In this document: positions 1 through 64,000 of the stretch, piece by piece | Position numbering within the stretch: position 1 is the first letter of the stretch | Layout of the letters: each line of letters starts with the position of its first letter | NCBI GenBank assembly: GCA_001662655.1 | Contig: KV460228.1 | Strand: one strand, 5' to 3' | From: Pseudogymnoascus verrucosus | Taxonomy: Eukaryota | Length of the DNA stretch: 64,000 bases | The notes under the pieces: model-generated | Told to the model about the DNA's origin: nothing | The model's database searches: none | Seen by the model: the letters and a program-made list of their open reading frames with translations, nothing else | Program-made: the position numbers and the translations under genes

Positions 1-447
1 CGCGTATTGAACAATTGTACAGGACTGTCGCGACCTCCTGTATCCGACTGGTATATCTGCCACGGACCCTCGACAGCACTGACCTTTCTTGGGATGCAGC
101 GACGGCTAACATATGGACGTAAGTACAAACCAAAATCTCAACGCCTCTAAATTCCATCGTAGTCCTAACGCGATCATAGCTTCATCGAAGGCAATCTGTT
201 TGTCATTTGCGGTTCTATACCTACAATGCATCGCTTCTTCACACATGTGTTCCCTCGCATATTCCACAAAAGGGCCTCAAAACCCAACGATGAATCGTTG
301 TCTGAGCACACGCAGGACACTCAACAACATACCCAGAACTCTCAGCAATATATCCGGGATTCTCGACTATACACCCAGGACTCTCANNNNNNNNNNNNNN
401 NNNNNNNNNNNNNNNNNNNNNNNNNNNNNNNNCGAAAACTAAGTTAG
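1..447 (+). CDS. 3' part of a PTH11-like (fungal rhodopsin-domain) membrane protein; partial, and the 3' end is uncertain because of an N gap
   Basis: Exon 23-118 reads TVATSCIRLVYLPRTLDSTDLSWDAATANIW. After a GTAAGT...CTAAC...TAG intron it continues FIEGNLFVICGSIPTMHRFF, the typical last two helices of this family. Confidence 0.75.
306..386 (+). repeat. Degenerate ~21-bp tandem repeat running into an assembly gap
   Basis: Units acaacatacccagaactctca / gcaatatatccgggattctcg / actatacacccaggactctca; they encode 7-aa repeats (QHTQNSQ-like) in the PTH11-like tail. Confidence 0.7.
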
Positions 448-1136
448 TATGAGCAGTTTCTAGAAGTCATCGACCTGCATCCCTTTCAGGTAGCGCAGGA
501 CAGCGCACACTACCCCAGGCCTCCTCTACGATAGTCATGCCAGATGGGGATATGAAGCGAGAGAGCTATCCTCCAGCCAAAGCCGTACACCTGCTTTCGG
601 AGCAATATTAACTAGAAATTATTTGGATGTCGAGCGCAGCAATCAGGGGCTTGATATTGTATTTGACGGTAATATTGAGCAAACTGGGTGCCTACATACA
701 TATGATCCAACCTGCATTGGTGTATGACTTCCTCCAAAAGTCCTTATCAGAGGACCACACAGCGCCGGGCCTCAGAAAGGGCGAGGCAATGGCTGTAGTG
801 AGTTCCAAAGACGAGTTGGAGACCCACCCCGCTTCCCCGCCAAACAGGTAGGCAGGCAACCCCCCTCGAAATATCCTTTATATAACCACCCCCCAACGCG
901 GTCCCAGATTCACTCCATTCCATACTATCCCATATCCATAATCCGTCTATATATGCCTTTGTGTTTTCCCCTCCCATAAATAATGAGTGACTTCAACGAA
1001 AAAACAAAAAAAACAGCCCCACGATAAAATAAAATTAATAAAATTGGATACACACCGCACTCCACCCACCCAACCGGCAGCCGTAAAGAACCAGAAAACA
1101 AATTTGTTGTAAAGAGAGAGACGAGACGAGAGGCGA

Positions 1137-2706
1137 TTACGCGCACTTCCCCTCCTGCCACATCTTAACAGCCTTCACAGTCATACCGCGCGCGTTGCCC
1201 TCACCCCACGTGGGGAGCCAGTCGTCGACGCGCTGGTAGAAGGCGCCTGGTGCGAGGTAGGTGGAGGCATCGACCCATGGCTTGCCGCCTACGCCGTCGC
1301 TGTTGTTTCGTTAGTTTGAATTCATCTTAAAACACACCAGCATCCTCCCCTCCAAAAAAAAGGAAGGGGGGACTAGTAAACAAAAGGTAAGAACTCACAG
1401 GAACCACCCATTCCGACTCCCCACCGCCACATTCATAACCAAATAAAACTCCTGATCAAACGGCGCCCCCCTATTCTTGCTCCCCGCCCACGGATTCGGC
1501 AATAAGGTATTATTCACAAACACATCCCCAAACTCCCCTCTATCCCAGAAATCCTTCGGCGTCCCCTTCCCGGCAATGCCGACATACAAGACCTGCTGGA
1601 GTCGGCTGTCGAGATAGGTGTACATGTAGTCGCCGGACCACTCGAAGCCGAAGGTGTGGAAGCTCTTGGAGAAATCGGTGCGGCGGATTTGGCGGCCGGC
1701 GGTGGNNNNNNNNNNNNNNNNNNNNNNNNNNNGGGGGGGGGAGAGGAGGGGACTCACCCCAGTGGATTGTGCTGGTGTAGGTGTCGCGGCCACCGAGGGG
1801 GTAGTCTGGGCTGTTACCGCGGACTTCAGCGATGTCGATTTCTCCGCTGCGAGGCCAGCCGCCGTACACGTCGTCTTGGGGAACGAGCCTGGGAGGTTAT
1901 TAGCGATGACGCACCAATGAATGTCAGCTGATTGTCTCGACTTACCAGAGCGCAGGCCAGAGCCAATCTCCCTGAGGCATCTTGGCGGTGATCTCGATCT
2001 TTCCGTATCTGATCGTCTTCTTGCCCTTGGTGTTGAGACGCGCGGAGCGAACAGGGGGGATGGTGTAGCCCAAGCTGTTGTTGCTGCGGATGACGCAGTT
2101 GAAGGGGGTGGTGGACGTGCAGGACCCGTCGGCGGTGAGGTTGACGGTGAAGCCGNNNNNNNNNNNNNNNNNNNNNNNNNNNNNNNNNNNNNNNNNNNNN
2201 NNNNNNNNNNNNNNNNNNNNNNNNNNNNNNNNNNNNNNNNNNNNNNNNNNNNNNNNNNNNNNNNNNNNNNNNNNNNNNNNNNNNNNNNNNNNNNNNNNNN
2301 NNNNGCCTGGGGGGGTATGGGGACGCACGTCATGCTTGGGAACGCTCTGGGTTGCGGCGAAGCAGATATATCCAGCCACACCGAATCCAATGACCATGAA
2401 AGCATACACAATCCAGTTGTTATATCTCGTCTTCTTCATCCGCTTGTCCTTGATCCATGGCTGTTCATATCTACGCCAGTCAGTAAATGTCCACGTCCAG
2501 CAATTCTTTCCAGCAACTTACTCGCCAGTGAGCCTGTAGCTGCGGAATTGGTGCTTCTCCTTCTCCTTCTCGCCCGAGTCTCTGTGTCGTGGTGTTGTGC
2601 CTGTGCCCTCGGAGCCGTGTCGCGAGTGCGGTGCTATCGACGAGGTCTCTGAGGCGATGGCATTGCCGTCACCGAAGGGTGAGGGTGAAGTCTTGCCGGC
2701 GGCCAT
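1137..2706 (-). CDS. Membrane-anchored GH16 beta-1,3-glucanase / glucan-binding-protein-like, multi-exon, spanning two N gaps
   Basis: Spliced reading: MAAGKTS...YEQPWIKDKRMKK, one TM helix, PPVRSARLNTKG, GDWLWPALW, WPRSGEIDIAE (ExDxxE catalytic motif), APFDQEFYLVMNVAVG, ending KAVKMWQEGKCA* at 1137. Confidence 0.9.
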
Positions 2707-5012
2707 TTCCACGACGGTGGACGTTGCCGTGTGCGTCGTTGTTTGCTGCAAGCCTCTTGTCGGTAGAGGGGATGTGGATTGGATGTTCACACGCCAAGGT
2801 TGACAAGCCTTGGTTGAACGGTGAGAGCCTTTGGGGTTGGTGAAGGTGGTGAGGTATATGACTGTTTGTAAATGTAAGTTGGAGGAAAGGCTGGCGGATG
2901 CCGGAGGAGTGCGGTGAGGCCAAGACTGGTGCAATTGCGGGAAGTAGAGATTGCTGACAGAAGGGGAAGTAAGGTACCTTGTCTAGAACTGTGGCTGAAC
3001 CTATAATTGGAGGCAATGAAAGGCGGGAGCTCAAAAATCGATAGATACTATTGCGGCTGAATCGGCCAGAGTGAGGTTGGCGTGCGATAGATAGCGCGCG
3101 CGGGCGGGCAGATTGCTGACCCCCACCTTATTTGAGTGAGGATTGGTGGTGAGTGATAAGACGGGTCGAAGTGCGCAGGCCAGGATGATGCAGGAGGAAA
3201 GATTAATTGCACAAATTGAGCGCGTGGCAATTGCGATGAAGTGGTGAACGAGTGGTGGGAGGAGTGAGTGAGAGGGGAGGAAGGACTACACGAGGGTAGT
3301 ACGGGGGATAGAGGACGACAGCAATAACAATGAGAGGAGGATGAGACAGGTGAGGTAGAAGAAGAAGACGAAGAAGAAGTACATGGAGAGAAGAAGATGG
3401 AGACAGAGCGAGACAAGAGGTCAGAAACACACCGAGAGAGACGGGAACAGACAAGAACCCTTATTTTTTCGTAGATAGGCAGACACACGTAGGTAGAGAG
3501 AGAGACAGCCCTACAGGAACAACAGGAAAGAACCACAAGGTACTATTGTGTCCAAGTAGAGGTTAAAGGTGGGACGGTCGTATTGAATATGTGTAGTGTG
3601 TAAGTAGTACCATACAAATAGATACAATAGAGTAGCCATAGATAGTATAGCTGGGATACTTTTTTTGTGCATTGACCGGGATATGCAAGGCGGCGGCGGG
3701 CGGGACTTGAGGGAAGGAGAGTAAGAGTAGAATAGTTGAGTAGGGTAGAGCAGGGTAGAGCAGGATAGAGTATAGTTGAGCATTGTAGAGCAGGCTAGAG
3801 AGAGTACTATAGGATAGTAGAGTAGACCAGACCAACTATAGGATAGCAGAGTAGACTGACAACTAACCCTAACCTTGCTATTCCCAACCTTGGCAGGTAT
3901 TCAGAAAGGTGACAAGGCCCAAAACTAAGACCAGAGTAAGACAAGACAAGTCACTCTTCCCGATCACCGACGGACGGGAGCGACGATACGATACGATAGA
4001 GTGGAGAGGGGAGAAAAGAAAATGGCAGACTAAGAGAAGGCTGAGACTGGCTAGAAAGACGAGACAATACGGAGAGAGAGAGAGATGGGTGGAGTTTATT
4101 GAGATGTGGTGGAAATAGGTTGAAATGTGGTGGAAATGGGTGGAGATGGGTTGTCGGTGCGTGGATGTGGATTAACTTGACGTGGATACCTTGGATAACA
4201 TAAACCTTGCGGATACGACGTGGCAGATGTCGCTTACTTACTTTGGCTGTTAGCTGACTTGCTTGACCTTGCTTGGGGATGGATGGGATGGCGCTATGAG
4301 TGACTTGCGACTGCCGCCAAGAATGTGAGGTGTGTCTTGTACTCTGTGAGATATCCCACGTCGATAGAAACTGTACCACCAAACCACCAAACCACCCGCC
4401 GTCGCACCACCACCACGCACCGCCACCACCCAGCAAAGCAAAGGAAAGCGAGCGAGCGAAAAACGCCATCAACATCCCGTACCTGAGCCACCTCCCCCTC
4501 TCCCTCCCCCTCCCTTTCCCACCCTCCGACTTACCCGACCGACCATCACCTCCCACCACTTCCCACCCATACCATACCTATACCCATACCACATACCACG
4601 CACTCTACCACACCCATACCCATACCCATCTCAGATCAGATCCAATCGCCACACCCGAAGGTAGATCCCTATAAATAAACCCCCTCCCAAACATCACCAC
4701 CCAACCGACAACCGTGCACCCACCACGCCAAACACCAGCTCCTCAGCACCACCATCCACCACACACCACACACCAAAACCAAACACGCACCAGCGCCAGC
4801 AGCACGGACGCTAGCAATAGTGCGGTCCAGCTAGAACGTCCAGCCCGCCAGGGACCTTGTGCCTTGCGAGAGAGACACACACGCCGGGCGGGACTGGACT
4901 TGCATCCCTCCGCTCCGTAGCGTACTGTAGCGTACCTAACTAACGATACCGCGCACGGGTCTCGATCGGGTAAGCAGACCGACCGAGTGAGGAGTGTGTA
5001 GCGAGAAGGGGG

Positions 5013-5050
5013 CTGGCTGGCTAGCTGGCTGGCTGGCTAGCTGGCTGGCT
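5013..5050. repeat. (GCTG/GCTA)n tetranucleotide microsatellite within a low-complexity intergenic region
   Basis: gctggctggctagctggctggctggctagctggctggct seen directly. Confidence 0.85.
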
Positions 5051-6374
5051 GTGTGGATGTGTGGTTGGTGGTCTGGTCTGGTCTGGTTACTGTCTGGTTT
5101 CGTCTTTCGTTGTCAAGGCTGCGGGTGTGCCGAGGTGGGTATGCCGAGGGAGTGGTGGTGGTAAGGGGAGTGGTGAGATTTGACTACAGTGCTGTGCGTG
5201 CTGTACGGGCGGTATGGTATGGTACTTACGGACTGAGAGACGGACTGAGAGAGACACAGAACAGTGCGCGCACATACGACAACAACGCAGGGAAAGTAGA
5301 ACTGGGTGGTTGGTACGGCATCCGCGCACAGTGTACTCCCGAGTCAAACCTCGCACGTAGATCCTCGTCACGCCCCGTATCGCGAAACAAGACCCATCGC
5401 TGAACACAAACAAAACCCCCCTCATCCCCAACCTCCAGCCCAGTAAAGCGCGCGGGTGCAGTCAATGCACAACGAAGATTTTTTTTTTTTGTATCGCTCA
5501 ATCGCTCAATCGCTCTACTCTCCCCTTGCCAACACGCCCCAGCGCGATTGTCCCAGCTGAACCGGGCGTGCCCAAGTGGGGACCGAGGATGCTAGTAAGG
5601 GTGCATACACGAGGCGTCCGTTGCCACGCTGGGCTGGGCTGGGTTGGTATGGGTATCCATCAGAGAGTACCCATCAGCGTACGGTACTCTATCCATCACT
5701 CCCGGGGGGGGAAGAAGAAGAAGAGGGCGATCTGGATGTTTTCTTTCCGCCGGGCGGGATCTGCGACTGCGCTAGGGGGGGGTTGTGGGTATTGGTAGTA
5801 ATGTTAGTATTGCTTACGCTGGGATAACAACGACGACATCGAAACTTCGACAGGAGGAAGGAAGGCAAGGTTGGAGTTTTCCGGTTGGAAAGGTGAGTGC
5901 ATGCTGGATTAATTGGTTTGTTCCTTTTGGGGGCGTATTTTGTGGAAATTTCGACGCGGGTTGGTATATTGGTGGGGCGGGATTGGATTGGGAGGTGGTG
6001 GTTGGGGGGTACATAATATATATATGGCTGCACGTCATCGTCAATATTGGATGGCTGCATTTCGTCCGCATGCGTATGGTGTGGCGCGTGGTGGGAGGAG
6101 AGGGTTTGTTTGGGGGAGGGGTTTGTTTACTTTACTTTATCTTTGGTGATGGCGGATATGGAGGTTCACGGCACGATGATTGATTATCAACATTGATTGA
6201 TTGAGAAGCATACCGATGCTCTATTTGGCTGATGCGACTACAAGATTGATTCATCACTATCCACATCCGCCTCTTCTCCTTCTCGTCCCCAAAATACCAC
6301 CCATATCCAGCCTGTGCATTACCCATCTCACCTCGCAGCGCGACCGATGTCGAACTGCTCCATCCATGGCTGAC

Positions 6375-6755
6375 TTTTCGAAAGTCCGAACGTACGAAAC
6401 TCTGATGGCGCGACGGTGAAATACTGCGACAATGAGAAAATCCCGATGGTCCAAGGCTCTGTTTTTTTACAATAGAGTAAAACTCCGATACTGCGGAGCT
6501 CTGATATTCCATCAGTGAGAAATTCCGATGGTCTGGAACGCTGATGTTAGGATTATTGTGAAATCCCGATAACGCGAAATTCCGCCCATCTGAAAGGTTG
6601 GTGTTGCGATAGTGCGAAGTTGCGATATTCTGAAAAGCCCGATATTGCGATACTGCGAATTTCTGATATTCCGAAAGTCTGTTCTTCCAACAGTGCGAAA
6701 CTCCGATGGTCCGAAGTCCAATATTGCGATAATTCGAAACTCTGACAGTCTGGAT
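6375..6755. repeat. Degenerate 8-bp-period tandem array, consensus about (T/C/G)T(C/G)CGA(T/A)A
   Basis: For example ttgcgata gtgcgaag ttgcgata ttctgaaa ... ttgcgata ctgcgaat ttctgata ttccgaaa ... gtgcgaaa ctccgatg gtccgaag. Confidence 0.8.
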
Positions 6756-6771
6756 CTTCCATTTCCCATGT

Positions 6772-8280
6772 TTACTCCTTCTGTTGTCCAGCGCGATCTT
6801 CCTTCTTGATCTGCTGGGTGCCACCTTCATTCTTGAGTCCACCAGTACTTTCTCCGTCCTTATCCATAGTCTTGCTTGTTCCATCAACCAGACGGAGCGC
6901 CGACATTTTGAGGCTGGCATTTTCTCTCATCAACTCCTCAATTTGTCCCACAAGACCGTCATTTCCGCCCAATTCTTCGTTTGCCCTGTTCGCTGCACGC
7001 AACTTGCCCAGTGCCTCGTTTGCTCTGTTGACTGCACGCATCTCCGATAGCTTCAGGTTGGTGTTTTCTTGCATCAACTTCTCAATTCTGTTGAGTGCCT
7101 CGTTTGCTCTTTCTACTGCACGGGACTCAGACTGTTTCAGGCTCTCGATCTCTTTCATCAGCTCCTGGTTTTGTGCGGTATCGCTTAACAATTGTGAGTT
7201 TTCTAGGTTGGGTTTGGCATTGTCTTCGTCGTCACTATCAATATTGATGACTTCTTGTCGTTGGTATGCAGAGCCGGTTTTTGTGCGTTTGTCTAAAGAA
7301 CCCGTCAATGGCGAAGCATTCTGTCTCTTCATGCCTGTAGCAGCTTTTTCTGATAGTTGCGGGGTAGTCGATGGTTTCACGGTGGCTTGCCCGGCTGCAT
7401 GAGACCCATCTTGAACAGGCGTCGTTTTGTCTACTTTATCACGAGCCGCGCTTTGATTGGGAGAGTGATTCAAAGATGATCCGGGCTTTGTAGGCGCCAC
7501 TACTTCGTCTGTCACATTGCTGCTATTTGATAAAAGGGCATCGGCTTTGGCTTTGTGTGCTGCCTTTACCTTCGCCATTACCAAAGCGGCCGGTGAGCTG
7601 GTCGATGCTAGGGAGGTAAAGGGAATCGCGCGTTGTTGGCCAGGAACCGCTGTCTTCCAGTCTCGGGATTGTCCGAAATTAAGAACTAATCTGCGCTTGC
7701 CTTGCTGAGCGGGAACCACAACCTGGTTGTTGGGGATTGATAAGCCAGCTGAGGGGCTTGATCCGGCTGGCATTTCGGATGCCAGAGATCCCGGCAATTT
7801 GGGCGATGTGAGCGATTTCAAGAATTCGGGTGGTAATGTATCGAAGTCGTACTCCTTGTAGGCACCGTTCAGCACTTTAGTAAACCACTTTCGAAATATC
7901 CTATCTTCGCATAGCACACTGAAACTTTGCCCAGTGGGAAGCTTCTGCATCGAGCTTCCACACATAATTTTGTCATCATAAGTGACCCAACAGCCCTCGT
8001 ATACTATACCGTGGCCAAAATTAAAGCACTCTAAGCGAACTTTATCGCATGTGAGGAAAACAGAGGGGGCTATGTCACTCAGTTTTTTCGTGATCCCACG
8101 AGAATTTTTGTATCCTCCCTTTGGCCGGTTGAATATGATTCCCATTGCATAGGAGGGAGAAACTTGGAACTGCTCCACGTCTGAAAAGCAGTCTGTCAGT
8201 TCCCATTTCTTGAACTGCACATAATCGACAAGTGTTGAACATGTGGAAATCGTAGCCACGGAGACGTGAGGCGCGCCCAT
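6772..8280 (-). CDS. Hypothetical protein with a low-complexity middle and a C-terminal coiled coil containing an internal duplication
   Basis: About 500-codon open frame; repeated LKxSExRAVxRANEAL and IExLMxENxxLK. A probable intron at about 8298-8349 makes the start uncertain. Confidence 0.6.
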   Translation of the reverse strand: MGAPHVSVATISTCSTLVDYVQFKKWELTDCFSDVEQFQVSPSYAMGIIFNRPKGGYKNSRGITKKLSDIAPSVFLTCDKVRLECFNFGHGIVYEGCWVTYDDKIMCGSSMQKLPTGQSFSVLCEDRIFRKWFTKVLNGAYKEYDFDTLPPEFLKSLTSPKLPGSLASEMPAGSSPSAGLSIPNNQVVVPAQQGKRRLVLNFGQSRDWKTAVPGQQRAIPFTSLASTSSPAALVMAKVKAAHKAKADALLSNSSNVTDEVVAPTKPGSSLNHSPNQSAARDKVDKTTPVQDGSHAAGQATVKPSTTPQLSEKAATGMKRQNASPLTGSLDKRTKTGSAYQRQEVINIDSDDEDNAKPNLENSQLLSDTAQNQELMKEIESLKQSESRAVERANEALNRIEKLMQENTNLKLSEMRAVNRANEALGKLRAANRANEELGGNDGLVGQIEELMRENASLKMSALRLVDGTSKTMDKDGESTGGLKNEGGTQQIKKEDRAGQQKE

Positions 8281-9193
8281 TCTGACACTGTCTGGGCTAT
8301 AATCCATTAGCGGAGAAATACTGGAGCAAAACAATGGCTGTGTTCATACCGAATAGAAACAACAGGTGGGCTTGTGATGAAGTCGAGGGCTACAGACGCT
8401 AGCTGTGCCAGGAAGATAGCTGGAGTGATGTGGTGAACAAAAGTGTGTCGATGATGGTTGAAGCTTTCACTGATACAGATGTCTGCTTGATCTCAAACCT
8501 GTATCGACGTTGATACCTTCACATGAGATCTTCTAGGTAGGATTCGGTTTGTAGGTGTTGACAGATCAAAAGAGCTTGTGTGAGTGTTGGAAGAATGAAT
8601 GTGATAGTGGAAGTGAAATGAGATCGGACCACCAGAATACTCGAGTTGGGCACAGCTTATCTTTCTTCGTCTGCTTTATCGGTATTTATAGTTTGTATAG
8701 TAAACAATGGCATTTCACGCGTACAACTGTGCATAAGTGTTAAAGGTCGATCTTCACCAGCGTTCATTCCCCATCATTTCCATGTCAGCTCGTTTGAAAT
8801 CACAAATGGTTGCATATGGCTAGGTGGAGTCGTTTTCCCTGCCATCAAGATGTCTGGAGAGAGACTGTGGATAGTGACACTATCTATATAAAAACAGGAA
8901 ATTCCATGATAGAATTCTGTGTTTGATATATACGGCCTGAGAGTCTGTGATGAACATGTCTGCACTAGAAATTTAATACCACGATTTAAATTAATAAAAA
9001 TTATTTATCATTGTTATATTTTTCAATAACTGATTACACATTGTAATTCGATTTCTATCGACGAATATCTAAATATGCCATCTCCACACTGCAGAACCAA
9101 ACATGGAATCCCTACCAACATCCCAGAACAAAGAAACATCTCTAATCATAACAGTCATATCCCACGCCCATCCAGAACCTCAATCCAAGCCCC

Positions 9194-9676
9194 CTACATC
9201 AACCCGATAGTCACATCACCCTTCACCCTCGCATATAGGTCCACTTCAACCTAGCAGCACCTCTCGTTAGTTTATTACAAAAAGCATTGGCTGGATTAAG
9301 CATACCTCGAGGTCAAGCTCAATCTTGATCTTAACCGCACTATCCTTCTCATCCTTCTTTGGTGGCCTGTCCTTGATTCTCGACTCCCGAATCACCGGCG
9401 CCCGGTACCCCATATTCTCCCTGATTTGGTCGCGCGTCAACTGGTTGTTTGCTGGGGCGCCATTGGGGACCTGCTGTTGTTGCTGTTGACGTTGGAGGGA
9501 CCTTTGGGGTTGTGCGGGGGTGGGCTGGTAGTTGTTGTCGTCGTTGTCGGATTCGTAAGTTGCTTGCTCTGTGGCCTCGCCGTCGTATTCTTGGCTGTGG
9601 GGAGGGTTAGCTCTGAGGTTTCATGCGTGGAGAGGGGGTATGGTGGAAGAGGGGTTGGGGCGTACTTGTTTGACAT
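9194..9676 (-). CDS. Small conserved fungal protein (118 aa, 3 exons) with a C-terminal KIKIELDLEVEVDLYARVKGDVTIGLM motif
   Basis: Exons 9666-9676, 9306-9594 and 9194-9250 join in frame through canonical introns. The C-terminus resembles the widespread fungal 'LRLDLNLDVEVxLKARIHGDxTLxLL' motif. Not present in the ORF track. Confidence 0.8.
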
Positions 9677-10357
9677 CGTCAACGGATGCTTGGTACTCGT
9701 ACCGGGGACTTCGTCGTCGAGATGAGAAGGGGAGAAGGGTGGCGGATGGGTATGTGAGGAAGGTGGGCTTCCGTGGGAATATTCTGTTCAACGAGAAGTC
9801 CAACGATTTCTGAATGTCTGAAGAAAGATCGAGCATCTGCTCGACGGCTCAACTTACTTATGTGGTCGATATATTTACATCGCGGGAAGTGACGTAGTGT
9901 TGCATGGTGGGGGTCAGGGTTGTCGATCAGGTTTGCGGTCTGGAAGGGCGCCACGAAACGCGGCCACAGGGATAATTGGTGGGGTTCCCCGCCTGGCGAC
10001 CCTTGCAATCAAATCACGGAGAGATATTTCTTGGTCGAGTTCATGCCTCATCATCACCGTAACAGGTTTTTTTTATCAACGGTGTGTCACGGCTCGCGGC
10101 TGGGATATTTTGAGTGGAGTCTACCAATCTACAAGTTCTGCGGATGGGCCACCTTTCTCGGCACAGGTCCAGCAAAGATTCGCGATGCAACCCGGGTTGG
10201 TAATGAAAGGCAAGTTAAGGAATATATTCATTTGATAAGTCTCTAAATATGTACATTGCTAAAGGCGTGCACTCCCTATAAATAGCACAATGATACATAC
10301 ACACGAACTAAACAGTCCATCTCCACAAATCCACAATTCTCATCTCTCCATCACCAT

Positions 10358-11146
10358 TTAACAACTTGGGAGCGAGTCAAGGAGACCCTGAGCACCCTTG
10401 CAGTTAGCAGTGGTGTCAACCTTGACTGGGTCCTCGCCGCCGTTCTTCTCAATTCCCTTGTACTCCTGGCAGACGCTCTTGACGCCAGTCCCGCACGATC
10501 CCGAGATGGTGGCCACATCGCCGTAGTTGCTGTTGATGCCGACCAGATCGGCCTTGACGCCGTTGGCCTTGATGTTCTGGACGATAACGTTACGTGGGCC
10601 GCCGTTGTTGCTGCAGTTTCCGCATGAGCGGAAGAGCTTGCCTACGTTGACAACGGTGTAGTCCTTGATGGTGCATGTGCCCCTTCCGTTGCTCTGGACG
10701 ACCTTGTCTACGGCCTCCTGGGCACCACCGCCCTCGATGAGAACGTCACCGTCACCCTTCAGAGTGATGGCATCTGGTGTGGCGTTAGACAAATAAAACG
10801 GAGGGTATCAGGAAAACCTACCCTCGCACACATCTCTGAACCAGACGTTCTTCAGCGTGCAGGCACCCTCGCAGTGGACACCCTCGAGAGAGTCGCCTCC
10901 AATAATGACGTTGCTCAGGGTTGCGCCGTCTTTGAGGATGAAGACGGCGTTCTCAGATCCGGTGTCCTCATCAGAGTCGCAGGGCTGTCCACGGTCGAAC
11001 TCCTTGTTGGCGTAGTCATTGACGCCGGAGATGGTGCTGGGCTGTGGGAGGGATGTGATGTCGCCCGAGCGGGTGGGGATGTTGAGGGTCTGCGCAGCGG
11101 CAAGGGTGGCCAGGGCGGCGGCAATCGTGGCGGTTTGGAAATGCAT
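10358..11146 (-). CDS. Secreted pectate lyase, family PL3
   Basis: Signal peptide; NVIIG..EGVHC...[15 protein letters not shown] joined across one intron; DKVVQxN and [10 protein letters not shown] motifs. Confidence 0.95.
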
Positions 11147-14030
11147 GATGAGAGATATGGAGTGTCAAAGACGGGTATTTATTGGATGAGATGGAAGATG
11201 AGTTGATCTTGCGAATGTGGATGGTGAACAAAACGAATATCTCAGCGGCACGCCATGGAGTACTTATAGTCATGCTGCCGCCCTCTTGGCGGTCATGTTA
11301 AGCTCGACACATAATTAGCTGCCGGCGAAATCCCAGGGTTCCCCACGTTTGAGTTCCTAGAGAATATATTTTTTGATATCGAAGCTGGCTCACAGCCTCC
11401 ATTGAAAGTGCGGCGATAGTAGTGGGGAGTAGGAGATCGCCAAGATCGGCAGTCGAGATACCACAAATCCATGGCAAAGCCGCTTCGCCAAGCGCAGTTA
11501 ATTGAAGACCATAGGAAAAATTGTTCCGTTAAGCGCCAAGGCGACCCAAACAGCGATGATGAGCAGGAGAAATGTAAATGTGGGAATCGAAAGGATTACT
11601 TTCCCTATGCTAATCCAGAGAAGGTCGAAGGAACACGAGCGTGGTCTATTCAGATAGATTGAGGAATGGGCTCAATTGGTGTTGTGAAACGGTGTTGTGA
11701 CAATTGTGGATTAGAGTTGCGGATCGGTGCAGCGTGGCGGTAAGCTTGAAACGCGGCACACCTCTTGGCTGGTTAAATGCCGAAGTGTCCGCTGATTAAA
11801 ATTAATATAAAGACGAAACGATATGGGGGCGCATACGATTCTGTGTTCAACAATTCTGGGTATGCTTACGCATTTTTATAATGGCGTCCCCGTAAATCTG
11901 TGGAATCGCGCGTAACACACACCCTGTGAAGTTTTATGTCTAAATTATCACATTTCTATACGGAAAGGCTGTTGGAGCCGGTGTAGCAACACACAATCTA
12001 AAACTCGCCCAACAATACTCCGTCTGGGTACAATCAACTTCCAACTCCTGCATTAATTTGCATCTTGTAACTCTTTATATAATTTCTCCGGGATCTACGC
12101 TACGTATCAAATCCTCTTCCATCGCAGCAATCTTGCCTTGGTACTTTGTAATATACACTTCCGCTTTGTCATTAAGAAGATTAAGATCAGGTTGGTTTGT
12201 ACTTCAACCGTACTGATAATAGGCATATTTACTGATAATACAGCATATCGTAGAACCTATACAGTTTGCCGCCTAGAATATGAGTACAAGGTGAGTGGTT
12301 GGCGAACAGATCCAGGTCGGTGGAATCAATTCTCATTGCTTTCACAACACTTCAATGTCAGCTCAAAATTTAGCCACCTCGGCCTTTAGCCCGATATGAT
12401 AGCTGAACTAAAAGTCCTAATAAAGTCTGCCTGGAATGGCGAGCCTGTACAGCAACTGTGCCTCAAATAACAACTCTTGGGCACTCTAGGCTGTAAATGT
12501 CACATTATTATGGCCCACACAAGCTGCTCATTTCGATAGACAACCAAAGACTTCGTTCGTTTGATTAACTTAGCTCTTCAGACTTTTGTAAACAGATTAT
12601 TTGCTTTGTCCTCCTTCCTGAGACAAATATGATAACAAATAAGTTGAAGGAGCTACAGGAGTGCATCAATCGCGATAGAAAGTCAAGATTAATTAGGCAT
12701 GGTGAAGTTTCCCATTTTCATCTCAGATACCGAGTGATGCCAACTCAGCTTTAAAATTATAATGTATGAGACCATAAATTAAAAAAACAGCCGCTGTCCC
12801 AGCTCCCATTGGCCTTCCTCCGTCTGGCAACAACAGTGCTTGCATTTCTCTCGCTATTAGTGCTTCGAAGTCCCATGGTCCGACATATGGCAACTCAACT
12901 AAATCCGAGATTTAATAATCAGCTATCGCAAGCATATTTAGTTCAGAGTTTTCCAAACGACAGTAAACGAATTTCATACTGTTCACGGTGTCCTTGATCT
13001 CACGTTTGAAGGTCCGGCTTGAGCGATTGCCTGGAGGTCGAGTTGATTCGCTCTTTAAATCCCCGACGTCCCGTTTGTAATTGGCCCATCTGACAAGCCA
13101 CACTTTCTGTGGCGCACCTGTCAAACCACCCCTGTGCTCGATTACCGCGTCAGAAACGCCTCACATGGCTTCATCTATCTACCTTCCATCCAGCCTATCT
13201 TTCATTCCCAGCATCGGCACATCGGCATGTTTCAAGGTCTCAAATTCGAGCCACAAATCACATCATAGGGAGTATGGTACTGAATCACATAAGTAGACGG
13301 CAAAGAAGTCGGGTTCTCCGTTAGATGGGCTCATTGACGCGACAACACTTGCCGAAGAGATGTTAGGGTTGCACTAGACGTTGCGCGGAAATGGGCAATT
13401 CAGTTGACCTGCTGTTGGTGGTACGGGCCCGTCACAGAGCACGGAAGGTTACTGCCGAGGTATCACCACGATACGAAGTATACGGGAGTGCTGCCCTTCA
13501 CAGGTTGGAGAGACAAACGACATTTACATTTCCGCAAGATAGATCTTCTACCCTTTGCCCATGACTAGTGTGTTATCTCAATTTTTTTTGTTCATGGGCT
13601 CCTTCGTTTCTTTGTCCCTTTGTGTGCGAGTATCACCGTGTCTGTTTTGGACCAACCCATAATGTTGGCAGTTGCCGCATTAGGAAGGTCCGTACCGTAG
13701 TGGCAGAAGCTTATTTCCATTAAGACCTTCCTAAAAGTTCATAATGCCCGCTGTCACAGCAGCTATCATCACTCATGAGTGGCATTTGACGAGCGCTTCG
13801 CGATTGGCGCTATAGAAGGCGTGCGATGGCATATGATCTTGGTGTGTATCACGCAACCAGTTCTCGCATCACCTTCCTGAGATGAGTGCTCGTATCCATC
13901 TAGTTTGGGGGTTGGGGTTTTGAGCGTCCTACCTCGTGGTATAAAGGGGAAACCATGTGCGCGATGGCGGATCCCTTTGCCTACATTGTGCTCCCCCGCC
14001 TCTCAGACAACTGCTCTTGCTTCTGTGCCA

Positions 14031-16783
14031 ATGTCTGCCCCTGTCGGCAAAGTTCTCACCCCTATTGAGGGTAGGGTCGTCTCAGTTCCCAGCGACGAGG
14101 CGATCGACGAGAAGATCCGTCTCGACAGCGACGCGACAGAGATTCTGAAAGATGAAGACCTGGTGATAGTTACTGAGACTAAGTCTGGTAGTAACGATGA
14201 CTCCGACAGCGGTACTGACGATGCGATTATCGTTACGGGCGCCGACGCGGCGAAGCATCTGTTGCCGCTGCGGGACGATCTCGAGCCAGCGCTGACCTTC
14301 CGAAGTCTCTTCTTGGCTACTATCCTCTCTGCTTTCCAGGCTGTGATGTACCAAATATATTATGTGAGTACAGTGCAATACCAACGCGCCCGTGGTCGAC
14401 ACGTTCCATGCCCGTCGCAATATCAACATCGGCTGACCACTCTTATAGTTCAAACCAACGGCCATCACCATCCAAGGAACTTTTATTGTCATCATTGCCT
14501 ACTTTCTTGGTAAGGCATGGGCCGCTTTCCTCCCCCGTGGCGATCTATTTGAGGCACGGTGGAGGGAGCGTGGCGGTCAGGGAAAAGTTCCCCGATGGAT
14601 CTCAGTCGTTTCTTTCTTCAATTCCGGACCTTGGAATCTAAAAGAGCACGCAATTTGCACGATAACTGCCACATCGGCCTCCAACGGTGCCGCAGCCATT
14701 ATTGTGTTCGCGGCGCAAGACCTTTTCTATAACCTACCCTTAAAAGCAAGCACCGTCGTCTTGTGTACACTCTCGATTGGACTGTTTGGTTATGGAATAT
14801 CCGGTATAATGCGCCCAATCGCCGTCTGGCACGTCGATGCAGTGTATTGGAGTACTCTTCCCACAGTCAAAACTCTCCAAGGAATGCATTGGCAGGAGGT
14901 GAAAGACTCTAAGCCCATCCGATTCTTCTGGTACGCCTTTGCAGGCATGTTCGCCTACGAGTGGTTCCCTGCCTATATTTTCCCTTTCCTCAACTCGGTC
15001 TCTATCCCCTGTCTTGCCGCTATGCATGCCACAGGCAGCAAGGCGGCTGTGCTCACAAATCTTTTCGGCGGGTCAATCAACAACGAAGGGCTAGGTCTCT
15101 TCACCTTGTCCTTCGACTGGCAATATGTAAGTTACTGTTCACGAATTAAAGCAAGGGGGGTAACTGAACTAACATACTATAGATTACTTCCTTCCAGACA
15201 TCCCTTCCCCTCACACTGCAGGCCAATGCCGCCGCAGGATTTTTCGTCTGCTTTCTTGCGATGATCGGCATATACTACACCAATGCCTGGGGCTCAAAGT
15301 CACTACCATTTATGTCGTCGCGGCTACTATCCGACGACGGCTCAGCATATCCTATCAAAAAGGTCTTTGCTGGTGGTGTGCTTAATACGGATGCTCTAGC
15401 CATTTATGGAATCCCCAACATTACCGGGACCTTCGCATACGCCATGTTCATGGCAAATGCTGCCGTAAGTTCCTGGAAGTCAAATATTTGACGAACTTGT
15501 CAAATTACTAACTGAACATCTCCTAGATCGGTGCCCTAATTGCACACTGTATCCTCTTTTGGGGTGGTGACATCAAAAGGGCGTACAAAAGCGCAAAAAA
15601 AGGAAATTATAGTGACCGACATCATGCGTACATGACCAAACATTACAAGGAAGCCCCATGGTGGTGGTACATTATTCTTCTTGTTATCAGCTTCGTCCTT
15701 GGTCTCGCAATCGTCATCAAGGAAAAAAATATCCTTCCGGTTTGGGCGTACATTGTCTCGCTGATACTGGGAATAGTCATCTCACCCTTCGTGAGTATAC
15801 CCGTATATGATAATTACCTACCAATTGAGTTGTCTGACATTACTACAGAGCATCATTCTCTATTCTCGTTACGGTAATGGCATTGCTACGAATAACTTGT
15901 CGAAGATGCTAGCAGGTCTGATGCTCCCCGGCCGCCCCGTTAGTAATATGTACTTTAATGCTTGGTCACATACTGTCATTTCGAACTCGCTGAATCTGTG
16001 CAACGATTTGAAGATGGGTGAATATCGTAAGTTTTGGTTCGATACGCCATTCGTCGATATGGCGCTAACGTCAATATAGTCAAAATCCCTCCCCGTGTCA
16101 TGTTCCTTACTCAGGTATATGGTACTGTATTGGGCGCTTTCGTCAATTATGCCGTCATGATTTCCATCGTAGGTGGTAATCGCGACCACCTCGTTAACAG
16201 CAATGGCGACGCTTCATGGAGCGGTGCGACCATCCAGGGGTATAATACCAACGCAACCTCATGGGCGATGGCCAAATACCTCTACAAATCCGGGGCTAGG
16301 TACTCAATTGTGCCTATAGGTCTGGCAATTGGCGCTGGTGCTGTCGTTGTCCACCGTTTTGTTGTACACGTGAGTACACGTTACCTTCTATATTTCTTGT
16401 ATCGCACTTCGTCTCCTTTCCGTACTGACTCTGCGCGTCCTTAGTTTGTCCCTAGAATTCGAGGCTTCTCGCTCTCGGATTTCAATTTCCCCCAGTTCAT
16501 CCAATATGCCGGTTATATCCCCTACAACTCGTCGCAGACTTGCGTCATCTTCAGCCAGATTCTTGCCGGATTCTTCGTCCAGTTCTACCTCCGCAACTAT
16601 CGCCCGCGCATCTTCAAGGATTACTCGTACTTGATCACGGGTGCCTTTGACGGTGCAAGTCTCACGGTTCTCTTTATCCTGTCCTTTGCCGTCTTCGGTG
16701 CTGGAGGTCCTTCTAAACCGTTTCCATCTTGGTGGGGCAACAACATCAACGGCAACTACGATTTTTGCCCTGTGGCCGAGTAG
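14031..16783 (+). CDS. OPT-family oligopeptide transporter, multi-exon
   Basis: Motifs PALTFRS, NSGPWNLKEHAI, AYEWFPAYIFP, YKEAPWWWY, DLKMGEY|KIPPRVMF and FPSWWGN; canonical introns. Confidence 0.93.
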
Positions 16784-17678
16784 GCGGCCTGGCGGAGAAG
16801 ACGGAACTTGTCGGATGTGGCAGTTTCATGTTGGTTATCTTGAGAAAACAGTATATATCTACATCCCTAAAGGCAGAAATATAAATATACATGTTGATAT
16901 TCTCATCAACCCAACGTCAGTCCTTGCTCTTCACCATAACCAGCATCACGAGGCTAAGGATTTAGTACGTGAAGGCAACTGATGGCGACATTGGATCTAC
17001 GCAAACACGATATTGTCAGCCGCAGTTCGTGTCTACCACCATTTGTTGATTTTATGCCTTCACGCGCGTTTGAAGTACTTTTATACAACTCTATGAGTGG
17101 CGGAGTTTGTGACCAGAGACACCCCGCCATTTCTTGGCATCTCCACCCGCGCGGGAGCCAATAATTAGCCCCGAGACTAACGAGGGGCCGTTCGCCTTCA
17201 AACGCTAATCCGAAAGAGGCGTTTGACGAAGGAGGTAATCCGACAATAGAATAACGCTTATGACGAGCAACCTCACCGCCGTCGTGGTATAGGCTCGTTG
17301 ACGACGGAAGACACTTTAATGTATCCACAGCCGCACCGCCGGTGGCTTGGGTAATTGTCAGCGCCAAAATCCTTGATGTCGTGTTTTTCCGCAAACAGCT
17401 TGTGCCAATGCCGACAAACTCCATGGAGCCAATGATAATTACAAAGACGTTGACGATCGGCAGTGATTGATATCAGGACAACAGGATGAGAAGTAACAAT
17501 AGACCTCGTAACTTCGTATATTTCCCTATCTCAATGAGCTGTCATGAGAGGAAACTATAAAGTCAGCCACTTCCTCTGACAGTTGTCATATTCTCTATCT
17601 CATCAGCAGCTTCCTTTAATATCTCCGAGGCATCAATAATAATATTTCGAAGTCTCTCAATCTTCAATATCTTTAATC

Positions 17679-18332
17679 ATGCTTCCTCGATCCCTCCTGC
17701 TCCTTTGCTCCATTGCCAGCGCTGTGGCGACGGGCGCGTGTACTGATGGCATCTACAACCCGCCTGTGGGAACGTCCTTTGTGACCGTCAACACCAAGGT
17801 CGGAATGCCTTATAATATCACCACCCCCGATGGAATCGTCGCAATGGTGCCTATCGCAACTGGCAATATTAGCGGCCAGTTCAATGGGCATCTCATCGCA
17901 AATCTGTCTGCCGAGACTGAGAGGTTGTTGAATTCGAAGACTGGAACGTACAGCGTGAGTATATGAGATCTATGGCAGTGAAATAATATGTTGGCTAACT
18001 CGTGTTGTCTAGACTGTTGAGACGAGATGGGTGTTTGAGAACGATAAGGGCGATCGGATACTAGCCGACATGAAAGGACTGACGACTTACTCTGCGGCAG
18101 CTCTCCATGGATTCGGTACTGCGTACGTTCTAGCTACTGCCGAGAAATATAAATTCTGTCGTCGTTAACTCTTGACAGTTACCTTTCCACGGAAGTTGAG
18201 GAATTCTATTGGGTTAATTGGGAACTTTTCCTTATCGAGTGGCAGGGCAGCTTCAACACTGGTGATGCCAAGTTTGAGTTCTTTCAGATCACTACTGGTG
18301 GACGCAAGGATGGCCAGCCGATTCCAAATTAA
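17679..18332 (+). CDS. Small secreted protein, possibly DUF3237-like beta-barrel (3 exons)
   Basis: Signal peptide; the spliced product has VPIATGNISGQFNG, RWVFENDKGDRI and STEVEEFYWVNW, a pattern resembling DUF3237; stop at 18330-18332. Confidence 0.65.
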
Positions 18333-18649
18333 CTTCTGGTCGCTGAAATACGGGGTGATGGGCGGCTAATCAAATACTTAGACGCCTTAATTGTTGCATA
18401 GAGTTTATATTTTCGGGTGTATTCCTCAATTTGGGTGGATTTGAAATGTTACATTTTAGATTTGCCGCATATAAAATTTATATTGCTAATTCTAAAGGGA
18501 TGACGATTTTAATATCAGACCAACTCAATGAGCATATGCATGCTGCCAACATTATAATATTTGTTTTCTAGCTTTCAGCTCTCTAACTCTATTATATGGC
18601 CATATACATACAATATATATACAGACGCTCTAACTCTATATGTGGGAAC

Positions 18650-20666
18650 TTAGTTGGCTTTGCATATCCTCCCCTGTGAATCCTCCTTCCACGCGTCACT
18701 ACCCACGCAAGTCGGGCAGTAAAACAAGCCCGTAGGATCATACTTCCTCTTCGCAGCCTGCAATTTAGGAAGCGCACCACCATAGAAGTTTACCAAATAG
18801 TCCGGATCAAGACGATCCGCCTCGTTCATATAGCAGCCCGTATCCGGTGCAATAGCGCGCATCGATCCCACCTTCACTTCCGTAATGTCCTTGTGCACTG
18901 CCGCCTTCGTAGCCGCGTCTGCACCGGGAAACCAACCCCCTGCAACGATGTTGTGCACATATGATGTCCTCCATCCGGGGTTGACGCCGGAAAACGGCTC
19001 AGCGCGGTCTTTGAAGACTTGGCCGCCGGAAACGAGGCAGAAGTTGTTCTGGAGGAACTGTCCCGGGTTTCCGGCGACGGTGTTCAACATGTTCTTCAAC
19101 CCTGTGGTGTTGGTGAGGGCTTTGCGGTCCAGGAGGCGGGAGCCGAGAGCGGCTTCGGATCCAACTGGTCCAAGGCCGCCAGATAGTGTACGGTAGTACT
19201 GTGCGTAGGTTGGGAAGGTGTAATAGTCGGAGTACAGGAAGAGCGATGTGCCATTGTAAACCGAGAGCTTGGCAGCTGTTGATGCAAATGCATTCTTTGC
19301 ATCAGTAATAGACTTGCCCATGATGGCAAGGGCGTGCGAATACCCGGTAGTGTAAGGAAGGTTAGGGATCACAGGGGCATATGAGTTAGCGGCCCAGCTA
19401 CCGTAGCCATTTAGGCCGGCGTCAGCAAGATCAGGATAGGCGGAGTACATGATTGCAAGGGCGTCCATAAAATCCGGGATGTTTGCGTCCGTTAGAGGTG
19501 CCATGGAGAAGACCTGCGCCGAGACTCTGGTAGTCGGGTGCGCCTTCACGATAGTGGAAACGACAATACCATAGGTGCCACCTCCTCCACCACGGATGGC
19601 AGTGAATAGATCGGTGTTTTGACAGGCGTTTGCCGTCACAATGAGACCACTCGCCTATTTAAGTCAGATATGGAAAGGATTGCGGCGAAGAGATTGACTT
19701 ACCAGCACAACTTGAGCTTCAAGAATCTGGTCTGCTGCTAAACCATAGTTGTGATTGGCTGGAGAGTGTCCACCGCCTTGCGCATAACCGCCGATGCATC
19801 CCACGGACTGAATTTGGTTAGTTAATTCAACGGTTTCGAAGAGCTAAACTTACAGGATCTCCTCCTCCGACCACGATGACATTATTGGCCTCCGCAATGG
19901 CATAGACCTCGCCCCACACGTAACCACCACCGATCTTGATTGCGCTGCCCTTCCAGCCCGACTTGCTGCACTTATCAGATGCAGTGTATGTCTTTTGGAA
20001 GGTGATGCCCTGTCGGAGGTTGTGGATCCACACTGCCAAACTGCCGTCGCCAATGGATCTATATAAAAATTTAGATGGTTCAGCTGATTATAGTCCAGCT
20101 GTGCTTACCTCCCGAGTATGTCATGTCCCGTGTTACGGATCACCAATCGAATGTTGGACAGGTGCGCAAAGACAACTGCTGCAGAGACTTGGAGCGGGTT
20201 GGTAGCATCGACGGTGTACCTGGGCAGACCTCCCATGGTGCAAGTTCCAGCAACCTCTCCAGCAGCAAAGTTGACGGGTGGGCATTGGTCGTTAACCGGA
20301 AATCCAGGAGCAACAGGGCTGTTGCCAATGTAAGTCGAGTTCTTGAGGTCTGCCTGAAGGCTCGCGCATTTCGCGAGGTCTTTCTGGGGCCCATCGTAAC
20401 AAGAAATAGCTGGAGGAGTGTCTGCGATTAACTTTCCACCCAAGGTCAAGTTGAAGACATTCCAGATGAGGGGGGCGGGCCAGCATCGGTCACTCGGTCC
20501 CTTCGAGAGTTTAGCATTGTTATCCGGGTTCCATAGACTGCATACATACACATTTACAGCCACCATTGTTAGAGAGAACGAAGCTGTTCACATCCGATAC
20601 ACCCTCGGTTTCTGCTCGGGCGATCGCGCCTAGCAGTCCAAGCAAGGCGAAGGAATTGAAAAGCAT
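18650..20666 (-). CDS. Secreted FAD-linked oxidase (FAD_binding_4 plus BBE domain; AA7-like)
   Basis: Signal peptide, CKC|GPSDRCWP, NTGHDILGRS (flavin-binding His), GGGHSP, DLFTAIRGGGGGTYG, YMNEAD and KRKYDPTGLFYCPTCVGS. Confidence 0.93.
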
Positions 20667-22146
20667 GGCGTCTACGGCAGGAGCGTGTTGCTGGGATGCA
20701 TTTCAGAATCGGAGAACGAGAGCTTATCAGGATATATGAACAATTAAAAGGCGAGAAGGCTACTGGCCTTCGAATGCGAGATACGTGCAACCGAGTTCCC
20801 AAATCCTGGTAAATTGTGCAGGTACGAGCATGCATGCTGCGCCGGCGACAGGGATCTTCACCAACACAATCCAACATAATCCCCAGCCAGTAATCAAAGA
20901 AGGAGATTTGCATTCCATGGTCCTTTTCTCGACCGTTTGGAGCTGGGGATATTGAACGACTGCTCTTCACACACCCACAGCTTGCAATTGCAGCGCGGCG
21001 ATCCTGAGATGGCGAGATACTATCACAAAGGCAGTATTCAGACGAGTTCCGTTGATCCCGACGCGGTCTCGTTTGCGCGCACGGAGATGACTTCTAGTGG
21101 AGATCCGGGGTCAATACCATCCTTCTAATCCTTCCCGTCCCTTGGCACGCATGGTACGTGCATACTTAGTGCTCTGCTACACTGTACTATAGCATAAACT
21201 TGGCGCATCAGCAACTCTGCGAACCGGCCCGGATAATCTACACAATCAACAAACCCCACATCTCTCTCAAACACATGCCCGTTGACGGCCCTTTCTTTTT
21301 CCTTTCTTGTTTAACTTGCCGAGCAGAGTTAATATGCAAATCTGGCTAATTGCTACTGTAATATGCGGCTACTGCTCATACACGGCGCAAACCCACGGAT
21401 TGGTGATCTGTGAGTGCGCATTCTCTCAAAATCTTCAGCGGGTGGCGCTCGGGAACAACGTCAGGACGGACGATTCGGCGGAACTGTTAGTGGTCCCGGT
21501 TAGTGGGCGTGCTAATTGTTCGGTTACTTCACTAAAACATGTGCCTGTTTAAGCACGTTTTTGTCCCTAACTCCCCGCTCCAATGAAGACACACCGCACT
21601 AGCAAGGTATCACGGTATTATAGGAGCTTGGGAATTGCTCCTTTCTATCTCTAGCCAATGAAGCCCGGCATTAATCTTAATGCGGGAATACATCGAGTGT
21701 ACTGCTGTCAATTCTGTTAATCTGGAACCATGGTAGCACCATCTTACAAATCTCTCAAGGGCCGGCCCATACTGAAAGTCAGTCCCACTTCGCAAAGCTT
21801 ACCAGCTACTCAGCCCCCACTGGGAGTGATACAGTCATCAGCAATTATGATACAGCCACAAAGCCACAAAAGAAATACTTTACCGGCTTGCCGACAGAAC
21901 TATACCTCCTGCTATAGGATTGCCAGGTTCAATGGATGGCTTGGTGAAATACAGCCGAAAAACATTGATACTGCAAAATTCCAATTCCTTCCAGCCAGGC
22001 CATCATGCTCTTTCAAGACATGGGAGGGACCTCCCTTAACAACTGAGGATTTTTCGATCCGGCTTCTTCAATGACCATCTCAGAACAATCATTCACCATC
22101 GGAATATTTCGACTTTCTCCAGCTGAAGCGACCAACGCAATTCAGA

Positions 22147-23557
22147 ATGTCTGCGCCCGCGCCCCCGGGTATGGGATTGGCTGGCAAGATGCCCGAACAC
22201 GGTCTTGTCATAATCGTGTGGGTGGCAACCGGGCTCGCGGGTTGCTTCGTGGTAGCACGAACGGTGATTCGGATCAAGAAGATCGAGAAGCTGCATGTGG
22301 ATGACTATCTCATCTATGCGGCGTTTCTTGTCCTTGTTGCGAATGCCGTGCTTCAGACACTGCAGACGCCGCATTGCTACAATCTGGCAAGGCTCGTCAA
22401 TGGACTCTCGACGTTGACCCAGGAGGAGACGATGGCTAGTGGCAATACATGTATGTGCATTTCTTCCTAGATGTTTCCCGAGGGGGTTCAAAAAGATGCA
22501 GCAACGTCGACCCCAACTTGCTTCTGTTATGAGAACTTGCTAACATTTGTACGGAAAGACATGCGTTATGAGTTCACAATTATAGGCGTACGAAACTCCT
22601 GACCCAGGCCTCACGGATGGTTACTGACGGCCCTCACAGCTGTTCTGGACAGTTTTATGGCTGGTAAAAGCCTCATTTCTCGCTTTCTTCTACAAGCTTT
22701 TCGATGGCCTTCAGGGCTACCGACGATTATGGTGGGCGGTAGTTGTCTTCGCGTTTCTCTCCTATGTAGGTTGCTGGATAGTGTCGATTAACGTCTGCCA
22801 TCCCGCGAAAAACTACTTCATCTTCGGTATGCCCCTTTCCGCAGTGCGGTGGTGAAATACCCTCTTACTGTCATCTAGGGTCATGCAATAAGGATATTGA
22901 TATGAAGACTTCGATCATCGCGGTTCTGTACAGTACCGTGGTAGATGTATTGACTGATATAATGAGTGAGTCAACCCTATCCATCACAGCATTGGATTTG
23001 ATTTGACGACAAACAGTCATGGCGATGCCATTGCGGCTATTATGGAAAGTCCGCATCTCTGGTTCCGAGAAGATGGGCCTGGCAGCCGTCTTCAGTATCG
23101 GTGTTCTGATCATCGTCTTTGCTATCGCTCGCGCTGTTCAGATTGCATTTACAACCACGAGTGACTCCGTGCTGCTTGCGTTATGGGGAATCATCGAGTC
23201 CACAGTGTGTAAGTTCAAATCTTCCCCACTCAATGCAACATTCAATATGCTGATTTTTTCCAAGCCGTGATAGTAGGCTGCCTCCCACCCTTCAAAAGCC
23301 TGTTCTCTCGCCGCCAAAATACCTCATATAACACCTCGTACGAAGATCGATACAACAAAAGCGCGCTTACCAACGAGCTTCGCAATGGATCGATTCCGCT
23401 GCAGTCGAGGACTACACAGACTACCAGGATCCATCGGGGGCATGTCACAACTGAAAGCACGGAGGATATTGTGGGTAGCTCGGGTGAGGATGTGAGGTGG
23501 AAGAGTGGGAGAGGTGGGATATCTGTGCGGCAGGAGGTCCATCAGACTTCGACATAA
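22147..23557 (+). CDS. PTH11-like integral membrane protein (fungal rhodopsin domain, no CFEM seen)
   Basis: ARTVIRIK..LHVDDYL, WLVKASFLAFFYKLF, DVLTDIM|MAMPLRLLWKV and WGIIESTV|IVGCLP motifs. Confidence 0.88.
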
Positions 23558-24898
23558 TGTGCTGAAGTATGTAGCATAAAAACAAAATAGGATGTGGCGT
23601 TTAAAATTTCAGTGCGGTTGTACGATTGTATGGGTTACCATATATGACAAAGAAGCATATATTTGGGTATATATTAATATATTCGTTGTGTGTGCAAAGA
23701 GGGATGTTTCTTTGTTTGTACAAAACACTTCATCCAACTTTCTCGAATCCACGCGTTTGCACCCTCCAACCTGGCCTTAGTATTGTGGACCAGCTTCAGT
23801 AGGTAGCGACTGACTCATTACGATACGATATGCTTATCTGAAATGCTCATCGTAGAGGCAGTATCAAATATTCACTGGAAACTACGAACACCCCCACACA
23901 ATAAATTACACCCCACACGAAAATACAAACACAAACTTGCAAGCATCCAGCTTGTTCCATTTTCTCAGGCCCTACTTCACGCCATTACCATACCTACAGA
24001 AACGAAGACAAACTTGAATAAATTCACCTGCTCCGTCACATCATCAGAGACAAACTCGAACTCACGTTGAGGTTGCCTATTCTTCACGTGTATGCGAACA
24101 TTTCCAACCGGGGAGTGGCTATGAATGGTCGTAAAATGGCAGCCTTATTTTCTGTCACATTCCGAAGGATATAAGATTGGAAGCACAAGTCGGGGGCAAG
24201 AGAGTAGCCTCCGCATGTGGTGAATAGAATGGATTGAAGTAGTTGGATGTGGAGAGTCGGCCACAGAAAACATACAGTGACCCTGAAATTGCCATGACCG
24301 GAGCCATATCTTGCATCCTTAAATCTTCAAATTGGTAAATACCGCTTATATATATCTTTTGTGTAATGTCTGGAATCTCACAGATAATTATTCATGATCA
24401 ATCGAGAAGACGGCGGCCATTGCGCACAGGGCGAAACTCCGGCTAAACTCATAAACACTAGTACGTATTTAGTATAGCGCATAATCGCTTTCTCGGTCAG
24501 GGATCAGGAACTAAAGTTGGCAGACATCGTTGAAGTTTAACTTGACGACTGGACAAACTGATGCTATTGGACATCTCGAATTGAACTCTAGGCTGTAGAT
24601 TTTCTCTTTGAAAAACACCCCATACAGTCTGGATAACGCCCCAGTGAATGTGACAATCATCCAGAGCGCCCAGTTGAACATGATGCCGCGTTATCCTGTT
24701 GAAGCTACCCCGCTATTTACCTGATTCTTGAGGCGTTAGTTGTTCCATCAGGGACCACACTGTACTTCGCAATCGTTTTCCATCAGCTGCGATCTGCGAG
24801 ATACGTCTGCGGGACACGCATTCAGGATTTTAACCCCACCACTCCACCACTTCACCATGATTGGTCTCTAACCAACCCGATCAACCCAAAGTTCTACC

Positions 24899-27800
24899 AT
24901 GTCGGCGGCGGAGACGCTTCGTGCGAGAGAAGTGTACAGGTCAGTGACGAGACAATGCGGCCTGTTACAAGGACCTTACAAACTGTAGGTACTACCAACC
25001 GCGGAATATTCCAGAGTCTTCAGTCGAATCGGAATACTCTGCAGATAATGGCCCTTTGTCTCCAAGTCATGCCCCTCCAAAGGACACAAACTTTGATACG
25101 CAAAAGTCGTTCTCCGACACTGCGCTTACCGCCTTTGCCCAACTGATCGCACTCCGTCTTGACTCCCAAAGAGCCATTGTCTCTCTCATTGATCACGAGA
25201 ATGAGTATTTTCTGGCTGAATCAACGAGCAACTTGAGTCTTGTCGGTGACGATGGTCATGCTCAAAATGCGTCGCTATCTATCAGCGGGGCAAGGGTCCC
25301 GCGCGCGGCATCTCTTTGTGAGCAGACGCTGTGCCTTGTGCCAAACCAAGATACAGCAGCTGAAATGACTCCGGTGTTCCTGGTTCCAGATCTCCTCTTG
25401 GATGAAAATACGAGCCAGCTGGATTGCGTGAAAGGCGCGCCGTATCTGAGGTTCTATTGCGGGGTGGCTTTGACTAACAAGAGGGGCGTTAATATTGGCT
25501 GTGTTTATGTTGTCGACGACAGACCGAGGACCGACTTCAGCCTTGAACAAGCCCAGTTCTTGACTACAATGGCAGCTACGGTGATGGACCATCTCGAGAA
25601 TATTCGGGCGAAGGAAGACATTGTTAGAGTTACCATGATGAGCCAAGCTCTCCATGCTTTCGTTGAAGGCGAGGGCACGATGGACGGTGATTGGCAAAGA
25701 GTCAAGAAGTATAACCTTCCAGCTGGGGCTGGAGTGGGCTTCCTCTGGGAAAGCAATACGAATGACGTCGACGCATCTGTATCGACAGAATCTGCGAACT
25801 CCGCAACCGAGACCCTCATGAGCCAAACTCAATCTCCCCTGCAGCATAGCTCTAATAATCCGGATGCGCGTTTTAACTTCAATAACTCGCCCTGGAGCTC
25901 TTCCTCGTCACAAGTCCCAACGCTAAAGTCGGTATTTGAGGGCGCCGATGATGTCGCAAGAAAGATCACCAGCGGGAAGGACGCTGCATTTTCCAATGAC
26001 GGGTTTTCAAATCAGCTTCGTACAACGTTTTCTCGTGCCTCTAATCTTATCAGAGAAGGCATGGAAGTTGATGGAGCTGTATTCTTTGATGCCCCGTTCA
26101 GATTCTATCAGGGTCGCAGCACCCTTGAGACGGATCCACGCCGATTGGAAGGCAAGGACTCTGAAAGTTCGAGTGATGATGAAGTCAGGCCGGGACCACG
26201 CCCTCGTGTCCAGCGTTTGAAACGCGACGCCAACCACAGCAACGAGGGTGCAACCAAGTTGAAGTCCGACGTTTTAGGATATTCAACGCGAGAAACCTCT
26301 TCGTGGGCTGACCAAACCACAGGATCTGACGCCAGTTTCACTGCCATCGATCAGAGTCTCCTAACCTCTCTTGTGAGGCACTACCCTCTGGGAGAGCTTT
26401 TTGTGTTTGACGAGAATGGGCCGGTTATGCGCCCGGCGGATATCCCCTCGCCAGACGGATCACAAGTCACCATTAAAAACGCATCTTTCGACGCCAAGCT
26501 TGCCCGTCACAATGCTCGTAAACGAAGTGAGATTCTACGATTACTGAAAGCATTCCCAGGAGCCCGACAAATATTTTTCGTGCCCTTATATGATTCAACA
26601 TCTGGATGCTTTGTGGGATCTTTCGCTTGGTCAACCTCAGCGACTCGGATATTTTCTATTGAAAACCACTTGTCTTATCTCATAGCTTTTGGGCACAGCG
26701 TCATGTCAGAAGTCACACGATTGAATACAATGAGTGCAGACCTCGCAAAGGATGACTTCATCAGTAACGTTAGTCACGAGCTGAGAAGCCCGCTCCATGG
26801 AATTCTTGCAAGTGTGGAATTTTTGGCAGATACGGTCTTGGACGGATTTCAACGAAATCTAGTTGATACAGTAGACATCTGCGGCCGGACATTGCTGGAC
26901 ACTATCGAGCATGTTCTAGACTTTTCAAAGATCAAGAAGTTCGGACAGGTAAGTACGCAGCCGATGGGAAGTGTTGCAAACCTCGACGTCTCTGCAATTA
27001 TTGAAGAGGTGCTGGATGGTGTTTTCGCCGGATTCGAATTCAATGGACTATCTTCACAAGGCCTGGCGGATACAACCAAGAGCCGAATGAGAGAATCGTT
27101 GAACAGTCGTGATACAGATACCAAAGCGATGGATGAGCTCCAGTTTGACTTCTCTAATGATGCGCTTACAGTCATTATTGACATAGACTTCAGAGACGAC
27201 TGGCATTTTCCCACCGTCCCAGGAACCTGGCGACGTTTGACAATGAATTTGTTTGGGAATTCGTTAAAGTATACAAGTGATGGCTATATCAAGGTGAAGC
27301 TCGAAGCTCGAAGTATACCGTCTGTGAATCCAAGTGTGAATAGCGACAGTTTCGACAGAACCATGATTACTATGACGGTATCAGACTCTGGGCAGGGGAT
27401 GTCAAGTGAATTTATGAAGACGAAATTGTTCATGCCTTTCACGCAGGTTTGAAAGATCACATCCGATCTATTATGCTAGGTCTTTGTAATTAATGCTAAC
27501 TGAATCCAAGGAGAATGTGACAGCCCCGGGAACCGGCCTTGGCATGAGTATCGTGAAGCAAATCGTCGATTTGTCAGGTGGGGTAATCGAAGTTCACAGT
27601 GACCTCGGCAAGGGCACAGAGATGAAGCTTAGCCTACCCCTGGATGATCGTCTACGACGAGCGAGCGAATCGCCAGAGTTGATGATACCAACACCCGAAG
27701 ATTCCATTAGTGCTGTTCGACGCCGTGCTCGTGGGCGCACGGTTACCATCCGTGGATTTGACAATACGGCAGGGAAGTCGGATCTCCAGATAGAAGCGAT

Positions 27801-29191
27801 CACAAGTTTGAAGGCTTCGATCGTAAAATATGCCGAGGAATGGTTTAACCTGAAGGTTAACTCTGATAATTCGGTTGCTGACATTGTCATCTCGGATGAA
27901 TCCGAGTTCCTCAAGTCGACCAAACTCATAGAAGGTAGTTCGCAGCTATTGCTCATTCTCTGCAGTAACGGGGCTCGACGTGGTATCTACACATCTCAAT
28001 TTGAAGTCGGCCAACTTGTCGAGTTCATCAGCAAACCATGTGGCCCACATCGTCTAGCGAAAGCACTACTGAATATCCTCGACGCAGAGGATGCTCTCAA
28101 AAAGTCGAAAGCCGATCATGCCATCCAGGCGGAACCACAGGTTGGACTAGTCTTGCCTGTAGTCTCACCACAAAATACCAGGGTAAGTGCAGGTACTAGT
28201 AACTTGAGGCTATTGGGAGATTTGAAGTCACCTATCAGTTTCGCGCCAAATGCCATTTGTCTGGATATACAGCTGACGACGGGTTTTAAGGCTAGAGAAA
28301 CGGCTGAACCAAGACCAGCATTCATTCATAGGATGTCAAGTAATGTGGCTGTGAGATTGAACTCGAGCGATGTGCCGAGCGAAAATGCACTGAGCGAGCT
28401 ATTGAAAGGAACACTGATCTCAGAGTCTGCGGGTGTGAGTAATAAATTTTGTCCGCATATGCTACAGGGGTGGCTCTATCTCTTCGGAACAAGATTTAAT
28501 ACTGGATAGGTTACGGAGTCACCACCCGTCCCACTAGAGCCACCAAAGATGTTGTTGGTCGAGGTCAGTTTGAATGGGCACCAGGCAGACAACTAAGCTA
28601 CTGATTATATTGTAGGACAACCCAGTCAACATGATGCTACTTGCAACCTACATGAAAAGGAACGGCTGGGACTACGAAGAGGCAACGAACGGTTTGATAG
28701 CTCTACAAGCATTTCAAAACCGACCTCAGGGCTTCGATGTCATTTTCATGGGTAAGCTTTGCCACCTCCTGGTGATCACCAACTTTAGTCACCGGAACCT
28801 AATCACCTTCCGAATAGACGTATCCATGCCCATAATGACAGGCTACGAATCCACCCGCAAAATCCGCGCGGTCGAGGCCGAACGTCGCGCCGCTTACGGG
28901 GTCCAACTCCAATCCCTTTCATCGCCACCCACTCCGACCTCACCGCCTGCATTCCCATTCCCCACACCAGGACGCGTCACGGACCAACTACTCCCTGTCG
29001 AGACGCCGTTGCTGCAGCCGATCATCAGGCCGGCACTGGTCATAGCGCTGACGGGCTTCAGCAGTCAGAATGATCAGGAAATGGCGTTTGATTCTGGGAT
29101 GGATATTTTTATGACAAAGCCGGTGAGGTTTAGGGATGTAGGCAGTATTCTAGAGGGCTGGATGAAGAGTCGGGAGGAGAGGAGTTCATAG
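24899..29191 (+). CDS. Hybrid sensor histidine kinase (GAF-HisKA-HATPase-REC)
   Basis: Exon 1 MSAAETLRAREVYR; GAF region (PYLRFYCGVAL); H-box SHELRSPLHG; N-box NLFGNSLKYT; DSGQGM and GTGLG; receiver LLVE|DN, DVIFM|DVSMP and TKPV. The introns checked keep the frame. Confidence 0.93.
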
Positions 29192-29671
29192 GGGTGGATG
29201 GATACTTAGGGGACATATTTAGAGATCAGGATGCCTTACGACAAACGAGGTTTTTTTTTGCAAAATCTAAAGGTAAGGAAACAGGATTGCTTGGGACACG
29301 CTGTCACATATAATAGACACATACACATATATTTCTGCTCGCGATACACCTACTATTCTTGCCGCAATGGGCCATAAAAGCCTTGTTTGTTGCCAATGGT
29401 CTCTGACATCGTATGGTCACGTGATATGGTTCTTCGTAGTTCCAGGCAACACCCTCATCGACACATGTTATTTGAATCGATTCCCAGCTAACCGACCTGA
29501 CCGCCTCGGCCTATATTAGACTACTATAAATCAGGGACACGAGAATAACGACGGAGTATTCGCAATTGGATGTTACTCCGGTTGTGCTAAGCCACAGATG
29601 GGAATTGTGACGTAATAAGAGCGCTGAAACCAAGTATGAGCTGTATGAGCCACATCTCGAAGCGCCGCAAT

Positions 29672-29726
29672 GAGGGCCACAGGCAGGGCCACAGGGAGGG
29701 CCACAGGGAGGGGCAAGTGGAGGGGC
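29672..29726. repeat. 12-bp tandem repeat (agggccacagg(c/g)) x3-4
   Basis: agggccacaggc agggccacaggg agggccacaggg aggggcaagtgg seen directly. Confidence 0.75.
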
Positions 29727-30393
29727 AACCAAAGATGCAACAATTCCCAGAACAGAAGCCACTTTCCCATTTCAACCAAGGCACAAGATAGTGATGTCTA
29801 CGGTGTTCGGTGGTGGTCTGTGATACGTGGATTCCCCGCTTTTTAGGTGGTCAAACAAGGTTTACGAGGCGCTACTGTGGCTGTTGGCTGTGGCTCACTT
29901 CTAGTCTAGCTCCCCACATTTTTCGCCTCCTGTGGCGGCTGTGGCTGATATTAGTGGCTACCTTCTTTAGTGGTTGTTCGGTTGGTTGTGTATCCGGCGT
30001 TTGGTTGGTGTCAGTGACGTCAATACCACTCCCTAGCTACACCCTGGTCAAGGGCCCAGAACCCCTCGCCGGATGGGATTGCGACAAATTGCATGGAATT
30101 GCCTTAAATCCCATTCTCTCGTGACTTGCATTTGCCGAATGGGGATAAGTCTGGGAATCCTGGACGACCAGAGTATCACAATTGACCTATCTACATGACG
30201 TACATACCCAAAAGCAGGTTGAGGGAACTCAACCCCTCTCTTCCTCCCCCTTCTCCTGACGGAAGCGAGGGCCAGTTCGGTCGACTACATATAGCCTTCT
30301 GATTCCCTCTCTCATCCTCTTCTTTTTCTTCATCAAACATCATCTTCACACACTCAAACCAACGAACCAACAAACAAACCAAACTCATTCAAA

Positions 30394-30667
30394 ATGGAGA
30401 CCATCAAGAACGCCGCAAACTACGTCAGCGAGACCGTCCAGGGCAAGGGCGCCGAGGCTTCCAAGGAGGCCAACAAGGTAAGCATCACTCTACTACAATA
30501 GTAAGGATAGAACAGAAAACTAACTCTATTCCCAGTCTGTCGCCAAGGACAGCGACGCATCCCTCTCCAGCCGCGCCACCGCCGCTAAGGATGCTATCGG
30601 AGACAAGTTCAACGAGACCAGCCACAACACCCAGGCTGATGTCCACAAGGAGGCCGCTAAGCACTGA
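30394..30667 (+). CDS. grg1: Glucose-repressible protein Grg1 (Neurospora ccg-1/grg-1 family), 2 exons
   Basis: METIKNAANYVSETVQGKGAEASKEANK|SVAKDSDASLSSRATAAKDAIGDKFNETSHNTQADVHKEAAKH*; missing from the ORF track. Confidence 0.92.
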
Positions 30668-30939
30668 ACAACTCGAGAGTTCAACTGATCTCCAGTCACG
30701 AAATCATGACTAGGGTCGATGGGCGGGTGGCATTCCCGGAATAGGAGGACTTAATGGCGCCTGTATGATTAGCTAGGATTGGAAATCTAAGCCCATTCAT
30801 GCCACCTTAATTATTATACTTCTGAACAATGCTTGTGATTGAACTGTAACAAAAAGAAACTGGGTTTCGTAACAAAACGTAATTTGATTGAAAACATTAT
30901 TGCTCCCACACGACTCGCTAATACTTTCATGTTAAATAA

Positions 30940-32822
30940 TCAAATCTTGTCCTCTTCTGAGCTCTTCCCCGCCACCACGTCAACGTGATCAAACTCCCCA
31001 GACCTTTTCTCGGTCTCCATGGGGATTTCGGATTCGGCATCTCTTTCCGCCTTCTTGGTTTCTCTTCTGTGAAGGAACATTCCAAGCATAAAGACTGCCC
31101 AAAAGAGACAGAGTAAGACGGTATTCACAGTGTAGCCCTTTCTCCATTTGGGTGCTAGAGAACGTTAGTATCTCTTCGTGGCGGGAAAGTATGATTCAAT
31201 CTTACCTTCAACCACTGGGAACACTGTGATTGGGTAGAATGAGAAGAAAGCCCATCCGACAGTCATCTGGAAAATAATATTAGTCACATACTCTCATATG
31301 CATCCAACAACAAAACTCACCATTGCTCCCGTCGTAAAGGCTCTTGCCTCTGCATCATCTTTCATAATGATGTTCACCCAAGGGAACAAAATCGGCGTAA
31401 CCGCAGAAGTTAATCCAAGTAGTAGATTAGCCGTGTCTAAAATCAAATAAGTTAGCAATTGTCATATAACTTGACAGGCATGAATATCTTACAATGTAGG
31501 CCAACCGGGACATCCCAGGCCAGAAGGACGAGGTTGCAAAACAACAGAATAGCGCAAACAACCGACGATATAATCCACAGAGGATAGATCATACACAACG
31601 AAGTTGCGAGGATAGCTGAGATAATGGCAAGACCTTGGACCGCAGTAGGAATGGTGTTGATCTGGGCGACTGTGTATGTTCCGTGCTTCTTGGCCTCGTC
31701 TTTAAGCCACAGACCCATTTGCCCTGTCGGATAAGACGAGCATTGAAAGCTGAAATGTCAGTACGATATCGAGACACTTGGGACAGGGTTTCTCACCAGA
31801 CATAACAGAGAACAGCAACGTATAGATGCCATCTCGTAAAGACCCTCTTCAACATAGCCTTCCCAATCTTCTTGCTAGGCTTGACACCGTCGTCAATCAT
31901 ACGCTTCCTTGCCAGCTCATGCTCAGCCTCGTTCATATACCAGATCCTTGGGCTCGACGGCAATCCGGGGAAGATCATATATCCAGCCAAAGCAATCGGC
32001 AAACTAATGCAGCCATCGATGATAAACAGCCACCTCCATCCCGATCGCCCCATGACACCGTTAAGGTTGTTGTAAGCCGCCGCCTGAAGATAACCTCCAA
32101 ACATGGCACCAGCGTTACTCGACACGTACCAAACGCCGGCTCTCTTAAACAGTTCGTCAGCGCGATACCAGGATGAGAGGATATAAAGCGATCCGGTGGA
32201 GGCGGGCGTCTCGAGAACACCGAGGAGGAACCGGAGACCGTAGATGTCGTACTCGTTGCGTAGGCGGCATTGGATGAAGGTCAGGGCCGACCAGGCAACT
32301 TCCATGCTGGGAACGTACCACCGCGCGAGGTGGGGGCGGGAGAGCAACATCATTGAGGGGATCTCGAAGAGCAAATATCCAACGTTGTAGAAGGTTCCAA
32401 ATAAGGAATACCTGGGTCGGGTTAGACATGCTTTGGTATCAGGTTGCTATAATAAAAACTTACTGGTTGCCATTCAGCTTCAGCTCTTCCTTCATTCCTG
32501 ATACGTATGCATTGTTTAGATTGGACTGATCTAGCCATTTAATGAAGACTATCCAGTGTTAGTAAGATATTTGCTTCCATGATCAGCTCGTGAGCCTCGC
32601 GCACTTACACATCAAGCAGCAAAACGGCATCAGCGTGTAATCGAGCTTCCTAAGAAGCTTGCGCTCTTCGACAGAGTAATGGCTAGGATACCAATCGAAC
32701 ATGTACATCCAAGCTTTCCAGATGGACCGCTTGGGAGGCACTCCTCTCTCCATGATTGACACCTCGTCGTCGGACTTAGCCACTGGCGTCGTGCCAGTCT
32801 CGGCCTGCTTAACTTCAGCCAT
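30940..32822 (-). CDS. MFS transporter, anion:cation symporter family (allantoate/pantothenate permease-like)
   Basis: [53 protein letters not shown] and [13 protein letters not shown] motifs; multi-exon. Confidence 0.92.
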
Positions 32823-33436
32823 AATTGAAAAGAGGGTCTGTTAAGGTTAAGAGACCGGTGAGGTGGCAGGTGGGTGTTGATCGTCCAGAGTCGGTCGGCA
32901 GCCGCGACTATTAAGTAGAGGTTGAAGTTAGAGAGGCAGTCCGTGTCGATTCTTGGCGGTAAAGCCACAGCGATGCGAACAGGACAAATGGATAGTGATG
33001 GGCGCCATTTTGTCCGCATCCGACAAGCAATTGAATGGCAAGCTTGTGTTTCCTGGGGTTCTGATGTTGGATCCCGTCGGGCAACGGAGTGTTGACAGCG
33101 GAGTTTGCGGGGTATTGGTAGCCCGACCCCCTTTAACGAGGTCCCATGTGGTGGTGGATACTAGCGCCGGCAGCGAATTGTCCCACCCGGGTGAATTTCT
33201 CCGTTATCACTTTGCCATCAGTGAACTTTGCCGCTCTGAACTTTGAGGCGTATTATGGATCACGATGTGGATTTGGGAATAAGAAGAGTTCCAAGACGGG
33301 TTACTTAAATCATGACATAGGTATCGGTCTGCTTTCTCCCGTGTCCAGCCTGGCTCGACTCTGCATAGCTTGCGATAGAATAAACTTCTTCTCTAACGTA
33401 CTCTCGCTCATTTTAGGCATCACGGCTATTACAACG

Positions 33437-35003
33437 ATGACTGAATTACAGATTCACCGCAATTATGGCCCTCTTGCCGCTGGGAATAAACTCTCACAAT
33501 TCCATGAAGTCCCGTCAACACACAGCACGGCCAGCACAGTCTCCATCTCACAGGTCCCAAAAGCCGAGGACGTAGCTTCCATTCTTTTGAATACTAGCCA
33601 ACCCAAGGACGGGGAACTACAGCAACTTTTCGCAGAAAACATAGCAGCAAAACTATGGCGTGTTGCACAACGAGACCTGAAGGATAACGTGATTTGGCCC
33701 ATATATTTCCGATTTCACCAGTTCAAATGACTTACACTACATCTAGGATCCTCCAACTGCTTACCCTGAGATTGTCCCTCAAGAGGGCTCGCAGCAGGGC
33801 CGCTATGAGCTCCGTGAAGCAAGTTTCTGGACCTGTGGATTTTTCCCTGGCTCGCTATATACACTATTGGAGCGAGAAACTCGGTATCCAGGCTCGCAGG
33901 GATATCCGCTGCCCCGGAAGACTCTCCTCGCTCTATGCCGAGCATGGGCGGAGCCTCTCCATGCAATGGCCACAAGGACCGACACACACGACATTGGGTT
34001 TATTGTCGAGCCTGCCCTGCGGCTTGACTGGGAGCTTACGGGTAATCGACGCAGTCTGCAGTCTATCGTTACTGCTGCGTACAGTCTGGCCACACGATAT
34101 GTGGCGCCATCAGGGGCTATTCGCAGCTGGGACTTGATCCGCAAGAAGGACGTGAGCATTATCTCCATGGAAGAGAACAATATCGTCATCATAGATAGTC
34201 TATGCAACTTAGACCTGCTATTCTACGCTTCAGCATATACTAAAGACACCACTCTGGCGACAATCGCCCGCACGCATGCCCATACCATGCTAACATCCCA
34301 CCTCCGCCTTGAATCTGGCATCGCAGCATCAATAACAGGATACTCTGGGCCTATTTACTCGACCTGCCACGTCGCCAATATCGATCCGAAAACTGGTGCT
34401 ATAAAGCAACGCCTCACGGCCCAAGGCTATGCCACGGATTCAACCTGGGCGCGAGGTCAGGCATGGGCTATTTTGGGTTATGCACAGACGTATATGTGGA
34501 CCAAAGAGCGCATATTTCTCGATGCTGCGTGTGGATTGACCGAGTACTTTTTGCGGCGTCTAGGTCCCGGATACAATGTCCCCCCCTGGGACTTTGATGC
34601 GCCAGTTGAGAATCCAGAGAAGCCCGTCTTTGACTCCTCAGCAAGTTCTATTGCAGCCAATGGCATGATGATCTTGTCCGAAGCTCTCGTGGCGGATGGG
34701 CAGCTTGCCATTGCAGAAAATTTCCGTATTGCAGCGATTGATGTGGTAAAGGGGCTCCTCCGGGGCGCACTTGCTGAGGAAAAGGCGAGGTTCGTTGTTG
34801 ACGGTTCACAAAAAGGGTCAGAGAACGACACGCTAGAGATAGAAGACGTCCTGGCTGGAAGCACTTTCGATGGCATACTTAAGAACGGAACAGCGAACAA
34901 TAACGTGGGCGCAAATCGCAGGTACGCAAACCATGGTTTGGTTTATGGGGATTATTATCTGCTTCAGTTTGGCAATCGACTTCTTCGGATGGGGTTGATA
35001 TGA
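33437..35003 (+). CDS. GH88 unsaturated glucuronyl hydrolase, no signal peptide
   Basis: Intron 33689-33746 joins in frame; FWTCGFFPG, THDIGF, IIDSLCNLDLL, TAQGY..STWARGQAW, WDFDAP, DSSA and LVYGDYY motifs. Confidence 0.92.
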
Positions 35004-35156
35004 TATACACATGGGATATAGAGCGCATTGGCATTTTCATTCATTGTAAATTTGCTAGAATAGCGGGGCTGCAAACACATTGGTTGGGATTGCCCTGAAG
35101 TTGAACATTTACTTAGAACTATAGATACACTGAATCATCATCAACAATTGACCACC

Positions 35157-38064
35157 TTATTCCCATCCATCCATATTTGCCGCGAACATTCCCTCATCGT
35201 AACTAATGACCCGATCTCTATCCAGAAATTGTTGGTTGAGGAACATTTGCGAGATATATGTGAACTCATCCGGGACTATATCGTTTCCCTGCATCACCGA
35301 GACATTCGGTCGCTGCATTAAGGGGTATTGCTGTTGACTGACAGGAAGTTGAACTGGTGTTGGATCGATGCTTATTGGTGTTCGCAGCTCGCCGGTCGGT
35401 GGGAATGTCCCCTCGCGCCCTGCCGTCCTACTTGAGCCGTTGGCTTGATATCCGCTGGCAGCTTGGTCCTCGCTCTTAGCTACGTCTTGGACCTCTGGAT
35501 TTTGGACGTGGTTAGGTTCATTCATTGACCGTCGTTGGCTGTTTTCTTCCGTCCTTTCAATGATATCTTCCTCGTCACTGGAGTCTTCTTGGTCTATGTT
35601 AACCACTTGGGGACTATTGATACTGTCGACTCCCAGTTCATTGGCGTAGGCAAGAACACCAATTCGAAAGCCCACGTCGTTTACGCATTTCTCATGCATG
35701 CGGCGAAGCAAGCCTGCATATTTAGCAGCTAGGTTCGCGTGGCCTGTAGTGTTTAGTCTCGGGGAACCTTCCCATCGATTAGAGAGAGCATCGAGGCTTT
35801 CGATAAGCTTGAAAAATTCGGGGAGGGGATGTTTATCCTCATAATATCTCCAGTGAACTATATGAATTAGAAAACAATACATTCGAATAATGTGATAAGA
35901 GGCGCATCTTACCCAGTAACACTCTCGCTGCGAGAAATACACAGAAGGTGAATTGGCTGTTGACTATTTTGCTAGTCGTTGGACTCCAAAGATATTTTTC
36001 TGTTATACTCGACGTCTCTAGAGCTGCAGTTTGACACGTATCCGCGCTGCAACGGCTTGGAAGCCGGGTTGCCCAGTCCCAGTTCTCCGGGGGATACGCA
36101 ATCAACTGATGCAATAGTATCATAGAAGCGTTGTGTGTGATGTGTGCGAGCGTTAAGTTGGGATCCATTATAATCTCGGTTGGTCGTCGTGAGATGTTGG
36201 TATCCTTCCATTTTCCTGGCAAAAACATCTTCCAGCTAGGGAGGTTGTGTTAGAATGAGTTGGCAGGCGGAGGGGAGAGAGAAACTATCTTACTGTACAA
36301 GTCGCAAATCCAGCTCTTTGAACCTCATCAACCAGCTACCAATCTGTTTTTGGTCCGAAAGGTTTACTTTTTGTTGAAGGAAATAGGTCGTAACGCGACT
36401 CATAGACTCAGTGGCTTCAATGCAATAGGCGAACGCTCCGACGGATGACATCGCCTCGGTATTATTGTTCTGACCAAAATTCGACATCGATCCCGGGCTC
36501 TGGTGCTCCTCTTCGGGGCTCTGCGCAAGAGTGGGGTATTGTGTTGTTAAGTACGCGATGGAGTTTCCTATCCTTCCAGCCGACTTATCCCATATACCAA
36601 AGTAAGGGGCTGTTACCGCTTCTCTCTTCCGCCATAGGACACCGTCTACTGGAAGCCTTCGATGAACATCGTCGGATGTGAGGCTGGTGTTCCACCTAAA
36701 AATCGGTAAGTAAAGGGGCAAGTATTGAATGCTATCGTGAGAGCGTACCCTGTCATGACTGAACATAGCCTAAACTAGTCAATATACCAACCAGCAACGA
36801 GTGTATTGCCTCACTTACCGATCCATATTGAAAATATTCCAGAACACTCTTCGCCTTGTCTCCGTCTCGGTCCAGTCTTTACATGATGGAACAATAGGAC
36901 ATGGCTTGAGTAATGGTTGCTCGTCAGTATCATCAACCTCGACACTCAGTTGGAGATATTCCACGGTGCGGGTAAGAGAGCCCACGATCGACCATGCGCT
37001 GTTCGCCTCGCCTCTTCCGATCTATTCTCATTAGATATAATCAATACATATTCAGGGTGCTACAAGCATACATAGTCAAAGGCAATAATGAGCAGAGCCT
37101 GAAGGTTCTCGACCGATAACGAGCCAAATGCATGGAGCAGTACCCAGTCTCGGGAGCGCTTTGTCAACTTCAATGTGCGCCTAATGCTTGCCGGTGTATC
37201 CGGACGTATGACCAACCTCACCGCTGCAACTACCATAGCATGCAAGATTGCCTCGATATTTTCATCATATACTTGTTCCGCGAGTTGCTGTCGGAAACTG
37301 TTCTCGTGCAGCATGGGAAGCCACGGATGGACCTGGGAGAAGTAGTTGTCCAAGACGCCATCCAGCAAGTATGCAGAAGATTGCTTGTCCAGGGAATCTG
37401 AACACAATACTAGTTCTCCCCAATTGAAATTTCCTTCTGATATCAAGCGCCTCCGTTTTGCTTGATGGCGAGGTGAGAACTCAGCTGACCGCTTAAGGCC
37501 TTCTACCAATTGGCCCTCTGGTTGAGTTGGGCCTTGAGATGAGGCAGTGGTTCGACGATTATTCATAATTTTAAACTCTCTCATTTCCCTTTCGAATAAT
37601 TGCAAGAGCTCGGAAGCTTCTCGCGGCCTGTGGTCGTCGCCATTACGCCACGCAGGGCTTGGCGCATACCCAGAGCTCTGAGCTGACTCAGTTTGTTGCT
37701 GCAACTGCTGCAACAGTTGCTCAACCCTGTCTAACAAAGAATCAGTAATAATTGCAAAGTATCGCCCATAAAAATAAGTGGCAATACAAACAAAATGGCA
37801 TTGCAGTACTAACCCACTCTCCTATTCAAGTTTTCCACCGCCCCGGGCTTCAAGCCGGGTTTCTCGCGTGCTTCGTAAACACATCCAGCCCCTAATCACG
37901 CAGACGATTAGCATCAGGAAAGCCTATTGGACTGAGCTGTGTTTACCCAGCCTTCTGCACTCCTTGCAAGCCGGTAGCTCCTTTGAACAGCCAAGCTTAC
38001 GTCGCCGACATTCCCGACATGCGGGTCTGGTGGAAGCGGGAAGTGGAGTTTGCGATGAATCCAT
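35157..38064 (-). CDS. Zn(II)2Cys6 transcription factor with fungal TF middle domain
   Basis: [25 protein letters not shown], then C and RAKPGLK after an intron; [13 protein letters not shown] and [12 protein letters not shown] motifs. Confidence 0.92.
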
Positions 38065-38189
38065 TCTCCGGCCCAAAAATAATAATCGCCAGGTAAAGGA
38101 GCTGTCTGACACTTTCCGGTTGACGGGTTTACCTTTATACAATGCCCGCTGCCCTTTGCCCGTTCTCCGCCACAGTAATCCCGAATACC

Positions 38190-38256
38190 GAACCCCGCAA
38201 AATTAAGCCCCACAAATCATATTGACCCCCGCAAACTATCCCTGCTCTTCCCCGCA
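38190..38256. promoter_or_regulatory. Cluster of CreA/Mig1-type SYGGRG sites in the divergent TF / DUF2264 promoter
   Basis: CCCCGC at 38193, 38227 and 38250, and CCCCAC at 38208. Confidence 0.5.
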
Positions 38257-38555
38257 CCAGCCTAACTGCCGCAAGTCAACCACTCATCCGAGACCTTCTA
38301 GTCCCCGAAAGCACCTGCTAGCATCGGCGCGCGTATCTTTTCTGTTGAAGGTAATATTTATGTTTTTATGTATTGCGAGATTATTATGCGTCGATAGCTA
38401 ACCCGAGGAACCAGAGTAGTACGAAGTGGCGTGACTGGAGTGAACATAGGAAAGCTTCAATATTGCTTCCGACCTTGATGAATGCCTAAAAGATCTTCTA
38501 ACTTGCCATTTCTGTCTTGTTCTCGCAGTGTTACTGCTCTCCCATCAATCCCAAT

Positions 38556-40797
38556 ATGCCACCGCTACTTGGGTTTTCCGATAATCCATTCCAGTCCCGC
38601 GATGATGTCTTGCAAGCTGCCACATCCCTCCTCAAACCTCTAACGCCTTACAAGTCACCGTGCGGCGCCAGGGTCAAGTTGTCCACTGCAACAGGAACAG
38701 GGTTTGATGAAATCTCAGCTCAACTCGAAGGCTTTGCAAGGCCACTCTGGGTTGTTGCGGACTTACTCGCAGCGCAACCCACCACGTCCGCGACCGCCTC
38801 CGGGGATCTAGATCTCTACTCATGGATTCGCGGACTGGACGCTGGCGTTGATCCGCGTTCGGATACGTTTTGGGGCCATACAGGAGAGCATGATCAACGC
38901 ATGGTGGAAATGGAGCCCATAGCATATGCGCTCTTGACCGCCCCTACGGCATTTCTATCAGCGCTCCCGAACACACCAGGTTCGGACTCTCAAGTGGATC
39001 AGCAAAAGAGAGACCGAATTGTAGCCTGGTTGCGGTTAATAAATGAAAAGACAGTTCCCCCATCAAACTGGCGTTGGTTTAGAATTCTGGTGAACCTGGC
39101 ACTGGTAAAATCCTGTGGGGTTCCCTACGATGAGGTCAAGCCATTTATAGACGTTGATTTCAAAATGCTGGACTCGTTTTATATCGGAGATGGTTGGTCA
39201 TCAGATGGTCTATGGTCTGCGGACAAGAGGCAAGCAGATTACTACTCGGGCAGTTTTGCAATTCAGTACTCGCAGCTGGCGTACGTCCGTTTCGCACGGG
39301 ACCTTGATCCCGAGAGGGTCGAGCGTTATCGATCGGAAGCTGGAGAATTTGCAGCGACCTTTTGGAGGTACTTCGATGTTAATGGTGAGTTTTTTGCAAT
39401 TCACAAGCCCTTAGAACCTGCATTGGATGTGCATTATCTGACGTGTCAAAGGCGCTGCCATCCCATTTGGTCGGAGTCTGACGTACCGTTTTGCATTTGC
39501 GGCATTTTGGTCGGCAGCGGTCGTTGCTGAAATTCCTCTTCCAGCCCCATTAAATGATATGGGCGTCGTCAAAGGACTTTTGTTGCGCCACCTCCGTTGG
39601 TGGGCAAAGCAATCCGATATCTTCAACACAGATGGAACCCTCAATATCGGTTATACTTACCCAAACATGTTCATGAGTGAAGATTATAACTCGCCACAGT
39701 CGGTCTACTGGTGTTTGAAAACATTCTCGGTTCTTAGATTGAGTGAGGATCATCCTTTTTGGCAATGTGAAGAGCTCCCCCACCCTCTCTCAACAAATAC
39801 TCTATCTCATGAGCTGGGCAATCAAAATGATACAAGTCTCAGCCCTTTTGGTGTCGTTAACCCCGCCGCGCAAATCACCTGTAGTCTCCCAGAGCATCAC
39901 TTCCTCCTCTCCGCAGGACAATCGACGCAAAAGCCGCACCGAGCCAGAGAGGCCAAATACAGCAAACTCGCATACTCGTCCGCATTCGCATTCAGTGTTC
40001 CAGTCGGCCCTCTCCTCTCCCAGATGGCACCCGACAGCACTCTATCAGTTAGTAATGACGGTGGCGACACATGGAAAGCTCGATGGGAGCCAGAATCTGC
40101 TCGGATCAAGTCAGTTCAACTCACGTTAGAGGGTCAAAAAGATAGTGGGCCGAAAACTACCACTGTACCGGTCCTCATAAGCGCGTGGCGGCCGTGGAAA
40201 TCTACTGATTTTAAGATTGAAACTATCCTTATTCCTCCCTTGGAGAGGTGGCCGGGATGGCATGTCCGTGTACACGTATTGACTTGGAAAGCCCAATATT
40301 CAGACTCGTTGTTCCAGTTAGTGGATGCGGGTTTTGCAATATCAAGTGAAGGAGTTACAGGGGTTGTTCTGCCTACTCTTACCCCGGAGCTGAGAGACTT
40401 ATTGTCCAGTGAAGATGAAAAGGCAACAGACGCGGCCCAAGAAGGTATTTGGGAAGGAGATTATAATTGCTTAGTTCTTTCCGACGCAGGAGCGAGTGGT
40501 ATCGCTGATTTATCGGCCGGAGCCCAAAAACGACCACCCATCGATCCTGTATTTGGCGGTCGTGAGTGTCGAAGCGATCTCTTGAGGCCAGATTCAAACA
40601 CAAATTTGGTGGCACAGAGATCTCGCATTCCCTCGTTGCATCACCGCTTCCAGGTCCAAGGTAATTCTAGCGAAGCATGGCTTATCACAGGGATTTTTGC
40701 TGTGTCTAGTTCTTCTGGATTAGATAATGCCAGTATCAGAGAGCTATGGCGGGACAAACCGCGCCTGGACGTAGAGGAATATACCAATATATTATAG
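38556..40797 (+). CDS. DUF2264 protein (GH154 beta-glucuronidase-like), no signal peptide
   Basis: [42 protein letters not shown] and, across an intron, [13 protein letters not shown]; also [11 protein letters not shown]. Confidence 0.88.
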
Positions 40798-40922
40798 AGC
40801 TCGACCATCCTATCATGCCCTAGAAGTAGTTTAAATAGACAGCAAAGCGTGCAAATATAATTTAATTATTATCTACTAAATGTTAAAATTATCCAATAAG
40901 GATTCTCAACTATAGTGTTTAA

Positions 40923-43700
40923 CTAAGAATTCCAAGTATCAAGAGCATCTCTTGCCAGGGCCAAATTCTGGATAACAGCCAACCCATACTGAGCGACATC
41001 ATTTGACCCGAGCCAGGGCGCTTCATCAAGAGCCACCAAGACTGAGCTACCACTCATATGGGTAGTATTCCAGGGTGTGTTTGGACCAAGACCATCCGAG
41101 TTCAAGAGATCGCGCCACGCTCGCTTGGCCAACGTCGTGTTGCTGGTCTGGTGAGCGGCGTACGCTGTGAGACGCGAATGAGCCTGTAGCAAGCTGATGT
41201 CCTTGAACTTAACTCCATAACGAGCTACCTGTTCGTCACCAGTTGCTGCATAGTAATAACAGTAGTCGTACCATGCGTCTTTGAAACCTGCTGGGAGGTC
41301 ATCGCCGTAGTACTCGATGGCCTCGGAGACTACTTCGGGGAGACCAAATACGGCTGACAGATGAGAGACATCGACGAGACCTTTGTTGTCGGGATCCAAT
41401 GGAGGGGGGCCTAAGGTGCTGTTCTGAAGACTGTACAATCCGGATCCAGTGACAAAGCCATACTTGAGATTAGCGATGCTGGTGATTGTGCTCGTGAGCT
41501 TAGTCTTTGCCTCTTCCCATCTAAGTCCGCGGCGCTCCCATTCAATGAGCCATCCACTGGCAAGAGCAGACCAATCGGTTCCCAGACTGAATGCAACCGT
41601 TGAGTTAGGGGTTGGAACCCAGCCATCTTTGCGCACTTTTCTTTGAGGGTCCAGAATTCCGTACGTCGTCTCCGTGTCCAGAAGCTCATCGAATAGCTCT
41701 CCGATCCGCTCGTCACCGCCGGAGAGGTAGTAGAAGTACTTGCGGTATTGCGGTTGCGAAATACGGGCTTGCTTTGCGCTATCAGCCCAATGCTGGACAC
41801 CGTGGCGGGTGCCCAAGCCCTTCCAATCACCAATGTGGTAAACATCGACCTCACCAGTGTGGCGGGTGAGAGCCTCTGCGAATCGGTAGACATCTTCTCT
41901 ACCAGTGCGTAGGAAGTATTGCCAGAAAAATAGGTCGGGGGAAAGCTCGGAGTTATCCCAGCCATACCCACCCACATCGTAGCGCCAGGTATGCCTATCT
42001 GTATCGTAGCTATGCATGAAATCGCCGTAATTTAGGAACCCGTACCACCTGCGTTGCTCGACTTCTTTTTGATATTGCTTGAAAAGGAAATCGAGGTGGC
42101 CCTCAATCTCTGCAGAACGTGCACTAGTGGTATCAGGCAGTCCCCAGTAGGACCCAAGGGCCTTTGTTTTCTGAATATATGCGGGTTCTGCCGTCAGAAC
42201 AGGTGGGTTGTTCATATGTTCTGTCAAATCCGATAGTGTGTCTCTCGAAGGCGTCTTCTCAAAGCCAAATATGAAGACTTCACTTGTTCTAGCAATTCCA
42301 TAAGGAGTATTGAATCCCGGTTCGTAATCTTCATATGTGATTTCAAGAGCGTCCAACTGATCGGCATAGGTTGTCTGGTTCAGGCCATCATGGTAAGGGC
42401 GAAGATCTAATGGTTCTGCCGCTGGGTCGTAAAGCCACACCGTGATCTCTCCGAGGTCTGAGGCAGCATTGGAGATGTCAAGACCACTAGGATAGCGCTT
42501 CCAGAAGTCACGTAGTCCCACGGCCAGTCCACCTTGTGTAGCGCCTCCAAGATATGCAAGTCCGCCAGCGCGTGTACCTCCAGAAATGTTGATCCAGCTT
42601 TGTCCAGCTTTGGTGCGTTTCTTCAGGGTGAAGCCATCGGAGGATAGTTGAGACAGGCTGTAGTCGCCCCAAGCTGGGATCCACTTCATTCTGGTCGACA
42701 CACGCGTATCCCAGGTACTAATGTCTGGAACCACAACACCATCATACTGTGCAGTCCTCACGGCTGCTCCAGGATCTCTCCTTAGGCCGGTGATCCCTTT
42801 CACCGCTTCGCTGAGAAGGCCGCCATCAACACCAGCAATCCTAACATGGCGATTGTATAGTTCTTCTCCTTTCAGAGGGACTCCGAATCGGATCCCCAGG
42901 CCGGTGATGAAATTCTTCTCGGCAGGTGCATCAAACACGAGACTGTGGACAAGGCGAATGGCATCGGAGTTAGAGTACAGGTAGAACCGCAGGACGAATG
43001 GAAGCCAGTCATCATGAGGGCCTCCACTAGTGACTTGATGCTTGCCACGGACGGTGACCAAGGCACGCACGGAATTCTGCTTTCCCACTGTAACTCCCTC
43101 AATTTTACTCGCGAAGTTGAGGTTCTTAATCGGCTGCTTTCCACGGCTATCGGAGTTGGAATCCACACCCGACTGGCTTTGAAGAACAAGTCGACCATCT
43201 TGCCCAATTATCTTCCCACCTGCAGTCTGGATCGTATCAATGATGTTGCTGCCTGATTTCGGGAATGACACTTTCAGTTTGCCCGTGTCGACGGTAATCT
43301 TCTTTGCGGTGTCGGTAACCTTCAACTTATTTTTGCTGTTCGTGCTGGCAGACTCAACGGATGCGGCCGACTTTGAAGCAGTCACGGTGTATTCGTCGAG
43401 GATGTTCTCAGATGCTGCAATTGCATGTCCAGTCCACTTGACCGAGCCATCAGACCAGTAGCCAGTCACCCATGACTGGAGATCGACCTGGTTGGATCCG
43501 CTGGAGACGGTAAACTTAGTTTTCTTGGGATCATGCTGACCCTGTGCCCATGGGACACCAAAGGTTGTTCCAAGGTTGTGTGCCGGCTTGTCACCAAGCC
43601 AATGCACAGTTGCCGCGCTCGAGGAGCCAGAATTGGTAGTGGGTGAAGCCGTGCCCAATCCAAAGAAGCCGCAGAGGGCAATATAAACTGGGGTCCGCAT
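40923..43700 (-). CDS. Secreted PL26 exo-rhamnogalacturonan lyase (PcRGLX/YetA-like), intronless
   Basis: Signal peptide MRTPVYIALCG...; TTFGVPWAQG, YWSDGSVKWTGHA, RRWYGFLNYGDFMHSYD, WRYDVGGYGWDNSEL, RHTGEVDVYH and LGTRHGVQHW motifs. Confidence 0.88.
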   Translation of the reverse strand: MRTPVYIALCGFFGLGTASPTTNSGSSSAATVHWLGDKPAHNLGTTFGVPWAQGQHDPKKTKFTVSSGSNQVDLQSWVTGYWSDGSVKWTGHAIAASENILDEYTVTASKSAASVESASTNSKNKLKVTDTAKKITVDTGKLKVSFPKSGSNIIDTIQTAGGKIIGQDGRLVLQSQSGVDSNSDSRGKQPIKNLNFASKIEGVTVGKQNSVRALVTVRGKHQVTSGGPHDDWLPFVLRFYLYSNSDAIRLVHSLVFDAPAEKNFITGLGIRFGVPLKGEELYNRHVRIAGVDGGLLSEAVKGITGLRRDPGAAVRTAQYDGVVVPDISTWDTRVSTRMKWIPAWGDYSLSQLSSDGFTLKKRTKAGQSWINISGGTRAGGLAYLGGATQGGLAVGLRDFWKRYPSGLDISNAASDLGEITVWLYDPAAEPLDLRPYHDGLNQTTYADQLDALEITYEDYEPGFNTPYGIARTSEVFIFGFEKTPSRDTLSDLTEHMNNPPVLTAEPAYIQKTKALGSYWGLPDTTSARSAEIEGHLDFLFKQYQKEVEQRRWYGFLNYGDFMHSYDTDRHTWRYDVGGYGWDNSELSPDLFFWQYFLRTGREDVYRFAEALTRHTGEVDVYHIGDWKGLGTRHGVQHWADSAKQARISQPQYRKYFYYLSGGDERIGELFDELLDTETTYGILDPQRKVRKDGWVPTPNSTVAFSLGTDWSALASGWLIEWERRGLRWEEAKTKLTSTITSIANLKYGFVTGSGLYSLQNSTLGPPPLDPDNKGLVDVSHLSAVFGLPEVVSEAIEYYGDDLPAGFKDAWYDYCYYYAATGDEQVARYGVKFKDISLLQAHSRLTAYAAHQTSNTTLAKRAWRDLLNSDGLGPNTPWNTTHMSGSSVLVALDEAPWLGSNDVAQYGLAVIQNLALARDALDTWNS

Positions 43701-44395
43701 GATTGAAAGCCACTTGCGTGAGGATTCACTCCCAAAACTTTTGGAAATGAAGCACGCCCTGGGCAAAACTTAACTTGCCGTGGTTGAATAGTCCGTGAGG
43801 GTCAAAACTGCAGACTATATAGACAATTACTACATCACGTAGCCACTTAACTTTTGCACGCAAGAGTCCTCGGTGAAGATGGTGCACCGAGATTGCACCA
43901 TATGATCCATGCATGATGCAGCTAAGAATTGGAGTTTAGATGATCTGCCCATGTCTTGCGCCTGTTCCTATCCTGAGCTTCCAGCGAGCACTTGTTTATC
44001 TCGGGTTAAAGATGGGCGATGGATAATCGCGAAGTTAATTCTCCGTTGAGGAGACCATTAACCACGAATGACGGAGCGCGGGGGAGTGCGGGGGTTACAG
44101 GGGCAATACTGCCGGTAATTCGGAGTTTCTTGGCTCCTTGGCTTTGATCTGATCGGTCGTACTTCGTAAACTTGTGGAGGCACGTGGGAATATCAGTCTG
44201 TATAGTTAGTAAATATTTGACGACAACTTGTGCAAGCGTCTGATATAGTATGTGTCGGTAAAAAATACAGGCGAGACCATTCGGCCGAGTGGTGGTGTCA
44301 ACTATTGTGTCTGCAACTAAGGCCAGACATACGGCAATAGGTAGAGACAATGATTTATTTGGGCTTGTGTATGTGTATGTAATAATATTTATTGT

Positions 44396-44441
44396 ATTCA
44401 TAATCTCATAATATGTACATTCATAATCTCATAATATGTAC
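44396..44441. repeat. Exact 23-bp tandem duplication
   Basis: attcataatctcataatatgtac occurs twice in succession. Confidence 0.9.
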
Positions 44442-44637
44442 TCGATGACATGGCTATTGCGCCTGCCTACTCTGTATATTGGTGGCGGGTCGCACCTTCC
44501 TCCAGTTCCAACGCTCATCGCTCCCAAGTTTTACGTTAGGAGGAGCTTGACAATGCTTAGCAACAGCTAATACCCAGTGAAGTGATTAACCAACTGCAGC
44601 AGTCTTAAGACTTAAGATTCAAGCGTAATTACCCCCC

Positions 44638-45777
44638 TCATTTAGCGTATGCCGCAATAGCTGGCTCGGTGAAAACATGGGTCTTGTACGCGACGATGTT
44701 GGGAACAGCAGTGAGCAAGATGCTTTCACCCGTGATGCCGTTCAGACCTGGGGCAGCCAAAGCCCAGCATAGCGTCGCGGTATTCAATCGAGAGCGGTTT
44801 CCTGGTCCATCATGGGTGAGTGCATCTTCGATGAGAGCCCAAGCAACTGCATTGTACAGAACACCTTCGTGGAGAACAATTTGAATGGTACCAGGGCACA
44901 TATCTTGGACCTGGTTGTTTGAGACACCGACATTGCGAGCATCCAACATAATAGAAGACGCGCCAGCTCCAGACTCTGGCTGGACAATCTCATCGGTGGC
45001 GCTGTAGAAAGTTGTGGTGGGAACATATGCGCTATCGCCGCCGTTGCTTCGGAACGTGGCGATGAAGTTCGACTTGTCTCTTTGTTGTTTGATCGATGGT
45101 GTGCAGAGCGCAATGGTCAATCCGCTGCAGACCAAGTCGGCCTCAATAGTGCCCCTGAAATCTGGGGCGAGAGCCACGAAATCGGACACGACGCTCCTTG
45201 TCGACGGCCAGTACTTCAAGCCCCACTGTGTATTGATGCCTCCCTGGGACCATGAAATCACAGAGATGTTCTTCTGCTGGCTGACGCCAGAAAGGTAGTT
45301 CATGGCGTAGGCCACGTATTCACCATTCACCTGCGCGTCTCCCAAACTATAGCCGGGGATGTTGAGCCATACTGGGTCTGCGTAGGTGGAAGCAGCCAAC
45401 AGCTTTCCAAAGGCATTCGAATATGATACCCCTCCTGGAAGCGAAGTTCCGGGAACCAGGAGCACCGGTTGCTTTCCGGTCTTGCCATACTGGAAGGTCG
45501 ATGGGATGTAGATGGCGCTGCGGAGGGTGTTCTCGTCTACCGAGTAAGGGGCATCTCCGGCAGCCTTCTTGGGATAGATCGCGGTAGCTGGGTTGATGGT
45601 GTTCTTGTTGTTAGAGGAGTTCACGCCAGTCGTCTGTCGTGCTTCCAGGGCCTGTCGTGCCTCGAGGGCCTGACGCGCCTCGATGGCCTGGCTGATCTCG
45701 GGGGTTGGCACGGCCGAGACATGAGAAGCCAAAGCTAATAACGAGGCATAGCTCAGGAGAGTAGTGAAGCACTTCAT
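44638..45777 (-). CDS. Secreted lipase B (CalB-like alpha/beta hydrolase)
   Basis: Signal peptide; PVLLVPGT, DAQVNGEYV, SWSQGG nucleophile elbow, APDFRGT, YSATDEIVQP and LHEGVL (putative catalytic His). Confidence 0.92.
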   Translation of the reverse strand: MKCFTTLLSYASLLALASHVSAVPTPEISQAIEARQALEARQALEARQTTGVNSSNNKNTINPATAIYPKKAAGDAPYSVDENTLRSAIYIPSTFQYGKTGKQPVLLVPGTSLPGGVSYSNAFGKLLAASTYADPVWLNIPGYSLGDAQVNGEYVAYAMNYLSGVSQQKNISVISWSQGGINTQWGLKYWPSTRSVVSDFVALAPDFRGTIEADLVCSGLTIALCTPSIKQQRDKSNFIATFRSNGGDSAYVPTTTFYSATDEIVQPESGAGASSIMLDARNVGVSNNQVQDMCPGTIQIVLHEGVLYNAVAWALIEDALTHDGPGNRSRLNTATLCWALAAPGLNGITGESILLTAVPNIVAYKTHVFTEPAIAAYAK

Positions 45778-47125
45778 CTTTCCGTGTAGCTAATTGCAGA
45801 GGCACTGTCTTCTTTTGGATGGCGAGAACTGAGATGAAGGCCGTAGGATGCTGATCTTGTCTGGTTCAACTAACATTCCTCAGGGATTCCCCACACTCTT
45901 TATATACTCTAGTTCTTCGTCTGCCCAAGGGCAGCAATCTGAATGGGTCCCCATTGCCGCGCAATCTTCTTCTCGTTATGGGGCCATAATTTTTCACATG
46001 TTAAGAAAAAAAACAGAAGACTGGGGATATAATATGGGGATTGGGTTTGACAGTCTGGGGTTTAACTTTTCGGCATGTGCACGCACACGGACGCACTTGC
46101 GGGGTATAGAACGCTGGGTTGGGATAGGGCTAGCGCGCGGGGGGACTATTACAATATGGGGTATGGGGTATCACGCGGACGATGATTCTCAGGAACCATC
46201 AGGAACTAGCAGGAAACCTTACATTTACATGTGAGAAGTGAAAATAATTATATTGTATCGGCTCTTTGACCTACCTAATAGGGCCGTTTGAAGCACACTT
46301 CCAATGCCACGATCCAAGAAAGTGTGCATATTCTCTAGTTAGTGCGTTATGCTTCGCGTTATGTATGCTCATCAACGATCATCACCAATCTCTTCCGAAT
46401 CAACCGAGCCCACGATCAAGGCAGTGCTGCGGAGTCCTGGAGCACACATCCGAACAAATTACCAATGCCATAAATATACTATACCAAAAGTAGGTGTTTA
46501 ATTCTACGCTTGTGGGGGTGGCTGGGCAGAGCTTGACTAGAAGGGAATTATTTGCGAGTCAACTAAGTTGACTCGGACGCGCGGAGCTGAGTCCCATTTA
46601 GTTTATTACTGCCTTGGTATCGTTTGGGCTCAAGCACCCCTGAAATCTCATAGCCGCACACATAAACTTCGCATTTATGAAAGTCAATGCAAACCCAGAC
46701 ATTATTGAAGGAGGGAGTTACAAACTCAAAATATATAGACTTTTAAATTTACATTAGAAATAGGAGGACCTAATGCCGGGACAGCGGCCATTTATGTAGG
46801 GAGGGGCGTGGGGGTTTTCTAAATCAACAAAACTCAATCGTCATCGTACAAAAGCAAGCTCTCCACACCACCCCGATCCACCTGCCTTCTCCCACAAAGG
46901 AAGGAGAGCATCACCACACACAGGCTAGAAATACGGAGCACACCGTAAAAACGTAAGCAATTAGCGTCGGACCGACTAACTAGAAATCTCGCTCATATAT
47001 TATGACCAGCAACACAAACATGTACACGAAATATAGCGTACACCAAGCGCCGAGAGCACCCGCACCTGTATCCAGAACTCCAAATCCACAGCGAAACCTG
47101 CGTGAGGAACCCACAACAGCAGCTT

Positions 47126-49529
47126 CTAGATCTCATCTCCCTCCTCACCAGCGGCAAAGTCCCACTTTCTGCCTCCCAGCTTCCTCACCCTCCCCTTCAC
47201 CGGACTCGTTTGCGTCCCAAGATGACCCAGGACGTCCCTCGGCTCCCCGGTCCTCTTCGTAGGGCTGCCTCCTCCAACCTCCCTCTGTAGCCTTATCACC
47301 ATAGCTCTCAGCGCGCGATTCTCCTCCTCTAGCTCCTCCATCCCCTCATGGTTCTCCTTCCCCTCTCCCTCCATTCCCAGACCCCTCACCAGAACCTCAA
47401 CCTTGCGATCAAGATGCTCACCCCCCCTCTCCTTCTCCTCCTCCCACCTCGCCTTCCACCTCTTCAACTCAGTCTCAAACCTCTCCTCCATCTCCCCCCA
47501 CATCTCCTCCCTCACAACAGCCTCAATCTCCATAGCCCTCTCCTCAGCACTCACCAGCCTCGCCTCCGCCTCCTCCCTCCCCTCCCTCTCCGCCACAACC
47601 TCCGCCCTCAACATATCCATCTCCTCACTCAACCGCGCAATCTCCATCGCAGCCCTCTCCATCGTAGCCCTCTCGTCATGACCCTGCTGTCCCTGATACG
47701 AGCCGCTATTCCCGCTAGTGCTCCGCGGCGGCGGTCCCCCAAAGACGGATGCCGTGATCGACGGGATGCGCGGGACGGTGATCTCGCGCGCTAGCGCTGA
47801 GTAACGTAGGATCTGGCTCGTGGCGTTGAAGTCGCCGACGGGGTCTGCAGCGACGATCATAGTAGCGCGCTGCGGGCGCGGCGCGTGTGAAGATCCGGAG
47901 GAGGTGGAGGGGAAGGAGTTGGAGAAGAGGAGCTCGGTGAGTTTGCACTGGCGGTATGGGACGAGGTTGGGCTGTGTAGGTTAGCATGTGTGCCATGACA
48001 ACATTGGAGCTAGAAAACTTACCTTTGTCGAGTTCCCTAGCTCGCTCTGCATCTGCAGACATTGTCCCAGATACATTAAACTCTCATTAATCTTGCCCGC
48101 CTCCGCGAGTGTTGCGCCCTGTGTCCTCGCATCCCTCGCTCTCTCACTCCCGGCAAGATCCACGATCGTCAGCGCACTTCCGCGCCACTGCCCTGTCTCT
48201 CCTCTCGCGTTGCGCGACCGCTTCTTAACTTCTACGCAGAAGAAGCCGTGGCTGCGCGAGGAAACGCTGTTGCTCCCTGTGCCGGCGACGCGGCGCTCAT
48301 GTAGTCCAGCTTCGAGGACCATGAGGGCCTCGCGCGCGGAGGCGCAGATGACTTTGCGCAGGCCGGCGACGAGCTTGCGCTCCGGGCTGGCCTCGGTGGG
48401 TTTGAACAGGAGGGGGCGGCGGCGAGGCTCTTTGACACTGGGGGTGCGAGGGGAGGGTGTGAGGAGGTCGTAGATACGGTCATTGTAGACTTCGTACATA
48501 GAGATTACGACGGCATAGTCGGTGGCGGGGTCGGAGGGGAGGGTGATATCTTCGATAGATGGTGAGGCGGGGGTGGGCGCTGAGCGGGGCATAGGTCGCC
48601 TGGGGGTTGGCGGGATGGATTCGCCCTTGAGTTGAAATTTAGCATCTTTCTGGCCTGGAAGTCTTGTGGCATAGGTTCTCGTGGATCTCATGTAAGAAGG
48701 AGTCCGGGCGGACGCTTGTGCGCGGTGCGGCTCTGGCGGGGTAATTGGCCTGGCCAGCCCATGACTTTTGGGACTTCTGGTGCGGCTACTGAGCCGCGGG
48801 AGGATGGGGTAGAAACTTTTCTCATGGGGGGAATGGGAGGGACGGGGAAATGAACCGGGTATATGAAAGGGGGTATGTACTCTCATCGGCGTTGCAGCGC
48901 GTGAGGTTGCGCGGCTGGCGCACGATTGGTCGCCGTAGATAATATCCAGGAATCCTTGCGAGGAGAGGACTTGTGCTTCTGATGGGTCTGAGGCGGCCAC
49001 AGAGGCGTGGAGGGAGTATGTTGTGGAGGGGTCGAGGATGTTGTTTGAGATAGAGCGGAACAAGAGATCAAGAGCGAGTTGTGTAAGACCGCGTTGACTG
49101 CGAGATCCGAGGATCGTATGGCTCTTCTTCACATCAGTATTGTTGACGCATAAAATTCAGGGCGCGTTGTCTCACCTTTCCTGACCCCGTCACCCCTAGA
49201 GTGGCCAGGAGGCCATCCCTCCCATCCCCGCCGTTTGCCGCAAGGACACCCTCAACGAGGGGTATCACACCCGTTCCATGAAAAATATCCAGCTGCGAGG
49301 CCTCTTCTTCAAACACCTGCGTAAAACCGAATTTCTCTACCGCCCTCCTCCTGTTATCATTCGGTGGGTTGAGTGTGATATGTGTCGGGGCACCTTCATT
49401 CGATTCTTCGACCGTGACGAACCGCTCCGAAGTGGTTAATGTTGGGTAGAGCGAGTTTGGCGCTGGCGGAGGTCGTAAGCGCAGGTACACTTGGAAAAGC
49501 GCGGATTGAGGCTTTGGAGGAGGCTCCAT
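47126..49529 (-). CDS. Kinesin motor protein, probably kinesin-6 like
   Basis: VYLRLRP, P-loop GVTGSGK|SHT, YEVYNDRIYDLL, NSVSSRSH, DLAGSER, INESL and VPYRQCKLT motifs; long insert after the P-loop; C-terminal coiled coil. Confidence 0.93.
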
Positions 49530-49933
49530 AACGAAAGTCGTGGTTCGAGGAGGTGGGTAGGTAGTTGATTCCAGCGACGTGTTCGTGGATTGGCACTTTG
49601 TGTCAGTCCGATGGTTCAGGTCAACATATGTTGCGGTTGACGCAGCAACCATCCCCTCCCGAGCGCTTATCGCCAACCAACAATGGCACAGTTCCTTGCT
49701 TATTTCAACGCCGGCTTCGATCTATTGTTAGCATTATTCGGTTTTAAATTTCAAAGTCACACGTCCGATCAAGAGGCATCGATAATAAAGTAAACGCCAT
49801 TCAATTTTCCGTATCATAATCCTAGTGTTACCACACTCATCTTGCTAAAACTTCCTATAATATATATTTCCTTCACTCTTGTCCCCTCACATGAGATAAG
49901 AAACCAACGGTTCCCAACATATCGCTCTCCAAT

Positions 49934-51945
49934 TCATAGCTCCTCCTGGACTCTGTGCTTCGCCTTTTCTTTCTCCTCATATGCGCGATCCTTCGCGTAC
50001 GTTCCGGCCTCCTGGGCCCTATTCTTCCCCTTGGTGCCCTCATACTGCGCAGACTGGATTCCATTCTGAACTCCAACCACGATCTGGTTATATGCCCAGT
50101 CAAAGTACTCCTTCGCCTTCGCCAAGAGGGTACCCTGTGGGGTAGTGGTACCGTGGCGGAACCAGTTGGCCTGGTTGCGTGCCCATGCGCGGAGCTCGTT
50201 GGTGTTGCTGCCTTGTGGGACTGGGACGCCGTATGTGTCGAGGTAGGCCTTGAGCTCCGAGTCGGACCAGGTGTCGAAGGTGTTGGACTTGGCGGCATCA
50301 GTGGCGGCGGCGAGGTAAGAGGTTACAGTTGCGAATGATGCGCCAGAGGCAGCAGATGCGGACGAGTAGTAAGCCTGAGCGGCGGCGAGGAGGTCATCAC
50401 GGGTGGCACCGGCCTTGCTGGCTGCCTTCTTCGCCTGCTTGTCGCCGGTGGAGGTCAACCACTTCCTAAGTGACGCATTAGCAACTGATCCTTTCAATTG
50501 AGGCAAATATACTTACTTGAGATTATCAAAGGTCCAGGTGTCGTAAGTCCAGGCGTTATATCCGGAGGCGGCCTTGTGGGAGTGCTTGCGAACAGCCGCA
50601 ACGAGCTCGTCCTTCTTGCCATTCTGAGGAGCTGGAACACCACGGGAGTCCAGGTATGCCTTCAGGCGGGTCTCACTCCATCCAGCAATAGCGGCATCGA
50701 ATGCCTCCTGAGCCTTCAGCTGCGCATCCTCGGTAGCTTTCGCCCACTGGTTGCCGGCCTTCGAGGTAGCAGCGCCGTAGCCCGAAGCAGCGGTCGCAGA
50801 AAGGGTGTCGTCGAGAAGTCTCGCGCGGTGCTTGCGGAGGATGGCCAAGAGTTCGGCGTGCTTGGAGCCTTGTGGGACCTTAACACCGTTCTTGTCGGCC
50901 CATTCCTTGATCTTGCTATCGTCCCAGTTGGCGATGATGGAGTCGCTGATAGAATCGGCGGCCTTCTGGGCTTCTCTCTGGACCTTGGTCATGGAGGACT
51001 GTGCCTTCAGGGTAGCGAGGCGGGAGTTGCGCCGGACAGAGGCAATGAGCTTGTCGCGTGTGGCTGGCTGTGGTGCTGGGATGCCATGGGTATCAAGCCA
51101 TTCCTTAAGATCGGACTCAGACCAGGTCTCGTACAGCCAGTTACCGGGGTAAGAAACGCTGTCACCAGCCTTCTTTGCGACGGTTTCATAGTCATAGCGG
51201 ATTTTCTGGAGGAGATTATCACGCTTGCGTGGCTGGGGGACTGGGATGCCGTGCTTGTCGGCGAAGGCCTTCAATTGAGAATCCGTCCAGCTAATGATAG
51301 TTAGTATGGAAGTTCAAGCTCCATCACAGTGGGTAGCAAACATACCTATCAAAGATCCAGTCCTTGACGCTCGAAAAGGCATCTTCAGCCTTTTCCTCGG
51401 TCTCATACCAATAATTCTTAACGCTATCAACCAGAGATTCTTTGTTGGCGCCCGCCGCATTAGCAGCTTCCTGGCTCCTCTCGTTCAGGTATGCCTTCAG
51501 CTGGGTGGTATCCCAGTCGCTGTATGGCGACACAATCTTCGAATGCCAGTTGTCCTGGACCAACTTCTCGAGATCGGCGCGATCAGCTGGAGTTGGGTGT
51601 GGAATGTCATGGTCTGAGAGCCATCTCTCGAGCTCGGTCTCGTGCCACTTGTTGTAGACTATAGAACCCGTTAGCAATCCGGATCCAGTGCTATATTTGG
51701 GTCGTCATCGCTGATATTGTTGGCGATATGAAATATCGATGACGACACACGAAAATCGACATCGATGCTATCTGATAGCTTGAAGAACGAAGCCTTCGCG
51801 TCTCAGAGCTCAAAGGGTGAAGAGTATATTCCTTTTTGTAACAAAAAAGGTCCTGGTCGAACTTACTAGACTTGCTGAACCAATTACTAGCAACTACACC
51901 TTGGCCCAAGAGGCCCAAGGTCAGAAGCTGTGCAAAGAGCTTCAT
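49934..51945 (-). CDS. ish1: Ish1/Msc1-family nuclear envelope/ER stress protein
   Basis: Signal peptide; repeated W(S/T)xSxLKxWL..HGIPxPQ units; C-terminal QEEL; 4 exons. Confidence 0.88.
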
Positions 51946-52618
51946 GATCTCTATTCTCGGCAACAATATAGCTCGCTCGTCAACCTCTCAATCTTTATCT
52001 CGCGATCAAATATGTCGAAAATTAAGTAAAATCCACGATCAATTATATGGGATTTAGACAGTGGGAAAGAAAAAGTATGAAGGAGTAAAGTCAAAGATGC
52101 CAAACGGTTTTACAGATGATGTATTTGACCTTGCGTGATGTGATACATCCTGTCCTTGTACGTACCTCCAAGTGCAAACAAAGCAGTGACATCATCGGCG
52201 GGGTTGTCAACAAGCTCAGGGTGCCACATTTTGGTCAGGGTTGCTGTGCCACTTGTGGCGCAGAATTGTTAGACTTCACCAATAAAATATGTCCGTTGTC
52301 TAATTGGGAGTTGTTGCAGGTGGTAATTGGCCTTGGGTTTGCAACGTATGGCCTACTTCATGCATGTTTGGCAGAAACTGGGAATTGTGATGATCCAGGC
52401 CTATGTTTCGCCATTGCAGAGGCCAAGTTGTCTGAAGGGCTATGAGCTACGACGATCTCATAAAACCTGTGATGTCATGGTAGAACCCCGACGACGATGG
52501 TACAATGAGCGAGTAGAAACATCACGGCCAATGAGACAGTTATTTTAGAGTCTGACTTCAAGCTTCAAACTATGAATTGTCCGTAGCGATATCACCGCAT
52601 CACTCCAACCACCTCCCA

Positions 52619-54376
52619 TTACTTCTCAACCGGCCTACAAAAGCACGTAAGATGCTTCCCCAAAAACTGCGGAACATAGCACTCCCTATACCTCAAATCC
52701 CTCGTCGTGTTCCCATCCAGCCTCAGATCGAACCTCCTAAACAGCGCCGCAAACCCCAGGAACATCTCACAGTACGCCAAGTTCTGACCGATACACATGC
52801 GCGGCCCCTTCGAGAAGGGGGCCAGCCAGCGCTCTAACACGGCCGAGTCATCCACAAGCCAGCGGTCGGGGTTGAAGTTCTTGGCGTCGTGGAAGAGGAC
52901 TTCGCTCTCGTGCACGAAGGTTCCGGACATACCTACTATGACCTGCGAGTATGTTAGCTATATGGCAACGAGACTCGTAGAAAGGACGCAGGAGGAGCAT
53001 ACCCGGCTTGGGACTTTGATGCCACCAATAGTCGCGCCGCCAAACGGGGTGATGCGCAGTAATGGCGACACAATTCCAGGGCTCATGCGGAGAGACTCCG
53101 TTATCACAGCTGTGAGATATGGTAATTGCTCCAGATCCTCAAACGTAGGCGTTTTGTTCAGATCCGGCCACCCCTCCTGTAGCTCCCCCACCAACCTCTC
53201 TTTGATGCCATTGTTAGATAGTACATGAAATATCCCCACCGTCAGCGCATTCGCCGTGGGGTGACCAGCGGCGAATATCAGCGCCTGTGCTTCCTTGTAG
53301 AAAGTCTCCGGGTCATAAACTTTGCCATTGTTCGCCTTCTTGTCTAGGAGGCGGTGGTATACGGTCTCGTGCGGGCTGTCGTCTAGACTCTTCGGGTTGT
53401 CGATGACTTGATTAACCTGCCTCCCCAGAAGAGCGCGTAAACGCACTAAGCCTGTCGTCGCTGGTGATAGCTGTATTGATATCCAGATCGGGAGGCTCTG
53501 CACGAATTGGCGGAGCACAGGGACGTGCCTGAAGAATATTGTCGTGGGTAGAGAGGCTTCCATGGCTTCAACGGCAGGTGCTTTGAATCCGGGGGCGCCA
53601 AGCGCGTCGATAGATAGGTTGAAGCAGTATTGTAGGATCGTATCCAAAGAGAAGCACCGGAGGCCGTAGAAAAGGTCGGAAGATTTGCCCGCGGCATCGT
53701 TGGCTTCCAGGGCCTCACATAGGCGGTCAATCTGTTGCAAGAACGATATAAGTAGGTATCCAATTTGTCAGGTTCGGTTTGGGGACGTACGTTGTTCTGC
53801 ACGAGGGATTGGAGCTTCGTAACAGCTTGGCGAGAGAACATGGGGAGAAGGACATCTCTCCGCTCCTGCGCCTGCGCATATTTCAGCGAGGCAAAGCATG
53901 AGCGATCCAAACCAAAGCTATGATATTGTTCCGGCTCTTTGTCCCAATGGTTCGCAGAGTTATATATATCGTAGTATGCTTCCGGTCGATCGAAATGGAG
54001 CTGCAATTGTCAGCGCTTCGCCCGTGCCTGGTGTGGTGGGATATTCGTGCCTCGTTTGGTCCCACGCGAACAACAGGTCCTGTGACAGAGTTAGAGATAT
54101 ATCGTCAGCAGCGATTGGCAGGGGAGCTTCACCATAAACCTTGTGCAACTCCCGCAAGTGCATAGTCCACGACCGCTTCTGGTAGAGCTCTATAAAAGTC
54201 TTGTACCACCCCGTCATGGCCGCGAAGTCCGGCCCTGGAAATGCGGACAGCGGCCCTGAATACGCACCCTTGATCGATTTGTAGATGCCATTGAAGAGGA
54301 CATAGGTGAGTATCCCCAGCGTGGGGTAGATGGGGAAGTTGCGCGCGATGAACCAGAGGGTCTCGGGGAGACTCAT
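52619..54376 (-). CDS. Cytochrome P450 (5 exons, one GC-AG intron)
   Basis: GPLSAFPGP, YG|PVVRVGPNE|LHF, K-helix ESLR, PDRW and heme motif FSKGPRMCIG. Confidence 0.93.
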
Positions 54377-55002
54377 GATGGGCCAATGCGCTGTCGCGGG
54401 GAAGCAATGTGATGATGGAAGGAACGCAGGAGAGAAGCAACTTCTCGGAGAAAAGGTAAACTCTACCTACCCTCAGGAGCCGCGCGATAGAACCTTACAT
54501 CCAGAGGGACGGATAGGCGCATACATACTTCCGTGCTTGGATGATTGTACGGTGGTGACAAGCTTAGCTCATTAGAATTTGATGGGGAAAGTGGCCGTGC
54601 TGATGCCCACAGGGGCGCATAGTTTGCGGGGTTCGCGCGGGGGCGTGGACCGACCACAAGATCCTCCAAGAGAGGGAGCTCGGCAACCAGTAAGTGATAT
54701 TTATATTTTATTTGCTAACTGCTGCCTCTGTCCGTTTAAGTGGTCTATAATTTCTTTGATAGCATACCGTTAGTCAAAAATATAATCATTTTATCTGTTG
54801 TTGCTAAACTGATACTTCGTAATTATCTTTATTTAGCTATAGAAATTTACAAAAATGGTTTCTCATTAAAAATGGCCGCCATGATCATGACCTTTTGTCA
54901 ACTCATAAAGTCGGAATTGTGTCATTATAACCATCGCAACATCCACCCCCTAGCCTTTCAGCATTATCTTCCTTAAGGACATCCGCATTGTTCGGAAAAT
55001 CC

Positions 55003-55869
55003 TTAGGCCTCATAGCAATAAACCCGCTGACTGTTTTCGCCGAGAAAATATCCGAGTGTCACTGCTTCCATAATAATGCCAGAAGCCCAAGAATCTATCT
55101 GTTTACAAATATACCCATCATCCCACCCAAAGACCTTGCTCCTTGAATGCATATCATAATCAGGGCTCTGCGACAGCGTAACTCGACGTTTTGTCTCTTC
55201 TAGGATGTGGTCTTGCCAGGATGCCTCGTACCTTCGTTTCAGCGGTGCGCTGTAAATGCCATACAAGCCCGGAAACAACACAATATCCAGCTGGCAGTAG
55301 TGAATCATTTCGGGCTTTATGGGCCGCTCGTTCAAAACTTCGAACCGACCGCCCTTCTCAGGACCAAAGAATCGATAGCCAGTCTCTTTGGCGTGGCGCC
55401 ATTCAGACCTCTCACGAACAGAGAAGGGGCTATCCTTCTCAATGCATTCCACTAGGCCTACCGCAGGCCTCCCACGGGCTGCGGACCGCATAAGCTGAAG
55501 ATCTATGATCCCATCGACAGAGACCTGGAAAAGACTGAACAGGGCATCTGAGTCGTTCCGGATATCAAAGACAACCTTTGGGATGGTTGGAGATTCGAGG
55601 ATGCTTTTTAATGACGTTCCGCTGGCGGTGGTGGTTGAGAAAGCGGCTTCGTTCAGGCTGTGGATATCGATGAGGTAGGTCTTCTTGGTGGGAACGATGT
55701 GGAGCGTGAGGAAGGATATGGAGCCGCCGCGGCCAACTGGGATTCCCTCCAAGTTGATGTACAGAGAGGGAGGCTCAACTGCAAGTCTGCAAATGCTGTC
55801 AAGTAGAGATAGAAGATTCTCCTCTGAGTCTATGACTGTGGTATTGCTTTTAGGCGATTTGCTTGACAT
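55003..55869 (-). CDS. DEDDy-type 3'-5' exonuclease domain protein
   Basis: LYINLEG (Exo I), KVVFDIRNDSDAL (Exo II), IIDLQL and YCQLDI (Exo III). Confidence 0.85.
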   Translation of the reverse strand: MSSKSPKSNTTVIDSEENLLSLLDSICRLAVEPPSLYINLEGIPVGRGGSISFLTLHIVPTKKTYLIDIHSLNEAAFSTTTASGTSLKSILESPTIPKVVFDIRNDSDALFSLFQVSVDGIIDLQLMRSAARGRPAVGLVECIEKDSPFSVRERSEWRHAKETGYRFFGPEKGGRFEVLNERPIKPEMIHYCQLDIVLFPGLYGIYSAPLKRRYEASWQDHILEETKRRVTLSQSPDYDMHSRSKVFGWDDGYICKQIDSWASGIIMEAVTLGYFLGENSQRVYCYEA

Positions 55870-56456
55870 GATTGGCGTTGGATTGTCGTGATATTATCGT
55901 GGTGATAGGAAAGGAATGAAAATAAAAGAGAAGGGTGAGGCGAACGAAGAGGTTGCTTAACAGTACGTGGCGAGGCTGGCGAATGGGAGTAGCAGTGAAT
56001 GATTACACATGCTTATTCCAATAACAAAGCCCTCAAACAGCATGACGAATGGCACTGCTATCCATCAAACTCTATTACAATCAGAAAGCCGTGTAAAAGG
56101 GGGAGAGCTACTTAGCTGCCTTTTCACTCATGAGAAAGCAGAGTTTGCAAATATAAATCAATGTACGACATCCAAAAGAACTTACTGGGTTGTTCATATA
56201 AACAAGAAAAAGATACCAGCATTAGACGCGACGTAAGCATGCTGTCACCGATAGCAAGCAGGCCACAAGGCGGTAAAGACAGCAGGCTTTTGATTCCTCC
56301 ACTTTCTTTAGCTCTATGATAGCAAGATGTTGAATAAGATCCCACCCCCATTCCTTCCTTTTAGCAACGCAGATCCACCATAGATGTCCCATATCCTCCA
56401 AGTTCCAATCAGTAGCAACGCCAGCCTCTCGCCCTCATCAACAGCAGTCATTTCAT

Positions 56457-57232
56457 TTACTCATCCTCGTCGTCAAGGTCGACCGTTTCGACTTCAGCTT
56501 TCTTAGGAGCTGCAGCGCCGTTCGTCTTCTTGGCGGAAACGGCAGGCTCCTCATCTCCAGCCTCCTCCTCCTCTTCTTCGCCCTTGGCAGCCTCATCGTC
56601 TCCCTCGGCTTCCTCCTCCTCCTCCTCCTCCTCCTCCTCATCACCGTTCTCCTCAGTCAAGGCTGCAGTGCCGACGACCTTGCGCTTCTTCACTGGAGGG
56701 GCAACTTCTACTGAACAGTTAGAAGATGACAAATGTATGAGTTGGAGTGTTTGGATGGAATTGCATGATGGAAAGCGGCTAGGGCGAGCGGCCATCGATA
56801 TTGGCGGTCTTGGAAGTATGCTTGGCGGTGCTTATGATGTTTCTTACCTTCGACCTCCTCCTCCACTTCGGAGCCGCTGGCATCCTCATCTTCCTCGGAT
56901 TCTTCGGAATTCCCTCCTGGAGCTTCATCTTCCGAATCTTCGTATCTGTAATGAGTGATTTGTTAGTCAATGTTCTTGGAAGATGCTGATGATGTCACAG
57001 AGCCACGGCGCATTTCACGGCGCAAAGGGCGTGGATAGCTGTCTAAAACGGCCTGTATGATAAAGCCAAGCCGATTTATGAGTTCCCGGCGCCCAATTAA
57101 GGCAGAATGTGATGGGCAGGGTCATAGAAACATATTAAGGATGAAATCGACTCACTCCTCTTCCTCCTCGCTTTCATCCGAAGGAAGCGCAACGAGCTCC
57201 TCGTCTTCAGCCTTTCTCTTACGAGTAGACAT
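56457..57232 (-). CDS. Small, highly acidic, probably nuclear protein (3 exons)
   Basis: MSTRKRKAEDEELVALPSDESEEEE|..EDSEDEAPGGNSEESEEDED..|VAPPVKKRK..DLDDEDE*; canonical introns and basic NLS-like patches. Confidence 0.8.
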
Positions 57233-58140
57233 TCTCTCTCCAATTGCTTCAAAAATGTATCTGGAAATACGAAAAAATGACACGAGATGGCAGGATACTG
57301 CCGGAGAGGTGATTTCGGTGATGGTGTTGATGGGAGAATGTGACAGAAGTGGAAGGGATGTTGGAATCTGGGGGGGATTTTATTCACTCATGGGCTGGAG
57401 CTGACCACCGACGGCCCGCTGGTAAGGTGGTACGCTGGTTTACCCTCCAGAAGCTCGGACCTGCATAGCTCCACTTTGTTGGTCAATGCGCAATGCGAGT
57501 CAACGCTTAGCTGCTTCAAGTTCGCGCTGGAGCGCGATGTAAGATCTTACATGTTGACTGTCGAGACTCGAGTTTCTGAGAGAAATTAAATGCGACGATG
57601 GCATTAGAGACATCGTTATTCGCAGGATCAAGACTTGTCCTGTTGTCATTGTCTCATACCTTGTATGCGAGTAGCTTGAGACAACACAACCCGGCAAGGG
57701 ACATGATCGACCCTCTCGTCCTGTCTTTTCGATACAACGAGAGAGAGCAAATGAGGTCAGGTACAGATCTCAGATGTAAGCTAAGCTATTGGTAAGGCTG
57801 AAGTGCGATGTACAGTAGTATTGGCTAGAACTTGGCTGATCCGTTCCAAATGAAGGCAATTGTCCTTACAGGCTACAACAGACAGCGGTCACAGTATGCA
57901 GGAAGTCATGTAAAGGTGTAAAAGTTTGGTAAAATATGTTCTTTGATTCTATTGACATTTTCGATAATATTTGAATCTTTGGATTGTTAGTGAAGGCCCT
58001 AACAATGGAGAAAAAAAGAGCTTACCATGTGGATGTGACGAGAAAATTTGATCGTTGTGAAATACCTGAAACACGTCGGTGTTAGCTATTTGTGCACATG
58101 GATGCAAAATATATGTTCTTTGAAAAGAATGACAGCAAAA

Positions 58141-58293
58141 GCATCTTTCAGGCTGTGAATTTACGTTAGCGTTGATCGTAAACTCAGGAAAGGTTGCATG
58201 ACATACCTCATTAAATCAGATTTTGTGTTGATGCGTTCAGTGACGGACCGAAGTCCGCCTCAAACAGTGTGAATAAGTATCATCATATGATGC
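58141..58293 (-). ncRNA. snR51: Box C/D snoRNA snR51 orthologue, interrupted by a 54-nt intron (58153-58206)
   Basis: Box C ATGATGA at 58286-58280. Guide TATTCACACTG plus D' TTGA is complementary to 25S CAGUGUGAAUA. UUCG hairpin. Guide CTGATTTAATGAG is complementary to 18S CUCAUUAAAUCAG. Box D CTGA at 58151-58148; terminal stem GCATC/GATGC. Confidence 0.88.
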
Positions 58294-58401
58294 AAGTGCT
58301 CGCCATGTGAAAAGTGAAGAGATCTGTGTATATGTACCTTGGACGAGTCAGCGAGAGTCCAAGTTTCGTTTGTGAAGCCAATTCGTATGAATGGTTTTGT
58401 A

Positions 58402-58526
58402 TCAGCTGACGAGTTCTCAACATGCAATCCATCACTGCTAGCTCCAAAGAGTTTGTACGCTCTTTGTGTTTCGTGAGTTCGCAATGTGGACACAGTCTGT
58501 CCGCCCGTTCGTTCAAAGTTCGTCAT
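58402..58526 (-). ncRNA. snR70: Box C/D snoRNA snR70 orthologue
   Basis: Box C variant ATGACGA; guide ACGGGCGG plus D' CAGA is complementary to 18S CCGCCCGU, and the +5 rule gives the yeast C1639 equivalent; C' GTGATGG; box D CTGA at 58405-58402. Confidence 0.82.
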
Positions 58527-58635
58527 GGAAAACGCAGGGCAAACGGCGAGGAGTAGTAGTAATGTACCTGAGGGAGAACTGTCAGCAAGAAGTCCCAAGA
58601 TATATGTAACAATAAATCCAATAAGTTTTAAGAGA

Positions 58636-58722
58636 GGTCAGACAAGGCTGAAACTGAAGACAGAATCTACATGATATATTCGGAATGAGGAATTCCTATA
58701 GTTGTCACTTGATCATCACACC
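58636..58722 (-). ncRNA. snR41: Box C/D snoRNA snR41 orthologue
   Basis: Box C GTGATGA at 58719-58713. Guide AGTTTCAGCCTTG plus box D CTGA is complementary to 18S CAAGGCUGAAACU (yeast G1126 equivalent). A second guide TAGGAATTCCTC precedes D' CCGA. Confidence 0.87.
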
Positions 58723-59273
58723 GGATGTGCGTTTTGCACTGCATAATAATAATAAAATATCTGAACGAACCTTTTGAATTTTTTTGTGGGGGTGGTGACA
58801 GTGCACAATTGAGCTGTTAAGCGTCTATAAATTGAAGTTAGCCAGCTGCACAGAACAGTAAATGGTAACTATCAATGGGACCAAGTTGAAAGCTCAGAGT
58901 TCTCCGTAGAGTGGTTAATCCCCATTATTGTGTAAGAGTTGGATTGTTCAGTTGATAGGTTCTCATCACAGAAGAACTGATCGCATAGAAGTATGGGAGT
59001 TATCTTACCATTGAGCAGCTGCCACCATGAGCTGTCGATGAACATCATCGAATATTCCGTTGACAACAAAAGCGAAGGAGAATTGAAAGCTCGGAAAAGT
59101 TTATGAAGTCTGCTAGCGCCGTCGGTTAGCGCAAGTCCCTTAGTCGGTACGCTAAGGGCCGCGTCATGTGACGTATCCCGGAAGGTGGCGGAATGTTGAC
59201 TCCCACCCTCCCCGAATTGCTTCTTGTTTGAACAACCTTACGTTTACCTTGGTGAACATAAGGTGTATCAATC

Positions 59274-60662
59274 ATGGCTCCATCCGGTGGAATATGGGCT
59301 CCTATAGCCTTGAATGTTTTAAAGTAAGTAGATCGAAAGACCCCATCATTGCCACTTGCACAGGCTTTCTCATTTGAGTCCCCCACTAACACGCAAGTCA
59401 GGAATGCCATACGGGCTTCACAACTTATCAAGAGGCGCCTCGCAGAGGCAGCCCAACGCACTGCGACTGCTTCGTCTGAGCCAGTCCCAATCCTTGTTCG
59501 AAACACCCCGAGACACCCCATCAGCAAGGCAGCCTGGCTGCGCCAGAGCAAGGGAAGATGGTACACAACACACAGCACGATCAACGCCACCGTCCGGCGC
59601 TTTATGAGCACCGGCTCTGCGAACGGCGTCAAATTCGATCGGTCCTCGTTCCCCAAGTCCGCCATCGGCACGACCATCCTGCGCTCCACCACCCGCGCTC
59701 CGTTCTGCTCGACACTGCGACCAAACCTTACGGGTGGCGCTCTCCCCAGAACTGCCGGCGGATACAGCCTCGGAGGCGGACGAACAGGCGGGGCAAGATA
59801 CTTCTCTCACACTCCCGCCGCACCAGCACAGGTCGTGAACAATGTCTCTGCCGCCGTCCGCGCCTTCTGGCTCTCCGGCCACAAGGCCCAATTCGACGGA
59901 CTCACCGAACGCGGTGACAAGCGCTACCGCACCATTAGCGCCCTCCAGGACGAGACGAGCCGCAAGATGTCATCTGTCACCAAGGCCTCCCCCGGCGCCT
60001 TCGTTGACTTCCGCTTCAACCCCACCGTCACGGCACTCAGCCCACTCGCCGCCGCCCTGCCCACCGCACACTTCGCCGAGGCACCAACCCTGAACACGGA
60101 CGGCTTCCTCGACGTTCTCTCGGTCGACTTCGCACGTGCCCTCAAGGACTTCACAGCCATCATGAACGATCTGAAGCGGCTATCCGCACTCGGAGACCTC
60201 AGCGTGACACTCGAGCCTGGCTCCATCCTGCGCGTCCGCTTCCCCGGCTGCGATGCCGACACCGTAGAGCGCCTCTGCGACGAGATCGGCGTGCGTCGCG
60301 GGATCATTCAGCAGGATCCCGATTTCGACGCCAGTTATGGGGGTCAAGTCGCGCTGCTCTTTCCTTTCGCGAGTACCACCGGTAAGGCACTGTCCAGTCC
60401 TGGAGGGTCTTTGAGGTCGCAGACGGGTCATGAGTTGGAGTATGACCAGCTCAGTGAGTATAAGGAGTTTGACGAGTTTGGCGATAACCCCTGGCTCTCG
60501 TCGCCGGATGGCTATGAGACGATGGAGGAGCTGAGCGAGACGGAGAGTATGTATTTTGGACAGGGGGGTAGTCCGGGTCTGAGTCGGCATGACCAGGATG
60601 CGGGTTATGTGGAGGGTATCTATCGGTTCATTGAGACTTGTGATGGTGCCAGGAGGAATTGA
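59274..60662 (+). CDS. Conserved filamentous-ascomycete hypothetical protein (2 exons)
   Basis: MAPSGGIWAPIALNVLK joined through a GTAAGT..CTAAC..CAG intron (ending 59401) to a 420-codon exon with strong codon bias (RYFSHTPAAPAQVVNNVS, VRFPGCDADTVE). Confidence 0.85.
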
Positions 60663-63600
60663 TGTAGTATACGATTGGGCTTGCTTTTTTCCTTTGTTTG
60701 GTGGGTGAATAGGGGGTCGGGGGCTTGGGTCCGGTGTTTTACGGGCTGTCTAAGCCGTCGTCACTCTCTACTATGACTTTTCTATGCCGATTTTGATATT
60801 TTTTACAATGTATCTATCCTCTGGTGAGGTTTAGGGATGATATATCCAATCGCTAAATTTATATACTTGAAATTTGAAATAACGATAATAAATCATGACA
60901 TGTAATAAAACTCAGGTGCAATGTTGGCTATGGTCTATTTCCGTGGACGGATACAGAGCAAAGCAACTATGTGAATGTGAATATGGCGTTTGTTTACTTA
61001 CCTCGGATTCCCTATGAACGAAGGCATTAACTCATCATATCCCCCTTTTTTGATTTTATACTAATTATTGCACAATATACAATTGGAATGCCCTTGATGG
61101 GTAGAATATTAAACTAAGCGCCCGGTCGATCGCATTTGCTGAGAACCAAGAGCTTGCAACGGAATATGCACCAAGAAACTATGGTCTGAAATCTGCCTTG
61201 TAACCCTTTGCTATGTAATAAGCGTGGAAGTCGAAACAAGAACCCGTGGAAAGCAAATGGAGACTGTTGTCACCGTGGTATGATGCTGTCACCAATCAAG
61301 TCTCTGTCGTCGTGATATACTCCTGTTGCCATTACTGGTATAGGTCATCCAGCGTCTCTTTCCTGCAATCGGTACGTGGAGCTACAGGTATTATACGTCG
61401 AGCCATCTGCGAGGGGGACGACAGCAGTACATTTGTTGCATGTATGCCTAGGATTCCTCATTAGAATATTCCGTGAACCCAAATCTTCCTCATCATCATG
61501 TATAGGTCTAGCTGACACCATCCATGGGCAAATACTGTATTATCGACTCGTGAGGGACTCATAGTGTGATTCATCCCAAGGCAGCAGTGACAACTCTTCA
61601 CACATACCCAATTGTAAATATTCTAGATGACTGGATTTTTTTTTATAAAAACGGTCTCAAAATGAGTATGACTACCAAAATATAAATCTAACTGTCATAC
61701 TCACTTCTATATGAGTCTTCGGAGGCAATCAGCCCCCAGTGTCTCCAATAGGCAGCGCCTGAGCGACGGCGACGTAACACACGATCCTAACCATTCGAGC
61801 ACCACCCTCAGCCCACGACCCCTCACCACCCTCACACCCCACCACTAAACCCATCCCAGAGCCGCCCCTAAAAATGTCCGCATCAACACTCCCTTACGCG
61901 ACATCAACAAAACCCCAAATCGAACACTTCACGACTTTCCCTAGCGCACTTGACATCAACAAGCTCTAGCCAGGCACACACCACAACCCCGCCACACACA
62001 CGCCCGTGGTCACATCACCGCGCGGCCGCGGCGTCGCGCTCCATGAAACCGGAACATGTGTCATAGCTCTGGTGGTGGTGGGGCAGTTTTGGGCAGTTCG
62101 GACGATTGGCGAGGGGCGGCGGCGGCTGTGGTAGGGCGAGGCGAGGGAAATTTCCTTATCGATTGTGGATGATGCATGAGGGAGGGGCGTGCGGGCGTGA
62201 CTTACCTGGGCGCCGCGGAGTGGTTTCTGTCCTCTCCTGATTCAGAGGGGAACGGAGGGGAGAAACATGGGATTCTTGTGAATTCGAGGGGAAGGCGCCG
62301 AGAGGAGCGGTCATCTGGGGAAGGGTGAGGGTGAGAGTGATCTTCGGTGAGCTACTAGAGTAGGGAGGTGGAAGGGTATGGTTGGGGATAGAAGCTAGGT
62401 GTTGATCTACGCCTTCATGATATTACCCGGACCATAGTAAATGATGATGGACTGATCATGGAAGGAGTAATTGAGGGGACGACAGTGTACGGATCACCAC
62501 GTAGGCGTCCTTGTGGTGGTGAGTGCTTCTGTATGGACGCGGAGGAATCGAGCGTCTCCTCCACGAAGAGGTGTGTGACGTGACGCCGAATGCACGAGAG
62601 AGGGGAAATTGGCGTTGAAACGGGTCGGTGGACAGAGAAACGGCAAGGGGGTACATGGTCCGGCGTATCGTGATACGTATGGAGGGTATGTATAGTAACA
62701 TTCTACTGCACTCCTCTGCACCGTAGGGTAAGGAGTGGCATGATAACCCTGTGGCTTGTCGTGTGCACGAACAGCTGAGACACAATGGAGAAATGGAGAT
62801 ATTTTGAATAATTACTGTGCAGGATGCAATGTCGGCGTCCGAGTGTTTCAAGAGAGTTCAAATATCCTTTTTTGCTATGATATGGCTATAGTAGAAGCCG
62901 TAAATCAGTTCCGTACAGTACAGATTGTACTAGACTGTCAAAAATCAACTTGCAGGCGTTGGGAAAAGGCCAGCAACTAGGCAAGTTAGAGTTTTGGCGG
63001 TGAAGAGGCGATAAGACCCAATCAGGCGGCTCCAGGCGGGGGTGAAAACGAAAAGTCAACGACAAATGTACCAAATGTACCCAATTAACCTCTGCCGCCC
63101 CCCCAACTCTACCAAATATACCAGAATGTACCCATGTACCACCATAAGCGAAGAATTATTCATACTGGTCCAGCTCCACCCTGACGAACTTCTTCCCTTC
63201 TCTCCCTTCCCTTCCCCTCCTTCTTCCATAACCACCAATTCCCATTCCTAAACCCAAGACAACGAAGTCGAACTAAATAATCTTAAAGATTACACCCTCA
63301 ACTTATACTCTTCGTCAAGAATCATGCCGCAGGCTATCGCTGAGCTGTGAACGCCCACTGCGGGCATGCTCGATCGGAGCGTGTCCGCAGTCCTTCAGCC
63401 ACCGAGACATTCAATCACTATTCGATATTTGACGAAGATAACAGACTTTTACCTGTCTACAAGCCTCAGAGCGGCTTACGTCTGAACAAGAGTCTATTTT
63501 ACTACAATTACCAAACTCGAGCCCTGCTCGCCCCGAGTCCGCATAGTTCACCGTTTCCCCCCCCTCCGACTTCGACTCTCACACCCCGCACCACCTCGAC

Positions 63601-63825
63601 TCCTCAACCACACCTACAGTCGAGTCTCTTCTCACTCCCTAATACCACACTATACACCTCATATCCGCATTCTACAATCACCTACTGCAAGATTTCTTGC
63701 CTTTACCAGCTACAATATTAGACCATTCAACTGTCCAAACAGATTCACCGCTACTTTTGCAACCTGTATATTGCATACAGCAAACCCTAATCAAACCTTA
63801 TATATTCGCACAAAAATTAGACATA

Positions 63826-64000
63826 ATGTCTCGAAACGTTCGCCAAAGGCCGAACACTTCCCATACGGGCCAGAAGACGCCCAAGCGTTCCCGGAATAAC
63901 CTCACATCGGACGAAGACGACGACTACTCTGGCGTCGATCTCATCAGCGACACAGAAGAAGATGAGCCAGATGTGGAGGTGGCTGAGGAACAAGCAATCA
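63826..64000 (+). CDS. 5' end of an acidic hypothetical protein, truncated by the window edge
   Basis: Open frame MSRNVRQRPNTSHTGQKTPKRSRNNLTSDEDDDYSGVDLISDTEEDEPDVEVAEEQAI... after a long CT-rich leader. Confidence 0.7.
   Translation, partial: MSRNVRQRPNTSHTGQKTPKRSRNNLTSDEDDDYSGVDLISDTEEDEPDVEVAEEQAI

Follow-up and report, generated by a model that had tools for sequence, protein, structure and literature searches.

A PUL-like four-gene module predicted to strip uronic acid from oligosaccharides, with an accessory PL26 gene, in Pseudogymnoascus verrucosus

Five contiguous genes encoding an MFS transporter, a GH88 protein, a Zn2Cys6 transcription factor (TF), a DUF2264/GH154 protein, and a PL26 lyase occupy positions 30940..43700 of a 64,000-nucleotide stretch (the window) of Pseudogymnoascus verrucosus. 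The first four genes are a conserved unit with an interchangeable fifth, and PL26 is an accessory member kept in few lineages. The four-gene module has perhaps an even chance of acting in the cytosol to strip terminal uronic acid from imported oligosaccharides by a dehydrate-then-cleave route. These oligosaccharides would plausibly come from arabinogalactan side chains of pectin attacked by PL26.

All five genes are intact, and each is an open frame once spliced (Table 1). Intergenic gaps are 614, 153, 491, and 125 bp in order from MFS to PL26. The spliced gene models confirm the layout given in an earlier note on this DNA, two divergent pairs (MFS/GH88 and TF/DUF2264) plus the lyase, which is convergent. 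The spliced DUF2264 product matches public protein P0463 at 724/724 residues, and the PL26 product matches P0372 at 925/925. Sequencing-run contigs skip all six MFS introns exactly and the TF intron at 36235/36294, and one contig has letters matching the 21-nt TF micro-exon. These contigs come from four runs of one study on related strains, their RNA nature is a guess, and at contig level depth cannot rank genes and uncovered bins are uninformative. GTGATT is a weak donor for the single GH88 intron, which is absent from the joints listed in the run contigs. One public GH88 model (P0554) has 97 extra N-terminal residues; in all seven of the other orthologues inspected from Pseudogymnoascus, the protein begins with MTEL. 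Signal peptides were called by hydropathy only. Within the first 40 residues, the top 11-mer scores 2.19 in PL26 and at most 0.79 in the other four proteins, in line with a signal peptide on the lyase only.

Table 1. Positions of the genes and candidate regulatory repeats in the window
Feature	Position	Strand	Description
MFS transporter, probably ACS-type	32822..30940	-	7 exons, 520 aa
GH88 unsaturated uronyl hydrolase (predicted)	33437..35003	+	2 exons, 502 aa
Zn2Cys6 transcription factor	38064..35157	-	8 exons, 834 aa
Two-domain DUF2264/GH154 protein	38556..40797	+	2 exons, 724 aa
PL26, PcRGLX homologue	43700..40923	-	intronless, 925 aa
Two CGG-N11-CGG direct repeats, MFS/GH88 promoter	33085..33203	33085-33101 +, 33187-33203 -	candidate sites of local factor
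Three CGG-N11-CGG direct repeats, TF/DUF2264 divergent promoter	38146..38197	-	

The gene linkage is more than chance. The genome has six GH88 loci, and these coincide with the six loci of the TF subfamily (6/6). A transporter is nearby at all six and DUF2264 at four, and a GH88 is found no more than 8 kb away at 4/5 DUF2264 loci. A lyase gene lies within 10 kb at 5/6 GH88 loci and belongs to one of four families: PL26 (C23), Alginate_lyase2 (C1), Polysacc_lyase PF14099 (C12 and C63), and Hepar_II_III, PL33-like (C10; E 6.5e-39). PDB searches gave no match for the C63 and C12 candidates. At least 19 such lyase genes occur in 30.2 Mb. For a lyase this close, a uniform null calculated by hand gives ~1.3% per locus; CAZymes cluster, so this figure makes the linkage look more significant than it is.

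Synteny elsewhere was assessed from metagenomic loci and locus tags. Among 29 metagenomic GH88 loci of at least 9 kb, MFS is present in 23, TF in 19, DUF2264 in 19, and all three in 12. The window gene order recurs in loci L038-040, L050, and L052. Conserved linkage in other genomes had been proposed as a test of the cluster, and the core was found across ascomycete classes. The model organism A. nidulans has the DUF2264 gene (AN8424). Neighbors vary. GH5 is found at 15/80 metagenomic GH88 loci, many of them near-identical, and the L058 core lies beside an endo-beta-1,6-galactanase homologue (E 1e-145) and a GH16. The L058 GH88 belongs to a clade other than the window's, and no recognised glycanase lies beside any orthologue of the window's GH88 clade. 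Searches of the PDB gave no subfamily for the GH5 or GH16 neighbors. Locus L096 is an exception, with a probable GH2 beta-glucuronidase neighbor.

The only matches of a DUF2264 alignment in prokaryote genomes were two contigs with introns in a bacterial MAG. Rhizobium plasmid locus L136 encodes a heparinase II/III, ABC transport, GH88, and a two-domain DUF2264. This enzyme set is that of the C10 fungal copy, with 33%, 32%, and 26% identity to the fungal DUF2264, GH88, and lyase, but L136 is a bacterial operon with ABC transport in place of the fungal MFS. Two haloarchaeal DUF2264 loci have GH78 and an oligogalacturonate lyase, and one also has GH88. Among the literature matches listed, drawn mainly from open-access journals and for broad topics being the best 30 of 202, 25 of 96, 15 of 117, and 30 of 35, no paper describes the fungal module.

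The cluster works like a PUL and is not one. It has the co-localised, conserved CAZymes, transporter, and regulator of the Bacteroidota PUL definition, but the transporter is an MFS and not a SusC/SusD pair. Of the PUL-like five-gene unit proposed earlier, a probably ACS-type transporter, predicted cytosolic enzymes, and a local regulator are supported, and PL26 as a fixed member is not. The MFS protein has a Pfam MFS_1 match. Its best NCBIfam match, from one exon only, is TIGR00893 (D-galactonate, ACS-type; E 1.8e-24; 86 bits, where the cut-off is 395). It is probably an importer of acidic oligosaccharides.

The Zn2Cys6 factor, which may resemble RhaR, has Zn_clus and a weak Fungal_trans match. 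No member of its subfamily was found away from GH88 in the genome, and this supports the earlier claim of a dedicated local regulator. GH88 and TF distances correlate weakly (rho 0.22, 99/2000 permutations). CGG-N11-CGG was found in all ten orthologous MFS/GH88 promoters, in the six TF/DUF2264 spacers tested, and in 2/14 other regions of the genome tested. The local factor may bind these repeats. Ungapped words of 7-9 nt in the promoters came close to the maximum from shuffling. The fungal L-rhamnose (LRA) cluster with RhaR/PDR-1 also combines catabolic genes with their own Zn2Cys6 activator, and in both systems CGG half-sites are 11 bp apart (PMC4245848, PMC5469009). RhaR binds an inverted CGG-X11-CCG (PMC4245848, PMC5469009), whereas the conserved repeat in the window is direct, and the window TF subfamily, unlike the LRA cluster, is tied to GH88. 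No LRA genes were found at the six TF-subfamily loci among ORFs scanned. On pectin, every araR deletion strain of A. niger shows lowered expression of a putative unsaturated glucuronyl hydrolase gene.

The PL26 protein has three PcRGLX domains (PF19501, PF21345, PF21346) and, like the secreted PcRGLX of Penicillium chrysogenum (5xq3), which it matches at 1440 bits over residues 26-924, carries a predicted signal peptide. PL26 exo-lyase activity on RG-I is described in a review, and the window protein is predicted to be a secreted exo-rhamnogalacturonan lyase. It differs from PcRGLX in its linkage to GH88/DUF2264, which is confined to Pseudogymnoascus and some Penicillium. PL26 adjoins DUF2264 in 13/14 Pseudogymnoascus genomes. 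Outside the genus it is linked in 2, unlinked in 34, and ambiguous in 1 of 37 genomes, counted by hand among genomes comparable by locus tag or contig, with unlisted paralogues not seen. The linked genomes are Penicillium canariense, by tags 6352/6354/6355, and P. brasilianum, where the accessions differ by 4 and the contigs are equal in size. PL26 is present at 0/80 metagenomic GH88 loci, a check in which 20/23 loci had at least 1.5 kb downstream of DUF2264. Prokaryote genomes scanned with PL26 gave nothing. In the trees, which were quick and FastTree trees only, with no one-clade test, 88 GH88 rows, and loci covering <55% of the query dropped, the Penicillium genes and those of the window fall in different clades. 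Recent whole-cluster transfer between Pseudogymnoascus and Penicillium was therefore rejected, and the PL26 linkage is old or repeated.

PL26 could be a bystander by descent, with the core serving an unrelated uronide such as glucuronan of fungi or bacteria, polyuronate of algae, or a small-molecule glucuronide. This reading is unlikely. It is favored by the full core occurring without PL26 in most fungi, by synteny inside one genus, which requires no selection, and by the closest transporter paralogue in the genome (70%), which belongs to the C12 copy of the module and goes with a PF14099 lyase. The core promoter motif is also lacking at PL26, with no CGG-N11-CGG in 937 bp upstream, weak evidence as 0.42 is expected; A. 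niger GaaR, AraR, and CreA words are not enriched there either. The two Penicillium linkages in separate clades argue against a bystander, as does the recurrence of lyase neighbors at GH88 loci of the genome, where a lyase in this position is the pattern.

In another reading, all five genes form one regulon. PL26 would free unsaturated GalA-Rha, the MFS would import it, the window GH88 would cleave it, and DUF2264 would re-prime saturated RG-I ends. The 125-bp gap between PL26 and DUF2264, their old or repeated linkage, and lyases at four other GH88 loci support this regulon. Unsaturated GalA-Rha, however, is described as a GH105 substrate, not a GH88 substrate. The window GH88 has no Pfam hit, including PF07470, and matches eight PDB sequences, all GH88 (best E 3e-31 to 3wiw). 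Ten of ten pocket positions examined in the GH88 UGLs of Bacillus sp. GL1 (1vd5) and Pedobacter (3wiw) are kept (D88, D149, W42, H87, W134, H193, Q211, W219, R221, W225). UGL D88 and D149 correspond to D166 and D234, and UGL W42, a tryptophan missing from YteR, corresponds to W112. The window protein comes from a longer fungal clade than these UGLs, missed by PF07470, and has neither the PF07470/YteR-type sequence nor the missing W42 of GH105. These features place it in the GH88 family, with predicted hydrolysis of unsaturated glucuronyl linkages; according to a 2011 review, no fungal GH88 was characterised by then. Three PF07470 genes lie elsewhere in the genome, one of them on C86 between an MFS and a PL4 in a separate locus. 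The gene adjoining a Pseudoalteromonas PL26 shares 63% identity with this C86 GH105-type gene and has no match to the window GH88. Together with the unlinked PL26 of most other fungi and its missing motif, these observations make the single regulon unlikely. The straight line from PL26 product to window GH88 drawn in the earlier note is not supported, given the GH105 substrate, the separate C86 locus, and a core mostly without PL26.

The window DUF2264 protein is probably a uronate 4,5-dehydratase, judged from sequence and a predicted model. It has DUF2264 (PF10022, E 2.8e-123) and DUF2264_C domains. BcGDH, a GH154 member of Bacteroides caccae, was described in 2025 as a glucuronate dehydratase that primes GH88 (PMC12269599). 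BcGDH residues E74, R78, N177, W178, F181, Y229, R285, Y289, and Y354 correspond by profile alignment, not 3D superposition, to window E58, R62, N171, W172, F175, Y230, R284, Y288, and Y355. Nine of ten active-site residues are thus identical, including catalytic Y230, R284, and Y288, and these nine are present in 81-82/82 fungal homologues. The tenth, BcGDH N176, is S170 in the window and N in 55/82 homologues. GH154 structures rank first for the predicted model (pLDDT 81.7), with a first Foldseek match at E 1.8e-11 and, to 9o4u, E 3.3e-9, and VIA gave Z 30.6 to 8oi4 (363 residues, rmsd 3.5; next Z 18.6). The model also resembles two-domain lyases in overall shape (TM ~0.45). Identity to BcGDH is ~22-24% in the structural match. 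B. caccae PUL25 (BcGDH, 9o4u/9nwf, with BcGH88 and PL35; PMC12269599) likewise has GH154, GH88, and a lyase in one locus, with the GH154 fold shared. The window, in contrast, is eukaryotic and intron-containing, has an MFS in place of SusC/D, a Zn2Cys6 regulator, and PL26 as its lyase, and its DUF2264 has a beta-sandwich domain beyond the one domain of BcGDH. BcGDH and BT3677 differ in substrate (PMC12269599), so GH154 membership alone does not fix specificity.

A true beta-glucuronidase acting parallel to GH88, as GH154 was first described and as the earlier note has it, is very improbable, since purified BcGDH showed no glycosidase activity, BcGDH and BT3677 showed dehydratase activity, no GH154 member has a hydrolase-type active site (PMC12269599), and dehydration explains the GH88 pairing. 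With the active-site residues kept here, the beta-glucuronidase label is probably wrong for the window protein.

In the preferred dehydrate-then-cleave route, an ACS-type carrier would import short acidic fragments. DUF2264 would dehydrate a saturated non-reducing beta-D-glucuronate to its 4,5-unsaturated form, as BcGDH does. GH88 would then hydrate the double bond and free 4-deoxy-5-keto-uronate and a sugar, as expected of its family. Fragments already unsaturated by a lyase would bypass the dehydratase. The Zn2Cys6 factor may activate both divergent promoters via the conserved CGG-N11-CGG. The front-end secreted enzyme would be interchangeable, with PL26 in this role at the window. There it would attack the rhamnogalacturonan-I backbone of a pectin/arabinogalactan complex, and glucuronate-capped galactan side chains would feed the core. 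The PL26 product may go mainly to an unlinked GH105-type enzyme, the weakest step. Cores beside galactanase/GH16 and GH5 were counted for the dehydratase model because these hydrolases leave saturated ends. PL26 lies next to DUF2264 in Pseudogymnoascus and nearby in two Penicillium species of another class, which is consistent with a closer connection than this route assumes. The five-gene cluster has no gene for breaking down the keto-uronate that GH88 would release.

A broader proposal, speculative and rather unlikely, is an ascomycete family of modular PUL-like uronate loci. It would combine three elements: a Zn2Cys6 subfamily that duplicates with GH88 and senses unsaturated uronate; a uronate dehydratase in eukaryotes; and an exchangeable secreted enzyme at the front (PL7-, PL20-, PL33-like, PL26, GH5, GH30). 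In its boldest form, two-domain DUF2264 would eliminate 4-O-methyl or 4-O-rhamnosyl, not water, and the window's PL26-linked GH88 would cleave alpha-derived unsaturated GalA-Rha, ordinarily a substrate for GH105.

GH88 and DUF2264 genes occur commonly in fungi, where they are annotated as pectin-related or hypothetical. The module offers a testable role for both and would extend the dehydratase and GH88 route from bacteria to eukaryotes. A new subfamily of regulators also emerges, together with a candidate for its DNA motif. AN8424 puts knock-outs and assays within reach in a model organism, and the varying neighbors of each module copy may help to predict the acidic glycans that a fungus consumes.

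The window encodes the five genes that the earlier note placed at 30940..43700, namely an MFS transporter, a GH88 protein, a Zn2Cys6 transcription factor (TF), a DUF2264 protein, and a PL26 lyase, all intact in spliced models. Families were assigned from Pfam, NCBIfam, and PDB matches. Gaps between successive genes are 614, 153, 491, and 125 bp. All six MFS introns and one TF intron are skipped as modelled in contigs that come from a single study (four runs, presumably RNA). A hydrophobic N-terminus occurs in PL26 alone among the five genes, in agreement with the claim that only the lyase carries a signal peptide. Top matches of GH88, DUF2264, and PL26 are Pseudogymnoascus proteins. The open frame upstream of GH88 is part of one public model (599 aa) and missing from 7 orthologue models; this extension is probably a wrong start. 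The lipase-like flanking ORF has no Pfam match and was not seen beside the module in 80 metagenomic loci.

Features of the window and of other contigs (C1 to C86) of G000, the genome of this fungus
Feature	Location	Length	Remarks
MFS	32822..30940	520 aa	spliced model
GH88	33437..35003	502 aa	spliced model
Zn2Cys6 factor	38064..35157	834 aa	spliced model
DUF2264 protein	38556..40797	724 aa	spliced model
PL26	43700..40923	925 aa	model
Open frame	33146-33436		upstream of GH88 start
Hybrid histidine kinase	24948-29191		GAF, HisKA, HATPase, receiver; immediately left of cluster
Grg1 gene	30395-30668		flank
Secreted lipase-like ORF	44638-45777		flank; short internal repeat
Larger polyuronate cluster	C1:2086-28952 (L025, L026, L131)		near contig end; GH88, DUF2264 (one pocket tryptophan replaced by histidine), TF, Alginate_lyase2, sugar transporter, SDR, two PF05426 alginate-lyase genes
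PL33-like lyase locus	C10:147793-161687 (L018, L019)		TF, DUF2264, GH88, sugar transporter; lyase without evident signal peptide
Delta-endotoxin N-terminal/jacalin ORF	C12, L022:3-1499		adjoins DUF2264
PF14099 lyase match	C37:293479-294123		15 TAG and 6 TAA stops; looks like heavily mutated pseudogene, possibly through RIP
Second PL26	C38:232003-239214 (L037)		about 40% identical; with GFO oxidoreductase, esterase, sugar transporter
Gene near GH88	C63:95035-96078 (L034:35-1078)		1.2 kb upstream of GH88
Candidate canonical RG-I locus	C86:4100-9333 (L133)		MFS, GH105-type gene (BglB by NCBIfam), PL4 lyase

Four of the genes, all but PL26, make up the conserved unit. G000 encodes six GH88 loci, five DUF2264 loci, and six loci of the window's TF subfamily. 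GH88 and TF loci coincide in 6/6, each with a transporter nearby, and DUF2264 is present at four. A lyase lies within 10 kb at 5/6 GH88 loci: PL26 in the window, Alginate_lyase2 in C1, PF14099 in C12 and C63, and PL33-like Hepar_II_III in C10; none was seen in that neighbourhood in C32. Linkage also holds in other genomes. GH88 is one or two genes from DUF2264, by public locus tags, in Coleophoma, Xylogone, Truncatella, Chaetomium, Emmonsiellopsis, and Aspergillus nanangensis. MFS is encoded at 31, TF at 32, and DUF2264 at 26 of 80 metagenomic GH88 loci, several of which are near-identical, so that these figures are not independent. If only the 29 loci of at least 9 kb are taken, MFS is present at 23, TF at 19, and DUF2264 at 19, and 12 loci have all three. 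Among the papers that literature searches listed, none describes this fungal module. The C10 enzyme set is identical in kind to that of a Rhizobium plasmid operon (L136). Language-model features (score 0.95, the family being assigned to 19% of members) are the one basis for likening the C63 gene to the PF05426 alginate-lyase family; neither Pfam nor PDB gave a match. Intron-containing fungal GH88, TF, MFS, and DUF2264 genes in a record titled Deltaproteobacteria MAG (L129, L130) are probably mis-binned contigs.

PL26 is accessory to this core. It adjoins the module in 13/14 other Pseudogymnoascus genomes, the exception being split over small contigs, and is close to it in Penicillium canariense and P. 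brasilianum. It is unlinked in 34/37 non-Pseudogymnoascus genomes comparable by tag or contig (one ambiguous), a hand count from listed proteins that covers listed paralogues only. PL26 is absent from all 80 metagenomic GH88 loci, with room downstream of DUF2264 in 20/23. In trees, the window's genes group with those of Leotiomycetes, apart from the clades that hold the Penicillium genes; the linkage is therefore either ancient or of two separate origins. A reading of PL26 as a bystander beside the core, which its frequent absence would suggest, is rather unlikely; against it stand the linkage in the two Penicillium species and the lyase neighbour at 5/6 GH88 loci of G000.

The DUF2264 protein is probably a dehydratase, judged from residues and a predicted fold, and not the beta-glucuronidase that GH154 membership had suggested. 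BcGDH, a Bacteroides caccae GH154 protein, is reported as lacking glycosidase activity and dehydrating terminal beta-glucuronate, which yields a GH88 substrate; BT3677, also GH154, likewise dehydrates a different substrate (PMC12269599). Structure matches of a fungal DUF2264 profile (82 homologues) are to GH154 and no other family. Of the mutated BcGDH residues, 9/10 are identical here and kept in 81–82 of 82 fungal homologues, whereas N176 is replaced by serine. Y230, R284, and Y288 are kept in all four G000 paralogues. The predicted structure (pLDDT 81.7) first matches 8oi4, 9o4u, and 9nwf. A dehydratase role would explain why the core persists beside hydrolases leaving saturated ends, including an endo-beta-1,6-galactanase homologue (L058) and GH5 in 15/80 metagenomic GH88 loci. 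One module clade has a conserved, secreted GH5 directly upstream of GH88 (L074, L076, L077, L079, L081-083, L098, L103, L105-107, L112-114, L117).

The window GH88 probably does not mainly take the PL26 product. Unsaturated GalA-Rha is assigned to GH105, and a tryptophan of the GH88 protein UGL is reported missing from the GH105-type YteR (PMC4528949, PMC13501991); it is kept here. G000 encodes three PF07470 genes, all outside the window locus. That in C86, between MFS and PL4, is 63% identical to a gene adjoining a Pseudoalteromonas PL26. The proposed direct line from PL26 to this GH88 is quite unlikely as the main route. One point in its favour is that haloarchaeal DUF2264 loci lie among rhamnose and pectin genes. 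With that context, and no fungal GH88 assayed by 2011 according to a review of that year, alpha-specificity may apply.

A CGG-N11-CGG direct repeat is found in 10/10 orthologous MFS/GH88 promoters and 6/6 TF/DUF2264 spacers. In 500 resamplings, the best of 39 dyads never reached 10 promoters and reached 9 twice, a figure to be read with the relatedness of the promoters in mind. Of the 29 occurrences in the window, five fall within the two divergent promoters, against 0.5 expected, and none is upstream of PL26, where 0.42 would be expected. Only 2/14 other G000 regions have the motif, so each module copy may have its own. RhaR is reported to bind the inverted form, in contrast to this direct repeat (PMC4245848, PMC5469009).

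The most likely reading, at about even odds, is that the core removes terminal glucuronate from imported oligosaccharides, with PL26 acting on the same polymer complex and not as the main supplier of GH88. Oligosaccharides would be imported, dehydrated, and hydrolysed, and the local factor would activate the genes. Arabinogalactan side chains are a putative source, consistent with a report that an Aspergillus niger putative unsaturated glucuronyl hydrolase gene is AraR-dependent on pectin (PMC5617896). The module would work in the manner of a bacterial PUL, with linked enzymes, transporter, and regulator, but is without SusC/D.

Follow-up and report, generated by a model that had tools for sequence, protein, structure and literature searches.

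Probable recursive splicing across zero-nucleotide exons in a filamentous-ascomycete snR41-snR70-snR51 cluster

Introduction

How can a host RNA release one snoRNA from each of three introns when nothing is left between those introns? The question is raised by the locus studied here, in which snR41, an snR70-like unit and snR51 follow one another in that order on the minus strand, in three introns of one host gene. The locus is part of a 64-kb stretch of DNA, here called the window, and all coordinates refer to it. An earlier note, made from the sequence of the window alone, had proposed that the snoRNAs are released by recursive splicing of an almost exon-free host RNA.

The arrangement has a published counterpart. 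In the sections cited here, Luo et al. (2013, PLoS One 8:e58547; PMC3596301) described a cluster III with an 'intron-intron-intron' organization in all Euascomycetes that they examined, an 'intron B' without a snoRNA that sits within snR51 and separates the antisense element from box D, and, in 'nearly all' species, a U45-associated intron at one end and a U55-associated one at the other. Intron I alone was absent from 18 of their 42 ESTs, introns I and II from 14 and all three from 10, with no other order in the data given there, and they proposed stepwise splicing from 5' to 3' or, alternatively, one donor that is used with three acceptors. That work had already established the back-to-back introns of cluster III, its nested intron and its stepwise products, and the window adds one more instance of the published architecture. 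Our reading, to which we assign a probability of about 0.85, is that the window holds a filamentous-ascomycete cluster III with a non-coding minus-strand host, the snoRNA introns of which are freed by recursive splicing across zero-nucleotide exons.

Introns without intervening exons

Intron I (58568..58770, minus strand) is 203 nt long, runs from GTTCGT to CAG and carries snR41. It is abutted by intron II (58338..58567, minus strand, 230 nt, GTACAT to AAG), which carries the snR70-like unit and is itself abutted by intron III (58066..58337, minus strand, 272 nt, GTACAT to CAG), which carries snR51. On the minus strand, the boundary between introns I and II at 58568/58567 reads CAG/GTACAT (in full ...TCCCTCAG/GTACATTA) and that between introns II and III at 58338/58337 reads AAG/GTACAT (in full ...CGTCCAAG/GTACATAT), so that at both places an acceptor AG is followed directly by a donor GT and the exon between them has zero nucleotides. 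Both abutments are exactly where the earlier note had placed them, and the RNA joints described below agree with them. A third boundary, at 58066/58065, reads CAG/GTATTT (in full ...GTTTCAG/GTATTTCA, minus strand). A branch motif, GCTGAC or GCTAAC, stands 10-16 nt ahead of each of the three AGs (GCTGAC at 58586-58581 in intron I and at 58352-58347 in intron II, GCTAAC at 58086-58081 in intron III), with the branch A, as counted on the sequence, at 58582, 58348 and 58082.

The sequence AGGTACAT occurs twice in the 64-kb window when both strands are considered, and the two copies are the two exon-less junctions. This copy number alone is not significant, as at least two copies were present in 37 of 100 shuffles; the junctions stand out from chance because of their conservation in relatives, and not because of the AGGTACAT count.

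The unit in intron I (58636..58723, minus strand) is the box C/D snoRNA snR41/Afu_455, which matched Rfam RF01860 with 70.5 bits, above the gathering score, and the snR41 model with 26.9 bits. The snR70-like box C/D unit in intron II (58402..58526, minus strand) consists of box C ATGACGA at 58526-58520, the element ACGGGCGG and box D CTGA at 58405-58402. Rfam searches at E values up to 10 yielded no usable match for this unit, which was named for its position in the cluster, as in Luo et al. (2013), and for the element ACGGGCGG, which most relatives also have between their snR41 and snR51 units. Box D was counted in the window at 52 nt (snR41) and 50 nt (snR70) upstream of the branch, in line with the spacing of roughly 50-60 nt noted earlier. 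Among the matches listed for relatives, the distance from box D to the branch A has a median of 54 for snR41 (range 50-63, n = 45) and of 56 for snR70 (n = 59, with one outlier at 169). The measured spacing fits the positional rule that Hirose and Steitz are said to have described in 2001 for intronic box C/D snoRNAs.

Splice joints in RNA contigs of relatives

The RNA contigs that we compared with the window come from relatives that are about 90-99% alike to it, and not from the window's own organism: among the public sequencing runs, none matched as much as half of the words sampled from this stretch. Run X1, labelled 'RNA?' (a guess), is from organism A and is mostly 90-99% alike; X4 is a soil metatranscriptome that is 95-99% alike. 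X21, from the same organism as X1, consists of one colinear 21.5-kb contig and is therefore DNA, and X19, from organism D, is DNA-like. Neither lariats nor mature snoRNA ends nor the sequence of splicing events can be read from contigs of this kind. X1 and X4 also have cover gaps (for example, 58854-58967 is nearly empty and 57885-57998 is empty), which were not used as evidence. All joints are on the minus strand and have GT..AG ends.

Two joints of exon 2 with the interior of the cluster were found in X1 only, both flagged 'between: not known': 58771/58567, which skips the 203 nt of intron I (cut +2), and 58771/58337, which skips 433 nt and has a shorter side of 25 letters. X1 record 4 contains 26 letters of exon 2 followed by 58565-58335 without a break. 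In X4 record 17, a joint is listed as 58780/58067 with six letters between; we read this as 58771/58065 with a one-letter slip in a run of A, in a molecule from which all three introns are gone. The intermediates predicted from the sequence, 58771 joined to 58567 and 58771 joined to 58337, are thus seen in X1 and the predicted end product, 58771 joined to 58065, in X4. The joints fall exactly on 58567, 58337 and 58065, no micro-exon letters are left in the final spliced product in the X4 contig, and among these joints no use was seen of other splice sites that would leave internal exons. Since the X21 DNA of the same organism is colinear across the stretch, the X1 joints are not genomic deletions. 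Unspliced contigs across the junctions were also present (X1 records 3 and 5 and X4 record 16).

The same contigs delimit the rest of the host gene. The 3' part of exon 1 (59009..59031, minus strand) is connected to exon 2 by the joint 58824/59009, which X1 and X4 share; past 59031, only adapter-like letters follow in the X4 contig. Exon 2 (58771..58824, minus strand, 54 nt) ends in ...CAAAAG and is bounded by the joint 58824/59009 on one side and by the joints of 58771 to 58567, 58337 and 58065 on the other. The intron skipped by the joint 58824/59009 in X1 and X4, intron 1 (58825..59008, minus strand, 184 nt, GTAAGA to TAG), has a GCTAAC branch motif and carries a U45-like box C/D unit (58894..58969, minus strand) with box C GTGATGA at 58969-58963 and box D CTGA at 58897-58894. 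We took the name U45-like from the U45 unit of the cluster in Luo et al. (2013); searches against Rfam at E values up to 10 gave only chance-level matches for it (snoR26 with E 7.7, sR55 and others). Counting the window, its element AACAATCCAAC is present in 21 of 56 loci. In many relatives ACTCTAGAATTAC stands ahead of box D in the U45-like unit, and the second guide of the window's unit has diverged.

At the other end of the cluster, a third zero-length exon, which the earlier note had considered possible at 58066/58065, is not supported. This boundary borders a real exon of 40 nt, exon 3 (58026..58065, minus strand), which begins with GTATTT and is still present in records 15 and 17 of X4 and in record 2 of X1. 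At 58026, both X1 and X4 have loose ends that go on with letters like those from 57976 onward; together with the retained segment 58065-58026, these ends show that exon 3 is a real exon with a 49-nt intron behind it. This intron 5 (57977..58025, minus strand, GTAAGC to AAG) has an ACTAAC branch motif and no snoRNA. The GTATTT at 58065 was considered as a donor and was used in none of the RNA contigs compared.

The longest ATG ORF of the spliced host is 55 aa, as expected for a non-coding host. A Pfam search with four neighbouring ORFs gave one match, a 3'-5' exonuclease domain at 55003-55869 on the minus strand, which is unrelated to the cluster.

A nested intron within snR51

What the earlier note missed is that the snR51 gene (58141..58293, minus strand) is split by a nested intron of 54 nt, and that its true box D lies beyond this intron, at 58151-58148. 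The Rfam snR51 model aligned with 48.1 bits to 58290-58204, with box D unaligned: the guide CUGAUUUAAUGA agrees letter for letter with the Rfam snR51 consensus, and the alignment ends at the guide with box D not found. The 5' part of the gene (58293-58207) contains box C at 58286-58280 and the guide, which ends in AATGAG. Straight after the guide follow GTATGT (58206), GCTAAC and CAG (58153), and then C-CTGA-AA-GATGC. The nested intron (58153..58206, minus strand) is thus placed between guide and box D, and is the 'intron B' of Luo et al. (2013). In the 3' part (58152-58141), box D is followed by GATGC at 58145-58141, which pairs with GCATC at 58293-58289. The presumed target of snR51 is 18S Am100, as given in the section of PMC3938493 cited here.

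The joint 58207/58152, which skips these 54 nt, is present in X1 (shorter side 110 letters) and in X4 (115 letters). By bin arithmetic, the RNA depth within 58206-58153 is 0 in both X1 and X4, and the DNA run X21 covers the 54 nt. Without 58206-58153, the sequence reads AATGAG/C-CTGA, box D is spaced as in the Rfam consensus and GCATC and GATGC form a 5-bp stem; only after removal of the nested intron does snR51 have the boxes, the terminal stem and the spacing between guide and box D of a box C/D snoRNA. When positions 56000-60000 were scanned for box C...CTGA pairs, a terminal stem of at least 4 bp was found for snR51 alone (5 bp). In X4 record 16 (58543-58207 joined to 58152-58038) the nested intron is gone and the junctions 58338/58337 and 58066/58065 are intact, and the nested intron can therefore leave before the outer introns.

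Conservation in fungal metagenome loci

The pattern with which we searched metagenome contigs has the snR51 guide as its last part and is thus blind to what follows the guide. The scan yielded at least 116 fungal loci, which together with the window make 117 sequences with 98 distinct cores. Among the matches listed, an intron of 46-68 nt stands right after the snR51 guide (G/GT...AG/N-CTGA) in 88 of the 117 sequences and box D follows the guide directly in 20, while 5 have another arrangement and 4 are too short to tell. A U55-like unit ending in CACCTTGGAGAACTGA is located downstream of snR51 in 35 of the 45 nested-type loci among the matches listed; a search for this element with up to two mismatches found none in the whole 64-kb window.

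The two exon-less junctions are conserved. Among distinct nested-type loci with sufficient flank, a branch motif followed by AG/GT was present at the snR41-snR70 junction in 45 of 45 and at the snR70-snR51 junction in 70 of 70, among the matches listed in each case. With the same pattern, 200 shuffles gave a mean of 3.0 and a maximum of 7 for the former junction, and a mean of 6.4 and a maximum of 13 for the latter. We also applied a GT-neutral rule, which takes the first AG at least 6 nt past the last branch motif and does not demand a GT afterwards. Among the matches listed, GT came next in 42 of 42 scored loci at the snR41-snR70 junction (3 more were without the strict motif) and in 57 of 66 scored loci at the snR70-snR51 junction (4 were without it). 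The flanks of the loci are not conserved, unlike the splice signals. The conservation of the AG/GT junctions in related genomes that the earlier note anticipated was hence borne out, and the back-to-back intron arrangement is real and conserved. For the third junction, inspection by eye of 55 loci listed showed AG/GT after the snR51 intron in many and its plain absence in others; an automatic rule gave 29 of 67 at this junction and was discarded, as it had clearly picked false branch motifs.

The exon-less donors have A at +3 in 47 of 48 cases at the snR41-snR70 junction and in 73 of 77 at the snR70-snR51 junction, among the matches listed. Their frequencies of G at +5 are 19/48 and 23/77, whereas G occupies this position in 71 of 72 nested introns of the same genes, again among the matches listed. 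Judged by these sequences, the exon-less donors keep only GTA and are degenerate beyond +3. In 5' splice sites there is a trade-off between -1 G and +5 G, and the obligatory acceptor AG at -2/-1 probably supplies pairing that relaxes the need for G at +5.

Proposed mechanism and alternatives

In the mechanism that we propose, the useful products of the host would be its introns, with four box C/D snoRNAs (U45-like, snR41, snR70-like and snR51), one per intron. The snR41, snR70 and snR51 introns would have lost the exons between them, such that the AG of one meets the GTA of the next. Removal of the snR41 intron would ligate exon 2 (...AAG) to GTACAT at 58567 and thereby remake a donor for the snR70 intron; a donor would be remade once more at 58337 for the snR51 intron, and the end product would have 58771 joined to 58065. 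Removal of the inner 54-nt intron would bring box D of snR51 beside the 18S guide and close the terminal stem. Each lariat would presumably be debranched and then trimmed by exonucleases to the snoRNP, as in the known pathway for intronic snoRNAs. A role as acceptor only would not need an internal GT(A), yet GT(A) is conserved, which supports the recursive reading. The mechanism put forward in the earlier note, recursive splicing of an almost exon-free host, is thus upheld by the intermediates and by the conserved internal GTA, but has to be amended in that 58066/58065 is not a zero-length exon and in that snR51 needs an extra, nested step.

The joints could also be produced by a single donor at 58770 that picks any of the acceptors 58568, 58338 and 58066, in which case the intron-retaining forms would be dead ends and the snoRNAs would be cut from multi-snoRNA lariats. 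Every directly listed joint of the three-intron stretch does start from exon 2, and the 42 ESTs of Luo et al. show the same pattern, for which the authors name the possibility themselves in the section cited (PMC3596301). We nevertheless consider it very unlikely, since it leaves unexplained why every internal AG is followed by GT, mostly GTA (45/45 and 70/70 versus about 3 and about 6 after shuffling, among the matches listed), with A at +3 in 47/48 and 73/77 of the exon-less donors among the matches listed. In addition, every internal intron retains a branch motif, and the spacing between this motif and the box D of the same intron is the usual one; if one lariat contained several snoRNPs, an endonuclease would have to cut between them. 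The single donor is further at odds with contig ends that fit 58338 joined to 58065 with intron II retained, judging by where X1 records 3 and 4 end and by the loose end at 58335.

In Saccharomyces cerevisiae, the snR41-70-51 transcript is processed via the Rnt1 pathway, and splicing in the window might likewise be incidental, with the snoRNAs mainly freed from an unspliced polycistron by an endonuclease. In favour of this, there are unspliced contigs that span all junctions (X1 records 3 and 5 and X4 record 16), and the yeast homologue has its snoRNAs in unspliced transcripts (Luo et al. 2013, PMC3596301, in the section cited). This is highly improbable, however, given that donor, branch and acceptor, together with a fixed spacing between box D and branch, are conserved across diverged loci with unconserved flanks, and that snR51 cannot form unless the spliceosome removes its nested intron. 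Lastly, other splice sites might be used that leave small real exons between the snoRNA introns; weak alternatives do exist, such as GTTTGC about 20 nt after 58567. With joints that fall exactly at 58567, 58337 and 58065 and no extra letters in the final product, we find small exons of this kind scarcely credible. Recursive splicing across zero-nucleotide exons remains our preferred reading.

Order of intron removal

The ends of some X1 contigs bear on the order in which the introns are removed. Record 6 runs four letters past 58769, and GTACAT is common to both paths; its end fits a fork between the continuations at 58567 and at 58337. Record 4 ends at 58335, and record 3, which spans 58364-58311, starts 30 letters before that end. 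The loose end at 58335 has 25 letters that resemble 58062-58038. A fork in a 31-mer graph after GTA, with GTACAT (unspliced) as one continuation and GTATTT (58338 joined to 58065) as the other, would give such ends. These X1 contig ends, which are the sole basis for the suggestion, hint at a molecule without the snR51 intron that still has the snR70 intron.

We tentatively suggest, at odds that we would put a little short of even, that the internal GTA donors work without prior ligation to exon 2 and that the introns do not leave strictly from 5' to 3'. If true, this would contradict the EST-based order of Luo et al. (2013) and would settle the matter against their alternative of one donor with three acceptors. 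The loss of the usual G at +5 from the exon-less donors is linked to this reading.

The additions to the published picture are modest: the tally of at least 116 environmental fungal loci for conservation of the AG/GTA junctions, the degeneracy of the exon-less donors beyond +3, and the hint of a flexible order of intron removal. The locus would offer a clean natural example of how short introns are spliced recursively, together with a guide RNA that is spliced together inside another intron, and the cluster should be useful for studying donor recognition without an upstream exon.

Comparison with known systems

The window corresponds to the Euascomycete cluster III as described in the cited sections of Luo et al. 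(2013): the snoRNAs and their order agree, neither of the two interior exons exists, intron B and a U45 intron at one end are present, and there are intermediates without intron I, without introns I and II and without all three. It differs from that cluster in that it is without a U55-like unit and has a 49-nt intron without a snoRNA at that end instead, and in that contig ends hint that intron III may leave before intron II, which the ESTs in the sections cited never showed.

The snR41-snR70-snR51 polycistron of Saccharomyces cerevisiae has its snoRNAs in an unspliced transcript, according to the section cited (PMC3596301), and box D of its snR51 directly follows the guide, whereas the units in the window are intronic and snR51 is split. 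The snoRNAs are homologous and have the same order, as supported by the Rfam alignment of snR51 and snR41.

Other snoRNA polycistrons, with zero- or one-nucleotide exons, are reported from Candida, Debaryomyces and Yarrowia by Donovan et al. (2016, PMC5033589) and, as cited by Luo and Donovan, by Mitrovich et al. (2010). For Candida snoRNA polycistrons, Donovan et al. described 'nested and recursive splicing' in the section cited here, where they also refer to the exon that separates snR41 from snR70 in Debaryomyces hansenii, which has a size of zero. As far as these sections go, the Candida, Debaryomyces and Yarrowia polycistrons resemble the window in that the hosts are non-coding, each intron has one snoRNA, and recursive and nested splicing remake the sites. 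Unlike the window, they belong to a different lineage, and an intron inside snR51 is not reported for them in the cited sections of PMC5033589.

In Cryptococcus neoformans, recursive and nested splicing, with a zero-nucleotide exon in BOT1, are described in the cited part of the preprint of Burke et al. (10.1101/224170). The junctions of the window are like BOT1 and like the ratchet points of animals, as covered by the sources cited, in that AG/GT remakes a donor and in that intermediate and final junctions are detectable. Unlike the long introns of animals, those of the window are only 203-272 nt in size, would serve to free one snoRNA per lariat instead of making a very long intron shorter, and have regenerated donors that are weak beyond GTA.

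Exon loss and the nested intron

Seven related fungal metagenome loci (L006, L008, L031, L033, L053, L060 and L074) lack the nested intron, and in these the snR51 guide is followed at once by box D. The snoRNA introns nevertheless still abut as AG|GT in all seven, and the loss of the exons is therefore wider, or older, than the nested intron. At the zero-length exons only the GTA of the donor is kept: position +5 is G in 19 of the 48 loci listed for one junction and in 23 of the 77 listed for the other; the donors of the nested intron are canonical, with +5 G in 71 of the 72 loci listed. The real exon 3' of the snR51 intron also starts with GTA in many of the relatives listed, though clearly not in all.

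Variation in the box C/D units

A U55-like box C/D unit ending in CACCTTGGAGAACTGA is located 3' of snR51 in 35 of the 45 nested-type relatives among the matches listed. No unit with this end was found anywhere in the whole window, allowing up to 2 mismatches, and its place is taken by a 49-nt intron without a snoRNA (57977-58025, minus strand). The nearest locus to the window among the matches listed, L038, presents the same picture at this position, while the unit is retained in L066.

In the neighbourhood of the gene, Pfam assigns the exonuclease family PF01612 (3'-5' exonuclease domain; E = 8.6e-07) to an ORF at 55003-55869 on the minus strand. At the upstream edge (59253-59300), contig depth in X1, a run labelled 'RNA?' from a close relative, was very high (1147), probably due to a strongly expressed gene next door.

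In the U45-like region of the window (58894-58978, minus strand), the unit's second guide has changed from the common ACTCTAGAATTAC to ACTCTACGGAGAAC, a divergence shared by L066 and L074. It thereby gains GGAGAAC, which can form a stem with GTTCTTC immediately 5' of the box C of this unit, an unusual stem position for a box C/D RNA.

Follow-up and report, generated by a model that had tools for sequence, protein, structure and literature searches.

How can a methylation-guide snoRNA be functional when its rRNA guide and its box D are separated in the DNA by 54 nt? This question is raised by positions 58141-58293 of the stretch of Pseudogymnoascus verrucosus DNA analysed here (64,000 nt of contig KV460228.1, hereafter the window), where the two elements of an snR51 homologue are found apart on the minus strand. 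A first-pass annotation had proposed that the snoRNA is interrupted by a spliceosomal intron of its own and is itself nested in a host intron, and all of its coordinates prove correct when re-read on the minus strand. We hold with high confidence that the locus is the snR51 of an snR41-snR70-snR51 host gene, split by an inner spliceosomal intron whose removal joins the guide to box D. Within this reading, we infer the order of events, the release from the lariat, the mature ends and the methylation at both target sites.

Judged by its sequence, the locus belongs to the snR51 family of box C/D snoRNAs (RF01214). Its 5′ segment (58207-58293, minus strand), delimited by the Rfam match and by motif coordinates, starts with the 5′ stem half GCATC (58293-58289) and box C, ATGATGA (58286-58280). 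A motif scan finds downstream the D′ guide TATTCACACTGT, followed by a D′-like TTGA (58263-58260), then a C′-like region around CTGA 58240-58237 together with an internal hairpin, and finally the 18S guide CTGATTTAATGAG (58219-58207). The 3′ segment (58137-58152, minus strand), found by the same scan and with a predicted 3′ end, contains the last guide base, C 58152, box D, CTGA (58151-58148), two A residues and the 3′ stem half GATGC (58145-58141). The unspliced DNA matches the family model at 58290-58204 with 48.1 bits, for a gathering score of 44, in agreement with the snR51 homology initially suggested. In this Rfam alignment, the sequence is identical to the family consensus at box C, at the D′ guide TATTCACACTGT and at the 18S guide CTGATTTAATGA. 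The alignment covers model positions 1-98 and deletes the four box-D columns, so that box D is absent from its usual place and is found 54 nt further on.

Joining both segments in silico gives a 103-nt RNA, in which two bases separate the guide from CUGA. The 15-nt reverse complement of what we take to be the 18S motif around A100 is absent from the unspliced form and present once in the spliced form, where it directly overlaps box D. With this motif, the predicted 18S A100 equivalent faces the fifth base upstream of box D in the spliced form. The proposal that joining guide and box D extends the 18S match and restores the guide-NN-CUGA register is thus borne out, the 15-nt complement to this motif being found in the spliced form only. 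The D′ guide TATTCACACTGT, identical in its letters to the family consensus and followed by TTGA, is predicted from that consensus to target the 25S U2729 equivalent. Yeast snR51 guides both 18S Am100, the target named in the first-pass annotation, and 25S U2729 (PMC3938493).

The GCATC and GATGC halves flank box C and box D as in a terminal stem, and this box D adjoins the guide only once the 54 nt are removed. The stem has only 5 bp, and a second GCATC (58234-58230) is also able to pair with GATGC and is the one picked in the minimum free energy fold of the spliced RNA. Because of this competition, the terminal stem taken alone is weak evidence for the 3′ end.

To place the snoRNA in its transcription unit, contigs of four public runs (X4, X1, X20 and X19) were compared with positions 57700-59200, the shares of sampled words being only 0.21-0.32. 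X4 is recorded as RNA, X1 is RNA by guess only, and X20 is DNA-like; X4 and X1 come from different studies. The RNA evidence consists of assembled contigs of relatives that are 90-99% alike, in which the mature RNA, its ends and its abundance are not visible. X4 and X1 nevertheless behave as cDNA, because the same runs show other GT..AG joints at the host introns.

All features of the host gene are on the minus strand. Exon 1, bounded by sequence and joints, ends at 59009 and is followed by intron A (58825-59008; 184 nt, GTAAGA...TAG), which is removed by a joint 58824->59009 in both X4 and X1. This intron contains a box C/D-like RNA (58972-58890) with GTGATGA at 58969-58963, an internal CTGA and a terminal CTGA at 58897-58894, for which no Rfam match is found at E<=5; a U45-type snoRNA intron has been described as inserted upstream in the homologous cluster (Luo et al., 2013, PMC3596301). 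Exon 2 (58771-58824), bounded by contig joints, precedes intron I (58568-58770; 203 nt, GTTCGT...CAG), whose joint is seen in X1 (58565->58769, cut +2) and which contains an snR41-type snoRNA, Afu_455 (58723-58636; RF01860, 70.5 bits). Intron II (58338-58567; 230 nt, GTACAT...AAG) is removed together with intron I by another joint in X1 (58335->58769, cut +2). At the snR70 position, it contains a box C/D-like RNA (58530-58398) with ATGACGA at 58526-58520 and CTGA at 58405-58402, which is partly conserved in the related locus L074 presented below. The Rfam snR70 model does not match this RNA at E<=5, whereas it does find a yeast-like copy in another related locus, L023, with 187.8 bits. As an Rfam match is lacking, the snR70 label rests on position and on the cluster described by Luo et al. 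(2013).

Intron III (58066-58337; 272 nt, GTACAT...CAG) is the outer intron that holds snR51. It is defined by sequence and by an X4 contig that joins exon 2 to exon 3, whose raw joint, 58067->58780 with 6 letters between, fits exactly when read as 58065|58771. The location of the snoRNA inside host intron 58337-58066 is thus confirmed by both sequence and contig joints. Exon 3 (58026-58065) ends where the X4 and X1 contigs stop fitting, at 58026. A 50-nt intron with no snoRNA inside (58025-57976, GTAAGC...AAG) would follow, as suggested by loose contig ends that resume at about 57975.

Introns I, II and III follow one another directly, the exons between them having zero length at 58568/58567 (CAG|GTACAT) and 58338/58337 (AAG|GTACAT), so that each removal recreates a 5′ splice site for the following intron. 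In the contigs, each of the three acceptors is found joined to the donor of exon 2, after removal of I and of I+II in X1 and of I+II+III in X4. The host is a non-coding Pol II multi-snoRNA gene of the snR41-snR70-snR51 type, with its snR70 member assigned by position. The order of cluster III in Luo et al. (2013) is found here, with an snR41-type RNA in intron I, the RNA placed as snR70 in intron II and snR51 in intron III.

The 54 nt between guide and box D (58206-58153, minus strand) have the signals announced in the first-pass annotation, namely GTATGT (58206-58201), a branch-site-like GCTAAC (58170-58165) located 12 nt before the end and CAG (58155-58153), directly followed by CCTGA. With its GT...AG borders, its 5′ hexamer, a CTRAY near the 3′ end and its short length, this segment has the features of a fungal-type spliceosomal intron, and it corresponds to what Luo et al. 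(2013) named "intron B". Furthermore, its removal is observed in RNA-type contigs. A joint 58152->58207, found in both X4 and X1, skips exactly 58153-58206, with ends that read CT..AC on the plus strand and therefore GT..AG on the minus strand. The X4 contig is 452 nt long (58038-58152|58207-58543, depth 15.2) and differs from the window at one of 337 nt upstream of the joint; the X1 contig is 249 nt long (58044-58152|58207-58340, depth 108.4). Both cross the borders of the outer intron, showing that the inner intron is gone and the outer one is kept, and the X4 contig also keeps most of intron II. A contig of the DNA-like run X20, which extends across 58131-58288, has the 54 nt and differs from the window at six places, five of them inside the inner intron. 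X19 has no coverage at this site. None of the X4 and X1 contigs spans the 54 nt, and in none of the listed joints is the inner acceptor linked to the donor of the outer intron or of exon 2, contigs being unable to show absence. These results support the conclusion that the 54 nt are a spliceosomal intron, as initially proposed, which is removed at exactly 58207/58152.

Metagenome contigs were scanned for both snR51 guides located 30-60 nt apart, and at least 116 loci are listed. These loci are mutually related and were selected for exact guides, and they are therefore not independent events. In 88 of the 116 listed loci, a single base separates AATGA from a GT, and joining to an AG located 46-68 nt further on restores the two bases and CTGA. 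The chance of finding AG-N-CTGA was estimated at about 4% per locus, and the intron is at the same nucleotide in all 88 listed loci of this class, though the classification rule allowed four positions. Box D is contiguous with the guide in 20 of the 116, as CTCTGA, the yeast consensus (10 loci), GCCTGA (9) or GACTGA (1). The remaining 8 of the 116 are outside the rule, including four that end 16-40 nt past the guide but start with G+GT. The survey for the intron in orthologues that had been suggested from the window thus finds it at a single position. The intron pattern, which combines an RNA-type junction with recurrence at one position, is more than chance.

Two listed loci have particular features. 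The inner intron of L050 looks to be of the GC...AG type (G|GCAAGC...TAG|CCTGA), and in L091, which has a strong 7-bp terminal stem, splicing would yield CCGA instead of the box D CTGA. L110 and L113 were rejected as snR51 loci, being chance matches without a box C.

The intron-bearing loci listed, window included, give 73 unique sequences. In this set, the intron is 46-68 nt long, with a median of 53, and CTRAY is found within its last 35 nt in 71 of 73. The donor is GTATGT in 30 of the 73, and the acceptor is CAG in 32, TAG in 24 and AAG in 17. When the 9 nt that precede box C are compared with the 9 nt that follow the post-intron box D, the longest pairing run has a mean of 4.0 bp, against 3.57 +/- 0.09 bp with shuffled partners, and no shuffle out of 500 attains the mean of the real pairs. 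The same measure applied to the flank at the intron start gives a mean of 3.4, without covariation. The covariation signal between the 5′ and 3′ flanks is modest. The terminal stem that had been put forward as support for the 3′ end is thus present, with flanks that covary modestly, but by itself it argues only weakly.

One of the related loci, L074 (about 393-485, minus strand of the locus), aligns to the window with a gap of exactly 54 nt. It belongs to the orthologous host gene, with abutting introns, matches to Afu_455 and Afu_294, and a contiguous guide and box D. It is a natural intron-less allele, most simply explained by a precise intron loss with the outer intron kept. Copying back of a partly spliced RNA would be expected to give such a pattern, with the inner intron lost and the outer one kept. 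No mention of a precise loss of this kind is found in the accessible part of Luo et al. (2013). Afu_294, a SNORD55/39-like RNA, is found by Rfam just downstream of snR51 in 10 of the 20 related loci searched, and it corresponds to the U55-type snoRNA reported in the cluster of Luo et al. (2013). It has no Rfam match anywhere in the window, in contrast to that cluster, and it seems to have been lost or moved in the lineage of the window.

The two forms of the RNA were also compared by model scores, as the first-pass annotation had suggested. With an nhmmer profile built from 15 unique intron-less loci and leaving L074 out, the spliced form of the window reaches 56.0 bits with an alignment through box D, whereas the unspliced form reaches 47.4 bits with an alignment that stops before box D. 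The comparison thus turns out as expected for a spliced snoRNA, and adding L074 to the profile gives 61.9 and 52.7 bits, respectively. The Rfam search was run on 20 of the at least 116 loci, 10 intron-less and 10 intron-bearing. All 10 intron-less loci match snR51 at or above the gathering score (46.3-93.2 bits). Six of the 10 intron-bearing loci match at E<=1 (36.8-44.8 bits), one reaching the gathering score and five remaining below it, and the other four have no match. Annotation models thus under-score the intron-bearing copies, and the D guide is easily missed.

Two other explanations of the locus have to be weighed against a split snR51. The window could encode a short, exon-encoded snoRNA that ends at the CTGA 58219-58216, used as its box D, and that acts through the D′ guide only; an ordinary host intron located downstream would account for the 54 nt, and the post-intron CCTGA would be irrelevant. 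We consider this very unlikely, even though it has a precedent in Neurospora crassa, where CD6 has been listed as an exon-encoded RNA of 76 nt that has a D′ target, 26S Um2687, and no D guide (Liu et al., 2009, PMC2780460). Counted from the 5′ stem, 76 nt would end near 58218-58216 in the window, and the region does behave as an exon beside a spliced intron in the RNA contigs. A short RNA of this type would leave unexplained that the 18S guide downstream of the internal CTGA is identical to the yeast consensus, and that splicing restores the NN+CTGA register in 88 of the 88 loci classified as intron-bearing among those listed. Furthermore, it is the flank of the post-intron box D that covaries with the 5′ flank (mean 4.0) and not the intron start (3.4), no complement of GCATC is found after 58216, and guide and box D are contiguous in L074. 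CD6 is also an snR51 homologue of cluster III, and its annotation differs from the window in being exon-encoded instead of nested in introns. The CD6 annotation is most easily explained by an unrecognised intron, and the data fit the later nested-intron reading better.

Alternatively, the 54 nt could be a retained insertion that is not spliced here and disables the guide, the joined contigs coming from relatives whose DNA lacks the intron. An intron-less DNA allele does exist, as L074 shows, and both joint contigs come from relatives, the DNA-like run that was compared, X20, not being from the organisms of X1 and X4. Against this, the window itself has the consensus GTATGT, GCTAAC and CAG, X4 and X1 are cDNA-like with contigs near-identical to the window, the sole DNA-like contig compared across the site (X20) has the intron, and 88 of the 116 loci listed have their intron at the same position. 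We regard a disabled guide as still less probable than a short exon-encoded RNA.

Coming back to a split snR51, which we prefer, its maturation could proceed as follows. The inner intron interrupts the snoRNA one base before the end of the 18S guide, and the spliceosome would join ...AAUGAG to CCUGA, making the guide contiguous with box D and placing the fifth base upstream of box D opposite the 18S adenosine that corresponds to A100 of yeast. The D′ guide, whose predicted target is the 25S U2729 equivalent, lies entirely within the 5′ segment and would be independent of inner splicing. Introns I to III would be spliced 5′-to-3′ from one upstream exon, exon 2. In such a stepwise removal, intron III is the last to go, which would leave the inner intron time for earlier splicing. 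The inner intron, whose splice signals are good and for which the guide serves as the upstream "exon", would be removed before intron III. The snoRNP would then assemble on boxes C and D, and the RNA would be trimmed from the excised intron III to a mature form of about 95-103 nt. The late removal of intron III and the earlier removal of the inner intron both fit the contigs. The later steps, snoRNP assembly and trimming from intron III, would follow by analogy with the general biogenesis of intronic box C/D snoRNAs. As regards the earlier proposal that splicing order controls guide maturation, one part is thus in agreement with the data: contigs in which the inner intron is gone and the outer one kept fit an inner-first order.

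This arrangement is already known. The nested intron of snR51 was published in 2013 for Pezizomycotina by Luo et al. (PLoS One 8:e58547, PMC3596301), who describe a gained "intron B" that separates the antisense element of the intronic snR51 from its box D. This intron is reported in all Euascomycetes studied, including several Aspergillus species and Neurospora, with a single origin in their ancestor. Their cluster III, snR41-snR70-snR51, is without its two interior exons and is thus organised as intron-intron-intron. The window has the same intron B position, the same abutting introns I-II-III and an extra upstream snoRNA intron, and it shows no essential difference from the published description in the points that could be compared. 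Among 42 ESTs in the same study, intron I is removed in 18, I+II in 14 and all three in 10, suggesting either stepwise 5′-to-3′ splicing or the use of alternative acceptors; the same three products (I, I+II and I+II+III removed) are found in the contigs compared with the window. In the accessible part of the paper, intron B is treated as an intron gain, without discussion of guide function. As the arrangement has been in print since 2013, the window is one more instance of it and not a discovery. Our literature search on nested introns of snoRNAs in fungi found Luo et al. (2013) as the only relevant study, and it found no study on the functional consequence of the intron for Am100.

The snR51 of Saccharomyces cerevisiae (RF01214) and that of the window are alike in box C, in both guides and, after splicing, in the guide followed by two bases and CUGA. 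Yeast snR51 is released from a polycistronic transcript and not from an intron, and its gene, unlike that of the window, has no intron. The contiguous CTCTGA is likewise a feature of the 10 yeast-like loci among those listed, unlike the window. A spliceosomal intron inside a box C/D snoRNA gene, whose removal is needed for function, is found in the U3 genes of yeasts and other fungi, and work by Canzler et al. in 2017 reportedly dealt with these U3 introns. U3 genes are independent transcription units, and U3 is a processing snoRNA and not a methylation guide. Both U3 and the window RNA are thus box C/D snoRNAs with a spliceosomal intron, but only that of the window is nested in a host intron and splits a guide from box D. 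The locus also resembles the stwintrons of Pezizomycotina in being an intron within an intron; stwintrons are spliced consecutively, and in them the inner intron is inserted into a splice signal of the outer intron. At the present locus, about 130 nt separate the inner intron from the outer donor (58337) and about 87 nt separate it from the acceptor, away from the branch site and acceptor at 58086-58066, and the locus is therefore not classified as a stwintron.

What is added here is modest: the junction in RNA-type assemblies with the outer intron kept, and a survey in which 88 of the 116 loci listed have the intron. It also includes one orthologous, precise intron loss and the under-scoring by Rfam, in which 1 of 10 intron-bearing loci reaches the gathering score. 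In yeast, Am100 is substoichiometric and limited by the snR51 level (PMC3938493). The inner intron could conceivably act as a switch between the two guides, although we think this improbable. An unspliced RNA could still bring boxes C and D together and might assemble into a stable snoRNP with a working D′ guide for 25S and no D-guided methylation of 18S A100, and the efficiency of inner versus outer splicing would set the Am100 stoichiometry, independently of the D′ function. If this were true, the precise intron loss in L074 would represent a naturally always-on allele. A guide that would become functional only after the removal of an intron inside another intron is an unusual architecture, which would tie rRNA modification to splicing order.
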